From NCBI GenBank assembly GCA_963803845.1, contig CAWDNZ010000004.1, forward strand, positions 962,572-1,026,571: a stretch of DNA of 64,000 bases, given 5' to 3'. How positions within the stretch are numbered: position 1 is the first letter of the stretch; each line of letters begins with the position of its first letter. Position numbers and translations under genes: made by a program. This DNA comes from an uncultured Acidimicrobiales bacterium. Its GTDB lineage: Bacteria > Actinomycetota > Acidimicrobiia > Acidimicrobiales > SZUA-35. This document shows positions 1 through 64,000 of the stretch, one piece after another. The notes beneath the pieces were generated by a model that made no database searches, was not told the DNA's origin, and saw only the letters and a list, made by a program, of their open reading frames with translations.

Positions 1-432
1 GGGGCCGATCGGGTTGGCTTTGCCGTCCACTTCGTAGATTGTGTACCAACCGATCTCGGTGGTGGGGGAGCCCTCCACCGTTCCCCCTAGCGCTTCGGCG
101 ATGAGCTGGCCGCCGAAACACACGCCGAGAAGAGGTTGTCCGGTGGCGTATGCTTGGCGAATCAGATCCAGTTCCTCATTGACCCAGCTGCTGATTTCGT
201 CCTTGGTGGTCAGCGAGCGGATCGAACCCATGATGGCCACCACGTCGTAGTCCGCAAAGGATGGAAAGGGCTGGGCAACGTTGGGGGAGTGGAGATCGGC
301 TGTGACCACATGGGTCGTGACCACATACCCTCGCTCTGCCAAGCGAATGGCTACTTCACCACCGGGCCCGTCTGGTTCGTGGGCGATGACCAGGGCGGTG
401 CCGCTCGCTTCGTTGCTCTGTTGGAGTTCCAT
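1..432 (-). CDS. Class I (type 1) glutamine amidotransferase-like protein; C-terminal part lies beyond the window edge
   Basis: Not in ORF track because it runs off the edge. Manual minus-strand translation from ATG at 432-430: MELQQSNEASGTALVIAHEPDGPGGEVAIRLAERGYVV...GQPLLGVCFGGQLIAEALGG. Has the G-x-C-x-G-x-Q nucleophile-elbow motif of the GATase1 / peptidase C26 fold. Confidence 0.75.
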   Translation of the reverse strand, partial: MELQQSNEASGTALVIAHEPDGPGGEVAIRLAERGYVVTTHVVTADLHSPNVAQPFPSFADYDVVAIMGSIRSLTTKDEISSWVNEELDLIRQAYATGQPLLGVCFGGQLIAEALGGTVEGSPTTEIGWYTIYEVDGKANPIGP

Positions 433-454
433 CGCTTGTCCAATTTCGTTCGCT

Positions 455-476
455 ACCAAACGATGTTACGTTTGAG
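455..476. promoter_or_regulatory. Inverted repeat CAAACG-N6-CGTTTG; arms identical to the half-sites of the palindrome at 25971-25990
   Basis: CAAACG 457-462 and CGTTTG 469-474 read directly; lies in the divergent intergenic region 433-555. Confidence 0.3.
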
Positions 477-495
477 TAACCGGATCCCGGGTCCT

Positions 496-525
496 TTGAC
501 ATTACTTTGGGTCCAAAGTTAGTGT
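496..525 (+). promoter_or_regulatory. Putative promoter TTGACA-N18-TAGTGT with an operator palindrome ACTTTGG-GT-CCAAAGT (504-519) filling the spacer
   Basis: TTGACA 496-501, TAGTGT 520-525. The 15-nt core CTTTGGGTCCAAAGT recurs identically at 11274-11288. SD AGGGGAG lies before the ATG at 556. Confidence 0.5.
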
Positions 526-555
526 AATTCAGGTCTAACTAGGGGAGAATTCCAA

Positions 556-1893
556 ATGAAGCTTCGATCGGTTCTTGCGCTGCTGTTCACATTCGCGCTT
601 GTCAGCGCTGCCTGTACGGGGGGCTCCACGGCGGTAGACGATCCGCCCGCTGCCGATGACAGCGCTGCTGATGACAGCGCTGCCGATGACAGCGCTGCCG
701 ATGATGGCGCAGCCGATGATGGCGCAGCCGATGATGGCGCAGCCGATGATGATGCTGCTCCGCCGTCGGCAACCGGTCTCGACATCGACACGATCCTCGC
801 CGCAGATTTGAACAACTGCGCCCCCGCCCCCACCGGGGACCCGATCAAGGTGGGCATGGCGATGGACTTCAGCGAGGTAGTCGGCTTCGTGGACATCCCC
901 GGCTCCAAGCTCGTGCCCTATGTCGCTGAACTGATCAACTGCACCGGTGGAATCAACGGTTCACCGGTTGAGGTGCAGGTGCAGGACGTTGGCGGCGACG
1001 CCGGTAAGGCCGCTCTGGCCACGGACGAGCTTCTGAACTGGGGCGCGCAGTTCCTTATCGGTCCACCATTTGCCGATTTCGCTCTCCCAATTCTCCAGAC
1101 CACCGAAGGCAAGGTGCCGCTCTTCCTGGCGGCTTCCACCGAGCCAACGTTGCCAGATGCCAGCATCAACTCCTTCAACGTCTCGTTCGATGACACGCTG
1201 CAATCCACCGCCGCTGCCAAATGGGCGCTGGATCAGGGCATTACCCGGGCGATCGTGTTCACCGAGGGTCAGGGAATTGCCTATTCCGGCTACAACCCGG
1301 ACGTGTTTGCTGAAGTGTTTACCGCCGGTGGCGGCGAAGTGGTCAGCACCCAAACCTATGTCTGGGGGGCCGACACCGACTTCTCCGCCCAGGTAAATGA
1401 AATCGCCGGGCTCTCTGAAAACAACGAAGTGGTCTTCTCGGCCGCACTCGCTTTCCAAGTGACCGCACTTCGGGGCCAGCTGGAGGGCCAGGGCCTCGAC
1501 TCGCTCACCTACATCGGAACCGACGCGTTGGATGCAACGGGTATTTCCTTTGAGGACAACAACGAAGGCATCGCCCACACCCCCCATGTCACAATCGTGG
1601 CGGGGGATCGCAACGACAAGCTCCTCGCCGACTTCGCCGCCGCGGAGGGTGAAGAGCTTGAGAGCCGGGGCTTCATGCCGCTGTACGTTGACTCCATGTT
1701 CCTGGGCATCCAGGGGATTCTCGATTGCGGTTGCACCGATTCCGAGGGCATCGGTGCCGCCGTTGCCCAGATCTCCGGATTCCAGGGCCTCTCGGGTGAG
1801 ATCACCTACGCCGGAACCAACGGGATCCCCACCAAGAAGGTTCCAGTTCACCGGATCGTGAACGGCGAAGACGTCCAGGTTGACGTGAAATAA
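556..1893 (+). CDS. ABC transporter substrate-binding lipoprotein, LivK / Peripla_BP_6-like (branched-chain amino acid / amide type)
   Basis: Signal peptide plus lipobox (ALVSAAC), an acidic pentapeptide-repeat tether, then a type I periplasmic binding fold. First gene of a liv-like operon. Confidence 0.8.
   Translation: MKLRSVLALLFTFALVSAACTGGSTAVDDPPAADDSAADDSAADDSAADDGAADDGAADDGAADDDAAPPSATGLDIDTILAADLNNCAPAPTGDPIKVGMAMDFSEVVGFVDIPGSKLVPYVAELINCTGGINGSPVEVQVQDVGGDAGKAALATDELLNWGAQFLIGPPFADFALPILQTTEGKVPLFLAASTEPTLPDASINSFNVSFDDTLQSTAAAKWALDQGITRAIVFTEGQGIAYSGYNPDVFAEVFTAGGGEVVSTQTYVWGADTDFSAQVNEIAGLSENNEVVFSAALAFQVTALRGQLEGQGLDSLTYIGTDALDATGISFEDNNEGIAHTPHVTIVAGDRNDKLLADFAAAEGEELESRGFMPLYVDSMFLGIQGILDCGCTDSEGIGAAVAQISGFQGLSGEITYAGTNGIPTKKVPVHRIVNGEDVQVDVK
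649..753 (+). repeat. In-frame 15-bp tandem repeat x7 (GCNGCYGATGAYNRY) encoding AADDS/AADDG pentapeptides
   Basis: Units read directly at 649, 664, 679, 694, 709, 724 and 739. Confidence 0.95.
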
Positions 1894-1903
1894 CGTTCAA
1901 CCG

Positions 1904-2617
1904 ATGATCGAGATCTCGGGCCTGACAACCAGATATGGCGCGATCTCGGCACTTCGAGATGCCAGCCTGAGGGTTGACTCCGGTGAGGTGGTTGGCCTCA
2001 TCGGGCCAAACGGTGCCGGCAAGACCACGCTTCTCGGAACTATTGCAGGACTGCTCAAACCGGACGCAGGAACCGTCACGTTGGAGGGGCGGGATATCAC
2101 TGGCGCGTCGCCCGAAGTGATCCTGCGAGCCGGTTTGGCGCTGGTCCCGGAACACCGACGGATCTTTGTGGACATGACCGTGGAGGAAAATCTGAAGATC
2201 GGCGGCACCACCCGGTCAGCCTCGGAACGTGCGGCTCAGCTGAAGGAAATGAACCAGCTGTTTCCAGTCCTTGCAAACCGCTTCGACACCCCGGCCGGCT
2301 ACCTGTCCGGGGGAGAAGCCCAGCAGCTCGCTATCGCTCGGGCCCTGATGTCAAAGCCAAAGCTGTTGATGATGGATGAACCCACTCTGGGCCTAGCGCC
2401 ACTGCTGGTGGATGCCATCTTTGCCCTCATCGATCGCCTGCGATCGGAGGGAACAACCATCCTGGTGGTGGAGCAGAATGCCACCAGGATGCTCAGAGCT
2501 GCGGACAGGGCCTATGTCCTGCGCAGCGGGGCTGTGGTGGCCGAGGGGACGGGGCCAGAACTGCTGGCCCGAACCGACCTGTTCGACACGTTCGTGGGCG
2601 CGGGGCCAGCGTCATGA
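1904..2617 (+). CDS. livF: Branched-chain amino acid ABC transporter ATP-binding protein (LivF-like)
   Basis: Walker A GPNGAGKTT, signature LSGGEAQQ, Walker B LLMMDEP. Confidence 0.85.
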   Translation: MIEISGLTTRYGAISALRDASLRVDSGEVVGLIGPNGAGKTTLLGTIAGLLKPDAGTVTLEGRDITGASPEVILRAGLALVPEHRRIFVDMTVEENLKIGGTTRSASERAAQLKEMNQLFPVLANRFDTPAGYLSGGEAQQLAIARALMSKPKLLMMDEPTLGLAPLLVDAIFALIDRLRSEGTTILVVEQNATRMLRAADRAYVLRSGAVVAEGTGPELLARTDLFDTFVGAGPAS

Positions 2618-3501
2618 CCGGGTTTCTTCAGAACCTGATCGATGGCGTCGGGCGGGGCAGTATCTATGCGCTTCTGGCGTTGGGCATTGCGGTGATCTTC
2701 GGTGTGATGCACCTCTTGAATTTTGCCCACGGTGAACTCATCACAATCAGCGGCTACGCCGCATATGCAGTATTCCAGAGCGGGTGGTCTTGGTATCTCG
2801 TAGCTCCACTTGTGATCGTTGTTTCGATCCTTACCTCGCTGGTGATCGAGCGGGTGGCGTTCAGCAGGGTTCGAGGGGCGTCAGACTTCACGCTCCTGCT
2901 CACCTCCTTTGGTATTCACTTCCTCGTCCAGGCGATGTTCCTGATGTATGTCTCCGCATCGGTCAAGTCGTTCCCGCGTCCCAGATGGGTGACGAGCACT
3001 TATTCGATCGGACCTTTGAGCGTTGAAGTGTTCGACACCGTCGTCATTGGCGTCACCATCGTCACCCTCGCCGCGACGGCGGCGTTACTTCAACGAACCA
3101 TGTTCGGGCTGGCGCTTCGGGCCGCGGCTGCTGATTTCGACACTGCCCGGCTCATGGGGGTGCGCTCGGATTCGGTGATCCGCGGCGCTTTTGCACTCTC
3201 TGGTCTCCTGGCAGGCATCGCCGCCATCTTCTGGCTGATGCGATCGGGCAGCACCACACCAACGGCCGGCATCGACCCCATGCTGAAAGGGGTGCTGGCT
3301 GCCCTTATTGGCGGGTTGGGGAGTTTGCGGGGTGCAGTACTTGGCGGGCTCGTGCTCGGAATCACCGAGGTGCTATTGCGCTCTTGGCTCCCCGGCGGCG
3401 TCGCCGCGCTCACCGAGGGCGTGGTGTTCGGGCTGATCGCTCTTCTCTTCATCTTCCGGCCCCAGGGTCTCATCACCGTTGCCCATGCGGAGCGCGTCTG
3501 A
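2614..3501 (+). CDS. livH: Branched-chain amino acid ABC transporter permease (LivH-like)
   Basis: Polytopic membrane protein with a LivH-like N-terminus (FLQNLIDGVGRGSIYALLALG); start overlaps the livF stop. Confidence 0.85.
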   Translation: MTGFLQNLIDGVGRGSIYALLALGIAVIFGVMHLLNFAHGELITISGYAAYAVFQSGWSWYLVAPLVIVVSILTSLVIERVAFSRVRGASDFTLLLTSFGIHFLVQAMFLMYVSASVKSFPRPRWVTSTYSIGPLSVEVFDTVVIGVTIVTLAATAALLQRTMFGLALRAAAADFDTARLMGVRSDSVIRGAFALSGLLAGIAAIFWLMRSGSTTPTAGIDPMLKGVLAALIGGLGSLRGAVLGGLVLGITEVLLRSWLPGGVAALTEGVVFGLIALLFIFRPQGLITVAHAERV

Positions 3502-5357
3502 TGTTCCCCAATCTCAAGAGAGACGTGGCCTTCCCAGTTGTGGGGTCACTGCTCCTCTTCGGTCTAGTGCTGGGCGCCGGCCTTATCTATCAGGTGCTGG
3601 TGGGCGGAGCATCCGAACGGCTCGTAACCGCAATGCTCATCGACGCAATAATGGTGATCGGTATCCAGATCTACATTGGAAATACCGGCGTCTTGTCCTT
3701 CGGTCATATCGGCTTTGGCGCCATCGCTGGCTACGCCTTCGCTGTTCTGGCGATTAGCCCCGAGCAGAAAGCCAAAGTCCTGCCCAACGCCCCATTCGGA
3801 CTCACCAACAATGGGCTCATTCCTGCGGGAGCAGTGGTAGTGGCCATCATCGTCACGGTGGCCGTGGCGGTTATCGTCGGTCTGGGTTTGGCCCGCTCGG
3901 GCGCTCAATCGGGGGCGGTATCGGCAACCGTCATAACCCTGGCGTTGCTCTTCGTGACACATGAGGTTGCTCGAAACTGGACCGAGCTAACCGGTGGCAA
4001 TCGAATCGGGCTGTCCTTCCAGATCGGCGGGAAGCTGAATTCCCGGATCCCGATTCTGCTGGCGCTGGCCGCGTCGATCGTGGTGGCGAGAGTGTTCGCC
4101 CAAAGCCGCAGTGGGCGATTGGCCGCGGCCGCCCGTGAAGACAATCTGGCCGCTCGCGCCATGGGCGTAAACCCGCTCGTGCAGCAGATGGTGGCCCTGC
4201 TGCTCTCCGTCGTTGTGGTCAGCGTTGCGGCTTCGTTGCGGGTGTTCGAGACCGGCACCATCCTCCCCAATCAGTTCTTCTTTTCCTATACCTTGCTCAC
4301 GCTCGTGATGTTGATCGTGGGCGGGCGCAACAGCGTCACCGGTGCAGTGGTGGGGACCATGGTGATCACCGCCGGAAGTGAGCTGGCCCGCCGTATGGGC
4401 ACGTCCGGATTTGAGTTCTTCGGGCTCGGACTCGACGACGCTCCGGCTGACTGGATCTTCCGAGAGGGTCTCCCCACTGTCTTTCTCGGCGCGGCCATGG
4501 TGGGCTTCATGATTTGGAGGCCCATTGGCCTACTGGATGATTGGGAACTGGATGAGTGGCTGTTCGAGCGATTTGGCCGAGGCGAGGATCTTCAGCCGAG
4601 TGGTCTCCCCGAGGTGGCCGACACTCCCGTGGCCCGCCTCGCCGCCACGGGGATCGATGTCCGCTTTGGAGGGTTTCAGGCGCTCGATCAGGCTGGCCTC
4701 ACAGCCACCAGTGGTGAAATCGTGGGGATCATCGGACCCAATGGCGCCGGGAAAACCACGCTGGTGAACGTGATCACCGGCATGGTTCCGCCGACCGCCG
4801 GCGAGTTTTCCATCGATGATCGGGATCTCACCCGGGCCCCGGCCCACATCCTGGCCAGGACAGGTTTGGTTCGGACCTTTCAGAACCTCCGGCTCTTCGG
4901 TGCGCTCACAGTTCGCGAGAACGTTGAGGCGGCGGCGCTGGTGGCCCGAGAACACCGGTCCCACCGCATTCTTCCCGATGCCGATTCACTTGTTGCCGAG
5001 GCGGGCTTGTGGGAACACCGTAATCGCCGGGCTCGGGAGCTGGATTACGGCAACTCCCGGCGGCTCGAGTTGGCTCGGGCGGCAGCCATGGCCCCGGCGT
5101 TCATGCTGCTCGACGAGCCCACCAGCGGCATGAGCGACACGGAGTCCATCACCATGATCGAGCAGGTGCGCCATATGGCTGCCACGGTGGGCGCCGGTGT
5201 GATCGTCATCGATCACGATCTCAACTTCATCACTGGGATCTCAGACCGAATCTACGTTCTCGATCAGGGCCAAGTCATCGCTGAGGGGACACCTACCGAG
5301 GTCCAGGCCGACCCGCTGGTTCAGGCCGCCTACCTGGGATACGAAGCGGAGGCGTAG
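3501..5357 (+). CDS. Fused LivM-like permease / LivG-like ATPase
   Basis: ATG at 3501 overlaps the livH TGA (TGATG). The track ORF from 3384 is an Arg-rich extension inside livH. N-terminal ~10 TM region, then C-terminal GPNGAGKTT...LLDEPTSG. Confidence 0.8.
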   Translation: MFPNLKRDVAFPVVGSLLLFGLVLGAGLIYQVLVGGASERLVTAMLIDAIMVIGIQIYIGNTGVLSFGHIGFGAIAGYAFAVLAISPEQKAKVLPNAPFGLTNNGLIPAGAVVVAIIVTVAVAVIVGLGLARSGAQSGAVSATVITLALLFVTHEVARNWTELTGGNRIGLSFQIGGKLNSRIPILLALAASIVVARVFAQSRSGRLAAAAREDNLAARAMGVNPLVQQMVALLLSVVVVSVAASLRVFETGTILPNQFFFSYTLLTLVMLIVGGRNSVTGAVVGTMVITAGSELARRMGTSGFEFFGLGLDDAPADWIFREGLPTVFLGAAMVGFMIWRPIGLLDDWELDEWLFERFGRGEDLQPSGLPEVADTPVARLAATGIDVRFGGFQALDQAGLTATSGEIVGIIGPNGAGKTTLVNVITGMVPPTAGEFSIDDRDLTRAPAHILARTGLVRTFQNLRLFGALTVRENVEAAALVAREHRSHRILPDADSLVAEAGLWEHRNRRARELDYGNSRRLELARAAAMAPAFMLLDEPTSGMSDTESITMIEQVRHMAATVGAGVIVIDHDLNFITGISDRIYVLDQGQVIAEGTPTEVQADPLVQAAYLGYEAEA

Positions 5358-5364
5358 AACCGCA

Positions 5365-6366
5365 ATGCGAGCAGTTGTCCTCCCCCAGTCGAATGCGGAA
5401 TTGCTCGTCGTTCCGGACCATCTCGAACCCGAGGCGGACGATGGCGTGGTTCTCGATGTCACGGCGTGCGGGATCTGTCATTCCGACCTTCACGTTGTGG
5501 ACGGCGACTACGGCAAAGAGCCGCCGATCATCCTCGGGCATGAGGTCACCGGTGTCCATCCCGAACTGGGCCCGGTCATGCTGTATGCGCCGTGGGGCTG
5601 TGGGAATTGCCCGCAATGCGATCAGGGCCTGGAGATGCTGTGTCCCAACTCCAGCGAAGCGGGGTTGTTCACCGATGGTGGCTACGCCGAGCGGATGCGC
5701 ATTCCCAACCTGTCCTATCTGACCCCGCTCAACGGGCTGGATCCTTATGACGCAGCGCCACTGGCGTGCGGTGGGCTCACCGCATATCGGGCCGTACTTC
5801 ACGGCCTCGATCGCCTTCGCCAACGGGGTTCGGCAGCTCGGGCATTGATCATTGGGGCGGGCGGGCTTGGCCAATACGCCATCCGTTACCTTCGCCTTCT
5901 GACCGACGCCACGGTGGTGGCACTGGATCTCTCCCAGGCCAAACAGGCAACTGCGCTCGAGCTTGGTGCCCATCAGGCCGTTGTTGCTCTTGGTGGCGAA
6001 GAGCCGTTTGATCTGGTGATCGACTTCATCGGTGTTGAATCAACCTTGGCAACGGCGGCCGGGAGCGTGGCTCGCCTAGGACTGGTGGTGGTGGTGGGGC
6101 TTGGGGGTGGATCCATCCCGTTCGGTTTTGGGTCCGTACCGTTGGAGGCCCGTTTTGTCGCCAGTGTCTGGGGGAGTCGAGACCAGATGGATGAGCTGCT
6201 CGATTTCGCCCGCCGCGAACCATCGATCGTGCAACCGGTGGAGGTGCTGCCCTTGGCCGCCGCCCAGACAGCGCATTACCGTCTACGGGCGGGTGAAGTT
6301 CGCGGCCGTTTGGTGCTGGACATCAACGGAACCCGCACCCCTCAACCTGATGCACCTGATCGTTAG
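5365..6366 (+). CDS. Zinc-dependent alcohol dehydrogenase (MDR family)
   Basis: CGICHSDLH catalytic-zinc motif, GHEVTG, and a GAGGLG Rossmann motif. Confidence 0.85.
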   Translation: MRAVVLPQSNAELLVVPDHLEPEADDGVVLDVTACGICHSDLHVVDGDYGKEPPIILGHEVTGVHPELGPVMLYAPWGCGNCPQCDQGLEMLCPNSSEAGLFTDGGYAERMRIPNLSYLTPLNGLDPYDAAPLACGGLTAYRAVLHGLDRLRQRGSAARALIIGAGGLGQYAIRYLRLLTDATVVALDLSQAKQATALELGAHQAVVALGGEEPFDLVIDFIGVESTLATAAGSVARLGLVVVVGLGGGSIPFGFGSVPLEARFVASVWGSRDQMDELLDFARREPSIVQPVEVLPLAAAQTAHYRLRAGEVRGRLVLDINGTRTPQPDAPDR

Positions 6367-6404
6367 TCAATTCACTAATCCACCCCAATCTGGAGGAACT
6401 CACA

Positions 6405-7754
6405 ATGGCCGGAATCTCAAGATCGATCGAGGAGTTTCGGTCGGTAGCGAACGAACACGATCTGCACACGATCGAGCTTGCGGCCCCCGACACCCAGGGC
6501 CACCTTCGCGGCAAACGTATCCCGGCCAAGCGGTTCCTGAACGGCATTCACGCCAGCGGTGCCAAGGTTGCGGATGCGATTTTTGTGTTCGATATCCAGA
6601 ACGATTTGCCGGACAATGAATTCGTCAACATGGACACCGGCTACTTGGATGCGCACCTGATCCCGGACAACTCCAGCGGCCGAGTGCTCACTCACCGGCC
6701 GGGGTATGGCCTGGTCTTCGCCGATGCGGCCGACGAACACGGGAATCCCCATCCGCTCGCGCCTCGAAGCGTTCTCGCCGCTCAAATCGAACGCTGTCGG
6801 GCCGCCGGCGTGGATCCGTTCGTGGCGACCGAGTTGGAGTTCTACCTCTGCACTCCGGACTGGGAACCGGCGCAGAACTACATCCAATACAGCTCGGTCA
6901 CCGATGCCCTCGAGTTTGAACCCGTTCTGCATGCGATGCGTAGCGCATTGCTCGGTGCCGGTATCGACGTGGAGTCGAGCAACGCCGAATACGGCCCCGG
7001 CCAGATAGAGGTGAACGCCGGTCCCGCCGATGCCTTGACCGCAGCTGACAATGCCACGTTGTTCAAGAGCATCATCAAGCAAGTAGCCGTACAGCACGGG
7101 ATCCGAGCTTCCTTCATGCCCAAACCCTGGGCGGACCATTCGGGCTCCGGTCTACACGTCCACACCAGCCTCAATGCCGACGGGTCCAATGCGTTTGCGC
7201 CTTGCACCACCGGCGAACCCAATGAGCTCATGCGAAAATGGCTGGCCGGCATCCTGGCCAACGCCAGCGCTCTCACACTCTTGGGAGCCGCCACCATCAA
7301 CGGGGGCAAGCGAATCCGCCCCTACACGTTTGCTCCAACGCATGTGACCTGGGGGCTGGACAACCGCACGGTCATGGCGCGCTGCATCGCCGAATCCGAT
7401 TCGGGGGCAAATCGGGTGGAATACCGGAGCGCGGGAGCGGACGCCAACAACTACCTGATGATCGCCGGGCTCCTCGCCGCCGGAATGGATGGGCTGGAGC
7501 GGAATCTCGACCCCGGCCCGATGAGCGTTGGCGACGTGTATGCCGACCCCGGTGATCATGCACCGATCCCTGCCGATCTCCCGTCGGCCATTGCGGCTTT
7601 CTCGGGCAGTTCATTGGCGTCGCAGTTAGGCGACACGTTTTCCCGTAGCTTCGTGAGCATCGCCGAGGCCGAGGTTGCATTGGCGGTTGAGCATGCCGGC
7701 GGCGCCGACAAGGTGAACGATTGGGAACGGGCTCGTTTCATGGAGCACAGCTAG
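6405..7754 (+). CDS. Glutamine synthetase family protein (gamma-glutamyl-amine ligase type, GlnA3/PuuA/IpuC-like)
   Basis: GS catalytic-domain hallmarks (EFYL..., NAEYGPGQIEVN, SGLHVH..., VEYRSAGADANNYL). Confidence 0.8.
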   Translation: MAGISRSIEEFRSVANEHDLHTIELAAPDTQGHLRGKRIPAKRFLNGIHASGAKVADAIFVFDIQNDLPDNEFVNMDTGYLDAHLIPDNSSGRVLTHRPGYGLVFADAADEHGNPHPLAPRSVLAAQIERCRAAGVDPFVATELEFYLCTPDWEPAQNYIQYSSVTDALEFEPVLHAMRSALLGAGIDVESSNAEYGPGQIEVNAGPADALTAADNATLFKSIIKQVAVQHGIRASFMPKPWADHSGSGLHVHTSLNADGSNAFAPCTTGEPNELMRKWLAGILANASALTLLGAATINGGKRIRPYTFAPTHVTWGLDNRTVMARCIAESDSGANRVEYRSAGADANNYLMIAGLLAAGMDGLERNLDPGPMSVGDVYADPGDHAPIPADLPSAIAAFSGSSLASQLGDTFSRSFVSIAEAEVALAVEHAGGADKVNDWERARFMEHS

Positions 7755-9040
7755 TGTGCCCCGCAGCCCCAGCAACCTCTCCTGTGACCGGCCCGAACGT
7801 CACCGACGCATCGCTGTATCTGAACGGCATTCCCTATGACCGGTTTGAACAAATGCGAAACACGCCCGGTCTGGTGTGGCATCCTTACGGCGACGATGGG
7901 TTTTGGGCGGTCACGCGTCATAGCGAAATCAAGGAAGTCTCCAAGAACTCCGAGGTTTTCTCCTCGGCGATCGGGCACACCAATCTGTGGGACCTCGAAG
8001 CGGACGCGCTGGAAGCACGACGATCCCTTATCGACACCGACGGCGCCGACCACACTCGACTTCGCCGTCTGATCGCTCGCTCCTTTACGCCCAAGAATGT
8101 CCGCCGCTGGGAAGACACAGTTCGCTCCATCACCACCGAACTCTTGGACAAATTCGTGGCTGCCGGAGGTGGCGATTGGGTGGAGCTGGTGGCAGCCCCG
8201 TTGCCGATCCGGGTGATACTTACGATGCTTGGCGTCCCCGTGGAAGACGCTGGCTATTTGGTGGAGCTGTCCAATTATCTGGTGGAGGGCACGGGTGAGA
8301 GCCAGTCGATTCCCGCCGACGCTTTCGGCAACACCACCGAACTTCGCTTGCTGCCCTTCAACAGTCCGGCCAGCCATGCCCTCTATGAATACGGGGAGAA
8401 GCTGGCGGCGCTGCGAAGGGCGGACCCCCAGGACGATCTGGTGACCAGCCTTGTGCAAGCAGCCCAGGAGGAGGGCAACCGACTGAGCGGGAGCGAATAC
8501 CGCAATCTGTTCCATCTGCTGGTTTTCGCCGGCAACGAGACCACCCGTACCGCCATTTCCCATGGAGCGATCGCCTTGGCGGATCATCCCGACCAATGGG
8601 ATCGAATCCTCACCGATCGCAGTCTCATCGAGTCCGCCACCGAGGAGATTCTGCGGTGGTCCACGCCGGTGATGCACATGCGCCGCACCACCAGCTGTGC
8701 CACCGAGTTGGCGGGCACCCCGATCACTGCTGGTCAAAAAGTGGTGATGTGGTATGGCTCGGCCAACCGCGACGAAACCGTCTTTGATGATCCATTCATG
8801 TTCGATGTTGGCCGCGTCGACAACCCTCACTTCGCCTTCGGCGGCGGCGGGCATCACCTCTGCCTCGGCGCCTTCTTGGCCCGGTTGGAACTGATCATTC
8901 TGCTGGAGGAAATGACCACCAGGAACATATCCCTGGAACGAACGGGCGAACCTGTCCGCACCCCGTCCAATTTCGTTCACGGGATTCTCTCCGTTCACAT
9001 GACCGTCAGCACAAACCCCAGGAGTGACCAGCATGAGTGA
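7754..9040 (+). CDS. Cytochrome P450 (paralog 1)
   Basis: Heme loop FGGGGHHLCLG, AGNETT I-helix, EEILRW. GTG at 7754 overlaps the upstream TAG; 7721 and 7784 are alternative starts. Confidence 0.9.
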   Translation: MCPAAPATSPVTGPNVTDASLYLNGIPYDRFEQMRNTPGLVWHPYGDDGFWAVTRHSEIKEVSKNSEVFSSAIGHTNLWDLEADALEARRSLIDTDGADHTRLRRLIARSFTPKNVRRWEDTVRSITTELLDKFVAAGGGDWVELVAAPLPIRVILTMLGVPVEDAGYLVELSNYLVEGTGESQSIPADAFGNTTELRLLPFNSPASHALYEYGEKLAALRRADPQDDLVTSLVQAAQEEGNRLSGSEYRNLFHLLVFAGNETTRTAISHGAIALADHPDQWDRILTDRSLIESATEEILRWSTPVMHMRRTTSCATELAGTPITAGQKVVMWYGSANRDETVFDDPFMFDVGRVDNPHFAFGGGGHHLCLGAFLARLELIILLEEMTTRNISLERTGEPVRTPSNFVHGILSVHMTVSTNPRSDQHE

Positions 9041-9056
9041 GCAGATCGAAGAGCCA

Positions 9057-9257
9057 ATGGTTCAACTGGCAATCGATGCCGATGTCTGCATCGGCGGCGG
9101 GCAATGCGAGATGGTGGAGCCCGAGACGTTCATCGTTGATGACGAGACCGTGATCGCCCGGTTCATCGGACCGCCCGAGCTGCCGAAATCTCGGGCCGAA
9201 CTCGTGGTGGAACGGTGCCCCAGCGGGGCCATCTCGGTCGTCTCGAACGCCAGCTGA
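9057..9257 (+). CDS. Small ferredoxin (3Fe-4S type, P450 redox partner)
   Basis: MVQLAIDADVCIGGGQCEMVEPETF...ERCPSGAISV. CxxGxxC...CP pattern. The track start at 9024 would overlap the P450. Confidence 0.8.
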   Translation: MVQLAIDADVCIGGGQCEMVEPETFIVDDETVIARFIGPPELPKSRAELVVERCPSGAISVVSNAS

Positions 9258-10720
9258 TGGAGACCTACGACAACTGGATCAACGGCTCCTTTGTGGTGCC
9301 GGCGGAAGGTCGGCGAATGCTGACGTCCAACCCGTACACCGGTGCGGCGTGGGCCGAAGTGGCGGATGATCCGACCGCGGTCGATGTAGCGGTACGGGCC
9401 GCCCGGGCGGCTTTCGAAGACGGGCCATGGGCTACGATGTCGGGCCAGGAACGCGCTCGCTGTATGCGCCGACTGGGTGAGCTCACCACCCGTGAGGCCG
9501 ATGCTCTCGCCAAGATCGAAACGCGCGACAACGGCAAGATCATCCGGGAGACCACCGCTCAAGCCAAGAGTCTGCAGAGCTATCTCGACTACTTCGCCGG
9601 CATGACCGACAAGATCGTTGGTCAACAGATCCCCAGTCCTTCACCCAATTTCTTGGTTTACACCGAACGCGTACCAAAAGGCGTGGTGGGAGCGATCATC
9701 CCGTGGAATTCGCCGCTGGCTCTGCTCACTTGGAAGCTAGGTCCACTCTTGGCCTCGGGCTGCACGGTGGTGGTGAAGCCATCGGACATCACCCCGGTCA
9801 CCGCCCTGCTGCTGGCGCAGCTGGCAAGCGAGGCCGGGTTCCCTGACGGTGTGATCAACGTGGTGACCGGTGGTGCGGAGGTTGGTGCCGGCATTACATC
9901 GCATCCCGGCATCGACAAGATCACCTTCACCGGCGGGGGCGCCACGGCTCGGCACGTGGCTCGGGCGGCCGCCGAGAACCTCACGCCAACGGTGTTGGAA
10001 TTGGGAGGAAAGTCCCCCCAGATTCTCTTTGCCGACGCCGATCCCGAGGCAGCTACCAATGGTCTGCTGGCCGGGATCTTTGCCGCCAGCGGGCAGACGT
10101 GTGTCGCCGGTTCGCGGGCGTACATTCACGTTGACATCGCAGACGAGATCATCGCACGGCTCGTGAAGCGCGCCGGCGAATTGGTCCTGGGCGATCCCAG
10201 CGACATCGCAACCGAGATGGGCCCGGCGGCGTCCGATGCCCAGCGTGATCGAATCATCTCGATGGTGGATAAGGCCCGAGCAGAGGGCGCTACGATCGCC
10301 GCCGGGGGTGTAGTTGATCCAGAGTTGGGTGGACGGTTCGTCCGGCCCACCGTGATCACCGGTGTCGACAACCAAACATCGATCGTCCGGGAAGAGGTTT
10401 TCGGCCCGGTGCTGGCGGTGATGACCTTCACCGACGAGGACGAGGTAGTCGAACTGGCCAACGACTCCGACTACGGCCTTGCTGCCGGGGTCTGGACCAA
10501 CGACATCCGTCGCGGCCATCGCATGGCCCGCAAACTCAACGTTGGCACAGTCTGGATCAACACCTACCGCAACGTTAGCTACATGGCGCCCTTCGGTGGC
10601 TTCAAACAGTCCGGTTACGGTCGGGACAACGGGCTGGAAGCTCTCGACGGCTTCCTTCAGACCAAGACCGTGTGGGTTGAGTTGGCGGGCGCAACTCGCG
10701 ACCCGTTCGTGGTGGGCTAG
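9257..10720 (+). CDS. NAD(P)-dependent aldehyde dehydrogenase
   Basis: METYDNWINGSF start overlaps the ferredoxin stop (TGATG). ELGGKSP and the GQTCVAGSR catalytic Cys are present. Confidence 0.9.
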   Translation: METYDNWINGSFVVPAEGRRMLTSNPYTGAAWAEVADDPTAVDVAVRAARAAFEDGPWATMSGQERARCMRRLGELTTREADALAKIETRDNGKIIRETTAQAKSLQSYLDYFAGMTDKIVGQQIPSPSPNFLVYTERVPKGVVGAIIPWNSPLALLTWKLGPLLASGCTVVVKPSDITPVTALLLAQLASEAGFPDGVINVVTGGAEVGAGITSHPGIDKITFTGGGATARHVARAAAENLTPTVLELGGKSPQILFADADPEAATNGLLAGIFAASGQTCVAGSRAYIHVDIADEIIARLVKRAGELVLGDPSDIATEMGPAASDAQRDRIISMVDKARAEGATIAAGGVVDPELGGRFVRPTVITGVDNQTSIVREEVFGPVLAVMTFTDEDEVVELANDSDYGLAAGVWTNDIRRGHRMARKLNVGTVWINTYRNVSYMAPFGGFKQSGYGRDNGLEALDGFLQTKTVWVELAGATRDPFVVG

Positions 10721-11235
10721 TTGGGCTCGTGCGGGGTGTTCGGCTGCACGATCACGGCTTGCAGGAGCGTGGCGAGCTCGTTGATCTGCGGGCCGGTCAA
10801 GCCGCCCAACATCGCACCCGCTCTCTGATTGAATCGGGGAAACACCCTCTGAATGACCTCCTCGCCCTCGGGGGTGAGCGAGGTGTGCATTCGCCGGCGG
10901 TCCCGGTTGGTCCGGCGTATCTTCACCAGGCCCTGCGTCTCCAGTCCTTTCCTCACACCGGTGAGGGTTCCCAGCGTGAGGCCCAGCTCGGCGGCCAGAC
11001 GGGAGCTGTCCATCTCGCCCCACACCCACAGCACCCACAGCACGGCGAAGCCGCTCCACGAAAGGCCCTCCTCGGTCAGCACCTCCCGCTCGGCGGTGCG
11101 GCTCACCACGGTCGCAGCTCGGTAGATGTTGGAGACCGCTCGTTCCACCTCAAGGTCCACTGGCTGGCCCTCAAGCCGGGAGCGAATATCGGATTCGGCC
11201 TTCAGAAGAGCATCGGGGTCATAGTCATAGGGCAC
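10717..11235 (-). CDS. MarR family transcriptional regulator (MarR1)
   Basis: Winged-helix region LAAELGLTLGTLTGVRKGLETQGLVKIRRTNRDRR. GTG start at 11235. Its stop overlaps the convergent ALDH stop (CTAG). Confidence 0.85.
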   Translation of the reverse strand: MPYDYDPDALLKAESDIRSRLEGQPVDLEVERAVSNIYRAATVVSRTAEREVLTEEGLSWSGFAVLWVLWVWGEMDSSRLAAELGLTLGTLTGVRKGLETQGLVKIRRTNRDRRRMHTSLTPEGEEVIQRVFPRFNQRAGAMLGGLTGPQINELATLLQAVIVQPNTPHEPN

Positions 11236-11264
11236 GGCGCTTCCTTGCCACGGCGGGAGGGAGT

Positions 11265-11293
11265 TTGAGGTTGCTTTGGGTCCAAAGTAACGT
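11265..11293 (+). promoter_or_regulatory. Putative promoter TTGAGG-N17-TAACGT with operator CTTTGGGTCCAAAGT (11274-11288) in the spacer
   Basis: Same 15-nt core and same position in the spacer as at 505-519; lies in the divergent marR1 / P450-2 region. Confidence 0.5.
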
Positions 11294-11347
11294 GAAGCTC
11301 AGCACAATGCCCCACCATCGCCTATCGAGAACGAACCGAGAGCGGCC

Positions 11348-12592
11348 GTGACCCCCGCCGCCGCGCCCATCGATTTGAACGATCCGGCAACGTTCGCGGC
11401 CGGGATTCCTCACGAGGGCTTTTCCCAGATGCGAGCCGCCCCGGGGTTGTGTTGGTCCCCCGCCGGCCGGGGCGCAACGGCCGGCTTCTGGTCTGTCGCT
11501 CGCCACGCCGATCTTGGTGTGGTCTCCCGCGACTCCGCAACCTATTCCTCGGCCGTCGGCCATATCCAGATCTACGACATCGACGTTGACGCTCTGGATG
11601 CTCGGGCCTCCATGATCGACATGGACCCGCCGATCCACACCCGGCTACGGCGACTGGTGAGTTCGGCATTCACTCCTCGACATGTGCTGGCCTACACCGC
11701 GGCGGTTCGAAACCGCATACGCGCCGCGCTGGATGACCTTCAGGTCAACGGCGGTGGAGACTGGGTGAAGACGGTGGCTGCTCCGATCCCGATTGGCGTG
11801 ATCTGCGATCTGATGGGTGTTCCTGAAGAGGATCATCGCTACATGATCGAACTCTCGGATCATCTCGTAGCAGGCACCGGACAGGAGCCGTTGGAGCCCA
11901 CTGCGTACGGCAACACCACCGAGCTCCGGCTGCTCCCGTTCAACAGCCCGGCCGCATCGGCGATGTCCGCCTACGCCAACAAACTGGCCGACCGCCGCCG
12001 CTTGGCTCCAACTGACGATCTGATCTCCAAACTGATTACGGCCGAGATCGACGGTGAGCGACTGACACCCGACGAGTTCGCCAACTTTTTCCGGCTCATG
12101 ATTTTCGCTGGCAACGAAACCACGCGGTCGTCCATGGCCCACCTCGCCCTTCACCTCCAGCAGTTCCCGGATGCGTTTGCCGCGGTGGAACGGGATCGCT
12201 CACTGCTCCCTGCCGTGGCAGATGAGGTCATCCGTTACTCCTCGCCCATCCTCTACTTCCGGCGCACGGTCACTAAGGCAACCGAACTCGCCGGCACCCC
12301 GCTGACCGTTGGCGACAAGGTTGTCATGTGGTATGCATCGGCCAACTTCGACGCAACGGTCTTTCCCTCACCGCAGGAGTTCCGGGTGGATCGGCCGTCG
12401 GTCCCTGCCCATGTGGCTTTCGGCGGCGGTGGGGCTCACTATTGCCTCGGCGCCTCCCTGGCCCGGCTGGAAGTTTCCGTACTCATCGACGAGATCCTCG
12501 ATCGGCGGTTGCGGCCGGTCTCCACCGGCCAGCCGATCTTTGTGGAATCCAACTTCGTCAACGGCATAGAGTCACTCCCGGTGCACCTATGA
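11348..12592 (+). CDS. Cytochrome P450 (paralog 2)
   Basis: FGGGGAHYCLG, AGNETT, GTG start. Clearly paralogous to P450-1 (shared GNTTELRLLPFNSPA). Confidence 0.9.
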   Translation: MTPAAAPIDLNDPATFAAGIPHEGFSQMRAAPGLCWSPAGRGATAGFWSVARHADLGVVSRDSATYSSAVGHIQIYDIDVDALDARASMIDMDPPIHTRLRRLVSSAFTPRHVLAYTAAVRNRIRAALDDLQVNGGGDWVKTVAAPIPIGVICDLMGVPEEDHRYMIELSDHLVAGTGQEPLEPTAYGNTTELRLLPFNSPAASAMSAYANKLADRRRLAPTDDLISKLITAEIDGERLTPDEFANFFRLMIFAGNETTRSSMAHLALHLQQFPDAFAAVERDRSLLPAVADEVIRYSSPILYFRRTVTKATELAGTPLTVGDKVVMWYASANFDATVFPSPQEFRVDRPSVPAHVAFGGGGAHYCLGASLARLEVSVLIDEILDRRLRPVSTGQPIFVESNFVNGIESLPVHL

Positions 12593-13791
12593 CGGTTGAT
12601 GCCTTTGGCGCCCCGGTTGCGGCTGCTTCACCCGAATCGGTGATGGCGTGGGATGCGGCATGGATGGATTTTTACCACTTCGAGGGGCAGGCATTCCGGC
12701 TGCTGGCCGCCGCCAACGACACCGATGACGCCTTCGCCCTGGGGTCTGTCTTTTGCGGCACTTATCGGATCTTGGGTGGATCCGCCCCCGATTCGTACCG
12801 GGTCCAAACGGATCTGGAACGAGCCCGCACCCGCTCGAGCAGCGACCGCGAGCTCAGCCATTTGGACGCTCTGGGCCATATGGTCGATGGCGACTTCAGC
12901 CGTGCCGCCAAACGCTGGGATAGTATTGCCGCCGCCTGCCATGATCTGGCCGCAGTGCGATTCGCTCACGATGTCTACCTGCATGTAGGTGATGATCACG
13001 GCCGGCTCGCTTCCAGTTCGCGGGCTGCCGCCGATTGGCCAAAGGACGCCGCCGGCGGTGGATTCGTGCTTGGTCAATACTCCTTCGCACTGGAGGAGGC
13101 CGGTGACTACGCCGCCGCGGAAGATGTCGGTTGGCAGGCGTTGGAACGTGACCATCGGGACCTCTGGGCTCTCCACGCCCTCGCCCATGTCTATGAGAGC
13201 ACGGAGAGTCATACTCAGGCCTTGGATCTCCTGCGAGGGCGAATGGAAACGTGGAGCCAACAGCCAGCCCTCGCCACGCACATTTGGTGGCATCTTGCGC
13301 TCCGTCTGATCGCCGCCGGATCCTTCGACGAGGTGTTGGCGATCCACGACTCGCTCCAGCCCGAGACAACGATGCCGTTCGGGCTCAGTGATTTGGCCTC
13401 GCTCCTCTGGAGGCTCGAATTGGTGGGAGTGGATGTTGGTGGTCGGTGGAAGCCCCTCGCCGACGCGTTCGCATCCCGGCACGAGCAGCACACCGTTGGG
13501 TTTCTCGACCTTCACTTTGCGCTGGTCTTTGCCCGCTGTCCGGATCATCCCGCCGCAGCGACGTTCTTCGCCAGCGTCCTCGAGCGGCACGCTGGTGCGG
13601 CCGAGAACAACGAGACTTTTCAGAATGTCGTGAAACCGCTCACCGAGGCGATTCGGATCAGCGGCAGCCAACCCGATTGCGCCCTCACACTGCTGCAATC
13701 GATCGAAGCCGATACGTATCGGATCGGCGGCAGCATCGCCCAACGAGACCTGATCAACCGAACCCGGACGGCCCTGGAGGCGCACCGATGA
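12589..13791 (+). CDS. TTC38-family tetratricopeptide-repeat protein
   Basis: ATGA overlap with the P450-2 stop. Blocks RFAHDVYLHVG, HIWWHLALRLI and IGGSIAQRDL align with my recollection of TTC38. Confidence 0.7.
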   Translation: MTVDAFGAPVAAASPESVMAWDAAWMDFYHFEGQAFRLLAAANDTDDAFALGSVFCGTYRILGGSAPDSYRVQTDLERARTRSSSDRELSHLDALGHMVDGDFSRAAKRWDSIAAACHDLAAVRFAHDVYLHVGDDHGRLASSSRAAADWPKDAAGGGFVLGQYSFALEEAGDYAAAEDVGWQALERDHRDLWALHALAHVYESTESHTQALDLLRGRMETWSQQPALATHIWWHLALRLIAAGSFDEVLAIHDSLQPETTMPFGLSDLASLLWRLELVGVDVGGRWKPLADAFASRHEQHTVGFLDLHFALVFARCPDHPAAATFFASVLERHAGAAENNETFQNVVKPLTEAIRISGSQPDCALTLLQSIEADTYRIGGSIAQRDLINRTRTALEAHR

Positions 13792-14993
13792 CATGGCAAC
13801 TCAGCCCCGAACAGATCGACCTTCAGACTCGGGCCCGACAACTGGCCACCACCGTGATCGGGCCGCGTGCGGTTGAGGTCGACGCCGCGGAGCAGTACCC
13901 GTGGGAGAACGTCGCGGCGCTCAAGGAGGCCGGTTTCACCGGGATGACCGTTCCCCGGGAGCTGGGCGGGGCGGGCCGATCCTTCCTCGATGCCGTCCTC
14001 GTTGTGGAGGAGATGGCCAAGGTGTGTGGCGTAACCGGCCGTATCGCCGTGGAATGCAACATGGGAGCGATCTCGGCGGTGATGGCGTACGGGACCGATG
14101 GGCAGAAGAAGCTCGCTGCTGACCTCGTACTCAATGGCGACAAGCCAGCGATCTGCATCACCGAACCTGGTGCCGGTAGCTCGGCGTCACAGATGACAAC
14201 TCGCGCCGATCGAGTTGGCAGCGACTACGTCTTGAACGGCAAGAAACACTGGATCACGGGTGGAACCGTGTCGTTGCTTCACCTGATTTTCGCTCGGGTG
14301 TTCGATGAGGATGGGAACGAGGAGGGGATCGGTGGCTTCTTGGCAGTGCGCGATGAAACTCCCGGCCTGAGCTTTGGAAAACGGGAGCCGACCATGGGGC
14401 TTCGAGGTATCCCGGAGATGGAGGTGATCTTCACCGACATGCTGATCCCCGCCAGCATGGTGCTGATGCCGCCCTCCGGTTTCAAACGGGGCTTCGCAGA
14501 CCTCATGAACGCCTACAACTCTCAGCGGGTGGGGGCCGGAACGGTGGGCCTGGGAATCGCCCAAGGCGCTTACGAGCTGGCGTTGGCCTATGCCAAAGAA
14601 CGCCAACAGTTCGATCGCCCGATCGCCGAGTTCCAGGGACTTCAGTGGATGCTGGCAGACATGTCGGTGAAGCTGGAGGCGGCCCGCAGCCTCACCTACC
14701 GTGCGGCGGAGTCTCGGGGGGCAGACGGGTCGCCGTTTCCCGATGCCGCAATGGCCGCTCAGGCCAAGATCTTTACCGCCGAGGCGGCGATTCAAGTGGT
14801 GAATGATGCCCTTCAGGTCTTTGGGGCGGCCGGTTACAGCCGGGACAATCCGTTGGAACGCATGTACCGCGACGTTCGTATGTTCACCATCGGTGGAGGC
14901 ACGGCTCAAATCCTCCGCACCGTGGTTGCGTCTCGAATTTTGGATATGAAACTGCCGCAGACCCGCGGCGGGTTCCTCCCTCGTGACGCCTGA
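13788..14993 (+). CDS. Acyl-CoA dehydrogenase
   Basis: ATGA overlap start (MTWQLSPEQIDLQ...). Canonical ACAD blocks, including the C-terminal IGGGTAQILR. Confidence 0.9.
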   Translation: MTWQLSPEQIDLQTRARQLATTVIGPRAVEVDAAEQYPWENVAALKEAGFTGMTVPRELGGAGRSFLDAVLVVEEMAKVCGVTGRIAVECNMGAISAVMAYGTDGQKKLAADLVLNGDKPAICITEPGAGSSASQMTTRADRVGSDYVLNGKKHWITGGTVSLLHLIFARVFDEDGNEEGIGGFLAVRDETPGLSFGKREPTMGLRGIPEMEVIFTDMLIPASMVLMPPSGFKRGFADLMNAYNSQRVGAGTVGLGIAQGAYELALAYAKERQQFDRPIAEFQGLQWMLADMSVKLEAARSLTYRAAESRGADGSPFPDAAMAAQAKIFTAEAAIQVVNDALQVFGAAGYSRDNPLERMYRDVRMFTIGGGTAQILRTVVASRILDMKLPQTRGGFLPRDA

Positions 14994-16150
14994 TGCCTGC
15001 TCCTCTCGACGGTGTCCTTGTGGTGGCTCTGGAGCAAGCCGTGTCTGCCCCCTTTGCCACCCGTCAACTGGCCGATCTCGGCGCTGAGGTCCTCAAGGTG
15101 GAGCGCCCCGGCGAGGGAGAGTTCGCCCGGCACTATGACTCCGCAGTTGGGGGAACGTCGGCGTTCTTCGTGTGGGCCAACCGCGGCAAGCAGAGCATCG
15201 AGCTGGATATCAAGAATCCCACCGATCGGGCCACACTCGACCGCTTGATCGCGGGGGCCGACGTCTTCATCCAGAATATGTCGACCGCAGCAGCCGGTCG
15301 GCTGGGGCTGCTGGCTGATCAGCTCCGAGTGACCAATCCGAAGTTGATTGCGTGTGACATTTCGGGATATGGCCAGGGCGGTCCTCGAACCGACGACAAG
15401 GCATACGACCTCGCCATCCAGGCGGAAGCCGGCGCCATCGCCCTTACCGGAAGCGCCGAGGCCGTCTCAAAGGTGGGGTTCTCTGTGGCCGACATCAGCT
15501 CGGCGATGTATGCGTTCTCTTCCATCCTCGCTGCCTTGTATCGACGTCAGGCGACCGGTGAGGGCGCTTCGATCGAGGTGTCGATGTTGGAGAGTCTGGC
15601 CGAATGGACCGCCGTCCCCACCTATGCCGCCGTTGGACGGGGCGTGATCCCGCAACGGGCGGGCCATCGCCATGCCATGATCGCTCCGTACGGGATGTAT
15701 GCCCTCGCTGACGGCGAGATCATCATGATCGCAGTGCAGAGCAATCGGGAGTTCGTGTCGTTTGCCGAGCATGTACTTTGTGATGCAACCCTGAGCGAGG
15801 ACGTGAGGTTCGTCAACAATGACGACCGGATCGCCAACATCACCGCTCTCGAGAATGTGATCAACGAGACCTTTCGTTCGGTACCTGCGGGTGAGATCCG
15901 GGACCGCCTCCGGCTTGGCCGGATTACGCACAGCTCGGTTCGGGATCCGCATTCCCTGTGGCAGCACGAACAGCTACGGGCTCGGGGCCGCTTCATGACC
16001 GTGACCACCCCAACGGGCGAGGCCGAGGTCTATCGGTCACCGTTCAATATCAGCGGGGTTTCTGCACCACTCGCCACGATTCCGGCCCTCGGCGAGGACG
16101 CCACCGGGATCGTCGCTCGACTACTCGAACGGGCGGACCAGGGTGCCTGA
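14993..16150 (+). CDS. Family III CoA-transferase (CaiB/BaiF/Mcr-like)
   Basis: N-terminal LDGVLVVALEQAVSAPFATRQLADLGAEVLKVERP signature. Confidence 0.85.
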   Translation: MPAPLDGVLVVALEQAVSAPFATRQLADLGAEVLKVERPGEGEFARHYDSAVGGTSAFFVWANRGKQSIELDIKNPTDRATLDRLIAGADVFIQNMSTAAAGRLGLLADQLRVTNPKLIACDISGYGQGGPRTDDKAYDLAIQAEAGAIALTGSAEAVSKVGFSVADISSAMYAFSSILAALYRRQATGEGASIEVSMLESLAEWTAVPTYAAVGRGVIPQRAGHRHAMIAPYGMYALADGEIIMIAVQSNREFVSFAEHVLCDATLSEDVRFVNNDDRIANITALENVINETFRSVPAGEIRDRLRLGRITHSSVRDPHSLWQHEQLRARGRFMTVTTPTGEAEVYRSPFNISGVSAPLATIPALGEDATGIVARLLERADQGA

Positions 16151-16961
16151 TCGGCAGGCGCATACGGCATGGCGTGAGTCTGGTTCCGGTGAGCCGTTGG
16201 TCTTCTTGCACGGGTTGGGGGGCAGCGCGGATTCGTGGGGGCCACAGCTGGCCGACCTGAGCCAGTCCCGGCGCTGTATCGCCTGGGATATGCCCGGTTA
16301 TGGCGACTCTGATCCCGAAGACCCGCTCACCTATGAGGCGATCGCCGAGCGACTGGTGGCATTTCTCGATCGGTTGGCGATCGACCAGGCCGACCTGGTT
16401 GGCCTGTCGTTCGGAGGGATGCATGCCTTGCATACGGCCCTTGGTTTCCCCGACCGGGTTCGCCGCTTAGTGTTGGCCGACACCAGTCCGGAGTTTGGAA
16501 TGGATGGCACCGATCCGGAGGAGTGGAAGGCGGCTCGGCTTGCGGCGATCGGTGAGGGGCAAACACCGGGGTCGATCGGAGCAAGCGTTTTGGACGGCAT
16601 CGTGGCCCGACCGTTGGCGCCGGAAGTTCGTGAGGCGCTCATCGCATCGTTCGATCGTATTCCGGTGAGTGGGTTCCGAGCTGCGGTGGCGTGCCTCCCC
16701 GAAAACAGTATTCGCGATCAGCTCGGCGAGATTCCCCACCCGGCTCTGGTGATCGTGGGCGAACTGGATCAGGAGACACCGGTGTCCTATGCCCAGGCGT
16801 TGGCGGACGGCCTGCCAAATGCGCAGCTGGTGGTAATGCCGGGCGTTGGGCATCTGACTCCGTCCGAGGACCCCGATAGCTTCAATCGGCATGTTCGAGA
16901 GTTTCTCGATCTCACTTCCACTCTGACCACCACCAAGACATCCCAGGAGAACGCACCGTGA
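16143..16961 (+). CDS. Alpha/beta-fold hydrolase
   Basis: HGLGGS oxyanion region, GLSFGG nucleophile elbow, C-terminal GHL. Confidence 0.8.
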   Translation: MPDRQAHTAWRESGSGEPLVFLHGLGGSADSWGPQLADLSQSRRCIAWDMPGYGDSDPEDPLTYEAIAERLVAFLDRLAIDQADLVGLSFGGMHALHTALGFPDRVRRLVLADTSPEFGMDGTDPEEWKAARLAAIGEGQTPGSIGASVLDGIVARPLAPEVREALIASFDRIPVSGFRAAVACLPENSIRDQLGEIPHPALVIVGELDQETPVSYAQALADGLPNAQLVVMPGVGHLTPSEDPDSFNRHVREFLDLTSTLTTTKTSQENAP

Positions 16962-18169
16962 CCCTTGCTGGAATGGCCTATTCCGATGGCCTTCTCACCC
17001 CGGCCCGCGCCGAGGCGGTGGAGTTGATGCGGGCGCTCGGTCCCACGATCGCCGAACGATCGGCGAAATACGATCGAGAAGCCAGTTTTCCCTACGAAAA
17101 CTGGGATGATTTCGCAAATGCCGGTTTACTGGGTCTCTGCATCCCAATCGAGGCTGGCGGCCGGGGTTTGGATTTTGTGGGCTACGCCTTAGTGGCCGAG
17201 GAGCTCGGTCGGCACTGCACCGCCACCGCCCTCACGTTCAACATGCACATCGCTACCACGTTGCTCACCGGCCAAATCGCCGACGACATGCAACTCACCG
17301 CGGACGAACGAGCCCTGTTGCACGAGCGGCGCTCGCTGCTTCAAGCCGGCGTGATCGAGCGGCAGTTGATTCACAGCCAACCCTTCTCCGAAGGGATGTC
17401 CGCAGGCGCAACATCCGGCTTTGGCACAATGGCCGTTCCGGTGGAGGGTGGCTATCGGGTCACCGGTCGGAAGATCTTTGCTTCGCTCAGCGGAGCCGCC
17501 AACATCAACAACGTGGTGTGCATGGTTGAGGGAGATCCTCGAGTGCGTCTCCTTGGCGTGCCAGCCGACGGTGAAGGGGTGCGGATCGAGGGCGACTGGG
17601 ATCCGCTGGGGATGCGAGCCACCGACAGCCGGAACCTCGTGATGGACAACGTGTTCGTTCCCGCCGAGCACGAGTGGATCCCGCCCGGCATGTTCGATCA
17701 AGCTGCCCAACGCTGGCCCTATTTTTACATGACGCTCTCGTTCGCATACGTTGGCCTGATGCGCGGTGTTATGGACGCCACCGCCGAGTATCTCATCGGT
17801 GACGGTGGCCCCAACGCCCGCCGCAACCATCCCATCAAGCAGCAGGGGTGGACGGCGATGAACCTCATTTATGAGCAGGCCCAAGGGCTTTGTTATCGGG
17901 TACTCGGCGAGACGGGGGTGGACCCCACTCCGGCCGCGGTCAGGCGAGCCTGGGCATCGACGGTGACCACCATGGAAGGGTCGGCCGAACTGGCCTCTCT
18001 TGCCTTACGGGTATGCGGCGGTCGTTCGCTTTTGCGACCCTCCCGCCTGGAGCAGTTCTACCGCGATGCCCGCTGCGGTGCCACCATGCTCCCGTGGAGC
18101 GTGGAGGTCTGCATGGATCGCCTCGGCCGAGCCGACCTCTTCCGAGACGACTCCGAGTCCCCGGCATGA
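16958..18169 (+). CDS. Acyl-CoA dehydrogenase family protein (divergent)
   Basis: ACAD-like length and N-terminal and middle domains; weaker C-terminal similarity. Confidence 0.7.
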   Translation: MTLAGMAYSDGLLTPARAEAVELMRALGPTIAERSAKYDREASFPYENWDDFANAGLLGLCIPIEAGGRGLDFVGYALVAEELGRHCTATALTFNMHIATTLLTGQIADDMQLTADERALLHERRSLLQAGVIERQLIHSQPFSEGMSAGATSGFGTMAVPVEGGYRVTGRKIFASLSGAANINNVVCMVEGDPRVRLLGVPADGEGVRIEGDWDPLGMRATDSRNLVMDNVFVPAEHEWIPPGMFDQAAQRWPYFYMTLSFAYVGLMRGVMDATAEYLIGDGGPNARRNHPIKQQGWTAMNLIYEQAQGLCYRVLGETGVDPTPAAVRRAWASTVTTMEGSAELASLALRVCGGRSLLRPSRLEQFYRDARCGATMLPWSVEVCMDRLGRADLFRDDSESPA

Positions 18170-18293
18170 CCCGTGGTTCGATGACAGTGAGCTCCGATGA
18201 CCTGAGCTCCGATGACCTGAGCTCCGATGACCTGAGCTCCGATGACCCGTGGTTCGATGACAGGGCGTTCCGATGACAGGGTGGTCTCGATGA
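18166..18293 (+). repeat. Junction VNTR: nine ATGA start/stop overlaps spaced 15-17 nt, including 3 exact units of ATGACCTGAGCTCCG
   Basis: ATGA at 18166, 18181, 18197, 18212, 18227, 18242, 18257, 18273 and 18290, read directly. Confidence 0.95.
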
Positions 18294-19333
18294 CAGAGTG
18301 GCGGTGGGTGGAGCGTTACGCCCAGCAGTTTCGGGCCTGTGAGGTAGCGGCTGGCGATGTTGCCGTGGTGCTTTCGGAAACCACCAGCCGTCCGATCATC
18401 GTGGAGACCGCTCGTCTGGCCCTCGAGAGCCTCGGCGTCGCCGCCGTCCACGTGGCTGTTCCCACACCGCCCAATCCTGGTCCCGTGCCGATCCGATCCA
18501 CTGGGGCTTCGCAGGCCCTTGCTGGTCACCCGGCTGCCCTCGCTGCGCTCAGCACCGCCAGTTTCATCGTGGACTGCACCGTGGAGGGTTTGCTTCATGC
18601 CCCGGAGCTGGGCGCCATCTTGGCCGGCGGTGCCCGGGTGCTGATGATCTCCAACGAGCATCCGGAAAACACCGAGCGGTGGCCGCACGATCCCTCGCTT
18701 GCCCACCGGGTGGCTGATGGGCTCGCTCGGTTGGAGGCGGCCTCTACCATGCGGGTTGCCTCGGCTGCTGGCACCGACCTGACGATCAGGTTGACTGGAT
18801 CGTTTCGAACCGGATCGCATGGCTGGTGCAACGAGCCTGGGTCTATCGCCCACTGGCCGGGCGGACTTGTTCTGGCGTTCCCGGCCGAGGGTTCGGTGAA
18901 CGGCACCCTGGTTCTCGCGCCCGGTGATGTGAACCTCACCTTCAAGGAGTACCTACGGGAGACCGTGACGCTTACGATCGTGGCGGACTTCATCACCAAC
19001 ATCGAGGGCGACGGCGTTGACGCCGAGCTGTTCCGCTCCTATCTCGCGGCGTTCGGTGAGCCCGAGGCCTATGCCGTGAGCCACGTTGGCTGGGGCATGA
19101 ACACCGCAGCACGTTGGGACGCCATGGCCCTGTGGGACAAGGCCGATTTCAACGGGACCGAACTCCGGGCCTTCGCCGGCAACTTCCTGTACTCCACTGG
19201 CGCAAACGAAGTGGCCGGCCGGTTCTGCCGGGGCCATTTCGATTTGCCGATGCGAAACTGCACCGTTTCGTTGGACGGCGCGCCCATGGTAGTAGAAGGT
19301 GAACTGATCCCGGAGCTGCGTCCGGAGCCGTGA
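18290..19333 (+). CDS. NicX-like protein (2,5-dihydroxypyridine 5,6-dioxygenase / aminopeptidase-T fold family)
   Basis: C-terminal blocks SHVGWGMN, FAGNFLYSTGAN and GHFDLPMRNCTV resemble my recollection of NicX. Start could be 18242, 18257 or 18290 (all in frame). Confidence 0.65.
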   Translation: MTEWRWVERYAQQFRACEVAAGDVAVVLSETTSRPIIVETARLALESLGVAAVHVAVPTPPNPGPVPIRSTGASQALAGHPAALAALSTASFIVDCTVEGLLHAPELGAILAGGARVLMISNEHPENTERWPHDPSLAHRVADGLARLEAASTMRVASAAGTDLTIRLTGSFRTGSHGWCNEPGSIAHWPGGLVLAFPAEGSVNGTLVLAPGDVNLTFKEYLRETVTLTIVADFITNIEGDGVDAELFRSYLAAFGEPEAYAVSHVGWGMNTAARWDAMALWDKADFNGTELRAFAGNFLYSTGANEVAGRFCRGHFDLPMRNCTVSLDGAPMVVEGELIPELRPEP

Positions 19334-19358
19334 ACGAGGAGAGAGCTGGAAGCGTGCG

Positions 19359-20684
19359 ATGACCTTTGATCTGAATGACTACCAACGTGTTCGGGTGCTG
19401 TTCCCCGATCAGTTGGGTTTGGCCCGTGGCAAATACTTGATGCCGCATCTGGCCGAGCGGGGCACCGGCCACTGCGCCACCACCTACGGCCTGTCCTATG
19501 ACCGAAGCATGATTCCGGCGCCGGGCTCATATCTCCTCGAAGGGCTCATTGACCTTGAGTGCAAGCTGGATGCCAGCACACTGCGGCCCGGTTGGGAAGC
19601 GAACCCCACCGCGGTTGCCATTGGTGACCTCACACTTCACGGGGAACCGTTCCCCTATTCAGCTCGGTACGTGCTCCAGCAGGCGATCGCCTGCTGGGGC
19701 GACATGGGCTACTCGGTGAAGATTGGCATCGAAACCGAGGCCTACCTGCTGCAGCAGACCGGCGATGGCAAATGGGATCGTTACCAGAATCCTCGCTCGA
19801 TGGTGTACGGCACGGGGATAGGTAGCGACCCGACCGGCGTGATCGATGCCATCATGCGCACCGCCTTGGACAGCGGCTTTCGGATCGAATCGATCAATGC
19901 TGAGTTCGACGAGTCCCAGTACGAGCTGACGCTTCAATACGACGACGCCTTGAAGGCCACCGACGACATCTTCCTTTTCCGCTTGATGGCGCGCGAGATT
20001 GCTTTGGCCCATGGGCTGGATCTCACCTTCCTGGGCAAACCGTTTCCCGAGATCAGTGGGTCCGGGGTCCACGTGAACATGTCCCTGTGGGACGACAACG
20101 GTAACAACGTGCTGGCCGACAAGTCAGATCCGGACGGCATTTCAGCATTCGCGCGAAACGCCATTGCCGGACTGTGTGCCCACCATCAGGCACTGGTGGC
20201 GGTGACCGCTCCAACGGTGAACGCTTACCGACGGCTGCAACCCGCCCAATTGAGCGGCTACTGGGCCAACTGGGGACTCGACCACCGCTGCGTGGCAACT
20301 CGCGTTCCGCCGGCCCGCGGTGTCGGAACCCGGATCGAGAGCAGGGTGGCCGATGGGGCAGTCAACATTCATCTCGCCGTTGCGGCCGTCCTCACGGCGG
20401 CTCGACTGGGCGTGGTGAACCAACTGCCGTGCCCACCGCCCGAGACAGGTGACGGGTTTGAGGATGTCAACACCGACGTTGCGGCGGCAGCGAACCTCAA
20501 TGAAGCACTGGACCAGTTGGAGGCCGATGCCACGTTTTGCGCCGGAATAAGCCAGCCGTTGATCGACAACTTCGTTGCGAACAAACGAGCCGAATGGCAG
20601 CGGTTCATGGATGCTGAGGGCTCATTCGAGGGCTCCCAGCCCGCCAGCGTTTGGGAGCTCAACGAGTACATGATGTACCACTAG
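19359..20684 (+). CDS. Glutamine synthetase family protein (second gamma-glutamyl ligase-like paralog)
   Basis: GS catalytic blocks (NAEFDESQYELT, SGVHVNMSL, ESRVADGAVNIHL). Confidence 0.8.
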   Translation: MTFDLNDYQRVRVLFPDQLGLARGKYLMPHLAERGTGHCATTYGLSYDRSMIPAPGSYLLEGLIDLECKLDASTLRPGWEANPTAVAIGDLTLHGEPFPYSARYVLQQAIACWGDMGYSVKIGIETEAYLLQQTGDGKWDRYQNPRSMVYGTGIGSDPTGVIDAIMRTALDSGFRIESINAEFDESQYELTLQYDDALKATDDIFLFRLMAREIALAHGLDLTFLGKPFPEISGSGVHVNMSLWDDNGNNVLADKSDPDGISAFARNAIAGLCAHHQALVAVTAPTVNAYRRLQPAQLSGYWANWGLDHRCVATRVPPARGVGTRIESRVADGAVNIHLAVAAVLTAARLGVVNQLPCPPPETGDGFEDVNTDVAAAANLNEALDQLEADATFCAGISQPLIDNFVANKRAEWQRFMDAEGSFEGSQPASVWELNEYMMYH

Positions 20685-20725
20685 GCCGAGAATCCTTTGG
20701 CGGCTCGTGGACCTACAGTGGTGCC

Positions 20726-21235
20726 ATGGCAGAGCAACGACGGTTTCGCATGGGCCGGCTGGACCACGTGCACATCCGAGTACCAAATCGAGCCGAGGCC
20801 GCTGCGTGGTACGCGAAGTACCTCGGTTTCGAACCCGTCAAAGCGTTCGACTTCTGGGCCACCGGGTTTGAGGGTGGCCCGCTTCAAATTTCCGCCGATG
20901 GGGGCGAGACCATGTTGGCGCTGTTTGAAGCGAGCGACGGCCATCCGATGATCCCCCAGGAAACCGGTGTCGCTTTCAGTGTTGACACCGAGACGTTTAT
21001 CTCTTTTGCTCGTTCGCTCCCCGGGCCTATCAACGGCCCAAACGGTGCCCCGCTCGAGGCCAACAATGTGATCGACTTCGACATGTGTTGGGCATTCGAT
21101 CTGGCCGACCCCTGGGGGAACCAGTACGAGCTCAACTGTTACGACTACGAAGGTGTACGACAAGAACTGATCGACCGTGACGGGATTTCGCCGGTGCGCT
21201 ACTGGTCGCGGGAACTCTACGAGGATCACCTTTGA
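20726..21235 (+). CDS. VOC (glyoxalase/bleomycin resistance/dioxygenase) family protein
   Basis: LDHVHIRVPNRAEAAAWYAKYLGFEP; start chosen at the internal ATG 20726. Confidence 0.7.
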   Translation: MAEQRRFRMGRLDHVHIRVPNRAEAAAWYAKYLGFEPVKAFDFWATGFEGGPLQISADGGETMLALFEASDGHPMIPQETGVAFSVDTETFISFARSLPGPINGPNGAPLEANNVIDFDMCWAFDLADPWGNQYELNCYDYEGVRQELIDRDGISPVRYWSRELYEDHL

Positions 21236-21258
21236 CGGATCGATTGACCAGCTAACTG

Positions 21259-21295
21259 CAGTCATTCACGCCCGCTCAGCGGGCACCAATGACTG
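21259..21295. terminator. Long hairpin between convergent genes (possible bidirectional terminator)
   Basis: CAGTCATT-cac-GCCCGC-tca-GCGGGC-acc-AATGACTG, read directly. No clear U-tract. Confidence 0.5.
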
Positions 21296-21300
21296 CGGGT

Positions 21301-22239
21301 TCACGGGGTGAGCGTTTCCACGTACGCCACCATTTGGCGGCAGATGACGGCAAGGTCGCTCACGTTGTCGGTGTGTTGGGAGGGCTTCATGCAGAAGGTC
21401 GTGTAGCCGGCCGCCAGTTGCTCAGGGAAGGTGGTCATGGATTGGCCAACTCCCGCCACGTCGTGCGCCCCGGTGAATCGAGCCCGGGTGCCACCGATCT
21501 TCTCCAACTCGTCCACGCTCCGACCGGCGGCAGCCATGCCGTCGGCCAGACGCGCCAAATCCTCCTCCGATGGCGAACCGAACGGATGGAAACCGTCGCC
21601 ATACCGCACCAGTCGACGGAGCAAATGGTCGTGCATCGACTGGCCACCGAACCACATCTTGGGACGGCCAGGCCGAAAGGGCTTGGGTTCGGAATAGACC
21701 TCGGTGAAGTGGAAGAACTTACCGTGGAAGGTTGCCGGCGATCGTCCCCACAGCAGCATCAGTGCTTCCAGCTGCTCGTCGAGAATGCGGCCCCGCTGAT
21801 CGAACGGGACGCCCAGGGCATCGTATTCGTCCTTGTGCCACGAGACCGTGGGCTGCACGACCAGCCGTCCTTCGGAGAGGCGGTCCAGCGATGCCAGTTC
21901 CTTGGCCATGGCCACGGGATGGCGGAGCGGGGCGATGATGGCTCCCAGAACGATTCGGATGTGGCTGGTTCGGGCGGCGACAGCGGCGGCCATCACGATG
22001 TTGCTGGGCCAGGCCGTCATGGGATCTTGATTGCCGGGGGCGGCGTAGGCGCGAGGGTTCTCCGGTTCACCCAGCGCATTGGCCGAGGGTCCAAGCGCGA
22101 GGTGTTCGGAGAGCATGACTGCGTCGAATCCTTCGTCTTCCGCAATCACGGCCAGATCCACAAGCCCTCGGAGGTCATCACGATCCACGAGCGTGTGGTT
22201 CTCGGTCAGGAGCATGAGCAGCTTGGGAGTGGTGGGCAT
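21301..22239 (-). CDS. LLM-class flavin-dependent oxidoreductase (luciferase-like monooxygenase)
   Basis: MPTTPKLLMLLTENH...AVIAEDEGFDAVMLSEHL. ATG at 22239 lies just after the upstream SDR stop. Confidence 0.8.
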   Translation of the reverse strand: MPTTPKLLMLLTENHTLVDRDDLRGLVDLAVIAEDEGFDAVMLSEHLALGPSANALGEPENPRAYAAPGNQDPMTAWPSNIVMAAAVAARTSHIRIVLGAIIAPLRHPVAMAKELASLDRLSEGRLVVQPTVSWHKDEYDALGVPFDQRGRILDEQLEALMLLWGRSPATFHGKFFHFTEVYSEPKPFRPGRPKMWFGGQSMHDHLLRRLVRYGDGFHPFGSPSEEDLARLADGMAAAGRSVDELEKIGGTRARFTGAHDVAGVGQSMTTFPEQLAAGYTTFCMKPSQHTDNVSDLAVICRQMVAYVETLTP

Positions 22240-22243
22240 CGGT

Positions 22244-23002
22244 CTAGTGGTCGCGCAGGTCGAAGGGGCCAAGTGCGGTGGCCCCGCCGTCCACCAGGAA
22301 ACTGGTTGCGGTGGCATAGCGGCCCACGGGGGCCACGAGGTAGTGGACCAGCCCCGCGATCTCTTCGCCGGTGCCGGGCCGACCCACCATGTTGATGCTC
22401 TTCCTGGCGGTAGACAGTTCCTCCACGGCACCGGCGGCCATCGGTGTATCCACCAGACCGGGGTTCACTTGGTTCACGCGGATGCCGTCTGTTCGCCATT
22501 CCTTGGCCAACGCAATCGTCGCGCCGGCCAGAGCGGCTTTTGTGGCGCCATACACGATGCTTCCGGCTGAGGGTCGAACGGCGTCGACCGAACCGATCAT
22601 CACCACCGCGGCTTCCTCGGCCGCGGCAAGGTGAGGGAAGGCCAGTTGGCACAGCCGAATCGGGGCCCAGAGGTTGAGACTCATCATGTCATCGAAGAAC
22701 ACCCGATCGATGTGGGCGAGCGGTACCCAATCACCCCGGCCGGCGTTGTTCACCAAGATGTCGAGCCCGCCCAGGACTTCCACAGCAGCTTCCACTACCC
22801 CATCCAGCGATGTGGCATCGCTGAGATCGGCTTTCAACGGATGGATGGAGTTGTTCCCCTGGGGGGAAGTGCCAGAGCGGGAGACGGCCACCACCTGAGC
22901 GCCCGCATCGGCCAGCCGCACGGCAATTGCAGCGCCGATGCCGTAGGAGGCGCCGGTCACCAGCGCCCGGCGGCCGGTCAAATCGAATCCCGAATCCGTC
23001 AC
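22244..23002 (-). CDS. SDR family oxidoreductase
   Basis: TGASYGIGAAIA cofactor motif, NNAG, YGATKAAL catalytic motif. Confidence 0.9.
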   Translation of the reverse strand: MTDSGFDLTGRRALVTGASYGIGAAIAVRLADAGAQVVAVSRSGTSPQGNNSIHPLKADLSDATSLDGVVEAAVEVLGGLDILVNNAGRGDWVPLAHIDRVFFDDMMSLNLWAPIRLCQLAFPHLAAAEEAAVVMIGSVDAVRPSAGSIVYGATKAALAGATIALAKEWRTDGIRVNQVNPGLVDTPMAAGAVEELSTARKSINMVGRPGTGEEIAGLVHYLVAPVGRYATATSFLVDGGATALGPFDLRDH

Positions 23003-23005
23003 GAT

Positions 23006-23866
23006 CTACACATCGAACCAGACGTGGGCTTGGCCCGTCCCGGCCACCGATTCGTATTCGCCAAATTGGACGCCTTTCAACCGGCACTCCTTTCCGCCGA
23101 GCGCTCCCAGCATGGTGAGGTAGTGGCCGAACCGGCCTTCGGGCGCATACTTGCGGAACTCGGGAAGGAAGTCGAGAATCCCGGCGTGGTCACCGGACTT
23201 CATCATTGCCAGCACCGCACGATCAGCGGCCGCGGCTTCCGGCGTGCGAAGATGCAGATCGGGGTCGGCCGCTTCGTGATCGCGGAACTGGCGGAGTGGC
23301 CAGAATCGGTGGCTGAGTCCTCCGCTGGCGAGAATCACAACTCTACGGTCCACAGGATTCAGCGCTTCAGCGAGAAGTTGCCCGAAGAGCAGGTAGTCCA
23401 GTTCGTCGCCGGTCTGACAGATGCCGGTAGATATCCAGCGTTCATCACCCTGTAGATACGGAAGCAGGTTGATCGTGGGGTAGTGAACCGGCAGGTAGGG
23501 ATCATCGATTGCTGTCACCCAGGTGTCGGATCGACCGGCGGCGGCGGCCGCCCACGCCTGAGCGAGTTCGGGGTCACCGGGCATGCTGTAGGGGATCTGC
23601 CGCATTCCTCGGGGGAGTTCTTCTGAGGTATAGACGCCGTTGCGATGTTGATGGCTGGTGACGATGTGCTCGATGGTGGTGGCCCAATGCGAATCGATCA
23701 CCACAACCGTGTCGATCTCGAGCTTGTCCATCTTTTCCGAGCGCAGTTGATGAAGACCGGCTACGAGAGTGGTGTCCTCGCCGTTGTTCATAGCTCGGCG
23801 ATCAGCTTCGGGCAGGACGAGCGGCGGCACATGGGACACGAGCGCCGCTCCAACAATCTGGCCCAT
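23006..23866 (-). CDS. Class III extradiol ring-cleavage dioxygenase (LigB family)
   Basis: MGQIVGAALVSHVPPL...VVVIDSHW...LASGGLSH pattern. Confidence 0.75.
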   Translation of the reverse strand: MGQIVGAALVSHVPPLVLPEADRRAMNNGEDTTLVAGLHQLRSEKMDKLEIDTVVVIDSHWATTIEHIVTSHQHRNGVYTSEELPRGMRQIPYSMPGDPELAQAWAAAAAGRSDTWVTAIDDPYLPVHYPTINLLPYLQGDERWISTGICQTGDELDYLLFGQLLAEALNPVDRRVVILASGGLSHRFWPLRQFRDHEAADPDLHLRTPEAAAADRAVLAMMKSGDHAGILDFLPEFRKYAPEGRFGHYLTMLGALGGKECRLKGVQFGEYESVAGTGQAHVWFDV

Positions 23867-25128
23867 CAGGCAACCCGTACCGGGAGGTGCTTGATCCCGG
23901 CGATGAAATTGGACCGCAGGTGCTCGCGCGGGCCGGCCGGTTCAAATCGATCCACTCGTTTCATGAGTTCTTCAAACACCAGTCGTACTTCCATTCGAGC
24001 CAGCCAGGCGCCGAGACAGAGATGTGGCCCGCTTCGCCCAAAGGTCATGTGTTCGTTGTCCTGTCGGGCGAGGTTGTAGGAGAATGGGTCCGGGAAGGCG
24101 TCGGGGTCGTGGTTGGCGGCGTTGTACCAGATGACCACCTTGTCACCGGTTTTTATCTGCTTGCCTCGTATCTCCAGGTCGGTGGTGGCAGTTCGGCGAA
24201 AATGCATGGTGACCGAGCTGGTGCGCAACACCTCTTCTACTGCCGTCGGGGTCAGGTTGGGGTCGGACTTCCACGCATCCCAGAGCGAAGGGTGATTCAT
24301 CAAGCTCCAGAGGGCATGGGTGACCGTGTAGCGGGTGGTGTCGTTGCCGGCCGCTACGAGAAGGGTCATGAAGTTGTTGAATTCAAGGTCCGTGAGATGA
24401 TGTCCGTCCTTGGTGGGCTCCAGCAGTTGAGAGATCACGTCGTCGGTGGGGTTGGCGCGTCGCTCGGCCGCCTTTTCTTGGGCGAATTGGAAGATCTGGA
24501 TGGAGGCCGGGCTCCGGAAGGGCACCATCCGAAACTGTTCGGTATCGGTGAGATCCACCGGGTAATCGGTGAACTCGGGATCGGTGTTGCCCAGGAGGGC
24601 GTCACCCCAGGCCACCATCTTGTGTCCTTCTTCGTCACTGGTGCCGAGCATGCGGCCCAACATTCGCATAGGGAGCTCCTCGGCGATCTGGGTGACGAAG
24701 TCGAACTTGTCGTTGGCCAACGCCTCCTCGATCACCTCGATGGCGATCTGACGGATCTCGGCCTCGTAGGACTCCACCCGGCGGCGGGTGAACCCTTTGC
24801 TGACCAGGCGGCGATAGCGCGTATGTTCTGGCGGATCCAACTCCATCATCGTGCGACGGGCTTCGGTTTCTTCCGGATCCATTTCTTCCAGGCGGATGCC
24901 CTTTGACGAAGTGAACGTCTGGACGTCTCGACTAACCGCAACAGCATCGTCGTAACGAAGGATTGACCAAAAACCGGAGCCGTCTTTCTCTTCGGTCCAG
25001 TGCACCGGATCCTCGGCCCGCAGACGGGCGAAGGTGGCGTGGGGGACACCCGAAACGTAGGTGTCGTGGCTGGTGATGTCGGCATCATCGGGGCCGAGAT
25101 CGAGGAGGTAGTTGGCAACTGCGGTCAC
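23866..25128 (-). CDS. Cytochrome P450 (paralog 3, CYP125/124/142-like)
   Basis: FGRSGPHLCLG, AGNDTT, EEVLR. C-terminal RSNFIAGIKHLPV resembles my recollection of the M. tuberculosis CYP125 C-terminus. Confidence 0.9.
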   Translation of the reverse strand: MTAVANYLLDLGPDDADITSHDTYVSGVPHATFARLRAEDPVHWTEEKDGSGFWSILRYDDAVAVSRDVQTFTSSKGIRLEEMDPEETEARRTMMELDPPEHTRYRRLVSKGFTRRRVESYEAEIRQIAIEVIEEALANDKFDFVTQIAEELPMRMLGRMLGTSDEEGHKMVAWGDALLGNTDPEFTDYPVDLTDTEQFRMVPFRSPASIQIFQFAQEKAAERRANPTDDVISQLLEPTKDGHHLTDLEFNNFMTLLVAAGNDTTRYTVTHALWSLMNHPSLWDAWKSDPNLTPTAVEEVLRTSSVTMHFRRTATTDLEIRGKQIKTGDKVVIWYNAANHDPDAFPDPFSYNLARQDNEHMTFGRSGPHLCLGAWLARMEVRLVFEELMKRVDRFEPAGPREHLRSNFIAGIKHLPVRVA

Positions 25129-25958
25129 TGGTCCTGTCCTCTCAATGCGGCGACCATGGGGTTCGGTGAGGCCCAGACCGTGGTACCGCCGGCCATGGAG
25201 TTTCCGACCTGGCGGTAGTAGCCGCCGATGATCTCTATGTCACGAAAGCGGGTGAGCTCTTCGGTTGGGGAGTTGTGCAACACCAGTTCGGCGTGGCCGC
25301 TGTAGACCGGGCCAAGCTCAACATCGAAGCCTCGCATGGTGACCAGTTCGTCAAGCGAGTCTCGGCCATCCATCTCGATGGCGGGCATTTGCCTGCTATG
25401 CAGCATGGGGTGAGCGTTCACGAAACCGGCCGAGTCGGCGGTACCGGTGATTGTGAAGTTAGCGTCGGCGATTCGTCGGCCGAAGGTGCTGAGGGTGGCC
25501 CCGAATCGTCCACCGGTCTCCAGGCGGGGACCGGCTTTGCCGATCGTGATCGGTCGGGTCATCCAAATCTCCGACATCTTCTTCGGGTAACCCTGGATGT
25601 GGCCGCGGGCCATCGCGAAGTCCTTGTCAACCCAGATGTACGCCGCCCGACTGAAGGTGGCACCCTGATACTGGCAGCGGATGACCACGAAGACCTCTTT
25701 GTATTGCGACCGGGCCGGGTCGAGCAACTCGTCGAAATTGTCGCTGCAGCTCTGCCAGTCCGCCCAGATGATGGCCACGGCGCCCGGGTCGTCATCGGCG
25801 AGTGAGAGCGAAGCGGGCAGCAGTTCGGCCACCCGATCGGGATCGGTTCGGAACTCCACCGTGAGCATCTCGCCGCTGTAGTGCCATGGCGGCGAGGGCA
25901 GAATGCTGGCGGCCCCGGCCGGCGTTCTCGGATACATGAGGCCCTTGAGTTCCGTCAT
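25125..25958 (-). CDS. Acetoacetate decarboxylase (ADC) family protein
   Basis: MTELKGLMYPRTPAGAASILPSPPWHYSGEMLTVEFRTDPDRVAELLP. ATG at 25958; the track ORF from 26315 runs through marR2. Confidence 0.7.
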   Translation of the reverse strand: MTELKGLMYPRTPAGAASILPSPPWHYSGEMLTVEFRTDPDRVAELLPASLSLADDDPGAVAIIWADWQSCSDNFDELLDPARSQYKEVFVVIRCQYQGATFSRAAYIWVDKDFAMARGHIQGYPKKMSEIWMTRPITIGKAGPRLETGGRFGATLSTFGRRIADANFTITGTADSAGFVNAHPMLHSRQMPAIEMDGRDSLDELVTMRGFDVELGPVYSGHAELVLHNSPTEELTRFRDIEIIGGYYRQVGNSMAGGTTVWASPNPMVAALRGQDQ

Positions 25959-25964
25959 GGACGG

Positions 25965-25994
25965 AGCATAATCGTTTGGTACCAAACGATTCAA
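25965..25994 (-). promoter_or_regulatory. Putative leaderless promoter TTGAAT-N18-TATGCT with a perfect 20-bp palindrome ATCGTTTGGTACCAAACGAT (25971-25990)
   Basis: On the minus strand: TTGAAT (25994-25989), TATGCT (25970-25965), and the ATG 6 nt after the -10 element. Confidence 0.55.
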
Positions 25995-26497
25995 CCGGCG
26001 TTGGTGATCACGATCCGCAGTAGTCGGGCCAATTCCTTTTTCTCCTCCACCGAGAGCCCGGCGGACATCTGCCCCTCGTAGTGATTGAACCGAGGAAAGA
26101 GTTTGGTGATCAGCGCTTGGCCGGCCGCGGTGAGGGTCACCAGCACCCGGCGTTTGTCCGTGGCCACCGACTTGCGCTGCACGAGGCCTTGTTTCTCCAG
26201 TGTGCCCACCATCCCGCTGAGCGTCCCTTTGGCCAGCCCGCACTCGGCCGCCAAGTTCGCCGTCTCCGTTGCCCCCCACACCCACAGCACCCACAAGATG
26301 GTGAAACCGCCCCAACTCAGGTTGTACGCAGAGAGAAGTTCGCGCTCGGCCCGACGGCGGACCCCCGAGGCGGCCCGGTAGATATTGGAGATGGCGTCCA
26401 TAGAGGCGAAATCCAACGGGTGCGAACCCAGGCGGGCCTGAACGTGTCGCTCTGCATCGAGGCGGTGATCTGGTTCGGGGGCTGGTGTTGGGCTCAT
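25991..26497 (-). CDS. MarR family transcriptional regulator (MarR2, paralog of MarR1)
   Basis: Shares ISNIYRAA...LSW.GF..LWVLWVWG...LFPRFN blocks with MarR1. Start set at ATG 26497 so the palindrome at 26549-26562 is intergenic. Confidence 0.8.
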   Translation of the reverse strand: MSPTPAPEPDHRLDAERHVQARLGSHPLDFASMDAISNIYRAASGVRRRAERELLSAYNLSWGGFTILWVLWVWGATETANLAAECGLAKGTLSGMVGTLEKQGLVQRKSVATDKRRVLVTLTAAGQALITKLFPRFNHYEGQMSAGLSVEEKKELARLLRIVITNAG

Positions 26498-26548
26498 CGT
26501 CGAGGCCAAGATAGGCGAGGGCCTGTCTGGCGGTTGTAACCGGAGGTC

Positions 26549-26562
26549 GTTTGGTACCAAAC
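26549..26562. promoter_or_regulatory. Operator-like perfect palindrome GTTTGGTACCAAAC in the marR2 / FAH divergent region
   Basis: Same core as 25974-25987; read directly. Confidence 0.5.
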
Positions 26563-26626
26563 TATCTTCGGCAGCGCCGTTCGATCCGTCTGTCCGCTCT
26601 CGCACCCTTCACGAAAGTCACCGCGC

Positions 26627-27532
26627 ATGGATGAAACCCGCCGCATACTGCTCAATGGCTACCCCACCGAAGTGCGCCGCCATGGCGATGATCTGGTAGC
26701 GGGGGACGGGCGCTCCGTTTCGGTCGACGACGCCGTCCATCTGGCGCCCGTTCAACCCACCAAGATCCTCTGCATCCACCTCAACTACCGGAGCCGGGTG
26801 GAGGAGTTCATGACCAAACTGCCGGCGGCTCCCACCTACTTTCACAAGCCCATCACGGCGCTCACCGGCCATGGGTCCGACGTTGTTCGTCCGGTGGGGT
26901 GTGAGTGGCTGAACTATGAGGGTGAAATCGCCATTGTGATCGGGCGGACGTGCCGCAACGTGGCACCGGGCGACGCCGGTGACTACATCGCCGGCTACAG
27001 CGTTGGCAACGACTACGGCCTGCACGATTTCCGAGACACCGACGCGGGGTCGATGCTGCGGGTGAAAGGAAGCGACACCCTCTGTCCCGTTGGCCCAGGA
27101 CTGGTGACCGACTGGGACTTTCACGACAAAACCATTCGCACCATCGTGAACGGCGAGGTGAAACAGGAGGCGTCCACCGCCGAGATGGAGTGGGACATGC
27201 ACTATCTGGTGGCGGACCTCGCTCGCACCATCACCTTGGTGCCGGGCGACATCATCCTGTCCGGTACACCGGCCAACTCCCGCACGGTCTACCCCGGCGA
27301 TGTTGTTACCGTGGAGGTGGACGGCCTCGGTGCTCTCACCAACACGATCGTCTCGGGTCCAACGCCGATCCGCACCGATGTTGGCGCACAGCCCAGCAAC
27401 TCCGAAGAGGTCATGTCCACCGCCCAAGGCGGCGACTGGGAGTTCAGGGGAATCCGGGCGCCCCGTGGGCCGGGCGCCATGCACTATGAGAGCACCCTCG
27501 ATGAGGCCGAGCCCGGCAAGGATTTGCAGTGA
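26627..27532 (+). CDS. Fumarylacetoacetate hydrolase (FAH) family protein (HpcE/HpaG-like hydratase/isomerase-decarboxylase)
   Basis: KILCIHLNYRS..., NYEGEIAIVIG, GDIILSGTP blocks. Confidence 0.8.
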   Translation: MDETRRILLNGYPTEVRRHGDDLVAGDGRSVSVDDAVHLAPVQPTKILCIHLNYRSRVEEFMTKLPAAPTYFHKPITALTGHGSDVVRPVGCEWLNYEGEIAIVIGRTCRNVAPGDAGDYIAGYSVGNDYGLHDFRDTDAGSMLRVKGSDTLCPVGPGLVTDWDFHDKTIRTIVNGEVKQEASTAEMEWDMHYLVADLARTITLVPGDIILSGTPANSRTVYPGDVVTVEVDGLGALTNTIVSGPTPIRTDVGAQPSNSEEVMSTAQGGDWEFRGIRAPRGPGAMHYESTLDEAEPGKDLQ

Positions 27533-28995
27533 TCACCCGTCGGACTACCTCTGTGGCTGGGGTGACCGTCCCGCTCGATCACTTCATCGGCGGAAGATGG
27601 TTGGGTTCGCCGGAGGCGTTCGAAACTCGTTCACCGCTGAACTGGGAAGCCGGGCCCATCGCTCAGATCGCCCGCGGCGATGCCGCCGCCGCAACCGCCG
27701 CAGTGGATGCCGCTATCAACGGATTCGAGGCCTGGGGTTCCTATTCACCACGGGCTCGGGCCGAAGTGATGTATCGGCTGGCGGATCTCATCGAGGCCCA
27801 CAATGACGAGATCGCAATCGTGGAATCGATCGACATGGGGTTCATGTACGAGTCGATGAAGCAGCGACTGGTCGCCCGCGGTGCCGCCAACTTTCGCGTC
27901 TACGCCGACCTCATCGTGGCCCACGAAGAACGGGCGTGGGATGCCAAGAACATGCACAACGTTGTACAGAGAATGCCGGCCGGCCCCGCCGTTGTCATCA
28001 CCCCGTGGAACGCCCCGTTCATGCTGAGTACGTGGAAGCTGGCTCCGGCATTGGCTTCCGGTAATAGCGTGATCCACAAACCAGCCGAGTGGTCACCCCT
28101 CACCGCAGCGCTCCTGGCCGATCTCACCAACGAGGCCGGCTTCCCGCCGGGCGCCTACAACATGGTGCAGGGCATCGGCTCCGAAGTTGGTCCATCCCTC
28201 ACCGGTAACCCCGGTGTACGCAGAATCACTTTCACAGGCTCCCCGGCCACGGCCCGCACGATCGGCCACGCCGCTGCTGAAAACATCGTTCCCTTCACCG
28301 CCGAGCTCGGTGGGAAAGGCCCCATGATCGTTTTCGCCGATGCCGACCTGGATGCGGCCGCACACCGAGCTGCGTGGCAGTTCGATGATTCGGGGCAAGT
28401 CTGTCTGGCCGGGACACGGCTCCTGGTGGAGGAGTCCATCCGTGAACCGTTCATGGAACGCTTCAATTCGATTGTCGATGGCCTGGTCCTGGGCGACAGT
28501 CGGGAGGACAGCACCGATATCGCGCCGATGGTGCACCCAGATCATCGGGCCAACGTCCATGGCTTCGTTGAACGGGCCCGGGCCGCCGGGGACACCATTC
28601 TGCGAGGCGGTCAGCCGCTGCCAGACAGCCTGCATTACCAACCCACCCTGATCGAACCGGCCTCAAACGCTAGTGAAGTAGTGCAAAAAGAGATCTTCGG
28701 CCCGGTCCTCACGTTTCAAACCTTCGCCGATGAGGCTGAGGCGATTTCGCTGGCCAACAGCACTGCTTACGGCCTCTCCGCGATGGTGTGGACCACGTCA
28801 AAGGAACGGGCGGAGCGGGTTGGTCGCTCGCTGCGAACCGGTCTGGTGTGGGTGAACACATTCCTGGTCCGAGACCTCACCGCTCCCTTCGGCGGCTGTG
28901 GAATCAGTGGCATCGGCCGCGAAGGCGGAGACTACGCACTGGACTTCCACAGCGACATCAAGACGCTGATGATTCTGGACGACTCGGTGAGCTGA
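27529..28995 (+). CDS. Aldehyde dehydrogenase (hydroxymuconic-semialdehyde dehydrogenase-like)
   Basis: ELGGKGP, GQVCLAGTR catalytic Cys, EIFGPV. ATGA-type overlap with the FAH gene. Confidence 0.85.
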   Translation: MITRRTTSVAGVTVPLDHFIGGRWLGSPEAFETRSPLNWEAGPIAQIARGDAAAATAAVDAAINGFEAWGSYSPRARAEVMYRLADLIEAHNDEIAIVESIDMGFMYESMKQRLVARGAANFRVYADLIVAHEERAWDAKNMHNVVQRMPAGPAVVITPWNAPFMLSTWKLAPALASGNSVIHKPAEWSPLTAALLADLTNEAGFPPGAYNMVQGIGSEVGPSLTGNPGVRRITFTGSPATARTIGHAAAENIVPFTAELGGKGPMIVFADADLDAAAHRAAWQFDDSGQVCLAGTRLLVEESIREPFMERFNSIVDGLVLGDSREDSTDIAPMVHPDHRANVHGFVERARAAGDTILRGGQPLPDSLHYQPTLIEPASNASEVVQKEIFGPVLTFQTFADEAEAISLANSTAYGLSAMVWTTSKERAERVGRSLRTGLVWVNTFLVRDLTAPFGGCGISGIGREGGDYALDFHSDIKTLMILDDSVS

Positions 28996-29098
28996 CCAGC
29001 ACTCGTCACTTCGCTTGAGGGTTCACCTCCCAGATCCGTACCACCTAATCTCGCTACATCTTGGGTACGGGGCGGCGGTCCAGCTACGATCAAGCGCT

Positions 29099-29464
29099 GT
29101 GTCAGAGTTCTTACGCCAGTACCTTCTGGTTGCCGTTTTCGGGGGCCTCGCTTTCGGGCTCGTCGCCGTCCTTATCGGGGCTGCGTCGTTGTTCCGTCCT
29201 AGCCGCCCCAGCACCGGCAAGGTGGAGAACTATGAGTCCGGCGTAGATCCGGTGGGATCCAGTTGGAGTCAGTCCCAGATCCGCTACTACATCTTTGCCC
29301 TGCTCTTTGTGATGTTCGATGTTGAAGCCGTTTTCATCTTTCCGTGGGCGGCCCGACTCGAAGCCTTCGGCTTCTTTGGTCTTGTGGAAATGACCATCTT
29401 CATTTTCATTCTTGCTCTCGGCCTGGCCTACGCCTGGCGAAAAGGAGTACTCAAATGGGTATGA
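29099..29464 (+). CDS. nuoA: NADH-quinone oxidoreductase subunit A
   Basis: YESGVDPVG...IRYYIFALLFVMFDVEAVFIFPWA. GTG at 29099 gives the usual ~121 aa. Confidence 0.9.
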   Translation: MSEFLRQYLLVAVFGGLAFGLVAVLIGAASLFRPSRPSTGKVENYESGVDPVGSSWSQSQIRYYIFALLFVMFDVEAVFIFPWAARLEAFGFFGLVEMTIFIFILALGLAYAWRKGVLKWV

Positions 29465-29675
29465 GCGTGGAATCAGTCTCCTCTCCACACGGGATCGCAG
29501 CTTTGCCTGACAGCTCGCAACGACGCGAAAGCGTGGGGCAGTTCGAGCCGAACCGGTTGACCCAGTTAGTGGAGCGCCGGGTAGGCGAGGCCTCCGTGGC
29601 CGGCGGAACGGCCCCCGGAGGGAGTAATGCTCCCTGTCGGGTCACACGCCGGCGAGTGGAAACAGGAGTACTCAG
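29455..29675 (+). repeat. 221-bp insertion between nuoA and nuoB that duplicates the nuoA-stop/nuoB-start junction and holds a reverse copy of the downstream array motif
   Basis: AGGAGTACTCAAATGGGT at 29443-29460 versus AGGAGTACTCAGATGGGT at 29664-29681. AACGGCCCCCGGAGGGA at 29607-29623 is the reverse complement of 40130-40146. Confidence 0.85.
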
Positions 29676-29685
29676 ATGGGTCTAG
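29455..29685 (+). CDS. Possible 76-aa relay ORF inside the insertion (starts like NuoB, ends like NuoA)
   Basis: MGMSVES...GVLRWV*. Its ATG lies 7 nt before the nuoA stop, and its own stop lies 7 nt after the nuoB ATG. No recognisable domain. Confidence 0.3.
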
Positions 29686-30179
29686 TGGAGTCAGGAAAGA
29701 TCCCCAAGCCGCTCACCACGTTGCTGAACATGAGCCGAAAGTACTCGCTGTGGGTGTACCAGTGGGGCCTCGCTTGCTGCGCCATCGAGATGGGTGCGGC
29801 GTTCGGCTCACCTCGCTATGACGTCATGCGGCTTGGTGTCATTCCGTTGCCTGCCAGCCCCCGTCAAGCCGATTTTGTGTGCGTCTCGGGCACCGTCACC
29901 GACAAGATGGCCCCCGCCGTCCGTCGGTTGTATGAGCAGATGCCCGAACCCAAGTACGTCATCAGCATGGGGTCCTGTGCAAACTGTGGCGGTCCCTACT
30001 GGGACAGCTACTCCGTCACCAAGGGCGTTGACCAGATCATTCCCGTGGATGTCTACGTGCCCGGCTGCCCGCCCCGTCCGGAGGCGTTGCTCGAAGGAAT
30101 CGTCCTTCTTCAAGAGATGATTCAGAACGAGGACATGGTCGAGAAGTGGAAAGGTGATCCCCTTGCCATCGTCCACTGA
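29676..30179 (+). CDS. nuoB: NADH-quinone oxidoreductase subunit B
   Basis: [29 protein letters not shown] (N2 cluster ligands). Confidence 0.95.
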
Positions 30180-30888
30180 CACCGAGACCGCCGACGCACC
30201 TGATGCAGTAGACGAGGGCCGCTCAGCGCTGCTCGAAGCCATGCAGTCCGAACTTGGCGATGCGCTGGTGGAATCGCATCTCAACCACGGCGTCGATCTC
30301 ACCGTCCGCATCGCAAATGCAGCGTGGACAGACACCGCCAGCTACCTCCGCGACCGTCAGCGTTTTCGGTACTTCGGGTTCTTGAGCGCCATCGACTGGT
30401 TGCCTTCCCCCTTTGGCAGGTCCATGGACGCAGTGGTGGACACCCAGCAGGGATCGAGCGACTCCGACGAAGATGAAGCAGAAGAGATGGTGTCTGGTTT
30501 GGCTGGCGGTGATACGCGGTTTCAGATTCTGGCCCGGGTCTCCAGCCTCACCACCAACCTCGGCGTCACTTTGAAGTGTGACGTTGCGGATGAGAGCCCC
30601 ACTGTGGGGTCCTGGGTCGCCACTTATCCCGGCGCCGAATGGCACGAGCGGGAGACGTGGGAGATGTTCGGAATAACCTTCACCGGTCACCCCGGGCTGC
30701 GTCCGCTCTACCTTCCCGGCGACTTCGAGGGCAATCCGCTTCGCAAAGACTTTCCCCTTTTGGCTCGCATCATCAAGCCGTGGCCCGGGATCGTAGATGT
30801 TGAGCCGATGCCGGATGTCGAAACCGACGAGGTGGCGACCGCCCCGGCTGCGATTGACGATGAGTCAAGCGAGGTGACTCAGCCATGA
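30154..30888 (+). CDS. nuoC: NADH-quinone oxidoreductase subunit C
   Basis: [24 protein letters not shown]...PLRKDFPL. Contains an acidic insert ([11 protein letters not shown]). Confidence 0.9.
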
Positions 30889-32057
30889 CCGCCATAAGCG
30901 ACCGTCGCCAACTGGCCTACGTGGCCTCCCAGGCCGCCGAAGCCCGGGTGAATCTCGAACTCGAGACCGAGGGTATGACCCTCAATATCGGCCCCCAGCA
31001 CCCCGCCACCCATGGCACGCTCCGGATCGTGGCTCAACTCGATGGCGAGCAGGTGATCCAGGCCGAGCCGATCATGGGCTACATGCACCGGGGTTATGAG
31101 AAGCTCACCGAGGTCCGCACCTACCCCCAGGTCACCACGCTGGTCAACCGCATCGACTGGCTGGGCAGTTTCGCCAACGAGGTTCCGTTCATCCTGGCGT
31201 GCGAGCAACTCATGGATATCGAGGCGCCGCCGCGCGCCCAGCACATCCGAACCATTCTCCACGAGATGGCCCGCATGGCTCACGTCACCCTTTTCCTGGG
31301 CGACCTTGGAGTTCAGCTGGGGGCGATCACCCCGGTGTTCTACGCCTTCCGCGACCGTGAGCATGTTCTCAATCAGATCGAGTCCGCGACCGGCGGCCGC
31401 TTCCACCCCAACTTCGACCGCATCGGCGGTGTGAAGGACGACCTCCCGGCCGGTTGGATCGCCGAATCCAAGCAGGCCGTCCGCAAGATCCGAGATTTCT
31501 GCAACACGATCGAAGACCTGCTCTTTGGCAATGAGATCTTCCAGGCCCGTACCCGTGGCATCGGCGTGATCCCGGCCGACATCGGACTCAGCTATGGCCT
31601 AAGCGGAGCCAACATCCGTGCCTCTGGCGTGGATTGGGACCTGCGGCGAGACAACCCCAACGGACTGGCGTACGACAAGGTCGATTGGAAGGTCTGGACC
31701 CACCCCGACGGCGATGCTTTCGCCCGCTCGTGGGTTCGCCTGCAAGAAACTCGTGAGGCTTGCAGCATCGTGGAACAACTACTGGACACGATCCCCAAGG
31801 GGCCGATCATGGCCAAGGTGCCGCGCATCATCAAGGTGCCGGCGGGTGAGGCGTATGTTTCTACCGAGAATCCTCTTGGCGAGATGGGCTACTACGTAGT
31901 GTCCAAGGGTGGTCTCACCCCGTTCCGGGTGAAGATTCGGACAGCCAGCTTCAACAACATGTCCATTACGCCTTGGGTGCTCAAGGGGACCTATGTGCCG
32001 GATGTGATCACTATCCTCGCCAGCCTGTATTTCATTCTGGGAGACATCGACCGTTGA
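30885..32057 (+). CDS. nuoD: NADH-quinone oxidoreductase subunit D
   Basis: LNIGPQHPATHGTLRIV, GYMHRGYEKL, C-terminal LASLYFILGDIDR. Confidence 0.95.
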   Translation: MTAISDRRQLAYVASQAAEARVNLELETEGMTLNIGPQHPATHGTLRIVAQLDGEQVIQAEPIMGYMHRGYEKLTEVRTYPQVTTLVNRIDWLGSFANEVPFILACEQLMDIEAPPRAQHIRTILHEMARMAHVTLFLGDLGVQLGAITPVFYAFRDREHVLNQIESATGGRFHPNFDRIGGVKDDLPAGWIAESKQAVRKIRDFCNTIEDLLFGNEIFQARTRGIGVIPADIGLSYGLSGANIRASGVDWDLRRDNPNGLAYDKVDWKVWTHPDGDAFARSWVRLQETREACSIVEQLLDTIPKGPIMAKVPRIIKVPAGEAYVSTENPLGEMGYYVVSKGGLTPFRVKIRTASFNNMSITPWVLKGTYVPDVITILASLYFILGDIDR

Positions 32058-32077
32058 GCCCCTCGCTCGTTGACCAA

Positions 32078-33169
32078 ATGCTGAGCACCCCGCTGCTCGC
32101 CATTGAACTCGGTTGGGTGGAGTGGCTGGCAAAGGTGCTCGGCGTTTTGGCTGTGGTGATCCTGCCTGCCGGTGGAACGGTGTACCTCTATCTGTTCAAG
32201 ATGGTGTCGTTCATGCAGTCCCGTCTGGGGCCCATGGAAGCCGGGCCCTACGGATCAATGCAGCTTCTGGCCGAAGTGGGCAAGAACCTCCAGAAGGAAG
32301 ACATCTTCCCCGCCAAAGCCGATCGCACCGTCTTCGCATTTGCGCCCTATGTCGTGCTGGCCAGCACCTTTCTACTGGCCGTCGTCATCCCCTTTGGTCC
32401 CGAAGCGGGCTTTGCGTCACTGGACACCGGGAGCTTCGATGCCACTCAGTTCGACGGTGTAGGGGTCTTCTTCGCCCTCGCGGTCAGCTCCATCAGCGTC
32501 ATCGGCATCCTGATGGCGGGCTGGGGGAGTGCCTCCAAGTACTCATTGATGGGTGGTCTCCGAGCCGCTGGTCAGCTGATTGCGTACGAACTCCCGCTCG
32601 TCCTGGCAGTTGTTGGCGTGGTCATCCAGGCTGGAACCCTCAGCCTGCAAGGAATCGTCTACTCCCAGATCAACGGCGAGATTTTCGGATTCGGTGGTCT
32701 TGGCCTGCCGTACATCCTCACCCAGTTCGTAGGGTTCTTCATCTTCATGATCGCTGTGCAAGCAGAGCTCACCCAGACCCCGTTTGACATGCCGATCGCT
32801 GAATCCGAGCTCGTCACCGGCTACCTCACCGAGTACACCGGCTTCCGCTTCCTTGTTTTCTTCATCGCCGAGTTCGCAACGGCGGCGGTGTTTGCCTTCC
32901 TCGCCTCGGTGTTGTTCCTCGGTGGCTGGGCCATCCCGCCGTTCGTAATGGACATCTTCGGCATCGACGAGTTCAGCAACTGGTTCAACGTGATCGGCCC
33001 GGCCGTGATGGCCACCAAGATGTTGCTCCTCACCTTCGTCATCTACTGGGTTCGCTTCACCTTCCCCCGTTTCCGTGAGGACCAGTTGCAGCGGTTCGCC
33101 TGGAAGATTCTTATTCCTCTCTCCCTCGTCAACATCTTCGTGACGGGCCTCCTGAAAGTGGCGTTCTAA
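32078..33169 (+). CDS. nuoH: NADH-quinone oxidoreductase subunit H
   Basis: [42 protein letters not shown]. Alternative TTG start at 32054 overlaps the nuoD stop. Confidence 0.9.
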
Positions 33170-34227
33170 TGGGCCTTGTTCCTGGGTTGGTTACGGGTTT
33201 GGGGATCACCTTCAAGGAGATCATCAAGACGGTGGTGAAGGGTGCGGAGACCGTTCAGTACCCGCACGAGAAAGAAGAGCCAGCACCCCGCGCCCGTGGT
33301 GTGATCGCCCTGCACGAAGACAACTGCACGTCCTGCATGTTGTGCGCTCGTGAGTGCCCGGACTGGTGTATCTATATCGAGGGCCACAAGGAACTGGCTC
33401 CACCCCGGCGGGCTGGCGGCAAGCCCCGGTCGGTAAACAAACTCGACCGGTTCGACATCGACTATTCGCTGTGCATGTACTGCGGGATCTGTGTTGAGGT
33501 TTGCCCGTTCGAAGCCTTGTTCTGGTCGCCCGAGTATGAGTACTCCGAGTTCAAGATCGCCGACCTTTTGCACGACAAAGCCAAGCTCGGCAAGTGGATG
33601 ACCACCGTGCCCGAGTTCGAAGCCTACGAAGCAGGGGCCGAGGTCAAGGCCAAAAAGTCCCTGCTCTGGAAACGAAGTAGTCGATCGATGGCGAAGTTTT
33701 TCCTCCTCGGTCAGCAAACCGGCAACAGCTGGGATCTCCCTGCCAACATCGCGTTTTATGTGATCGCCGTCATCGCCATCGGATCTGCACTGCGCATGGT
33801 GACCACCAACAACGTGGTGCATTCGGCGCTCTACTTGCTGCTCGTGTTGGCATCGGTGGCGGCCGTCTACATCTTGCTGGGAGCCGAGTTCGTGGCCGCA
33901 ACCCAGGTGTTGGTGTACATCGGAGCCATCCTGGTGCTGCTGCTGTTCGGCGTGATGCTTACCCGGGCCCGTATCGGGATCGACGATGACCTCAACTACG
34001 AACAGCGATGGATAGGCCTCGGTGTCTCCAGTCTCCTGTTCGTTGTGATCGCCTACTCGCTGTGGGACTTCTACGGGTCCGACACCCGGCTCGTGGGGTA
34101 TGAACCCCAACGGACCGGCGAAGTTGCCGACTCCATCTTCAGCACCTACATCGTTCCTTTCGAAGCCATATCCGTCTTGCTGCTCGCAGCCCTCATCGGG
34201 GCCGTGGTCGTGGCCCGCCGGGACTAG
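33169..34227 (+). CDS. nuoI-nuoJ: NuoI (2x[4Fe-4S]) and NuoJ encoded in one uninterrupted 352-codon ORF
   Basis: The N-terminal half has [12 protein letters not shown] and [12 protein letters not shown]. The C-terminal half (from MAKFF, ATG 33688) has NuoJ blocks [11 protein letters not shown]...[16 protein letters not shown]...[15 protein letters not shown]. No stop codon lies between them. Confidence 0.8.
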
Positions 34228-34236
34228 GAGACCACC

Positions 34237-34551
34237 GTGTTACTGAACCAGTACCTGCTCTTGGCTGCCGCTCTGTTCTGTATCGGTGTGTACGGCGTGT
34301 TGACCCGCAAGAACGGTGTGATGGTCCTCATGAGCATCGAGCTGATTCTCAACGCAGTCAACATCAACATGGTGGCCTTTGGTGTTCACAACGCTGAAGC
34401 CGGCGCAGCCAGTGTGGGCGGGGCCGTATTCGCTCTGTTCATCATCGCGGTCGCCGCAGCCGAAGTTGGCGTCGGCCTGGCCATCGTCCTTCTCATCTAT
34501 CGCAATCGCCGCAGCATCAACGTTGCCGACGCAAGCCTGATGAAGGGCTGA
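34237..34551 (+). CDS. nuoK: NADH-quinone oxidoreductase subunit K
   Basis: LMSIELILNAVNINMVAF...AAAEVGVGLAI; GTG start. Confidence 0.95.
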   Translation: MLLNQYLLLAAALFCIGVYGVLTRKNGVMVLMSIELILNAVNINMVAFGVHNAEAGAASVGGAVFALFIIAVAAAEVGVGLAIVLLIYRNRRSINVADASLMKG

Positions 34552-34552
34552 T

Positions 34553-37051
34553 ATGTCACTCGTGTCCACCGCGTTGTTCGCCGCCGCTGCTGCCGAGACG
34601 TTCCAGCCCGCCAGCTGGCTCTTCGACAATGTCTGGATCGTGCCCGCTCTCCCGGCGCTGTCCTTCGCGTTGATCCTGCTTTTCGGCAAGAATTTCGCCA
34701 AGCACGTTCACATCCTTGGTATTGCCGCGGTTGCCACCGGACTGCTTTTCAGCACGGTCACCGCCTTCGCTTGGATCGGCCAGTACGAGGACGAGCAGTC
34801 CCAGCACGGTTCCGTCGAGGAGGATCACTCTGAAGAAGAGGGCGCCGGCGGCTTCGTCACCATCGCTACCGCCGATGAGGAAACGAGCGACGAGGACACC
34901 GATGCCGGTCACGCCGAAGAGGAGAGCGACGGGCACGACGACGACGGCCAGATCGCCGCTCGCGGCTGCAACGTTGCAGAAAACAACAAGGGCCGATTCG
35001 GGCCCACTGCCGACGAGCTGTCGATCGGTCAAGATGAATTCGCCCTCACCGACGTTTCCGAAATAGCGGCTACTGCCGAAGAGGTAGAAGAAGGGGGCGG
35101 CGGGGAGCACATCAAGCCGGCCGCCGTCGTCAATTGTCTCGACTGGCTCGAAACCGGTTCGTTTGGCTCCGACATCGGCGCATCCGGCGATGAGGCAGCT
35201 CAGGGTGGCCGCACCCTGAAGCTCAGTATCGGCACCATCGCCGACGGGCAGAGCATCATGATGCTCTTCGTCGTCACGTTCATCTCGCTCCTCGTCCACG
35301 TCTTCAGCACCGAGTACGTGAAGGGCGATCGACGCTACGTCCACTACTACGCGTTCCTCAGCCTGTTCACCGCCTCCATGCTGTTCATGGTCCTGTCGGC
35401 TTCAGCACTGCAGTTGATCGTTGGCTGGGAACTGGTGGGGGTCTGTTCTTTTGTGCTCATCGGCCATTGGTGGGAAGACCAAGACAATTCCAACGCCGCC
35501 CTCAAAGCCTTCCTCACCAACCGGGTGGGCGACATCGGCCTGCTCATCGGCATGATCGTGCTGTTCTTTGGCGCCGGTCAAACCTTCGACATCATGACCA
35601 TCAACCATGCCGCTGTGACCGGAGAGCTCAGCCAGACCACCATGACCGTGGCCAGCCTGTGTTTGCTGACCGCCGTGATGAGCAAGTCCGGTCAGTTCAT
35701 CCTCCACACCTGGCTACCCGACGCCATGGCCGGGCCCACTCCGGTCTCCGCACTGATCCATGCCGCCACCATGGTGGTAGCGGGGATCTACATGGTGGGC
35801 CGCCTCTACCCGGTGTTCTGGAACGGGCTCATGATCCCCGGCTCCAGTTTCAACATCCTCGCCTTCGTTGGCGCCCTCACCGTGGTAGGTGGTGGTGCGC
35901 TGGCATTCGTGCAGCGAGATATCAAGAAGGTCCTCGCTTACTCCACGGTCTCCCAACTCGGCTACATGGTGCTCGCCCTCGGAGTGGGCGCCTGGACCGC
36001 CGCAATGTTCCACCTCTTCACTCACGCCTTCTTCAAGGCATGCCTCTTCCTCGGCGCCGGCGCTCTCAGCCACGCCTGCCACCACAGCTTCGATATGAAA
36101 GACGAGATGGGCGGTCTTCGCAAGAAGATGCCCATCACCTTTGCTACGTTCATGATCGGTACCCTTGCCCTCGCCGGCGTGTTCCCGTTCGCAGGGTTCT
36201 GGAGCAAGGACGAGATCTTGGTGGGCACCGGCGGTTTCCCGGGCACCGACGCCAACGGCACCTACACCCTCCTCTTGATCATGGGCCTGATCGGCGCCGC
36301 CTTGACCGCCGGCTACATGACCAGGGCCATCTGGCTGATCTTCTTTGGCGAGTACCGAGGCCATGACCATCCCCACGATCCACCGCGGGCAATGTCCTGG
36401 TCGCTCATCATCCTGGCCGTCTTCGCGACGTTTGCGGGTTTCCTGAACATGCCGGCGGACTGGTTCGGGCCCATCGGTGAACGGTATGGCCTGAAGTTCG
36501 AGCAATGGTTCGAACCCGGTGGCGGCGATGTCTTCCCCGTGATCAGTCACGGCGACTCCAACCTCCTGCTGGCCATCGTGGCAACCCTTGCGGCGGTCGG
36601 CTCGGGCTACGTGGTGTGGAACTACTACCAGAAGCTCTACGCCAAGGACCCCACTGCCACCGAATACACCGACGGGATCCGCACCAAGAACACCTTCGCC
36701 AGCGCGGGTTACACGTTGTTGGAAAACAAGTACTACCTGGACCATCTCTACACAGGAATCATCACCGGTTTCACCAAGGGACCACTGGCCCGGGCGGCCT
36801 ATTGGGTGAATCAGAACGTGATCGACGAAGTCATCAACACCGCCGGCAGAACCACCACAGCGATGGGCCGGTTCGTGTACAGGTTCATCGATCAGGGCGC
36901 CATCGACGGTGCCGTCAACCTGTCAGGCAACAGCTCCTCCGACGTAGGTCAGGTCTTGCGGCGGATGCAGAGCGGTTCAATTCGTCAGTACGCCAGCCTC
37001 ATGTTCGGGGCAGCCACCGTGTTGGCTGCCGTGTTCATCGTGGCGGTATAG
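34553..37051 (+). CDS. nuoL: NADH-quinone oxidoreductase subunit L with a ~110-120 aa acidic insertion after TM2
   Basis: GWELVGVCSFVLIGHWW, HAATMVVAGIYMV, and the long C-terminal lateral-helix region. 832 aa, against my expectation of ~610-660 aa. Confidence 0.9.
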   Translation: MSLVSTALFAAAAAETFQPASWLFDNVWIVPALPALSFALILLFGKNFAKHVHILGIAAVATGLLFSTVTAFAWIGQYEDEQSQHGSVEEDHSEEEGAGGFVTIATADEETSDEDTDAGHAEEESDGHDDDGQIAARGCNVAENNKGRFGPTADELSIGQDEFALTDVSEIAATAEEVEEGGGGEHIKPAAVVNCLDWLETGSFGSDIGASGDEAAQGGRTLKLSIGTIADGQSIMMLFVVTFISLLVHVFSTEYVKGDRRYVHYYAFLSLFTASMLFMVLSASALQLIVGWELVGVCSFVLIGHWWEDQDNSNAALKAFLTNRVGDIGLLIGMIVLFFGAGQTFDIMTINHAAVTGELSQTTMTVASLCLLTAVMSKSGQFILHTWLPDAMAGPTPVSALIHAATMVVAGIYMVGRLYPVFWNGLMIPGSSFNILAFVGALTVVGGGALAFVQRDIKKVLAYSTVSQLGYMVLALGVGAWTAAMFHLFTHAFFKACLFLGAGALSHACHHSFDMKDEMGGLRKKMPITFATFMIGTLALAGVFPFAGFWSKDEILVGTGGFPGTDANGTYTLLLIMGLIGAALTAGYMTRAIWLIFFGEYRGHDHPHDPPRAMSWSLIILAVFATFAGFLNMPADWFGPIGERYGLKFEQWFEPGGGDVFPVISHGDSNLLLAIVATLAAVGSGYVVWNYYQKLYAKDPTATEYTDGIRTKNTFASAGYTLLENKYYLDHLYTGIITGFTKGPLARAAYWVNQNVIDEVINTAGRTTTAMGRFVYRFIDQGAIDGAVNLSGNSSSDVGQVLRRMQSGSIRQYASLMFGAATVLAAVFIVAV

Positions 37052-37060
37052 GGAGAGATT

Positions 37061-38602
37061 ATGTTCTGGGATGACTACAACTGGCTGACCACAGCGCTGG
37101 TCTTCACGCCGCTGGTCGGCGTGCTCATCATGATGGCGATACCTGCCAAAGACGAGGAGAGCCACAAGACTGTGGCGCTCATCACCACGCTGGTCACCGC
37201 CGGGCTGGGCGTCGTCATGTGGCGGCAGTTCGACTTCGGGCGGGCCAATGTTCTGCAGTTCGAATACAACCGGTCCTGGATCGAAGTGGTCAACGCCAAC
37301 TACAAAGTCGGCATCGACGGGATGAGCCTGCCACTCATTGCGCTCACACTCCTGGTCGTTCCGCTGGTCATCATCTACAGCTGGAACCACATCCCCAGTC
37401 CGGGGAACACCAAGATGTTCTTGATACTGACCTTGGTGCTCCACACCGGCATGCTCGGAAGTTTCGTTGCCCAGGATCTGGTGTTGTTCTTCGTCTTCTT
37501 CGAAATTGTTCTTCTCCCCATGTACTTCATGATCGGTGTGTGGGGTGGCGAGGATCGGTTGTATGCCGCGATCAAGTTCTTCCTTTTCACACTGTTCGGT
37601 TCGGCGCTCATGCTCGTCGCCTTCCTGGCGTTGTACTGGAACACTGGCAGCTCCACGTTCGACATGGTCAAGCTGGCCGAAGAGGTGGCCTCTCGAGACA
37701 TCTCCCTCACCACGCAGGTATTGATCTTCGGAGGGATGTTCCTGGGCTTTGGCATCAAGGTGCCGCTGTTCCCCTTCCACACATGGCTCCCCGATGCTCA
37801 CACCCAGGCACCAACCCAGGGTTCAGTCATCCTTGCTGCCGTGCTCCTGAAGTTGGGCACTTACGGCTTCATCCGGATCGCCATTCCGATTCTGCCCGAG
37901 GCGGCAGTGGAGTGGGCCCCATGGATCGGCCTGCTCGCCGTGATCGGAATCATCTACGGCGCCCTCGGCTGTCTGGCCCAAACCGACATGAAGCGTCTCA
38001 TCGCCTTCTCCTCGGTGGCCCATATGGGTTATGTGATGCTCGGCATCGCTACCCTCACCCCGTTCGGGATCAACGCCGCCATCTTCGGCATGGTCGCCCA
38101 TGGCCTGATTACCGGCATGTTGTTCTTCATCGCCGGCTCGGTGAAGGAGCGCTACCACACGCTGGAGATCGCCCGGCTGGGCGGTCTGCTCAAGCAGGCT
38201 CCTCACCTCGGCTGGATCCTCGGGTTCTGCACCATGGCTTCGCTGGGCCTTCCCGGTCTCGCTGGGTTCTGGGGTGAGTTCCCCGCCATCCTCGCCGCAT
38301 ACAACCCCGCCGAAGGTGTGAGCCAAACGCTTTTCCGGGTCTACATGGTGATCGCCGCAATCGGCACCGTGCTTGCCGCCGGTTACCTGCTTTGGCTGCT
38401 CCAGCGCACCGCCTTCGGTGAGCCCAGCGAAGAGTTCGCCGACGATCCCCACGTCCACGACGTAGTCGCCACCGAGTGGATCGCCTGGACCCCGCTCCTC
38501 GTACTGATCCTCCTGTTCGGTTTCCTTCCCGGCATCATCTTCGGAATCACCGATCCCGCCGTCGTGCAGGGCCTCCAGGCTCTCTCTCAAGGCGCTCCTT
38601 AA
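37061..38602 (+). CDS. nuoM: NADH-quinone oxidoreductase subunit M
   Basis: FPFHTWLPDAHTQAPTQGSVILAAVLLKLGTYGF. Confidence 0.95.
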   Translation: MFWDDYNWLTTALVFTPLVGVLIMMAIPAKDEESHKTVALITTLVTAGLGVVMWRQFDFGRANVLQFEYNRSWIEVVNANYKVGIDGMSLPLIALTLLVVPLVIIYSWNHIPSPGNTKMFLILTLVLHTGMLGSFVAQDLVLFFVFFEIVLLPMYFMIGVWGGEDRLYAAIKFFLFTLFGSALMLVAFLALYWNTGSSTFDMVKLAEEVASRDISLTTQVLIFGGMFLGFGIKVPLFPFHTWLPDAHTQAPTQGSVILAAVLLKLGTYGFIRIAIPILPEAAVEWAPWIGLLAVIGIIYGALGCLAQTDMKRLIAFSSVAHMGYVMLGIATLTPFGINAAIFGMVAHGLITGMLFFIAGSVKERYHTLEIARLGGLLKQAPHLGWILGFCTMASLGLPGLAGFWGEFPAILAAYNPAEGVSQTLFRVYMVIAAIGTVLAAGYLLWLLQRTAFGEPSEEFADDPHVHDVVATEWIAWTPLLVLILLFGFLPGIIFGITDPAVVQGLQALSQGAP

Positions 38603-38610
38603 GGTCTCGA

Positions 38611-40128
38611 ATGCTCTCTCTTCTCGCACAGATTGATCAGCCGGAGTTCCTCCGGCCAGACATCGACTGGCATGCTGTGGCGCCCGAGCTGCTGTTGCTC
38701 GGCGGTGGGGCCATCATCACCACGCTGGATTTGGTCTTCCTGGAGCGCGTCCGTAAATACATGCCCACCCTCACCGGGCTCACGTTTCTCATTCCACTGA
38801 TCGCCGTTCTCACGCTCTGGAACCAATCCGAGGATCTTCCCCGGGTAATGTTCGACGGCGCATACGTGGTGGATCGTTACTCGCTGGCTCTCAAGATCCT
38901 GTTCCTGCTGTCGGGTTATGTGGTTGTGCTGCTGTCCAGCGAGTACATGGCCGAGGGCGACTATTACGAAAGCGAGTTCTATCAGCTGTTGTCGGCATCG
39001 CTCCTAGGCATGATCGTCATGAGCTCGGCGCGTGATCTCATCTCGATCTTCGTCGCCCTCGAACTCATCTCCATCCCGGCCTACCTCATGGCGGCGTGGC
39101 GCAAGCGGGACCTCAAATCCAACGAAGCCGGCCTCAAATACATGCTGATGGGCGTATTCGCCAGCGGCATCATGCTGTATGGAATGAGCCTGCTTTATGG
39201 CTTCACCGGCGATACCAAGCTGTCCGCCATCGCCGGCGCTATTGGAAACGGTGGTGAAACGTCGCCGCTCATCACCTTGGCCATCGTGTTCACCGTGATC
39301 GGGTTCGGGTTCAAAGTGAGCGCCGTTCCGTTCCACACCTGGGCGCCGGACACCTATGAAGGCGCCCCCACGCCCCTCACCGCCTTCCTTGCCGTGGCCT
39401 CCAAGTCCGCCGGATTCGTGGCACTGATCAGCATCGTTCTGGTGGCGCTCCCAGCCCAGTCCAACGTGGTGGAGCCCCTCATGTGGGTCCTCTCCGCTCT
39501 GACCATGACCGTCGGCAACCTGATCGCCCTCCGTCAGACCAACATCGTCCGCATGCTGGCCTACTCCGGCGTGGCCCAGGCTGGCTACATGCTGGCGCCA
39601 CTCGCCGTGTTCGGCGACAACTTCACCGGAACCACCAACCCGGCGAACGCCATCGTCAACTACTTACTGGTCTATGCAGCCATGAACCTCGGAGCCTTCG
39701 CCGTGGTGCTGCTGGTGGCTCGCAAGACTCGCTCGGGTGAGATCGCCAGCTATGGCGGACTCATGAATTACGCCCCCGGGCTTGGCGCCGCCATGACGCT
39801 GTTCATGTTCTCCCTCGCCGGCATCCCGCCGGTGGGTGGCTGGTGGGCCAAGTTCCAGATCTTCAACGTTCTCACCCAGAACGGGTCCTGGGCCGGAATC
39901 TCCCTAGCGGTGATCGCAGCCGTGAACAGCGTGATCGCGGCGTTCTACTACCTGAACATCGCCAAGCAGATGTGGTTCCTGCCCGAACCGAACGAAGATC
40001 ACACCCCGATCGGCTTCCCGGCCCCACTGGCGATTGCTCTCGGCATCACCGTGATCGCCACCATCGTGTTCGGCATCCTGCCCGGCATCACCGGCGATCT
40101 CAGCGACTTCACCAACGTCGCGCTCTAA
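38611..40128 (+). CDS. nuoN: NADH-quinone oxidoreductase subunit N
   Basis: FKVSAVPFHTWAPDTYEGAPTP. ATG at 38611 lies just after the nuoM stop. Confidence 0.9.
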   Translation: MLSLLAQIDQPEFLRPDIDWHAVAPELLLLGGGAIITTLDLVFLERVRKYMPTLTGLTFLIPLIAVLTLWNQSEDLPRVMFDGAYVVDRYSLALKILFLLSGYVVVLLSSEYMAEGDYYESEFYQLLSASLLGMIVMSSARDLISIFVALELISIPAYLMAAWRKRDLKSNEAGLKYMLMGVFASGIMLYGMSLLYGFTGDTKLSAIAGAIGNGGETSPLITLAIVFTVIGFGFKVSAVPFHTWAPDTYEGAPTPLTAFLAVASKSAGFVALISIVLVALPAQSNVVEPLMWVLSALTMTVGNLIALRQTNIVRMLAYSGVAQAGYMLAPLAVFGDNFTGTTNPANAIVNYLLVYAAMNLGAFAVVLLVARKTRSGEIASYGGLMNYAPGLGAAMTLFMFSLAGIPPVGGWWAKFQIFNVLTQNGSWAGISLAVIAAVNSVIAAFYYLNIAKQMWFLPEPNEDHTPIGFPAPLAIALGITVIATIVFGILPGITGDLSDFTNVAL

Positions 40129-40810
40129 TTCCCTCCGGGGGCCGTTCAAACGCCACGGAGGCTTTGCCTTCGGCCTGGCGACAGATGCTTGCGTGGCTTT
40201 GTGTTTGACTGCATAGGGCTTCCCTCCGGGGGGCGTGCTCTGACTCCCTCCGGGGGCGTGCTCTGACTCCCTCCGGGGGGCGTTCCGCCGGGCACGCAGC
40301 CCTCGCCTTCGGCTTGGCGACAGATGCTTGCGTGGCTTTGTGTTTGACTGCGCAACGATTCCCTTCGGGGGCGTGCTCTGACTCCCTCCGGGGGCCGTTC
40401 AAACGCCACGGAGGCTTTGCCTTCGGCCTGCCAAAGATGCGTCAGAAACTGAATGCGTGACTGCATAGGGCTTCCCTTCGGGGGCGTGCTCTGACTCCCT
40501 CCGGGGGGCGTTCCGCCGGGCACGCAGCCCTCGCCTTCGGCCTGGCGACAGATGCTTGCGTGGCTTTGTGTTTGACTGCATAGGGCTTCCCTTCGGGGGC
40601 GTGCTCTGACTCCCTCCGGGGGGCGTTCCGCCGGGCACGCAGCCCTCGCCTTCGGCCTGGCGACAGATGCTTGCGTGGCTTTGTGTTTGACTGCATAGGG
40701 CTTCCCTCCGGGGGCCGTTCAAACGCCACGGAGGCTTTGCCTTCGGCCTGGCGACAGATGCTTGCGTGGCTTTGTGTTTGACTGCGCAACGATTCCCTCC
40801 GGGGGGCGTT
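40129..40810 (+). repeat. Mosaic (BIME-like) intergenic repeat array: 12 P motifs, 6 Y cores, 2 connector types, 5 mini-units
   Basis: Modules read directly. There is an exact 115-bp tandem duplication (40473-40587 and 40588-40702). Confidence 0.95.
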
Positions 40811-40935
40811 GTGGCCGTCCGAAACATCGCTGGTCGGTGTTCTGGCCGCTTGAACCTTCGAGTTTCGAACCTTCGGGCGGTCAGGTGCGTCGTCACCGAA
40901 GTTTCGAGCGGCCAGTTGACGCTTCCTACCCACAA

Positions 40936-41892
40936 CTAGTCCCACTCGGCGACCCAGAAAGCGCCGAGGCCGGTGGGGTCGGTGAGGGCTTCGGCTTCGG
41001 AGATTCGGCTGCGCATTCGCATGGCGTTGAGGTCTGGTTTGGAGGCATGCTCACGCCAGTAGGCGCGCCCTTCGGCAACCAAATCCCCGATTCCCATCTC
41101 GGCACAGAACTCCGCCTGGGTCCACGTCTTGGCCGGAAGCGGAAGCTGATCCAGAGGTACATCGGTGGTGATATCCCACCAACCGGGATCTCGCAGCGGG
41201 TCATTGGTGCGCTGATGCTCCCGATAGCACCGGAGCCAGCCTCCCCGGCGGGCGAGGTCCGCAGTTGTGGCGGCGCCGTAGTCGAACATCAGAACGCGTG
41301 CCGGTCTCCGATCCAGGATCGACTGCACCAATGCGGCAGCACCTCCCACGAGGGGATATTCGCCCTCGGCGAGGAGTGGCTCAGGGCAGGGCTGCCAAGC
41401 GATGGCCCCGTCGCCAACGAACGCTTCCTCACCACCTGCGGCCGAAGAGCGAACCCAACGAAACGGAACATTGTCCAGAAGTTCGTTGGCGATGACCACG
41501 GCCCCCTCAAGTGAGTCCGGAAGTTCCGAAGCCGTGGCGAGGTCGATCCCGTGCAACGTCCAGGCCCGGGCACATTCGGGTGCTGCTGCGGCGAGTGATC
41601 TCAGTAACGTGCCGGGCCCGGTTCCAACGTCGAAAACCCCCAAGCTCGCGGGCCTGCCCAGTTTGTTCCACACCTCGTTGATCCACCGCGCAACGAGGGT
41701 GCCGAAGAGTGGCCCGACTTCGGGGCTCGTGATGAAGTCACCGCCTCGCCTTCCGGCGATCCCGCGCCCCGACGTGTAGAAGCCGTCGGCGCCGTAGAGC
41801 GCCTGGGCTACGTACTCATCGAACCGCTGCACGGAGACGTCAATTGTTGATCTCGATGTCGGCGAACTCATAGGAACAAACGGCCCACTCAT
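40936..41892 (-). CDS. SAM-dependent methyltransferase, MidA/NDUFAF7 (DUF185) family
   Basis: GDFITSPEVGPLFG plus VFDVGTGPGTL motifs. Start uncertain (41892, 41871, or GTG 41832 just after the upstream stop). Confidence 0.75.
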   Translation of the reverse strand: MSGPFVPMSSPTSRSTIDVSVQRFDEYVAQALYGADGFYTSGRGIAGRRGGDFITSPEVGPLFGTLVARWINEVWNKLGRPASLGVFDVGTGPGTLLRSLAAAAPECARAWTLHGIDLATASELPDSLEGAVVIANELLDNVPFRWVRSSAAGGEEAFVGDGAIAWQPCPEPLLAEGEYPLVGGAAALVQSILDRRPARVLMFDYGAATTADLARRGGWLRCYREHQRTNDPLRDPGWWDITTDVPLDQLPLPAKTWTQAEFCAEMGIGDLVAEGRAYWREHASKPDLNAMRMRSRISEAEALTDPTGLGAFWVAEWD

Positions 41893-42652
41893 CGCTGGCG
41901 TTCTTCGTCATTTCCGCGCTAAACGGAAGTGTTGTGCCGTTGACCACGATGGTGCCGCCGGTCTGGGTGCCGGTGCCCGTTGCTGTGTTGGCGATCAGAA
42001 TGCTGTAGCTGCTGAGACCGCTGAGATCCTCCTGGATCTGAGCGGAGCTGAGGTTGCATTCCGGAGCGGTCAGGGCTGCCGCTCCTTCGAAGTCGTCGGC
42101 GGCCGCCGCGGCCAGGAACTTGTTGGTGGCATCGATCGGACCGCGCACCAGGAGATACCCGGCGATACTGCACCCCCCAACGAGCACGATGAATGCGATG
42201 AATGCCAGCACACCCCAAAACAAACAACCGCGTCCCTTCTTTGGAGCGGGCGGCGGGAAACCCGGGCCGGCGCCCTGGGCATAGTTGGGAACCGGGCCGG
42301 GCGCGCCCGGAGGCGGAGCGGAACCGGGTGGGGTGGTAGCGCCATACCCGGGCGGGGTTGTGGGCGGCTGGGCGCTGGGCGGGGGGAAGTCGGTTCCGCT
42401 GATTGGAGGAATGGCCGACGCCTGAGGTGGTGGGAATTCTTGCGGGGAAGGGGAGGCCTGTGGAGCGGGGAAACCCTGCGGGGACTCCCACGGGTTCGGT
42501 GAGCCTTCCGGCGGGAGAAACGCCGAACGGGGTAGCGGTGGCGGCACCGCGGGACGTTCTTCTGGTGAACCGAACGATGGGATGTCTAGATCATCAACTC
42601 CGGCCAATGGGTCGTCGGGGAAATCGAAAGGATCTTTGGTGCCGTCAGCCAT
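41840..42652 (-). CDS. Proline-rich single-pass membrane protein, unknown function
   Basis: Pro-rich N-terminus, one TM (CLFWGVLAFIAFIVLVGGCSIAGYLLV), and a ~100 aa C-terminal domain. Start at ATG 42652 (MADGTKDPF) or at 42685. Confidence 0.6.
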   Translation of the reverse strand: MADGTKDPFDFPDDPLAGVDDLDIPSFGSPEERPAVPPPLPRSAFLPPEGSPNPWESPQGFPAPQASPSPQEFPPPQASAIPPISGTDFPPPSAQPPTTPPGYGATTPPGSAPPPGAPGPVPNYAQGAGPGFPPPAPKKGRGCLFWGVLAFIAFIVLVGGCSIAGYLLVRGPIDATNKFLAAAAADDFEGAAALTAPECNLSSAQIQEDLSGLSSYSILIANTATGTGTQTGGTIVVNGTTLPFSAEMTKNASDEWAVCSYEFADIEINN

Positions 42653-42706
42653 CGTTCCAGAGTACCGCGCCACTACCTCTGGCAATAGCCCCGAGCAACC
42701 CGCGCG

Positions 42707-43426
42707 CTAACCGTCCCGCTCGGCCACCATCCGTGCCAGCTTCTCGAAGTTGATGCTTATGAAGAGCCCCGTCGCCTCGGCACAGAGAGTTTCGCCGGAG
42801 TGCAGCGTTCCCTCGGTGAAGATCTTTCTGCCCTCCACCCTCACCAACCGACCAGCGAAACGAAGCGGGGAATGAAGGGGGACTGGCGCTCGGTAATAGA
42901 TCTCCAGTTTTCCAGTCATGCCCGGGGTCCCGCTGAGAACTTGGGTAGCGCCCAGCAGTTCATCAAAGAGGGCGGCGATGATACCGCCATGCACATGACC
43001 GGGCGGACCTTCATAGGCCGAACCGCAGGTGACCTCACCGGTGACGACGCCGTGCAGGTAACCGAGACGGAGTGGCGGGGCCAGCGGGTTGGCTTGCCCC
43101 ATGATCGGGCTGAAGTCGCTGTGATCGGTACTCTCGTTCGGGGTTGCCGATCTGCGGGAGGGTTGGGTTCGGGTGGATGCCTCGCTCACCCCTTCATAGC
43201 TTCGGCCGTGGGGGTACTCGCTGAGGACGGCCCCGATGGTCTCCAACTGTTCAGCGACCTTGGTGAGTTCTTCATCGCTAGCGGTGGTGGAAACAAGCTG
43301 TTCGATGACAGCCCGAAGTGCGTCGCCCACACGCCAAGTGAGCTGACGCCGTGGTGAACCTTGGGAATCCTGCAGGCCGATGACGAAGGCCATGAGGGCT
43401 GCGGCGTCGGTGGTGGGATCAGGCAT
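42707..43426 (-). CDS. PaaI-family hotdog-fold thioesterase with an N-terminal extension
   Basis: GHVHGGIIAALFDELLG motif. Confidence 0.7.
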   Translation of the reverse strand: MPDPTTDAAALMAFVIGLQDSQGSPRRQLTWRVGDALRAVIEQLVSTTASDEELTKVAEQLETIGAVLSEYPHGRSYEGVSEASTRTQPSRRSATPNESTDHSDFSPIMGQANPLAPPLRLGYLHGVVTGEVTCGSAYEGPPGHVHGGIIAALFDELLGATQVLSGTPGMTGKLEIYYRAPVPLHSPLRFAGRLVRVEGRKIFTEGTLHSGETLCAEATGLFISINFEKLARMVAERDG

Positions 43427-43470
43427 AACTGACGACGAGCGTAGTCAGCGCCGGGCTGTTTGCGAGTTGG

Positions 43471-43881
43471 CTAGCGGGAGCGCAGCTCTTTACGCCACAC
43501 CACGCGCAACCCAGACCACGTGGCGTCGATGGCACAGACCTTGTTGTCCACCAGACCCATTGGCAGTGCGATCTCCCGCACGGTGTCTTCGGTGATGTTG
43601 GTAGGAACCTTCGATGCCTTCTTCGGCCAGGCCGCCCAGAGCGATCCGTCGGGAAAGATCGACTGCGAGGATTTGATGATCATCTCCTCCAAGCGCTGGC
43701 GCTCGGTTGCGAATGCGATCACAACGTCGGGGTGCTTCGGCAGGCGAGTGGAGAACGAAACGCCCGGTGGGAGGTCAAGCAGTAGAGAGCGGAAGTCTTC
43801 GGGTTCGCTGAGAAGACAGACGCGGTTGCCGTCCTTGATACCGAGCTTCTTGCCTAGTGGGGTTCCCGAGTAGCCAGCCAC
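43471..43881 (-). CDS. DUF3052-like protein
   Basis: N-terminus MAGYSGTPLGKKLGIKDGNRV matches my recollection of this family. Confidence 0.55.
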   Translation of the reverse strand: MAGYSGTPLGKKLGIKDGNRVCLLSEPEDFRSLLLDLPPGVSFSTRLPKHPDVVIAFATERQRLEEMIIKSSQSIFPDGSLWAAWPKKASKVPTNITEDTVREIALPMGLVDNKVCAIDATWSGLRVVWRKELRSR

Positions 43882-44018
43882 ATTCTGACGCTAGTCGCAC
43901 GAGATGGTCGCGAGGGCTTCGATTGAGCAACCGACGTCTGCTAGGTCTATCCGTCGCGATCGATGTGTTGGCAGGTTGTCGCTTGGCGGCCCCCACCTCC
44001 CGATCTAGGGTCTGATCC

Positions 44019-44744
44019 ATGAGCATGATCGAACGGTTCCGAGAACTTCACACCACTGGCTGCTTCGTGATGCCCAATCCTTGGGATCGAGGGTCGGCCC
44101 GGATCATGGAGCGGCTCGGCTTCCCGGCGTTGGCCACCAGTAGCAGCGCCTACGCACGGTCGCGTGGCAAGAACGATCAGGAGCTCACGCGGGACGAGTT
44201 GGTGGCCCATGTGGACGATCTCGCCGCATTCATCGGCGTGCCGTTGAATGTGGATAGTGAACGCCTGTATCCCCATGACCCCGGCGGGATCGAGCGAACG
44301 GTGGAGCTGCTGGCCAGTGCCGGTGCCGCCGGTTGTTCCATCGAGGATTTTGACCCCGCCACCGATGCGATCGATGACATCGATCGGGCCACCGAGGCGG
44401 TTGCTGCTGCGGTGGCGGCTTGCTCGGCTCACGGCCTGGTGCTCACCGGCCGCGCCGAAGGTCATCTGTATGGTCGAAATGATCTGGACGATACGATCCG
44501 TCGCCTGCAGAGCTATCAAGCAGCTGGAGCCGACGTGGTGTATGCACCGGGGATTTTCGTTCCGTCCGATATCTCCCGCATCGTCGCCGAGGTTGATGCG
44601 CCGGTCAATTTTCTCGACTGGCCGGATGGTCCCGGCGTGCCGGAACTCGGCGAATTGGGGGTGCGGCGAATCTCGACCGGGGGAGCACCGCAGAACAATG
44701 CGTATCGGTTCATGCAGGCGGAATTGAAAGAACTGCTGCCCTAG
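44019..44744 (+). CDS. Isocitrate lyase / PEP mutase family protein
   Basis: FRELHTTGCFVMPNPWDRGSARIMERLGFPALATSS. Confidence 0.75.
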   Translation: MSMIERFRELHTTGCFVMPNPWDRGSARIMERLGFPALATSSSAYARSRGKNDQELTRDELVAHVDDLAAFIGVPLNVDSERLYPHDPGGIERTVELLASAGAAGCSIEDFDPATDAIDDIDRATEAVAAAVAACSAHGLVLTGRAEGHLYGRNDLDDTIRRLQSYQAAGADVVYAPGIFVPSDISRIVAEVDAPVNFLDWPDGPGVPELGELGVRRISTGGAPQNNAYRFMQAELKELLP

Positions 44745-44836
44745 ATACTGCACGGCTGGTCCACCCAGGGCGTGCCCTTTCGCTTGGGCCCTTTGCTTTG
44801 TAGGCTGGGGACAGCACCGCAGAGGAGCGAAATCGA

Positions 44837-45817
44837 GTGGTAGCCACCGATCACAACCGGGTTTCCCTGGCGCCGACGGCCTCCCTGCTGCCCGATGTGT
44901 TGCCAACGGACCGGTTATTCGCCTCCGGTAAGGCCAAGCCCGGCACCAATCCCGGGTTGCGTACCATCAACAATCGTCGCAACGGGCTGGCCATCGCCTC
45001 GGTGTATGCGCAGATCTTCGGCTCTTGGGCACTGGTGGCGTGGCTAGACCACCCGCTGGCCTGGCTGGCGTTGCTGATCTGGAGCGCCCGCTGCATCTCC
45101 TTGCTCAATCTCCTCAATCACGAAGGCGTTCACGCATTGCTGTTCTCGGACCGGCGTCTGAATGACAACGTGGCCCGGTTTCTGCTGGCCCCAGTGGCGA
45201 TCACCGACTTCGATGCATACCGTCGGGCTCACCTGGCTCACCACAAGGACGAGCTCGGTCCCGAAGAACCCGATGTGTCGATGTACGCCCCCTATCCCAG
45301 TGGTGGCTGGCGCTTACTCCGGCGCCTAGCCCGGGACTTGGTTGGTATCTCCGGGGCCAAACTGCTGTTGCTTCTCGGCGGAGCCTCGTGGACGATTCGG
45401 CGCCGCCTCGTAGGTGCTCAACTGGTGATGTTCGCTCTCGCGTTCGCCATCACCGGAAAATGGTGGGCGTGGGTGGTCGTGTGGTTCCTTCCATGGCTCA
45501 CCACATGGCAGGTCACCAACCGCCTTCGGGCCATTGCTGAACACGGCGGTATGGAGCGGGGATCGGATCGGCGGGTTACTACCCATGTGGTAAAAACCGG
45601 GCCGGTCTCGTCGTTCATGCTGGCGCCTTACCAGGCCGGTTTCCATCTGGCCCACCATGTTGACACCAGCGTTCCCTGGAATCAATTGAAGGCGCTCCAT
45701 GCTGAGCTAGAGCGGGCCGGGTGGATCACACCGCAACTCACCCACGCCAACTATCGGGCGCTGTGGCGGTATCTGGCCAGCGGTGAACGAGTGCTGGGCC
45801 CAGTCCCGGTTGGGTAG
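44837..45817 (+). CDS. Membrane fatty acid desaturase family protein
   Basis: Three His boxes: HEGVH, HLAHHKD, HLAHHV. GTG start with an upstream GAGGAG. Confidence 0.8.
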   Translation: MVATDHNRVSLAPTASLLPDVLPTDRLFASGKAKPGTNPGLRTINNRRNGLAIASVYAQIFGSWALVAWLDHPLAWLALLIWSARCISLLNLLNHEGVHALLFSDRRLNDNVARFLLAPVAITDFDAYRRAHLAHHKDELGPEEPDVSMYAPYPSGGWRLLRRLARDLVGISGAKLLLLLGGASWTIRRRLVGAQLVMFALAFAITGKWWAWVVVWFLPWLTTWQVTNRLRAIAEHGGMERGSDRRVTTHVVKTGPVSSFMLAPYQAGFHLAHHVDTSVPWNQLKALHAELERAGWITPQLTHANYRALWRYLASGERVLGPVPVG

Positions 45818-45862
45818 ATCTGCGTATCGAGAACCCATCCCTAACCAGCCGAAGTACTGAGG

Positions 45863-46084
45863 GTGACCCTGGATTCCCCCTCTGCTCGACCGCAGCCTTC
45901 TCGAATCAGATCATTCACGATCTTCACCATTCTCGTGACGGCCTCGATTTCAGGGGCTGCGGTCGCGCAGCTGACAGCTGACCCGGTGCCGACGAGTATC
46001 GGTCAACCGGACACTGCGATTGCTACAGAAGCGCCCGCCACCGATGCGGCCCTCACGCCAACTCCGCTGGCCTTCGGCGACTAG
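45863..46084 (+). CDS. Small hypothetical protein with one hydrophobic segment
   Basis: ORF only. FTIFTILVTASISGAAVA segment. No homology recognised. Confidence 0.25.
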   Translation: MTLDSPSARPQPSRIRSFTIFTILVTASISGAAVAQLTADPVPTSIGQPDTAIATEAPATDAALTPTPLAFGD

Positions 46085-46135
46085 CTGCCAGCCGGACATT
46101 CAGCGGGACCATTGGGCGGCGACTATCTTCGGTCC

Positions 46136-46984
46136 ATGGAAATTGGCCTACTGATCTTCCCTACCGACACCACGATGGACCCCGTAACGCTGGGCAAAGA
46201 AGTGGAGGCGAGAGGGTTTGAGTCGCTCTGGTTTCCTGAGCACTCCCACATCCCGGTGAGTCGGCAGACACCGTGGGGTGGTCGGGAAGGGGCTCCGCCG
46301 TTGCCCGAGGAATACTGGCGGACCCACGAACAGTTCACCGCTCTCGCAGCCATCAGTTCGGTAACCACAACGCTGAAGTTGGGAACCGGCATCACTTTGC
46401 TCGGCCAGCGCGATCCCATCTGGACGGCCAAGCAGGCCGCCACGGTCGACTACCTCAGCAACGGCCGATTGCTGTTCGGGGTGGGGTATGGCTGGAACAA
46501 AGAAGAGCTGGCGAGCCACGGCGTGAAATACACCGACCGCCGAGCCCGGATGCGGGAATGCGCTCTCACGGTCAAGGCACTTTGGACCCAGGACGAGGCG
46601 TCGTTCAGTGGGGAATTCATCAACCTCGAACCCAGTTGGGCGTGGCCCAAGCCAAAATCCAAGCCGCACCCCCCGATCATCATGGGTGGAACGGCGGGAC
46701 CGAAAACCGCCGCGGCGATCGCCGAGTACTGCGACGGCTGGATGCCGATCGGGGCCAGGACGCTAGACAAGGGGTGGGAAGAGATCCAAAAGGCGTGCGC
46801 GCTAATCGATCGCGACCCCGCCACCATTCAGCTGGGGATTTTTGGCGCCAAGCCCATTCCGGAGGAATTAGATGATCTGGAGCGCCGAGGCATGGCTCGT
46901 GCGCTGATCGCACTACCGCAAGGTTCAGCCAGCGAGGTCATGACCGCTCTCGACCAATACACGCCTCTGCTGGAGCGCTCATGA
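46136..46984 (+). CDS. LLM-class F420-dependent oxidoreductase (TIGR03619-like)
   Basis: MEIGLLIFPTD...GFESLWFPEHSHIP...GRLLFGVGYGWNKEE. Confidence 0.75.
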   Translation: MEIGLLIFPTDTTMDPVTLGKEVEARGFESLWFPEHSHIPVSRQTPWGGREGAPPLPEEYWRTHEQFTALAAISSVTTTLKLGTGITLLGQRDPIWTAKQAATVDYLSNGRLLFGVGYGWNKEELASHGVKYTDRRARMRECALTVKALWTQDEASFSGEFINLEPSWAWPKPKSKPHPPIIMGGTAGPKTAAAIAEYCDGWMPIGARTLDKGWEEIQKACALIDRDPATIQLGIFGAKPIPEELDDLERRGMARALIALPQGSASEVMTALDQYTPLLERS

Positions 46985-47523
46985 TGAACCGCGTCTTCAT
47001 CGCCACAAGTCTGGATGGGTTCATCGCTACGCCCGAGCACGGCCTGGACTGGCTCGACCAGCTTCCCAACCCCGACGATGACGACTACGGGTTCAACGCT
47101 TTCATGGAAGCCACCGATGCTCTGCTGATGGGTCGGCGTACCTTCGAGGTGATCAGAGGGTTTCGACCTTGGCCCTATGAGCGGCCGGTTTTCGTTGCCA
47201 GCGCAACGCTGACCTTGGCTGATGTGCCTGATGATCTCGCCGGCTCGGTCTATGTGGTCGCGGGCTCGCCGGCGCAGATGGTGACGGAGCTGCACCGAAT
47301 GGGCCACCAGACCCTCTACGTCGATGGCGGTTCCCTCATAACGTCGTTTCTGGCTGACGGATTGATCGATGAGATGACGATCTCCCGCCTGCCGGTGCTG
47401 CTGGGCGGCGGGATTCCGCTCTTCGGCGCGGTCCCGGCCACCACCTGGTGGGATCACGTCGAGACCACGGCGTTCGCTAATGGGATCGTTGAATCCACCT
47501 ATCGACGACAGCTGCCCAGTTAG
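46981..47523 (+). CDS. Dihydrofolate reductase family protein (RibD C-terminal domain)
   Basis: VFIATSLDGFIATPEHGLDWL...LYVDGGSLITSFL. Confidence 0.75.
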   Translation: MMNRVFIATSLDGFIATPEHGLDWLDQLPNPDDDDYGFNAFMEATDALLMGRRTFEVIRGFRPWPYERPVFVASATLTLADVPDDLAGSVYVVAGSPAQMVTELHRMGHQTLYVDGGSLITSFLADGLIDEMTISRLPVLLGGGIPLFGAVPATTWWDHVETTAFANGIVESTYRRQLPS

Positions 47524-48851
47524 CTGTTGGGCAGGAGTTTCTTCACCATCTCCGAAATCGGCCGTTCACCTCTGGCGGCGTAGTTGTCGTGCCGGTCACC
47601 GATGAACGCCGGTTCGTATCGGTAGTTCACCATGATCCCCATGCTGCGTTCCCAACCGGTTTCGGTGGGATTGGCCCACCAGTTGAGCCGGTAGATCTCC
47701 GCACCGTTGGAGAGATGGAAATGCGCAACCGGGTCGAGAGCTCGAGTGGATGAACCGTTGTCGTCTGAATCTGAGGTGGACTCGCGGGCGAGGTAACGGG
47801 CGGCGAGCTGCTCCAATTTGGGTTTCAGATCGGCAAGCTCACCGGGGCCAGACGGGAGCCCCGAAGGAATCAGCGAGCGGATCTCGGTGGCATTGTCGTG
47901 CACCCACTTGCTCAACCCGGGGATGGGGCTGAGCGTTACGAAGTTTCGGAGATTGGGGAGGTCTCGGGCCAGTTCTTCCACCACACTCTTTATCAGCAGC
48001 TCGCCCAGTGACACCCCTGTCAGGCCGTCGTGGCAGTTGGAGATTGAATAGAAGGTTGCCGAATCTGCTTTGGTGGGATCGCTCTTGTCGATCGAGTGGT
48101 CGAGCAACGGCTCGAGAGCATTGGGGACGCCGGTGGTGAATGCAACCTCCACGAAGATGAGCGGATCGTTTGCCATGGCGGGGTGGAAGAAGGCATAACA
48201 CCGGCGGCCGCGGTCGAGGCGACCGCGAAGGTCCGCCCAACCCTTGATCTCGTGGACCGCTTCGTATTCGATCAGCTTTTCCAAAACGACGGCCGGTGAG
48301 TCCCACGTGAGCCGCTCCAAGCGAAGCAGGCCCACATCGAAGAAGCGGGCCAACGTGACGCGCAGGTCATGATCGAGCGACACCAATGCGGGGGACTCCC
48401 TCCGGATCAGTAACAACTCTTCGCGTAGATCGACCAGGAAGGACAGACCTCCTTGAAGGCCAACAAAGCGCCGAAACAGCCGTTCGCGTTTGGGGCGAAG
48501 AACGTTGCGGAGATTGGCTTCCGCTTCTGCCCGGTGGCCAGCCGGTGCCGCTTGCACCTCAGCCATCGCAGCGTCGACGGACTCGTCGTCGTGGGCGTAT
48601 TCCTCCGCCAGAAGCTCAAAGAATCGCCGCCGTCCTTCGCTGTTCAACTCCAAGAAGCAGGCTCCTACTTCACTGGCCCGCTTGCGAGCCGCCAGCTCCC
48701 CTCCCCGGCCTTCTATGGCATCATCCAGGAGCTTTCGCAGCTTGGCCACGTCGCTCTTGCCGAGATTTGGATGCAGGCGAAGCGTGGTGATCGTCTCGTC
48801 TGCGCGCCATGAACGGATCTGGCCCCACATACGTTCCAGCCGCGTCTGCAT
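47520..48851 (-). CDS. Malonyl-CoA decarboxylase family protein
   Basis: FYSISNCHDGLTGVSLGELLIKSVVEEL...FVTLSPIPG block. Confidence 0.75.
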   Translation of the reverse strand: MQTRLERMWGQIRSWRADETITTLRLHPNLGKSDVAKLRKLLDDAIEGRGGELAARKRASEVGACFLELNSEGRRRFFELLAEEYAHDDESVDAAMAEVQAAPAGHRAEAEANLRNVLRPKRERLFRRFVGLQGGLSFLVDLREELLLIRRESPALVSLDHDLRVTLARFFDVGLLRLERLTWDSPAVVLEKLIEYEAVHEIKGWADLRGRLDRGRRCYAFFHPAMANDPLIFVEVAFTTGVPNALEPLLDHSIDKSDPTKADSATFYSISNCHDGLTGVSLGELLIKSVVEELARDLPNLRNFVTLSPIPGLSKWVHDNATEIRSLIPSGLPSGPGELADLKPKLEQLAARYLARESTSDSDDNGSSTRALDPVAHFHLSNGAEIYRLNWWANPTETGWERSMGIMVNYRYEPAFIGDRHDNYAARGERPISEMVKKLLPNS

Positions 48852-48967
48852 GACTTCGAGAGTATGCGGTGCGTGGCCATTTCAAGAAGTCTTCGCTCGG
48901 GGATTCTCGGCCGCTCCGTTTCGCTCCCGACGATCGAGGCCATTCATCAGCCGGCAGCAGGCCTCGG

Positions 48968-49642
48968 TCAGGCGAGATCCGCCAGTTGGGTGGCCAGGTC
49001 TGCAAAGTCGGTTGCTGTCACATCGGCAGGAGGGAATACATCCAGGAAGCGGGCGCCAGGCCGGCTGACGAAAGCGGTCTTCATGCCAACAGCTTTGGCC
49101 CCGGCGAGGTCCCAGTCATGGGCCGCCACCATCCACATGTCGGACGGCTCGACGTCGGCAACGTCGGCGATGTGATGGTATGGCGCGGGAGACGGCTTGA
49201 ACGTTTGGACCGCCTCCACCGAGACGATGGCTTCGAACCGATCCGTGATCCCGCCGCTCGTCAGCTGCGCCTCCACGGCGGCCTGAGTGCTGTTGGTGAG
49301 GGCAAACAGCCGCCAGCCGTCAGCGATCAACCGGTCCAGCCCATCGGCCACGTCCGGGTGGGGTGGAAGAGTGAGGATGGCATCCACCACCAGCTGCCAG
49401 TCCTCGTCGCTGATCGAATCGAAGCCTGCCACCGAGTCAGCTACGGATCCCATTGCAGCTCGGGCCAACTGGGTGAACGACTTGTAGTGACCGGTTGCGG
49501 TGATCGCCATGGAGAGTCCGAGAAGGCGGGCGAACCACATGCCGGCCGCCCCCGAATGGCCCAATTGGCGATTGATCTCGCTCCGCACCGGAGCCAGGTC
49601 CAGCGTGGTTTCGTTCATGTCAAAGACCGCGAGTCGTGCCAT
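48968..49642 (-). CDS. HAD-superfamily hydrolase (haloacid dehalogenase type II-like)
   Basis: VFDMNETTLDL motif I, LTNS motif II, C-terminal Asp region. Confidence 0.7.
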   Translation of the reverse strand: MARLAVFDMNETTLDLAPVRSEINRQLGHSGAAGMWFARLLGLSMAITATGHYKSFTQLARAAMGSVADSVAGFDSISDEDWQLVVDAILTLPPHPDVADGLDRLIADGWRLFALTNSTQAAVEAQLTSGGITDRFEAIVSVEAVQTFKPSPAPYHHIADVADVEPSDMWMVAAHDWDLAGAKAVGMKTAFVSRPGARFLDVFPPADVTATDFADLATQLADLA

Positions 49643-49718
49643 TGATCGAGGCTAGATCAACCGTCTCCGCCACGCCCATTTTGTGCAAAGGCGGTGGGGG
49701 TCGGCCAAGCTGGCTCGG

Positions 49719-50612
49719 ATGAGTCAGCGCCTCACCCTCGCCACGGTTTTCTTGGTGGCAGCGTTGATCGGTCTCAACTTCAGCATTCTCAAGTACGCCA
49801 TCGATGAGAGCAGCCCGTTCATGGTGGCGGCGATGCGAACAGTGCTCGCCAGTTCCACGCTGATGGCGTTTGCTTTCTGGAGGGGGGAGCGAATCCCTCG
49901 CAACCGTGAGGATCTGTTCAACATCTTCATCGTGGGGCTGAGCATCACAACGTGCTCCAGCGCCCTCCTCGTCTTCGGGATCAGCAAGGTCTCCGCTGGT
50001 CTGGGCTCGCTGATGTCCAGCACCATGCCGCTGTTCACGGCCGCCCTGTCGCTGGTCTTGTTGAAGGTTCGGCTTCCCCGAGCAGCGCTGCTCGGCGTTG
50101 GCGTCGGATTTGGTGGGACGGTGGTATTGGCAATCCCCAGCCTTTCCGGGTCCAGCCAGTTTGTCGGGCTCGTGTCGCTGGGGGTGTCTGCGCTGTGTTG
50201 GGCCTTCGGCAATGTGTACATGAAATGGCGTGACTTCAGCCGTGTCAGCCCGGTGATGCTGGTAGCGGTCCAGCTCGTTTTCTCGGCCATGATTCTGGTG
50301 CCGTTCGGGCTACTGGTGGAAGGACTGGGCCAGACGAACTGGGGTTGGAGACTCTTCCTTCCGCTCTTCTATGCGTCGGTGCCGGCCAACGCCGTCACCT
50401 TCGCCCTTCTCGCCACCGTGGTGCGAAGAGCAACCCCTACCGTTGCAGCCGCCACCGCCTACCTCATCCCGCTTTTTGGTGTGCTCTTCGGTTTTGCGAT
50501 CCGTGGCGAAACCCTCGGGCCGATTGAGGCACTTGGGGGAGTGCTGGTGGTTCTCGGAGTGTTCGTTGTGGTCAGATCCACCACTCGACCAACGCCCGCT
50601 CGGGCGGGATGA
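49719..50612 (+). CDS. DMT (EamA) family transporter
   Basis: Ten hydrophobic segments with two EamA-like halves. ATG at 49719. Confidence 0.75.
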   Translation: MSQRLTLATVFLVAALIGLNFSILKYAIDESSPFMVAAMRTVLASSTLMAFAFWRGERIPRNREDLFNIFIVGLSITTCSSALLVFGISKVSAGLGSLMSSTMPLFTAALSLVLLKVRLPRAALLGVGVGFGGTVVLAIPSLSGSSQFVGLVSLGVSALCWAFGNVYMKWRDFSRVSPVMLVAVQLVFSAMILVPFGLLVEGLGQTNWGWRLFLPLFYASVPANAVTFALLATVVRRATPTVAAATAYLIPLFGVLFGFAIRGETLGPIEALGGVLVVLGVFVVVRSTTRPTPARAG

Positions 50613-50647
50613 GAAAGCCAATCTGCGGCTAAGGGCCAGACCCGGGG

Positions 50648-52051
50648 TCAAGATGGCGTGGATGGGAAACCCTTTCGGACCTGCTGACCCCACTCGGTCC
50701 GACCTTGCAGGAAGAGTCGTACCCCCCACAATCGCCAGTAGATGGTGAGGGGCCGGTAGACGAACTGCTCGGCGATTCCGTAGAACGCAAGTTTCAGTCG
50801 CGATCTGAACGCTGGATAGGCATGGTTCACCCGGTCGTCAAACCAAAGCGTCACGATGGTGAGTGCCGCCCCAAACCCGTAGGCCGCAACGATCAGCCAG
50901 ATGGCGCTCAGCTCGATGAGGCCGAAGGCCAGACCGGCGATAGTGGCCAAGATTCCTATCGCCTCCACCATCGGTGAAAGGAATTCGACCACGAAGTAGT
51001 ACGGCATGGACAACATCCCCGCAGCGCCGTATTTGGGGTTGAACATCATCTTCTTGTGGCGCTGCAGCACATCCATAAGGCCCCGCTGCCAACGGTTTCG
51101 CTGGCGACCCAGCACTTTCATGGACTCCGGTGCTTCAGTCCACGCCACCGGCTTGGCCAGGAACTCCACCCAGGCCTTCTCCCCATTTTCATAGCCCGTT
51201 CGGCGAAGCCGAACGATGAGTTCCATGTCCTCACCGATCGAGCTGGTCTCGTATCCGCCGGCGGCCAGAACGGCGTCACGTTTGAAGAGACCGAATGCGC
51301 CCGAGATGATTAGGTTGCCGCCCAGCGGATTCCAGCCAAGTCGTCCAACGATGAATGCCCGCACGTACTCAACCACCTGAAATGCGGGCACGGGTGACCT
51401 AGGCACAACAAGTCGGGGAACTGCGGAGGCCGTCACTACCGAGTCGTTGGTGAGGCGCACGGTACCGCCAACAGCCACGGTGTCAGTCCGATTCAAGAAC
51501 GGAGCCACGAGCTCGTGAAGCGCATCAGGTCCCACCAATGTGTCAGCATCGATTGCGCACACCAGTTCTCCAGATGCGATGTTGAGCCCGGTGTTCAGCG
51601 AGTCAGCTTTGCCACCGTTGAGCTTGTCCACCAAGACCAGGCTGCGTTCGGTGTGCGAGCGGTAAATGCTCCGCACCTCGGCGGTCTGGATAACCCGTTG
51701 AAAGACTGGATGGATAGGGCGGAGATCGAAAGCATCGATGAGGACCCCTACTGTGCGGTCCGCCGAGCCATCGTTGATCACCACCACCTCGAGGTTCTGG
51801 TACGACAGGGCGAGAAGTGATCGCACCGTCTCGATGACCGTCACTTCTTCGTTGTAGGCCGGAACGAGAATGGTGACCTTGGGAGCGAGCTGGGAGGCCA
51901 GAACTCGTCGCCAGAGTTGGTATTCGTCGCGCTGGGAGATCCGCCACTGTTCATACATTGCACTAAACAGAATCGACAGCTGCGCGAGAGTGATTCCGGC
52001 GACCCACCCTGCTGTTATCCACGGCACAGCTCGAAACACGCTCTGGATCAT
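50648..52051 (-). CDS. Processive family 2 glycosyltransferase (PgaC/IcaA/BcsA-like polysaccharide synthase)
   Basis: ILVPAYNEE, INDGSADRT, AIDADT, GEDMEL, QRNRWQRG (QxxRW), with flanking TM helices. Confidence 0.85.
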   Translation of the reverse strand: MIQSVFRAVPWITAGWVAGITLAQLSILFSAMYEQWRISQRDEYQLWRRVLASQLAPKVTILVPAYNEEVTVIETVRSLLALSYQNLEVVVINDGSADRTVGVLIDAFDLRPIHPVFQRVIQTAEVRSIYRSHTERSLVLVDKLNGGKADSLNTGLNIASGELVCAIDADTLVGPDALHELVAPFLNRTDTVAVGGTVRLTNDSVVTASAVPRLVVPRSPVPAFQVVEYVRAFIVGRLGWNPLGGNLIISGAFGLFKRDAVLAAGGYETSSIGEDMELIVRLRRTGYENGEKAWVEFLAKPVAWTEAPESMKVLGRQRNRWQRGLMDVLQRHKKMMFNPKYGAAGMLSMPYYFVVEFLSPMVEAIGILATIAGLAFGLIELSAIWLIVAAYGFGAALTIVTLWFDDRVNHAYPAFRSRLKLAFYGIAEQFVYRPLTIYWRLWGVRLFLQGRTEWGQQVRKGFPSTPS

Positions 52052-53163
52052 GCGATCACCCTCGCTTTGACCTTGAATCGGTTATCCCGATGTTCGTTGC
52101 CGGCATTGCGGAGGCCCGGGGCAACCAACCCGGCACTTGGGGAGAGTGACCCATCCAGCACTTGGCGCGCCATGTCTCGGGCAAACGGATCGGAGGATTG
52201 GAGCATTTGGCGAAGCACGAGTTGGCCTGGTGCGCCCAACTCATCCAAGGTGTTGCCAGCTTCTCGACGAACCCGAAATGCCGGATCGCTCATCGCCCGT
52301 CCAATCGCCACCGCCGACTCCAACGATTCGAGACGTCGAAGGGCGGTGATAGCGCTCACCCGCACGTCCGCATCATCGTCGGTGAGGAGACCGCTCAGAA
52401 TAGCAACGGCGCCAACGCCGGTTCCGCTGCCGAGCGCCTTGGCCGCCATCTCGCGGTGCTTGGATAGATCCGAGGCCGCGTAGTTGGCCAGCGCCTTGAT
52501 GAGGCGGGCGTCCGGCAGATCCGAAGCAACGTCCATTGCTTCGCCAACGTGATCGCCGCCGGCATCCAAAAGCCGGAGCAGCGGTTCGATGGCCGCCGCC
52601 CCGGATCGAAGCAGCGCATTCTTGGAAGACAGGCGCACGCTGAGCGAGTCATCGCTAATCATCTCTGCGAGAAGCTCAACGTTCACCACCGCCTGCTCGG
52701 CGGTGGTGGTTTCAATGGCTCGAGCTCGCACTAGCGAGTGGCGGTCATTCAACAGCCGGGATCGGTTGAAATCCGGATGAGTGACGAGATAGTGCAACTG
52801 GGCCGCCTGCACTCGGCGCCGCCAACGCCTCGATCGGGCCCGGCGACGAATCAGACGCTCCAACCCGCAGGTGCGCACGAGTTGCTGAAGCCGCTCCTGG
52901 GCTTGGCCGGTGACGTCCAAAGCCAGTCTCTGGATGACATCGAGGAGCACAGTCTTTTTCGTTGAAGCCAGGCGTGGATGGACCGATGCGGCATCCTCGT
53001 TCGAGTCGAACAAGAGCACGCTCAGGTCACCCAGGACCTTGCGACGGCGGTGGGTGTGGAGTCGTTCGGACACATCGAGGTATACGCCGGTGGCGAGGTA
53101 GAGCACCAAGGTGGCGGCGACCAGAACACAGGCGCTGACGAACAGAGCGACTTCGGTACCCAT
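52048..53163 (-). CDS. Membrane-anchored HEAT-repeat protein
   Basis: N-terminal TM (VALFVSACVLVAATLVLYLATGV), then repeated D..VR..A...L HEAT/PBS-lyase-like units. ATGA overlap with the GT2 gene. Confidence 0.7.
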   Translation of the reverse strand: MGTEVALFVSACVLVAATLVLYLATGVYLDVSERLHTHRRRKVLGDLSVLLFDSNEDAASVHPRLASTKKTVLLDVIQRLALDVTGQAQERLQQLVRTCGLERLIRRRARSRRWRRRVQAAQLHYLVTHPDFNRSRLLNDRHSLVRARAIETTTAEQAVVNVELLAEMISDDSLSVRLSSKNALLRSGAAAIEPLLRLLDAGGDHVGEAMDVASDLPDARLIKALANYAASDLSKHREMAAKALGSGTGVGAVAILSGLLTDDDADVRVSAITALRRLESLESAVAIGRAMSDPAFRVRREAGNTLDELGAPGQLVLRQMLQSSDPFARDMARQVLDGSLSPSAGLVAPGLRNAGNEHRDNRFKVKARVIA

Positions 53164-55091
53164 CAGTTGTCCAGAGCGCGCTGCACGCGATGAAGGAGCA
53201 GCGGCATGCTGAAAGGCTTCGCAATGTAGTTCTCCACGCCCATTTCAAAGGCCTGGCGCATTTCGCCTTCGATCGTGCGGGAAGACACAACAATGATCTT
53301 CATGCGTCCGAAGTGACCGGACGCCTGCATCTGGCGGAGGAATTGAAGTCCTCCGACCCCTCGCTGCTCGAGTTCCAAAAGGATGAGCCGGGGGAAGGGG
53401 CGGTCCATGCCGCCGGTGAGGTAACGAAGACCTTCGAGGGAGTCCGTCTCGTGCTCAACTCGCAAGCCGCGCCGTTCCATGGTGGCTTGAAGCACCGAGC
53501 CCAGCGTCTCGTCGGGATCCAGAATGTAGACATCGGGGGGTCGCTCGGAGTTGGGCCGCCAGTCCGCCCCAACCACCCAGGGTCCGTCCTCAGCTGTTAC
53601 TCGTTCGATCATCCGCATGCCGCCCGTGACGAGATCCTCCAATGATCGACCATCGACCGGGAACTCCAGGCAGGCCACTCGGCCGCCACCGGAACGAAGA
53701 CTGAATTTGTCCGAGAGCGTGCGCATCCGGTTCACCAGCGTGGTTCGGTTGACTGCCTCTAGCAGGACCACAACATGGCGGTCGTCGTAGCGAGCCATTA
53801 TGTCGCCGCGGCGAAATTCCTTTCCGATCTCCTCGTCACGGCTGTTCCGCCGATCGATTGGCAATTCCAACAACGCCAGTCCGACCGGCGCACTTCGTCG
53901 CATGGCACTGGTGAGCATTCGCTCGATCAGGACCTGTGCTGGTCGCCATGCGAGAACCCCGTCGGGCTTGTCGCTATCGCTGATTTTGGCGCTGAGCGAC
54001 CGGCGACTCAAGCGCGAGCGTACGAGCGCAAGGACTTCGTTCGTGCGGTCGCCGGTGAACACTGCATCGGCCCCGGCGCGGAGGAGTTCCTCCACTTCGG
54101 CGCCACCGGACGCGGCGATGACGATGGCACCGATGTTCCGAGTCTTGATGTCGCTGCGGAGAAGTTCGATCAGCTCGCGGGCGGACATAGTGAAAGCGCT
54201 CTCCACGATGACGATCGCTTCAACGGGGTCATCCATGAGCGACTGCCACAGTGAACTCACTGATTTTTCAGAGCGAACCGGCAGTCCAGCTTCCTTCATC
54301 TTGGCGGCCAACCACTCCGAGGCTCGACCGATTGTGAGCACCTCATTCCCTTTCCGACGCTTGGTGCTGAGGAGCGCAATCTCCTCCATCAGGGCGTTGG
54401 GATGAAGCTCGAGATTGAGGATGGTCGTCACGTTCTCAACCCCCCGTAGCCGCTGCTGGAGGGTATTCGTTGGGCACAAGACGATGATCGGCGTGGCATA
54501 GAACGTCTGCCCGACGGCACGTATGAGGGGACGCGCTGCTCCGAGATCCGGATCGGGAGCGGTCACCATGACTACATCGGGCGGCCGCATTCCCGGGGGT
54601 ACGGCCTGTAGACCGTTCTCGTGAAAGGTGACTTTCAGGCCCCGCGTAATCGCCACCCACATCAGGCGGTCCGCCTGGGGCAGCTGGGGACCAACCACCA
54701 GGAGATGCCGCCCGATGCCAAGACTTGCCATGGCCTCGCCGACTTCGGATGCGATGGAAAGCCGCGTGTCGTCGAGGAGAGAAGACAGCTGAACAGCTTC
54801 GCTCGACGGCAGATCCCGCTGGTCGATGGTGTTGGCAACGATCCGAACGAGGTCTGCTCCGGCCGACATGCCCAGCGTCGCCAAGGTGCTGGCCAGGGCA
54901 TTGCAAAGTTGGGCTGCCTCGGCGATTTCTTCGCCAGAGAGCGGCCGGTCGAAGAGGCTCATCGTAAAGCGTTCGAGCCGACCCAGACGGTGTTCCAACT
55001 GTGCGTGGATCCGCAGCCAGATCTGCTCTGCCAGTGGGGTGGTCTTAGGACGAGCGTCCTCGAACTCGGTATCGGCGACGGACATAGCCAT
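53163..55091 (-). CDS. Multi-domain response-regulator-like protein: helical N-terminus, two degenerate receiver-like regions, a degenerate GGDEF domain with RxxD retained, and a C-terminal receiver with Glu at the phosphoacceptor position
   Basis: RRGD-IMARY-DDRHV (53813-53772) aligns with RxxD-x5-GG(D/E)EF. C-terminal REC: DPDE, LILLELE (E573, codon 53375-53373), VVSS, AKPF. Confidence 0.7.
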   Translation of the reverse strand: MAMSVADTEFEDARPKTTPLAEQIWLRIHAQLEHRLGRLERFTMSLFDRPLSGEEIAEAAQLCNALASTLATLGMSAGADLVRIVANTIDQRDLPSSEAVQLSSLLDDTRLSIASEVGEAMASLGIGRHLLVVGPQLPQADRLMWVAITRGLKVTFHENGLQAVPPGMRPPDVVMVTAPDPDLGAARPLIRAVGQTFYATPIIVLCPTNTLQQRLRGVENVTTILNLELHPNALMEEIALLSTKRRKGNEVLTIGRASEWLAAKMKEAGLPVRSEKSVSSLWQSLMDDPVEAIVIVESAFTMSARELIELLRSDIKTRNIGAIVIAASGGAEVEELLRAGADAVFTGDRTNEVLALVRSRLSRRSLSAKISDSDKPDGVLAWRPAQVLIERMLTSAMRRSAPVGLALLELPIDRRNSRDEEIGKEFRRGDIMARYDDRHVVVLLEAVNRTTLVNRMRTLSDKFSLRSGGGRVACLEFPVDGRSLEDLVTGGMRMIERVTAEDGPWVVGADWRPNSERPPDVYILDPDETLGSVLQATMERRGLRVEHETDSLEGLRYLTGGMDRPFPRLILLELEQRGVGGLQFLRQMQASGHFGRMKIIVVSSRTIEGEMRQAFEMGVENYIAKPFSMPLLLHRVQRALDN

Positions 55092-55197
55092 ATTCTTTCG
55101 GCACCTTTCGAGCAGGATTCATCGGACGCTCTGAACTATTTGGTCTCCGGATTTCCGTTGGGCTCAATGTCCAAGCCGCGGAGCCGATTGGGATCAT

Positions 55198-55554
55198 GTG
55201 AGGGTGAAGCTGGCTGCTGTCGTTGCTTCGTTGGCGATCCTCAGCGGATGCGGATCCTCATCCGATGACCTGGCGTTTGCCGAAACCGTCGCTCCCACCA
55301 CGCTGATTGAACGGCCCTCGGTGACGTTCAAGCGGGCCGAAACCGACCTGATCAGCTTCCATGCGTCATGGCTTTGTGAGTTCCAGCGCCGCACGTTTAG
55401 CTCTCCCACCGGCGGAGTCGAGGCGCTCTCGGTCCAGTTGGAGCGGTCCGGCGTGGCACCTACGGACTACGAAGCGTTCCTTCTTCGGCTCGGCAGCTCC
55501 CAGGATTTGCGGGATGCTGTGTTGTTCTCGTTCCAGGAGAACTGCCTGAGGTAG
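55198..55554 (+). CDS. Small lipoprotein, unknown function
   Basis: Signal peptide with lipobox LAILSGC. Confidence 0.6.
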   Translation: MRVKLAAVVASLAILSGCGSSSDDLAFAETVAPTTLIERPSVTFKRAETDLISFHASWLCEFQRRTFSSPTGGVEALSVQLERSGVAPTDYEAFLLRLGSSQDLRDAVLFSFQENCLR

Positions 55555-55639
55555 GCCATACGACCTCCCGGAGCTGGGCTTCTCTGGGTGGAACACCCCG
55601 ATAGGTAAGGAAAGCCGATCGGTCTGCCGAAGTCACGGT

Positions 55640-56449
55640 ATGCCGATTTCCAAGACGCTCAGCGCAGTCGCTATTTCCAGCATCGCTCTTGCCTCGCTCG
55701 TTTCCCCGGCCGCAGCCGCGCCGAAGGACACCGACCTGCCCGTTGCTCCAATCCTCCTCAGCAACTCCAAAATTAACTGGGTCGCCGGTTCGACCGGATG
55801 GATCCACCTTTCCTGGACGGCGTCAGAAGACCTTCAGGATGTGCGGGTCACCGTGACCCCTGCTTCGAAAGGGATCACGATCGAGTACCCCGATAACGCT
55901 AGACACGACGGCTACACCGGTCTGATGGTGGATGCTGACCTTTCCGCCAACGAGATTGACTTCGCAAGTTTCCTCGCCACCACCGTCGACGACAACAATG
56001 GCACCAAGTGGGCGTCCGTTTCCGTGGAGTGGACGGACGGCGGGGAGCGCCACAGCATGGACGCCGGCCGTTTGAGCCTCACCAACAAGAAGTATAAAGG
56101 CGATGATTTCGCCATCCTTACGGAGGTCTCCTCGGCCGTGAGCGGTGATGACGCTGATCCGATGGCCAACTGGATTGAGGTGGGCTACATGGGTCTGTCG
56201 CCGATGAATAGCAACTTCGCCATCGAAGTCACCTCCGACGGCGTGCCGATCTATCATCCTCAAGAATCCTTCACCAGCCTGCACCACGATCACGTGTTAA
56301 ACGGCGGCGAGTCCGATGTAGCCCGGATCTTCATTGATCCGACCGCCATCACCTCCGGGACCCGGATGCTCGATGTCACTATCTCCTACACGAATCTGGC
56401 GGGCGTGGCCAAGGTCAAGACACACCAAGTCGTATTGAGCATCTCCTAG
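55640..56449 (+). CDS. Secreted protein of unknown function
   Basis: Sec signal peptide (ALASLVSPAAAAP) and a beta-rich-looking body. No family recognised. Confidence 0.6.
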   Translation: MPISKTLSAVAISSIALASLVSPAAAAPKDTDLPVAPILLSNSKINWVAGSTGWIHLSWTASEDLQDVRVTVTPASKGITIEYPDNARHDGYTGLMVDADLSANEIDFASFLATTVDDNNGTKWASVSVEWTDGGERHSMDAGRLSLTNKKYKGDDFAILTEVSSAVSGDDADPMANWIEVGYMGLSPMNSNFAIEVTSDGVPIYHPQESFTSLHHDHVLNGGESDVARIFIDPTAITSGTRMLDVTISYTNLAGVAKVKTHQVVLSIS

Positions 56450-56515
56450 AACGCACCACCAACGCCGAGCCGCTTGCGCCGTCGGTGAGCCACCCTTCGC
56501 CCTTAGCATGAGCCG

Positions 56516-56875
56516 ATGAAGCTGGACCCGTGCCCGTCATCCCCCAACTGCATTTCCTCGCAGGCCGAGGAGTCGGATAGTCAGCACTTCATGGCTGCCA
56601 TCCCCTACCCCGGGACCGCAGAGGAAGCTCTGTCGGCGGTGGCCGAAGTTCTTGGCGAGGCAAGTGGGGCGGTCATCAAAGAACGGTCGACCGAGTTGGT
56701 GAGGGCGGTCTTCACCACCAGGTTCTTCCGTTTCAAGGATGACGTGATCTTTGCGGCGGACCAAGCCAACAAGCTTCTGCATTTTCGCAGTGCGTCCCGT
56801 GTGGGGAAGAGCGATCTCGGGGCCAACCGCAAGCGCCTGGAGGCGCTGTTGCCGCAAATATCGGCCAGGTTGTAG
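56516..56875 (+). CDS. DUF1499 family protein
   Basis: N-terminal PCPSSPNCISS motif. Confidence 0.6.
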   Translation: MKLDPCPSSPNCISSQAEESDSQHFMAAIPYPGTAEEALSAVAEVLGEASGAVIKERSTELVRAVFTTRFFRFKDDVIFAADQANKLLHFRSASRVGKSDLGANRKRLEALLPQISARL

Positions 56876-56895
56876 GGCTTCCCTTGGACCTCGTT

Positions 56896-57273
56896 CTAGG
56901 TGGACAGACGCGGTAGGAACGTTCCGGGGCCTTCGGTCTTGACTCCCTCGGGTAGACGCTGCTTCAAGCCTTTGTCGGCGCTGACCACGGTGACATCTGC
57001 ACAGCCGAGGGCTTGTACCAATTCGACGATCACATCATCGGCGGCGTTCCGCGCAGAGCGTTCGGCGAACTGAATCCGGAGGTTGCCGCCAGCCAGTGTG
57101 CCAACATCCTCGACGTGGGGTCCGTCGAAAACGAGGTGAACCGTGTCCTCGTGGCTCCAACACCATTGGGCGATCTCTTGACCCAGCCGCTCCATCGCCG
57201 CTGGTCGATCGTTCCACCACTTGTCGGGCCGGCTGCCCATGATGTTGTTGCCATCGAGAATCCAGGCCGTCAT
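56896..57273 (-). CDS. NYN-domain (YacP-like) putative RNase
   Basis: ILDGNNIMGSRPDKWW...VHLVFDG...VVSADKGL. Confidence 0.6.
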   Translation of the reverse strand: MTAWILDGNNIMGSRPDKWWNDRPAAMERLGQEIAQWCWSHEDTVHLVFDGPHVEDVGTLAGGNLRIQFAERSARNAADDVIVELVQALGCADVTVVSADKGLKQRLPEGVKTEGPGTFLPRLST

Positions 57274-58082
57274 CGGCGGGCAGGAATTAGTTTCTCCGCA
57301 TTGCCCGCTGTGATTGCGTGATAGGTGGCGTCGCTGAGACCGAGTTTCTTCAAGGCGTCCAGCTGAAGTGCGCTGGTGGTGCCCGTGTTCGGTGCATCGG
57401 TTCCGAAAAGGAGTCGATCGGCGAAGCGCTCCGCATCGGCCGCTGTGAGTGGAACCGGTTCAAAGATGACCGGTGCGAGGTCGCAATAAAGGTTCCGATG
57501 CCGCCCCATCATGGCGATTGCGGCCTCGTAGGCGTTGTGGCCGCAGTGAGCGAGAATGAAGGTGGTCTCGGGATGAGAGGTGACCGCTTCGGCGATCGGG
57601 ATCAATTCTTCTGCGTCGGTGTGCCCACTGACGGCGTGACCTGCATGCACGGTGACCGGTATACCCAACTCACCGGCGCGGCTGAGTACGGGAGCCAAGC
57701 CCGGATCGGTGAGTTCGTACTCTCCCACCGAGCAGTGCAACTTGAGAAGGCGGGCACCCGCTTCGACGGCGTTGTCGAGATCCTCGACTGGATCGTCGTC
57801 CAGCGGGTGAACAGTGCACCCTGAGACGATTCGGACCGGATGATCGCTGTATGCGTGAGCAACTTCCAGCATCGAAGCATTGAGGGTCGCCGCCATGCCC
57901 GGCTTGTGGGCATAGGGGAGGTTCCAAACTGTGGTCACCCCTTCGGCGGCGTGTCGGGTGAGGAGATCGTCGTAGTCCAAGCCGTAGGCCAGCTTCTGGT
58001 TCAGCAGGTACTGGTCGAAGAATCCTCGGACCTTACGAGCCAATCGCTGCGGAAGGAGGTGGGTATGGCAGTCGGTGACCAT
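57270..58082 (-). CDS. Amidohydrolase family protein (Amidohydro_2 type)
   Basis: DCHTHLLP metal-binding start, HAGH, HCGH, and a C-terminal FGTDAP. Confidence 0.75.
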   Translation of the reverse strand: MVTDCHTHLLPQRLARKVRGFFDQYLLNQKLAYGLDYDDLLTRHAAEGVTTVWNLPYAHKPGMAATLNASMLEVAHAYSDHPVRIVSGCTVHPLDDDPVEDLDNAVEAGARLLKLHCSVGEYELTDPGLAPVLSRAGELGIPVTVHAGHAVSGHTDAEELIPIAEAVTSHPETTFILAHCGHNAYEAAIAMMGRHRNLYCDLAPVIFEPVPLTAADAERFADRLLFGTDAPNTGTTSALQLDALKKLGLSDATYHAITAGNAEKLIPARR

Positions 58083-58149
58083 AGTGATTCAGACGGTATT
58101 CCACGAACCGGGGTTGCACCAACTGAACAACGAGCTGACAGGCTGGAGT

Positions 58150-58785
58150 ATGGCCGGTAGTCCCTCGTTCTTCGATCGCTGGTCGCTCAGCTATGACCGC
58201 GAGCGTCTCCAACAATCCACGTACACGCCAATCCATGACGAAGTGCTGCGCCGACTGGCCGAGACCGGTCCCGGGCGGATTCTGGACCTGGGCTGCGGCA
58301 CCGGCCACCTGACCAAGCGCATGATCGATGCATTTCCAGCCTCCGGAGTGGTGGGAGTCGATCTGTCACCGGGGATGCTCACCAAGGCGACCGACCGGCT
58401 GTCTGCGGATCGAACCGGGGGAGCGGTGCTGGTGCGATCCGATGCGCAGCGGCTTCCTTTCGCACCTGGCTCTTTCGACGTGATTACCTGTACGGAATCG
58501 TTCCACTGGTACACCGATCAGGTTGCCACGATGGAAACGCTCCGGGACCTGCTGGTCCCTGGCGGGCGTTTGCTGCTGGCCTCGATCGCCACCGTCACCG
58601 GGATCGGCGAGGATATTCTCCGATTTGTTTCCCAACTGGGCGGTACCCCGATCCGAGCGCTCACCGGCGATCACATGCGTGCCATTGCGGAAAAAGCGGG
58701 TCTGGCTGTGGTGGATCAACGGCGTATACGGAGACCGGGCTTCCTCCCACCACCGATCTTCACCGAGGCCGTCAGACGGAGCTAG
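58150..58785 (+). CDS. Class I SAM-dependent methyltransferase
   Basis: ILDLGCGTGHLT motif I and VVGVDLSPGML. Start at 58150; the alternative 58075 overlaps the divergent gene. Confidence 0.8.
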   Translation: MAGSPSFFDRWSLSYDRERLQQSTYTPIHDEVLRRLAETGPGRILDLGCGTGHLTKRMIDAFPASGVVGVDLSPGMLTKATDRLSADRTGGAVLVRSDAQRLPFAPGSFDVITCTESFHWYTDQVATMETLRDLLVPGGRLLLASIATVTGIGEDILRFVSQLGGTPIRALTGDHMRAIAEKAGLAVVDQRRIRRPGFLPPPIFTEAVRRS

Positions 58786-59195
58786 CGGAGGCGGCGGGCG
58801 ATCCGATGCGCCTGGCGAACCTGCCGGTCGGTGAGGTCGAACCACTCGCCGTTCATCCGTTGAGCTTCGAAGACAACGTGCAAGGTGGCTTCGGCGGCGC
58901 GGGCCTCGGCGCTCGTTCGGTAACTCACCGAGTGGAGCAGGGCCAGTGATTCAGGATGGCCGGTCTGGAGGTTGGCGAGACGTTCACCGGGGTCGTGGGA
59001 GATGCCGATCTTCACTGCGCCCTGTTCGTCGCTGATCAAATACACATGGCTACGGTCCGTGCCGAGCCCGAACGGCAGCTGGTCGATTGCTCGGATCATC
59101 TGCGCCCCCGAGGTCACCAATTCGGTTCGACCGGTCAGCAGGCGAAGGGCGATGCCCACGATGCCAACGGCAAACCCGGCCATGAACAAGGTCAT
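58782..59195 (-). CDS. Membrane-anchored T5orf172 / MUG113 (GIY-YIG superfamily) domain protein
   Basis: VYLISDEQGAVKIGISHDPGERLANLQTGHPESL...GEWFDL. The only in-frame start not overlapping hrpB is ATG 59195. Confidence 0.7.
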   Translation of the reverse strand: MTLFMAGFAVGIVGIALRLLTGRTELVTSGAQMIRAIDQLPFGLGTDRSHVYLISDEQGAVKIGISHDPGERLANLQTGHPESLALLHSVSYRTSAEARAAEATLHVVFEAQRMNGEWFDLTDRQVRQAHRIARRLR

Positions 59196-59329
59196 GCCCG
59201 AGAGGATTACCAGCGGAATCAGAAGTATTCGTCCGATGCCACTCCATCGGCAGCCAGTCTCACCACAGGAGCGATTGGTGGCCGGAGCGAGCCTTCCGCC
59301 CGTAGGGTCGGGATACCATCGCTCGCATC

Positions 59330-61744
59330 GTGAGCAGACTGACGTGGACCGCCACCGGGTTGCCGGTGGAAGGGGCCTTGGATCAGATCGTTGCGGCGAT
59401 GCGCACTTCCAAGACAATGGTCTTGGTGGCCGAGCCTGGGGCGGGAAAGTCGTCATTGGTTCCGTTGATGGTCGCCCGCGAGATCGGTGGCCGAGTTGTG
59501 ATGCTTCAGCCCCGGCGACTGGCCGCTCGGGCCACCGCGCAGCGACTGGCCGCTCTTCTGGGCGAGCAGCTTGGCGACTCCGTTGGGCTCACAATGCGGG
59601 GCGAAAGGAAGGTGTCCCGGCACTGCCGGATCGAGGTTGTGACCGAAGCAGTGCTCACCAATCGGATCCAAAACGATCCGGAACTCCCGGGTGTGGGAGC
59701 TGTCATCTTCGACGAGTTCCACGAGCGAAGTCTTCACGCTGATCTGGGTCTGGCGATGGCCGTGGAATCTCGAGCACTGCTTCGACCCGACCTCGGCATC
59801 GTCGTCATGTCGGCCACGATCAACCCAACACCCATCGCCCGCCTGCTCGGCTCGGGTCCCAACGGCCCTTCCCCGGTGGTCTCGGTGCCGGGCCGAACGT
59901 TCCCGGTGTCCACTCGCTACCACGAGCGGCCCCCGCGCCGTGACTGGACAGAAAGGATCGCCGCGGTTACTCGGTTGGCGCTGGCCGAGAACGATGGCGA
60001 CGCCCTGGTCTTCGTTCCGGGTAGAGGCGAGGTGGATCGGGTGGTGCGGGCCCTCTCGGGTCAGGGCGGGTTGGAGGTTCTCGGGCTCCACGGTGGCACC
60101 GAGAGCGATCTGCAACGGGACATCCTCGCCGGTGGCAAGACCCGTCGAGTGATTGTGGCGACCACCATCGCCGAGACTTCTGTGACCGTGCCGGGGGTGA
60201 ACATCGTGGTCGATGGGGGCCTGGCTCGTCGTCCGGCCTTCGATGCAGACACCGGCCTTGGGTCGCTGGAAACCGTCTTCGTTACCCGCTTCGGCGCCGA
60301 TCAGCGCCGCGGCCGCGCCGGCCGCTTGGGACCCGGTGTGTGCCACCGTTTGTGGTCTGCCGAGGACGAGCGCCATTTGGCGGAGGCAACCGAGCCCGAG
60401 ATCCGCACGGGCGACCCGCTCCCACTGGCCATTGCGCTGGCTCGATGGGGTGATCCAACGGCCGCTGATCTCCCACTGTTGGACAAGCCCGATGAGCACC
60501 GTCTCGAGGCTGGGCGTCGGGCGCTGGAGCTGTTGGGCCTGGTCGATGGCACCGGGATGCTGTCACGCCTCGGAGACGAAGTGGCCAGGATGCCGGTACA
60601 TCCGCGCCATGCTCTCGCGGTGTTTCATGCCCCCGAAGGGGTGCTCCGAGAGCGGGTGATCGCGTTGGTCAGCGCTATTGAGGAGGGCGTTCGTTTTCGT
60701 TCGGCGGATCTGGAGGCGGCGTCTGCGGCGGAGGTGGATCGGGGTCGGAGATCCGCCAGAGCACTGCGAAAACATCGTCGGTCGTTTCCCCCACCTGGGA
60801 GTGACCGCCTCCCCACCGATGTTGCGGAGTGTTTGTTGGATGCATGGCCAGACCGAGTCGGCATGCGGCGCACCGATCGCCCTGGTCGTTTTCTCCTCGC
60901 CACGGGTACGGAGGTCCAGGTCCCGGAGAATGATGTTCTGGCGGGCGCCGAGTTCATCGTGGCCGCAGCCGCGGACGGCCGGGCCCCCGAGATCCGGCTT
61001 CGTTCTGCGGTAGCGCTGGACCGAGCCACGGTTCTCGAGCGAATGGAACACCGGATTGAGCGAATCGAGGTGGTTACATGGGACGAACGCCAACAACGGG
61101 TAGTGGCCGAATGGCAGGACCGTTTGGGTGCCATCGTGGTGAGGAGTGCACCGCTACCGAAACCGGATCCCCAGATGGTCGAACGTGCCCTTTACGATGC
61201 GGTGCGATCCAAGGGCTTGACAGCGTTGCGGTGGACCGACGAAGCGATCGCGATCTTGCATCGGCTCCGCTGGCTTCACGGCGTGGCACCGGATGGGTGG
61301 CCGATCGTGACCGACCAAGCACTTCTTGAGCGGTTGCCAGAATGGGTCCAGATCGGCACGGCTGTTCGACCCGGTGAGATCGTTGCCGGTCGAGGAATCC
61401 TAGATCTGCTGGATTGGCAGCAGCGCCGGGACCTCGACGAGCAAGCCCCGGTTGAGCTCACGCCATCCAAGGGCAACCCCCGTCCGGTCGACTACGCCAG
61501 CGGTCGACCCGTATGGTCGGTTCGGCTCCAGGATCTCTTTGGAATGAATGTGCACCCAGTCGTCGGACCCAATCGGACGCCCGTGACCGTAGAACTCCTC
61601 ACACCGGCGAATCGGCCCGCTCAGACTACGAATGATCTACCGGGATTTTGGCGCGGTTCTTACGCCGAGGTCCGACGCGATCTCCGGGGCCGTTATCCCA
61701 AACACGATTGGCCCGAGGACCCACTGTCTGTTGATTCGCCTTAG
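59330..61744 (+). CDS. hrpB: ATP-dependent RNA helicase HrpB (DEAH box)
   Basis: AEPGAGKSS, DEFHERS, SATI, TIAETSVTV, QRRGRAGR, and an HrpB C-terminal domain. GTG start. Confidence 0.9.
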   Translation: MSRLTWTATGLPVEGALDQIVAAMRTSKTMVLVAEPGAGKSSLVPLMVAREIGGRVVMLQPRRLAARATAQRLAALLGEQLGDSVGLTMRGERKVSRHCRIEVVTEAVLTNRIQNDPELPGVGAVIFDEFHERSLHADLGLAMAVESRALLRPDLGIVVMSATINPTPIARLLGSGPNGPSPVVSVPGRTFPVSTRYHERPPRRDWTERIAAVTRLALAENDGDALVFVPGRGEVDRVVRALSGQGGLEVLGLHGGTESDLQRDILAGGKTRRVIVATTIAETSVTVPGVNIVVDGGLARRPAFDADTGLGSLETVFVTRFGADQRRGRAGRLGPGVCHRLWSAEDERHLAEATEPEIRTGDPLPLAIALARWGDPTAADLPLLDKPDEHRLEAGRRALELLGLVDGTGMLSRLGDEVARMPVHPRHALAVFHAPEGVLRERVIALVSAIEEGVRFRSADLEAASAAEVDRGRRSARALRKHRRSFPPPGSDRLPTDVAECLLDAWPDRVGMRRTDRPGRFLLATGTEVQVPENDVLAGAEFIVAAAADGRAPEIRLRSAVALDRATVLERMEHRIERIEVVTWDERQQRVVAEWQDRLGAIVVRSAPLPKPDPQMVERALYDAVRSKGLTALRWTDEAIAILHRLRWLHGVAPDGWPIVTDQALLERLPEWVQIGTAVRPGEIVAGRGILDLLDWQQRRDLDEQAPVELTPSKGNPRPVDYASGRPVWSVRLQDLFGMNVHPVVGPNRTPVTVELLTPANRPAQTTNDLPGFWRGSYAEVRRDLRGRYPKHDWPEDPLSVDSP

Positions 61745-62529
61745 GCCGGCGCCGGAAGTTGGGTTGCAAAGAAATCCAAGACCTGGTTGAGCGCAACGTG
61801 GGTAGGGTGACCGGGCACATCGATCAGGTCCTCGGTGAGCACCGAATGGGCGGTGCGTTTAATGCTGAGGGATCGGTCCGGACTCTGGATCTCGACCGCG
61901 GTGAAGCGATCTCCCAGCGCCCGAGCAAGGAAGGCGAAACGGTCGGCCGGAACCAGCAAGTCACCGGTGAATCGCAGGCCCATCACGTTGCAGCCGTTGG
62001 CCTTCACCGCCTCCAGGTCCTCTGGCGAAATGGAGAGTGATCCGGCCCGTTCAGCTCCAAGGGCGAGAGGTCCCGCCGGCTGGGAGAGCACCGGTGCCCG
62101 CACCACGGGCTCGGTTGCCATCGCCAGCGCAAAACCTCCGGAAAAGCACATCCCCAGAGCACCTACCGGTTGGCCCCCGAGACTCTCCGAGAGCAGCTTG
62201 GCAAGCGCTCGCAACCATTGGGCGATCGGCGGGGTTTCAGCGGCGGCGAAGAGAGCGAACTCCTTGGCCACGCACACCCTGGCGACGGTCTGGGCGAGGT
62301 AAGGAACGTTGGGCTCACGGCCGGGTATGCCACTGAGCGACGGCAACCAGACGGTGGCACCCCGGTCCACCAAACGATCGGCAAACGACAGCACAGAAGG
62401 AGTAATTCCGGGGACCTCGTGGATCACGATGATCCCTCGTTCGGGCGAGCTTTCAGGGGAACGTGTGAACACCGGGCGTTCCGTATCACCGTGGGTGAAG
62501 GTGGTTTTCTTGTAGTCGGACAGCGCCAT
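61741..62529 (-). CDS. Dienelactone hydrolase family protein
   Basis: GIIVIHEVPGITP..., GMCFSGGFA nucleophile. ATG at 62529 avoids overlap with the upstream gene. Confidence 0.75.
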   Translation of the reverse strand: MALSDYKKTTFTHGDTERPVFTRSPESSPERGIIVIHEVPGITPSVLSFADRLVDRGATVWLPSLSGIPGREPNVPYLAQTVARVCVAKEFALFAAAETPPIAQWLRALAKLLSESLGGQPVGALGMCFSGGFALAMATEPVVRAPVLSQPAGPLALGAERAGSLSISPEDLEAVKANGCNVMGLRFTGDLLVPADRFAFLARALGDRFTAVEIQSPDRSLSIKRTAHSVLTEDLIDVPGHPTHVALNQVLDFFATQLPAPA

Positions 62530-62578
62530 TGGAAGGACTCTATTCAGCTCGTTGCGTGAAAAGTCGTCGCTCCGATCC

Positions 62579-63685
62579 CTACGCCAGAGCGTTCTCCAAG
62601 TCGTGCCAGAGGTCCTCGACATCTTCGATTCCGACGCTGAAGCGGAGTAGCCCTGCGGGGAGGTGTTCTTGACCGGCGACGGTGCTCCGCCGTTCGATTG
62701 TGCTTTCCACCGCGCCGAAGCTGGTGGCGTTCGTTATCAACTCCAGCGCCGCCAGCACCGTGTCGGCCGTAGCACCATCAGGCAGGTCGAAGCTGATGAG
62801 CGTCCCGTAACCGTTGAGCTGATGTTTGGCCAGTTCATGCTGAGGGTGACTGGGGAGACCGGGATAACGAACCTTCACCACCGCCGGATGAGCCTCCAGC
62901 CGTTCGGCGAGGATCTGGGCGGATTTCTGCGCTGCTGCCAATCGAATCGACAGTGTTCGGGCGCCCCGAACGGCGAGAAATGTTTCGAGGTTTCCCGGGG
63001 TTGCGCCGTTGAGCAAGCGGGAGCGGAACAGGCCGGCGAGAAGTGCATCGTTATTGGTGATCGTGACGCCACACAGAAGGTCGGAGTGGCCGCCTACGTA
63101 CTTGGTGGCCGCCATCACCGAGATGTCGGCCCCCAGCTGCAGCGGTTGCTGGTTGAGTGGGGTGGCCACCGTGTTGTCCACGGCGAGAATTGAGCCCGGC
63201 TTCCGGTGTGCCGCAGCAATAGACCGCAAATCGGCGATGTCCAGCAGTGGATTGGACGGGCTTTCCAGCCAGATCAGATCCGCTGACGGAGCGGCTTCGA
63301 CCCATTGGGCCGTATCGTCAACGGCGATCCGGCTGCTGGTCCAGCGGCCCTGTTTCTCGCCATCGGCGATGATGCCGGCAACGCCCTGGTAGCAATCGTC
63401 TGGCCAGATGATGTGGGCGCCCACGTTGAGCTGGTCGAACACGGCGGCGATTGCTGCCATGCCTGAGCCGAACGCTAGTGCCCGTCCAGATTCGAGCCGG
63501 CCCAGCAGGGTTTCGAGGGCAACCCATGTTGGCGTTCCCTCATCCCGGGCGTATCCCCACTCGCCACCGTGGACATAGTTGGATGCCGCAACGATCGGCG
63601 TGTTCAGTGGATCTCCCGGTTCGGTGGGTCGAGCCCCCGCCACAAGCCACGAATCGACCGACCACTTCTCGCTCGAGTTCATCAC
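62579..63685 (-). CDS. PLP-dependent Cys/Met metabolism enzyme (cystathionine gamma-synthase/lyase-like)
   Basis: AATKYVGGHSDLL (PLP lysine), VDNTVATP, C-terminal LLRFSVGIEDVEDL. Confidence 0.85.
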   Translation of the reverse strand: MMNSSEKWSVDSWLVAGARPTEPGDPLNTPIVAASNYVHGGEWGYARDEGTPTWVALETLLGRLESGRALAFGSGMAAIAAVFDQLNVGAHIIWPDDCYQGVAGIIADGEKQGRWTSSRIAVDDTAQWVEAAPSADLIWLESPSNPLLDIADLRSIAAAHRKPGSILAVDNTVATPLNQQPLQLGADISVMAATKYVGGHSDLLCGVTITNNDALLAGLFRSRLLNGATPGNLETFLAVRGARTLSIRLAAAQKSAQILAERLEAHPAVVKVRYPGLPSHPQHELAKHQLNGYGTLISFDLPDGATADTVLAALELITNATSFGAVESTIERRSTVAGQEHLPAGLLRFSVGIEDVEDLWHDLENALA

Positions 63686-63701
63686 CCGACGCTATCGCTC
63701 G

Positions 63702-64000
63702 TCAGGCGTTGGCTCGTTCGATGGCGTTGAGGTAGGTGTAGAGCGTGACCTTGCTGACGCCCATCCATCCGGCAACGTCTTCCACAGCGCCGCGTAGGAG
63801 GAAGGCGCCGTGTTCATCGAGTCGACGCACCGCGGCCTGTTTCTCAGCCCGGTCCATATCGGAAAGACGGCCACCGATTTCGCGCTCGACCGAAGCCACG
63901 GCGCGCTCCAGTGCCCCATGAAGTTCATTGAGTCTCACGTAGGCGACCGTTTCCCCCTGCCACACCACGGGTTCATCCCCCTTTCGAGATGACCGGACCG
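63702..64000 (-). CDS. Helix-turn-helix domain protein; the reading frame stays open to the window edge, so the N-terminus is undefined
   Basis: C-terminal HTH VEDVAGWMGVSKVTLYTYLNAIE. No stop upstream in frame up to 64000. Confidence 0.55.
   Translation of the reverse strand, partial: VRSSRKGDEPVVWQGETVAYVRLNELHGALERAVASVEREIGGRLSDMDRAEKQAAVRRLDEHGAFLLRGAVEDVAGWMGVSKVTLYTYLNAIERANA

Follow-up and report, generated by a model that had tools for sequence, protein, structure and literature searches.

The nuo operon in the 64,000-nt window (i.e., the whole stretch of DNA analyzed here, from an uncultured Acidimicrobiales bacterium) ends with nuoN, which encodes NADH-quinone oxidoreductase subunit N (38611–40128, + strand; ORF and gene call, 100% identical to P0001, PF00361) and whose last codons overlap the leader of the first unit of a repeat array. 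Beyond the array lie a non-repeat spacer (40811–40935), which has small repeats of its own (GAACCTTCG..) and partial similarity to the corresponding spacer of the related genome SS_bin_9, and the stop codon of a convergent gene for a SAM-dependent methyltransferase (40936–41892, − strand; PF02636 Methyltransf_28, E 2e-19), the NDUFAF7-like gene of the first-pass annotation. All relatives compared have the same convergent methyltransferase neighbor.

The array is a mosaic of a few modules, all on the + strand. The hairpin-forming module P (TCCCTYCGGGGG) occurs 12 times within 40130–40805, where chance predicts 0.09 copies in the whole window and a count of 13 was reached in 0 of 100 shuffles. 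Module X1 starts at 40142, 40395, and 40715, X2 at 40281, 40509, and 40624, and Y at 40176, 40315, 40543, 40658, and 40749, with a diverged copy (Y′) at 40429; the tails (t) are ATAGGGCT (four copies) or GCAACGAT (two copies). Five 23-nt mini-units, in which P is joined to the connector T (CGTGCTCTGAC), start at 40221, 40245, 40360, 40473, and 40588. Parsed in order, the array comprises long unit 1 (P X1 Y t1, 40130–40220; also an nhmmer match of 57 bits), two mini-units (40221–40267, TRF period 23; P-g-T at 40221–40244 and P-T at 40245–40267), long unit 2 (P X2 Y t2, 40268–40359), a mini-unit with the T variant of P followed by connector T (40360–40382), long unit 3 (P X1 Y′ t1, 40383–40472), two exact copies of a 115-bp segment (40473–40587 and 40588–40702, TRF period 115), each made of a mini-unit and a long unit (units 4, P X2 Y t1, and 5), long unit 6 (P X1 Y t2, 40703–40793), and a terminal P (40794–40805) followed by GCGTT, a truncated start of X2 that ends at 40810. 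What lies between successive P copies is thus repeated modules (T, or X-Y-t) rather than the unique spacers of a CRISPR array. The first-pass annotation had described this combinatorial make-up, and its module counts, coordinates, single orientation, and exact duplication were reproduced almost to the base. It had, however, begun the array one base past the nuoN TAA, while similarity starts ~10 nt inside the gene: 40119–40177 and 40372–40430 are 95% identical over 59 nt, and because of this identity CGCGCTCTAAT, the leader T0 at 40119–40129 (+ strand) that contains the nuoN stop codon (TAA, 40126–40128), can be matched to the internal connectors.

Could the array be a translated repeat protein, or simply a local duplication without any family behind it? 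The minus strand does carry long ORFs, though none of its three frames is fully open as had been claimed, since they contain 1, 1, and 2 stops (6, 6, and 4 on the plus strand). The repeat periods found by TRF (23, 91, 115, and 139) are in no case a multiple of three, a codon log-odds gene caller made no call within the array, and the minus-strand ORFs had no Pfam match, all of which agrees with the earlier judgment that the array is non-coding. With these results, and with the family seen in dozens of genomes (below), we treat both of these alternatives as refuted and assign them next to no probability.

A second copy lies upstream in the same operon. The spacer between nuoA and nuoB, which is ~31–34 nt long in relatives, is 212 nt in the window and holds a solitary P-X-Y unit (29528–29623, − strand; 84% over 92 nt to family locus L030) that is antisense to the operon and widens the nuoA–nuoB junction. 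The reverse-oriented relative reported earlier at this place is real, with 29583–29625 being 91–100% complementary to array units. A possible short direct repeat (CACAC) is all that flanks the insert; a 33-nt target-site duplication considered around it was weakened as a candidate, given that in insert-free relatives the end of nuoA already resembles the start of nuoB. A further family copy within a nuo operon, again antisense, occurs at locus L009.

The nuoN array itself is lineage-specific. Relatives at 84–88% NuoN identity have an empty site, with a 24-nt gap or overlapping genes after nuoN, and the array differs in length among closer relatives: SS_bin_9 has two P units where the window has 12, and the three independent assemblies L219, L220, and L221 have three units of another make-up. 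In the window NuoN ends in ..FTNVAL*, vs. ..FTNLAA[RN]* in the relatives at 84–88% identity; the family thus remodels an essential respiratory operon at its 3′ end, altering both the NuoN C-terminus and the context of its stop codon.

Far from being confined to this locus, the modules recur in many Acidimicrobiales metagenome-assembled genomes (MAGs), which disposes of the possibility that they occur nowhere else. An 18-mer scan of GTDB genomes returned at least 89 loci which, among the matches listed, belong overwhelmingly to Acidimicrobiales MAGs with several loci per MAG, the P-X combination was found in more than 60 loci across many such MAGs, and single genomes hold at least 12 (SS_bin_9) or at least 9 loci (CALEWY01); two of the scans were pattern-ascertained, and their counts are lower bounds. 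Profile searches of the collected loci brought the number of copies to 105 and then 229. [quoted passage not shown] Other MAGs contain mosaic arrays built from other module sets. Y is loosely conserved, mainly through its ..GGACTGC end, which homologous units in SS_bin_9 and other genomes share, and the exact Y core had no match in metagenome contigs. Upstream, a family-wide leader is enriched for C-T-G at positions −7 to −5 (variants YTGAY or CTGTAAY). TA is enriched at position −4 but is present in only 9 of 130 Acidimicrobiales copies, which lends weak support, in this order, to targeting of stop-codon TA by the element; clean termini, inverted repeats, and target-site duplications could not be defined for the Acidimicrobiales units. 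A rough tally that rests on home-made, approximate gene calls gives ~10 copies in sense and ~14 in antisense orientation between co-directional genes, ~12 between convergent genes, and ~7 between divergent genes, i.e., no clear orientation bias relative to genes.

The sequences of these copies support two small adjacent hairpins, CCC[UCC]GGG followed by N-CGU...ACG-N′, by covariation, in answer to the folding check that the first-pass annotation had proposed. Across 80 distinct cores, 98.2% of cells are paired under this two-hairpin model and 17 are double-change cells, a number that none of 500 shuffles attained; pair 17:34 is CG in 60, GC in 14, and UG in 3 cores, and pair 6:14 is CG in 74, GC in 3, and UG in 3. 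When N was left unconstrained, S = C went with N = G in 92 of 101 copies and S = G with N = C/T in 12 of 13 (Fisher p = 6e-10), and 19 phage copies (below) follow the same rule. A long-range helix joining P and X (CCUCCG:CGGAGG) was rejected, as it shows no covariation and has one pair broken in 18 of 80 copies, and an RNAalifold helix from 15 whole units, which is different, GC-driven, and almost free of covariation, was set aside. The Rfam search that had also been suggested matched no family at the gathering threshold anywhere in the window, yielded chance-level matches only at E up to 10 in 40000–41000, and left both the core of 30 metagenomic loci and the microvirus block described below without a match.

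Such structure invites the explanation that the array is a host-selected RNA element, i.e., that stable hairpins in the 3′ UTR of the nuo mRNA act as a terminator, as an insulator of the convergent methyltransferase gene, or as a shield of the transcript against 3′ exonucleases, and protection of mRNA 3′ ends from exonucleases is a known function of some E. coli REPs. The array is placed precisely where the last nuo gene ends, between convergent genes; its + strand RNA is more structured than shuffles (z −2.3) and its − strand is not (z +0.9), a difference that would fit an RNA-level role within the nuo-sense transcript and counts against reading the array as mobile DNA. Neighboring P copies at 40221–40267 can also pair with each other as RNA (−25.1 kcal/mol, z −2.1). 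Elsewhere, several sense-oriented family copies begin at a stop codon or immediately past the 3′ end of a tRNA. A T-run accompanies only the Solirubrobacterales version of the 18-mer, where it stands behind a long hairpin that encloses the 18-mer and makes up a canonical terminator with it. At the array, by contrast, the GC hairpin plus U-tract of an intrinsic (Rho-independent) terminator is lacking: we detected no U-tract, canonical terminator, or canonical promoter, and 39800–41200 contains 0 terminator-like sites vs. 1.9 expected in shuffles. Relatives do without an array, their genes lying 24 nt apart or overlapping; antisense copies between co-directional genes are about as frequent as sense ones (two of them lie within nuo operons), and microviruses carry the core in either orientation. 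None of the insulator, terminator, stabilizer, or sRNA roles that the first-pass annotation had offered found positive evidence. We consider a host-selected RNA element unlikely as the primary explanation, though a terminator or stabilizer role at nuoN is possible as a secondary one, in that a stable run of hairpins on the nuo transcript could block 3′ exonucleases or impede convergent transcription.

The conserved center of the unit extends well beyond the order. A 20-nt core (CGTTCANNCGCCACGSAGGC), with a variable hairpin ahead of it, is found as well inside TA-flanked MITE-like elements of Azospirillum and many metagenomic bacteria; these carriers are 125–190 bp long, have hairpin or inverted-repeat ends, and fall into several families, and in small elements with the core both ends are similar hairpins. 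Azospirillum replicons carry low-copy intergenic copies, which a core-centered query recovered, while a BLAST of a metagenomic MITE against plasmids had given no match. The 20-mer is conserved over genomes of 35–73% GC. In gut Microviridae the core lies, in either orientation, within a conserved non-coding block of ~100–130 nt that is the only sequence common to otherwise unrelated members; in PV067927.1 the block shares the strand of the genes, whereas Dulem virus 245 carries it on the other strand. A small ORF in the block, with its ATG in the loop of the upstream hairpin, was dismissed when it vanished in variants with other loops, and a nick-site reading of GATATCAAGG, which resembles CTTGATA, was abandoned because its strand is inconsistent among phage groups. 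Our literature searches by taxon, sequence string, and repeat class found no description of the family or the core. The earlier statement that this kind of genome has no described equivalent therefore stands insofar as no publication was found, although the core reaches far beyond such genomes; no repeat family of this type has apparently been described before in the Acidimicrobiales, an abundant and poorly cultivated order, and the core in MITE-like elements and single-stranded DNA (ssDNA) phages likewise seems undescribed.

That ssDNA phages share the core together with its covarying upstream hairpin raises the prospect of a single-strand DNA signal for a universal host enzyme, either a priming (single-strand initiation) site for complementary-strand synthesis or an HUH-type processing site. 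Such an enzyme would account for the presence of the signal in phages and small mobile elements, with the Acidimicrobiales repeats as its amplified form on chromosomes. The similar hairpin ends of the small elements fit this proposal, as do the U·G and A·C variants at N:N′, which suit single-strand pairing, and the retention of the 20-mer over so broad a range of base composition. Yet in at least one complete microvirus (PP511390.1), and in 5 of 16 scorable phage copies, the core lies opposite the gene strand, on what would not be the packaged strand, and a complementary-strand origin would be unworkable there; nor is there similarity to verifiable ssi or sso sequences. We rate such a host-enzyme signal as decidedly unlikely. 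More broadly, and tentatively, the hairpin plus N-CGUUCANNCGCCACG-N′-AGGC could be an undescribed, ancient functional module of ssDNA or RNA—either a site that a conserved enzyme recognizes or processes or a compact RNA motif, possibly with the geometry of a pseudoknot—common to the mosaic arrays of Acidimicrobiales, several unrelated TA-flanked MITE-like families of Alphaproteobacteria and other bacteria, and the non-coding block of gut Microviridae. Conservation of a ~35-nt core across the order and of the 20-mer across phyla goes beyond what is usual for neutral selfish DNA, hints at a selected function, and counts against the mobile-repeat reading given below. That repeats of actinobacteria, miniature elements of proteobacteria, and ssDNA phages have one core with a covarying hairpin in common points to a single conserved molecular reader, be it an enzyme or an RNA function, whose identification would explain how the elements move or why they are kept. 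If the functional-module reading were true, the nuoN array would be the chromosomal case in which a phage-borne mini-element found across phyla has been amplified the most.

On balance, we think it probable that the array is a lineage-specific instance of a dispersed, non-autonomous mobile repeat family that is widespread in Acidimicrobiales and was here amplified by local duplication. The basic unit consists of a short leader (..CTG..), the tiny GC hairpin P (CCC[UCC]GGG), and the conserved part of X, which is a second hairpin (N-CGU-loop-ACG-N′) with AGGC behind it; beyond these come a third GC hairpin, which is variable, and a tail with little conservation (Y, ending ..GACTGC). Before the window genome, SS_bin_9, and the L219 lineage diverged, their shared ancestor may have acquired one or a few such units at the 3′ end of nuoN. 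The window lineage would then have expanded them to 12 P-containing units, likely by unequal recombination or replication slippage between P copies and by exchange with copies elsewhere in the genome; the latest expansion event would be the exact 115-bp duplication. Intergenic sites, both orientations, and presence or absence at orthologous sites suggest that the family spreads as DNA. From these patterns we infer the mechanism of mobility and a mobilizing enzyme, with the hairpin plus core as the putative cis site that a candidate mobilizing or host enzyme would read in single-stranded form. No transposase gene with matching ends, and no mobilizing gene linked to the family, was found in the loci inspected.

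Small dispersed repeats (REP, BIME, MITE, and MIRU) shape genome plasticity and mRNA fate and are used as typing markers. REP sequences are imperfect palindromes of 20–40 nt, one end of which carries an unpaired tag, GTAG (or CGTC), their successive units alternate in orientation within BIMEs and REPINs, and they are usually species- or clade-specific (PMC3733652). Like those of Enterobacteria and Pseudomonas, the repeats described here are short, GC-rich, hairpin-forming, extragenic, and multi-copy, often lie directly past stop codons, form mosaic clusters with other short motifs, vary among close relatives, and invite proposals of mRNA stabilization or termination. The label “BIME-like” used in the first-pass annotation is therefore apt as an analogy to a mosaic and dispersed element, but not as a classification: the core (TCCCTCCGGGGG[C/G]CGTTC..ACG[G/C]AGGC) has neither the tag nor the 20–40-nt palindromic unit and contains instead two hairpins of 3–4 bp, and the 12 P copies and all X and Y modules run head-to-tail on the + strand without alternation. 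Furthermore, REPINs are mobilized by RAYT transposases, none of which is linked to the Acidimicrobiales family, and the core is conserved across phyla, unlike species- or clade-specific REP sequences.

The carriers outside Acidimicrobiales come closer to bacterial MITEs that duplicate TA (e.g., Correia/NEMIS of Neisseria and IS630/Tc1-type derivatives), being 125–190 bp long, non-coding, TA-flanked, intergenic, and bounded by inverted or hairpin ends; in the proteobacterial and metagenomic carriers, these ends and the TA flanks correspond to the terminal inverted repeats and target-site duplications of MITEs. The Acidimicrobiales units, on the other hand, have no clear inverted repeats and stand in direct tandem arrays, and the loci inspected held no parent IS. 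One internal 20-nt core common to several families with unrelated ends is also unexpected for deletion derivatives of different IS. Mycobacterial MIRUs offer another parallel as actinobacterial direct tandem repeats of ~50–100 bp in one orientation, located between genes of operons, touching stop or start codons, and variable in copy number. MIRUs are described as having small ORFs that are coupled to the flanking genes, while the units here (23, 91, 115, and 139 nt) are out of phase with codons, have no sequence similarity to MIRUs, form a mosaic rather than a uniform family, and occur in both orientations across Acidimicrobiales. A likeness by description only links them to RIMEs (Rhizobium-specific intergenic mosaic elements), which are likewise mosaic and intergenic and are composed of palindromic modules.

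The repeat array downstream of nuoN (38611..40128, + strand; array at 40129–40810) parses completely under a simple grammar: T P X1 Y t1 / P g T / P T / P X2 Y t2 / P T / P X1 Y' t1 / P T / P X2 Y t1 / P T / P X2 Y t1 / P X1 Y t2 / P gcgtt, where P is a tiny GC hairpin motif, X1 and X2 are connectors, Y (diverged copy, Y') is a core module and t1 and t2 are tails. Each P is followed either by T, an 11-nt connector, or by a long X-Y-tail module. The + strand of the array holds 12 copies of P (TCCCTYCGGGGG; 0.09 expected window-wide), three X1, three X2, five identical Y, one Y', five 23-nt mini-units and 8-nt tails of two kinds; Tandem Repeats Finder returns periods of 23, 91, 115 and 139, and 40473–40587 is exactly identical to 40588–40702. 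Reading 39900–41100 alongside pattern searches recovered all counts and start coordinates of the first-pass annotation, except that the array does not start one base past the nuoN TAA: its repeat register begins ~10 nt inside nuoN. Since 40119–40177 shares 95% identity with 40372–40430, connector T is the counterpart of the last nuoN codons and the TAA. Between the array and the stop codon of the convergent methyltransferase gene (40936..41892, − strand), a spacer (40811–40935) has short repeats of its own (GAACCTTCGAGTTTCGAACCTTCGGG; CACCGAAGTTTCGAGCGG) and shares ..GGTCAGGTGC.. with the spacer of SS_bin_9, an Acidimicrobiales MAG.

The array had been judged non-coding, and this held: the unit lengths are not divisible by three, no gene was called in 40129–40935 by a codon log-odds caller trained on long ORFs of related loci (the same run recovers the nuo operon), and four long minus-strand ORFs across the array have no Pfam match. 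The minus-strand frames, previously described as open throughout, each contain 1–2 stops, and the next real gene after the array encodes a Methyltransf_28 protein. The Rfam search suggested earlier matched no family on the array at gathering thresholds and gave only chance-level matches at E up to 10; no tRNAs were found, and 39800–41200 contains no sigma-70-like promoter and no hairpin-plus-T-run terminator. Readings of the array as a terminator, as CRISPR or as a member of an Rfam family were rejected. As RNA, its + strand is more stably folded than shuffles (−343.9 kcal/mol, z −2.3), unlike its − strand (z +0.9).

The modules belong to a family, as had been proposed for checking, and to a large one. 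In a sample of one genome per GTDB species, TCCCTCCGGGGGSCGTTC occurs at no fewer than 89 loci, and about two thirds of the matches listed come from MAGs of Acidimicrobiales or Acidimicrobiia, each with numerous loci (among the matches listed, at least 12 in SS_bin_9/JABDIY01, at least 9 in CALEWY01 and at least 6 in CALGOA01). True members share the signature TCCCTCCGGGGG[C/G]CGTTC-(2–9 nt)-GCCACG[G/C]AGGC, followed by a variable GC hairpin (GCCTTCGGC, GCCTCCGGGC or GCGCCGGAGGCGC); their profile counts at least 105 copies in the TCCCTCCGGGGGSCGTTC loci and at least 229 with later loci added. Tandem and mosaic organization is the rule—locus L088 repeats a 79-bp unit six times, CALEWY01 mixes short and long connectors, and CALGOA01 has additional modules in both orientations—and the P-X-Y layout of the window, with Y ending ..GGACTGC, recurs in SS_bin_9, L146, L030 and others. 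The window's exact Y core has no match in metagenome contigs.

By our own gene calls, family copies are almost all intergenic and lie in both orientations, with a rough tally, among the loci listed, of ~10 co-directional sense, ~14 co-directional antisense, ~12 convergent and ~7 divergent clusters; ~9 sense clusters start at an upstream stop codon and three start a few bases past a tRNA. Copies at L019, L032, L079 and L172 lie either ~8 nt (immediately) or ~160 nt 3′ of tRNA genes, in tRNA-sense orientation. The reverse complement of P (CCCCCGGAGGGA) includes a perfect Shine-Dalgarno GGAGG and, at L035 (6108–6166) and L086 (1676–1732), sits ~7 nt 5′ of the ATG of an opposite-strand gene, where the repeat may thus supply the ribosome-binding site. 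Solirubrobacterales MAGs (L012, L013, L039, L049, L058, L066, L087) carry GAGCGG-TCCCTCCGGGGG-CCGTTCGC and then a T-run; with a single long hairpin and U-tract around the 18-mer, this form is a predicted canonical intrinsic terminator, recurrent in another actinobacterial order.

Comparison of relatives, also proposed earlier, showed that unit number and type differ at the nuoN site. NuoN of the window is identical to a protein encoded on a 2.05-Mb contig, and an 'Acidimicrobiales bacterium' MAG contributes a protein to its 90% cluster. Family repeats are absent where NuoN identity is 84% (L090/L091, a repeat-free 24-nt gap to the methyltransferase gene), 85% (L095, the two genes overlap) or 88% (L093/L094, a 171–187-nt gap with no P, X or Y and a 17-nt tandem duplication of its own nuoN end), and 2–3 P units occur where NuoN clusters at 90% with that of the window (SS_bin_9, a 159-nt gap holding two P and a single X1-like module; L219/L220/L221, three independent assemblies, a 273-nt gap holding three differently composed P-X-Y units). 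The L093 (1935–1990) and L094 (1815–1880) duplications repeat the nuoN 3′ end, stop codon included, 3–4 times (GCCGCCAA[C/A]TA[A/G]CCCC), a different type of repeat expansion at this gene end. The filled and empty gaps suggest that the repeat colonized this site in the recent common ancestor of the repeat-bearing clade, and that unit number and type have since diverged completely. The window holds the largest expansion among the relatives compared, of which the perfect 115-bp duplicate would be the latest step. The NuoN C-terminus reads ..NLAA[R/N] in distant relatives, whereas the clade with repeats has ..N[LV]AL, and the nuoN end ..GCTCTAAT is similar to the family 5′ leader; we infer that the repeat replaced the last codons of nuoN and now provides its stop codon. 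The array may have a selected RNA role here, as a 3′ hairpin barrier, but the empty sites of relatives and the lack of orientation bias among family copies speak against it.

The nuoA–nuoB spacer, 212 nt in the window vs. 31–34 nt in relatives, tells the same story of insertion: the reverse-oriented relative reported there is a reversed P-X-Y unit. An Acidimicrobiaceae MAG (L009) also has an antisense family copy within its nuo operon. At 29442–29700, the nuoA end (GGAGTACTCAAATGGGTATGAGCGTGGAATCAG) and nuoB start (GGAGTACTCAGATGGGTCTAGTGGAGTCAGG) form direct repeats around the spacer, the first of which overlaps the nuoA stop and resembles the remnant of a nuoB start (MGMSVES vs. MGLVESG). 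Relatives with the 31–34-nt spacer have a weaker version of this direct repeat, which suggests that duplication of the junction is older than the repeat insertion.

Across 80 distinct cores (P and the conserved part of X), in an alignment whose P and start of X were preset by the first search pattern, two adjacent small hairpins fit well, CCC[UCC]GGG and then N-CGU..ACG-N′, with 98.2% of cells paired and 17 double-change cells, matched by 0/500 shuffles. The outer pair is C-G in 74, G-C in 3 and U-G in 3 for P, and C-G in 60, G-C in 14 and U-G in 3 for hairpin 2, whose loop spans 3 to 12 nt. A third possible helix, GCC[ACGSA]GGC, has weak support and crosses hairpin 2, and would thus be an alternative fold or pseudoknot partner; a long helix (CCUCCG:CGGAGG) was rejected, being broken in 18 sequences and devoid of covariation. 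To remove pattern bias, metagenomes were scanned with CGTTCANNCGCCACGSAGGC, in which P and N are both unconstrained, and the base before CGTTCA was G in 92 of 101 matches with C at S, the position covarying with N, and C or T in 12 of the 13 with G there (Fisher p = 6e-10).

Only about a dozen of the 126 metagenome matches listed are Acidimicrobiales-type; most have the same 20-mer core within unrelated flanks, on contigs of 35–73% GC. Their elements consist of a perfect variable-sequence hairpin, 1–2 bases, the core, 1–2 further GC hairpins and another variable hairpin; outside Acidimicrobiales they total 125–190 bp, are bounded by TA plus inverted or hairpin ends, and comprise at least four end-families. 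Azospirillum ramasamyi replicons carry the core in low-copy, unannotated intergenic elements (e.g., NZ_CP029830.1 381084–381222).

Viral contigs gave 43 matches in all, ~33 of them on low-GC contigs of 4–7.7 kb; one (L231) carries genes for both a Phage_F-like capsid protein and a REP_ORF2-G2P replication protein, another (L239) for the latter, and the annotated phages found by BLAST to bear the core are complete Microviridae genomes. The sole sequence common to these otherwise unrelated microviruses is a conserved, non-coding block without an Rfam match: ..GATAYYAWGGTGCTAGACGCTAAGG, a covarying hairpin, ATTGCNCCATCA, the core and then TTAAAGATACTA. N:S is G:C in 8, A:C in 2 and C:G in 9 of 19 distinct phage copies. 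A role as complementary-strand priming signal is attractive, but at odds with reversed copies: 11 copies run in the direction of the genes, 5 run against it and 3 are unclear. In PV067927.1 the block is downstream of rep on the gene strand; in Dulem virus 245 it lies on the opposite strand, with the pilot-protein gene on one side and the next ORF on the other. In PV067927.1 (L265), the block is just the 3′ part of ~280 nt 3′ of rep (4507–4790) that are far GC-richer than the 36% GC genome, apparently highly structured and without an Rfam match.

Intergenic dispersal in both orientations, orthologous sites filled or empty, fast array turnover with mosaic composition, and a core that occurs within MITE-like elements and forms an island in phage genomes all fit a non-autonomous, DNA-level repeat family that was amplified in place. 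In its behavior the array is similar to BIME/REP clusters and MITEs, and superficially to MIRUs. "BIME-like mosaic repeat family" stands as an analogy, but the features that define REP/BIME (a GTAG or CGTC tag, a 20–40-nt palindrome and alternating orientation; PMC3733652) are absent. As the first-pass annotation had supposed, no published description of the family was found in the literature searched, of which coverage was partial, and the array appears to be a variant of a known element kind, not previously described as far as that literature shows. Strict conservation and covariation argue that hairpin-plus-core would be read in single-stranded form, by some protein or through the chemistry of the element itself. 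Candidate readers are an HUH/Y1 enzyme, which would suit the ssDNA phages and elements with similar hairpins at either end, or an IS630-type DDE enzyme, which would suit the TA flanks. That one core is common to several phyla and ssDNA phages is potentially the more novel aspect.

Other repeats in the window include a 15–16-nt tandem repeat (CGCTGCCGATGATGG, ~7 times, 648–751), which lies within an ORF (556–1893) and so probably encodes a pentapeptide repeat, and another (CGATGACCTGAGCTC, ~4.5 times, 18179–18301) at a gene boundary. The segments 8321–8913 and 11903–12495, 3582 bp apart, are 74–82% identical, which indicates a putative paralogous gene pair in tandem-like arrangement.
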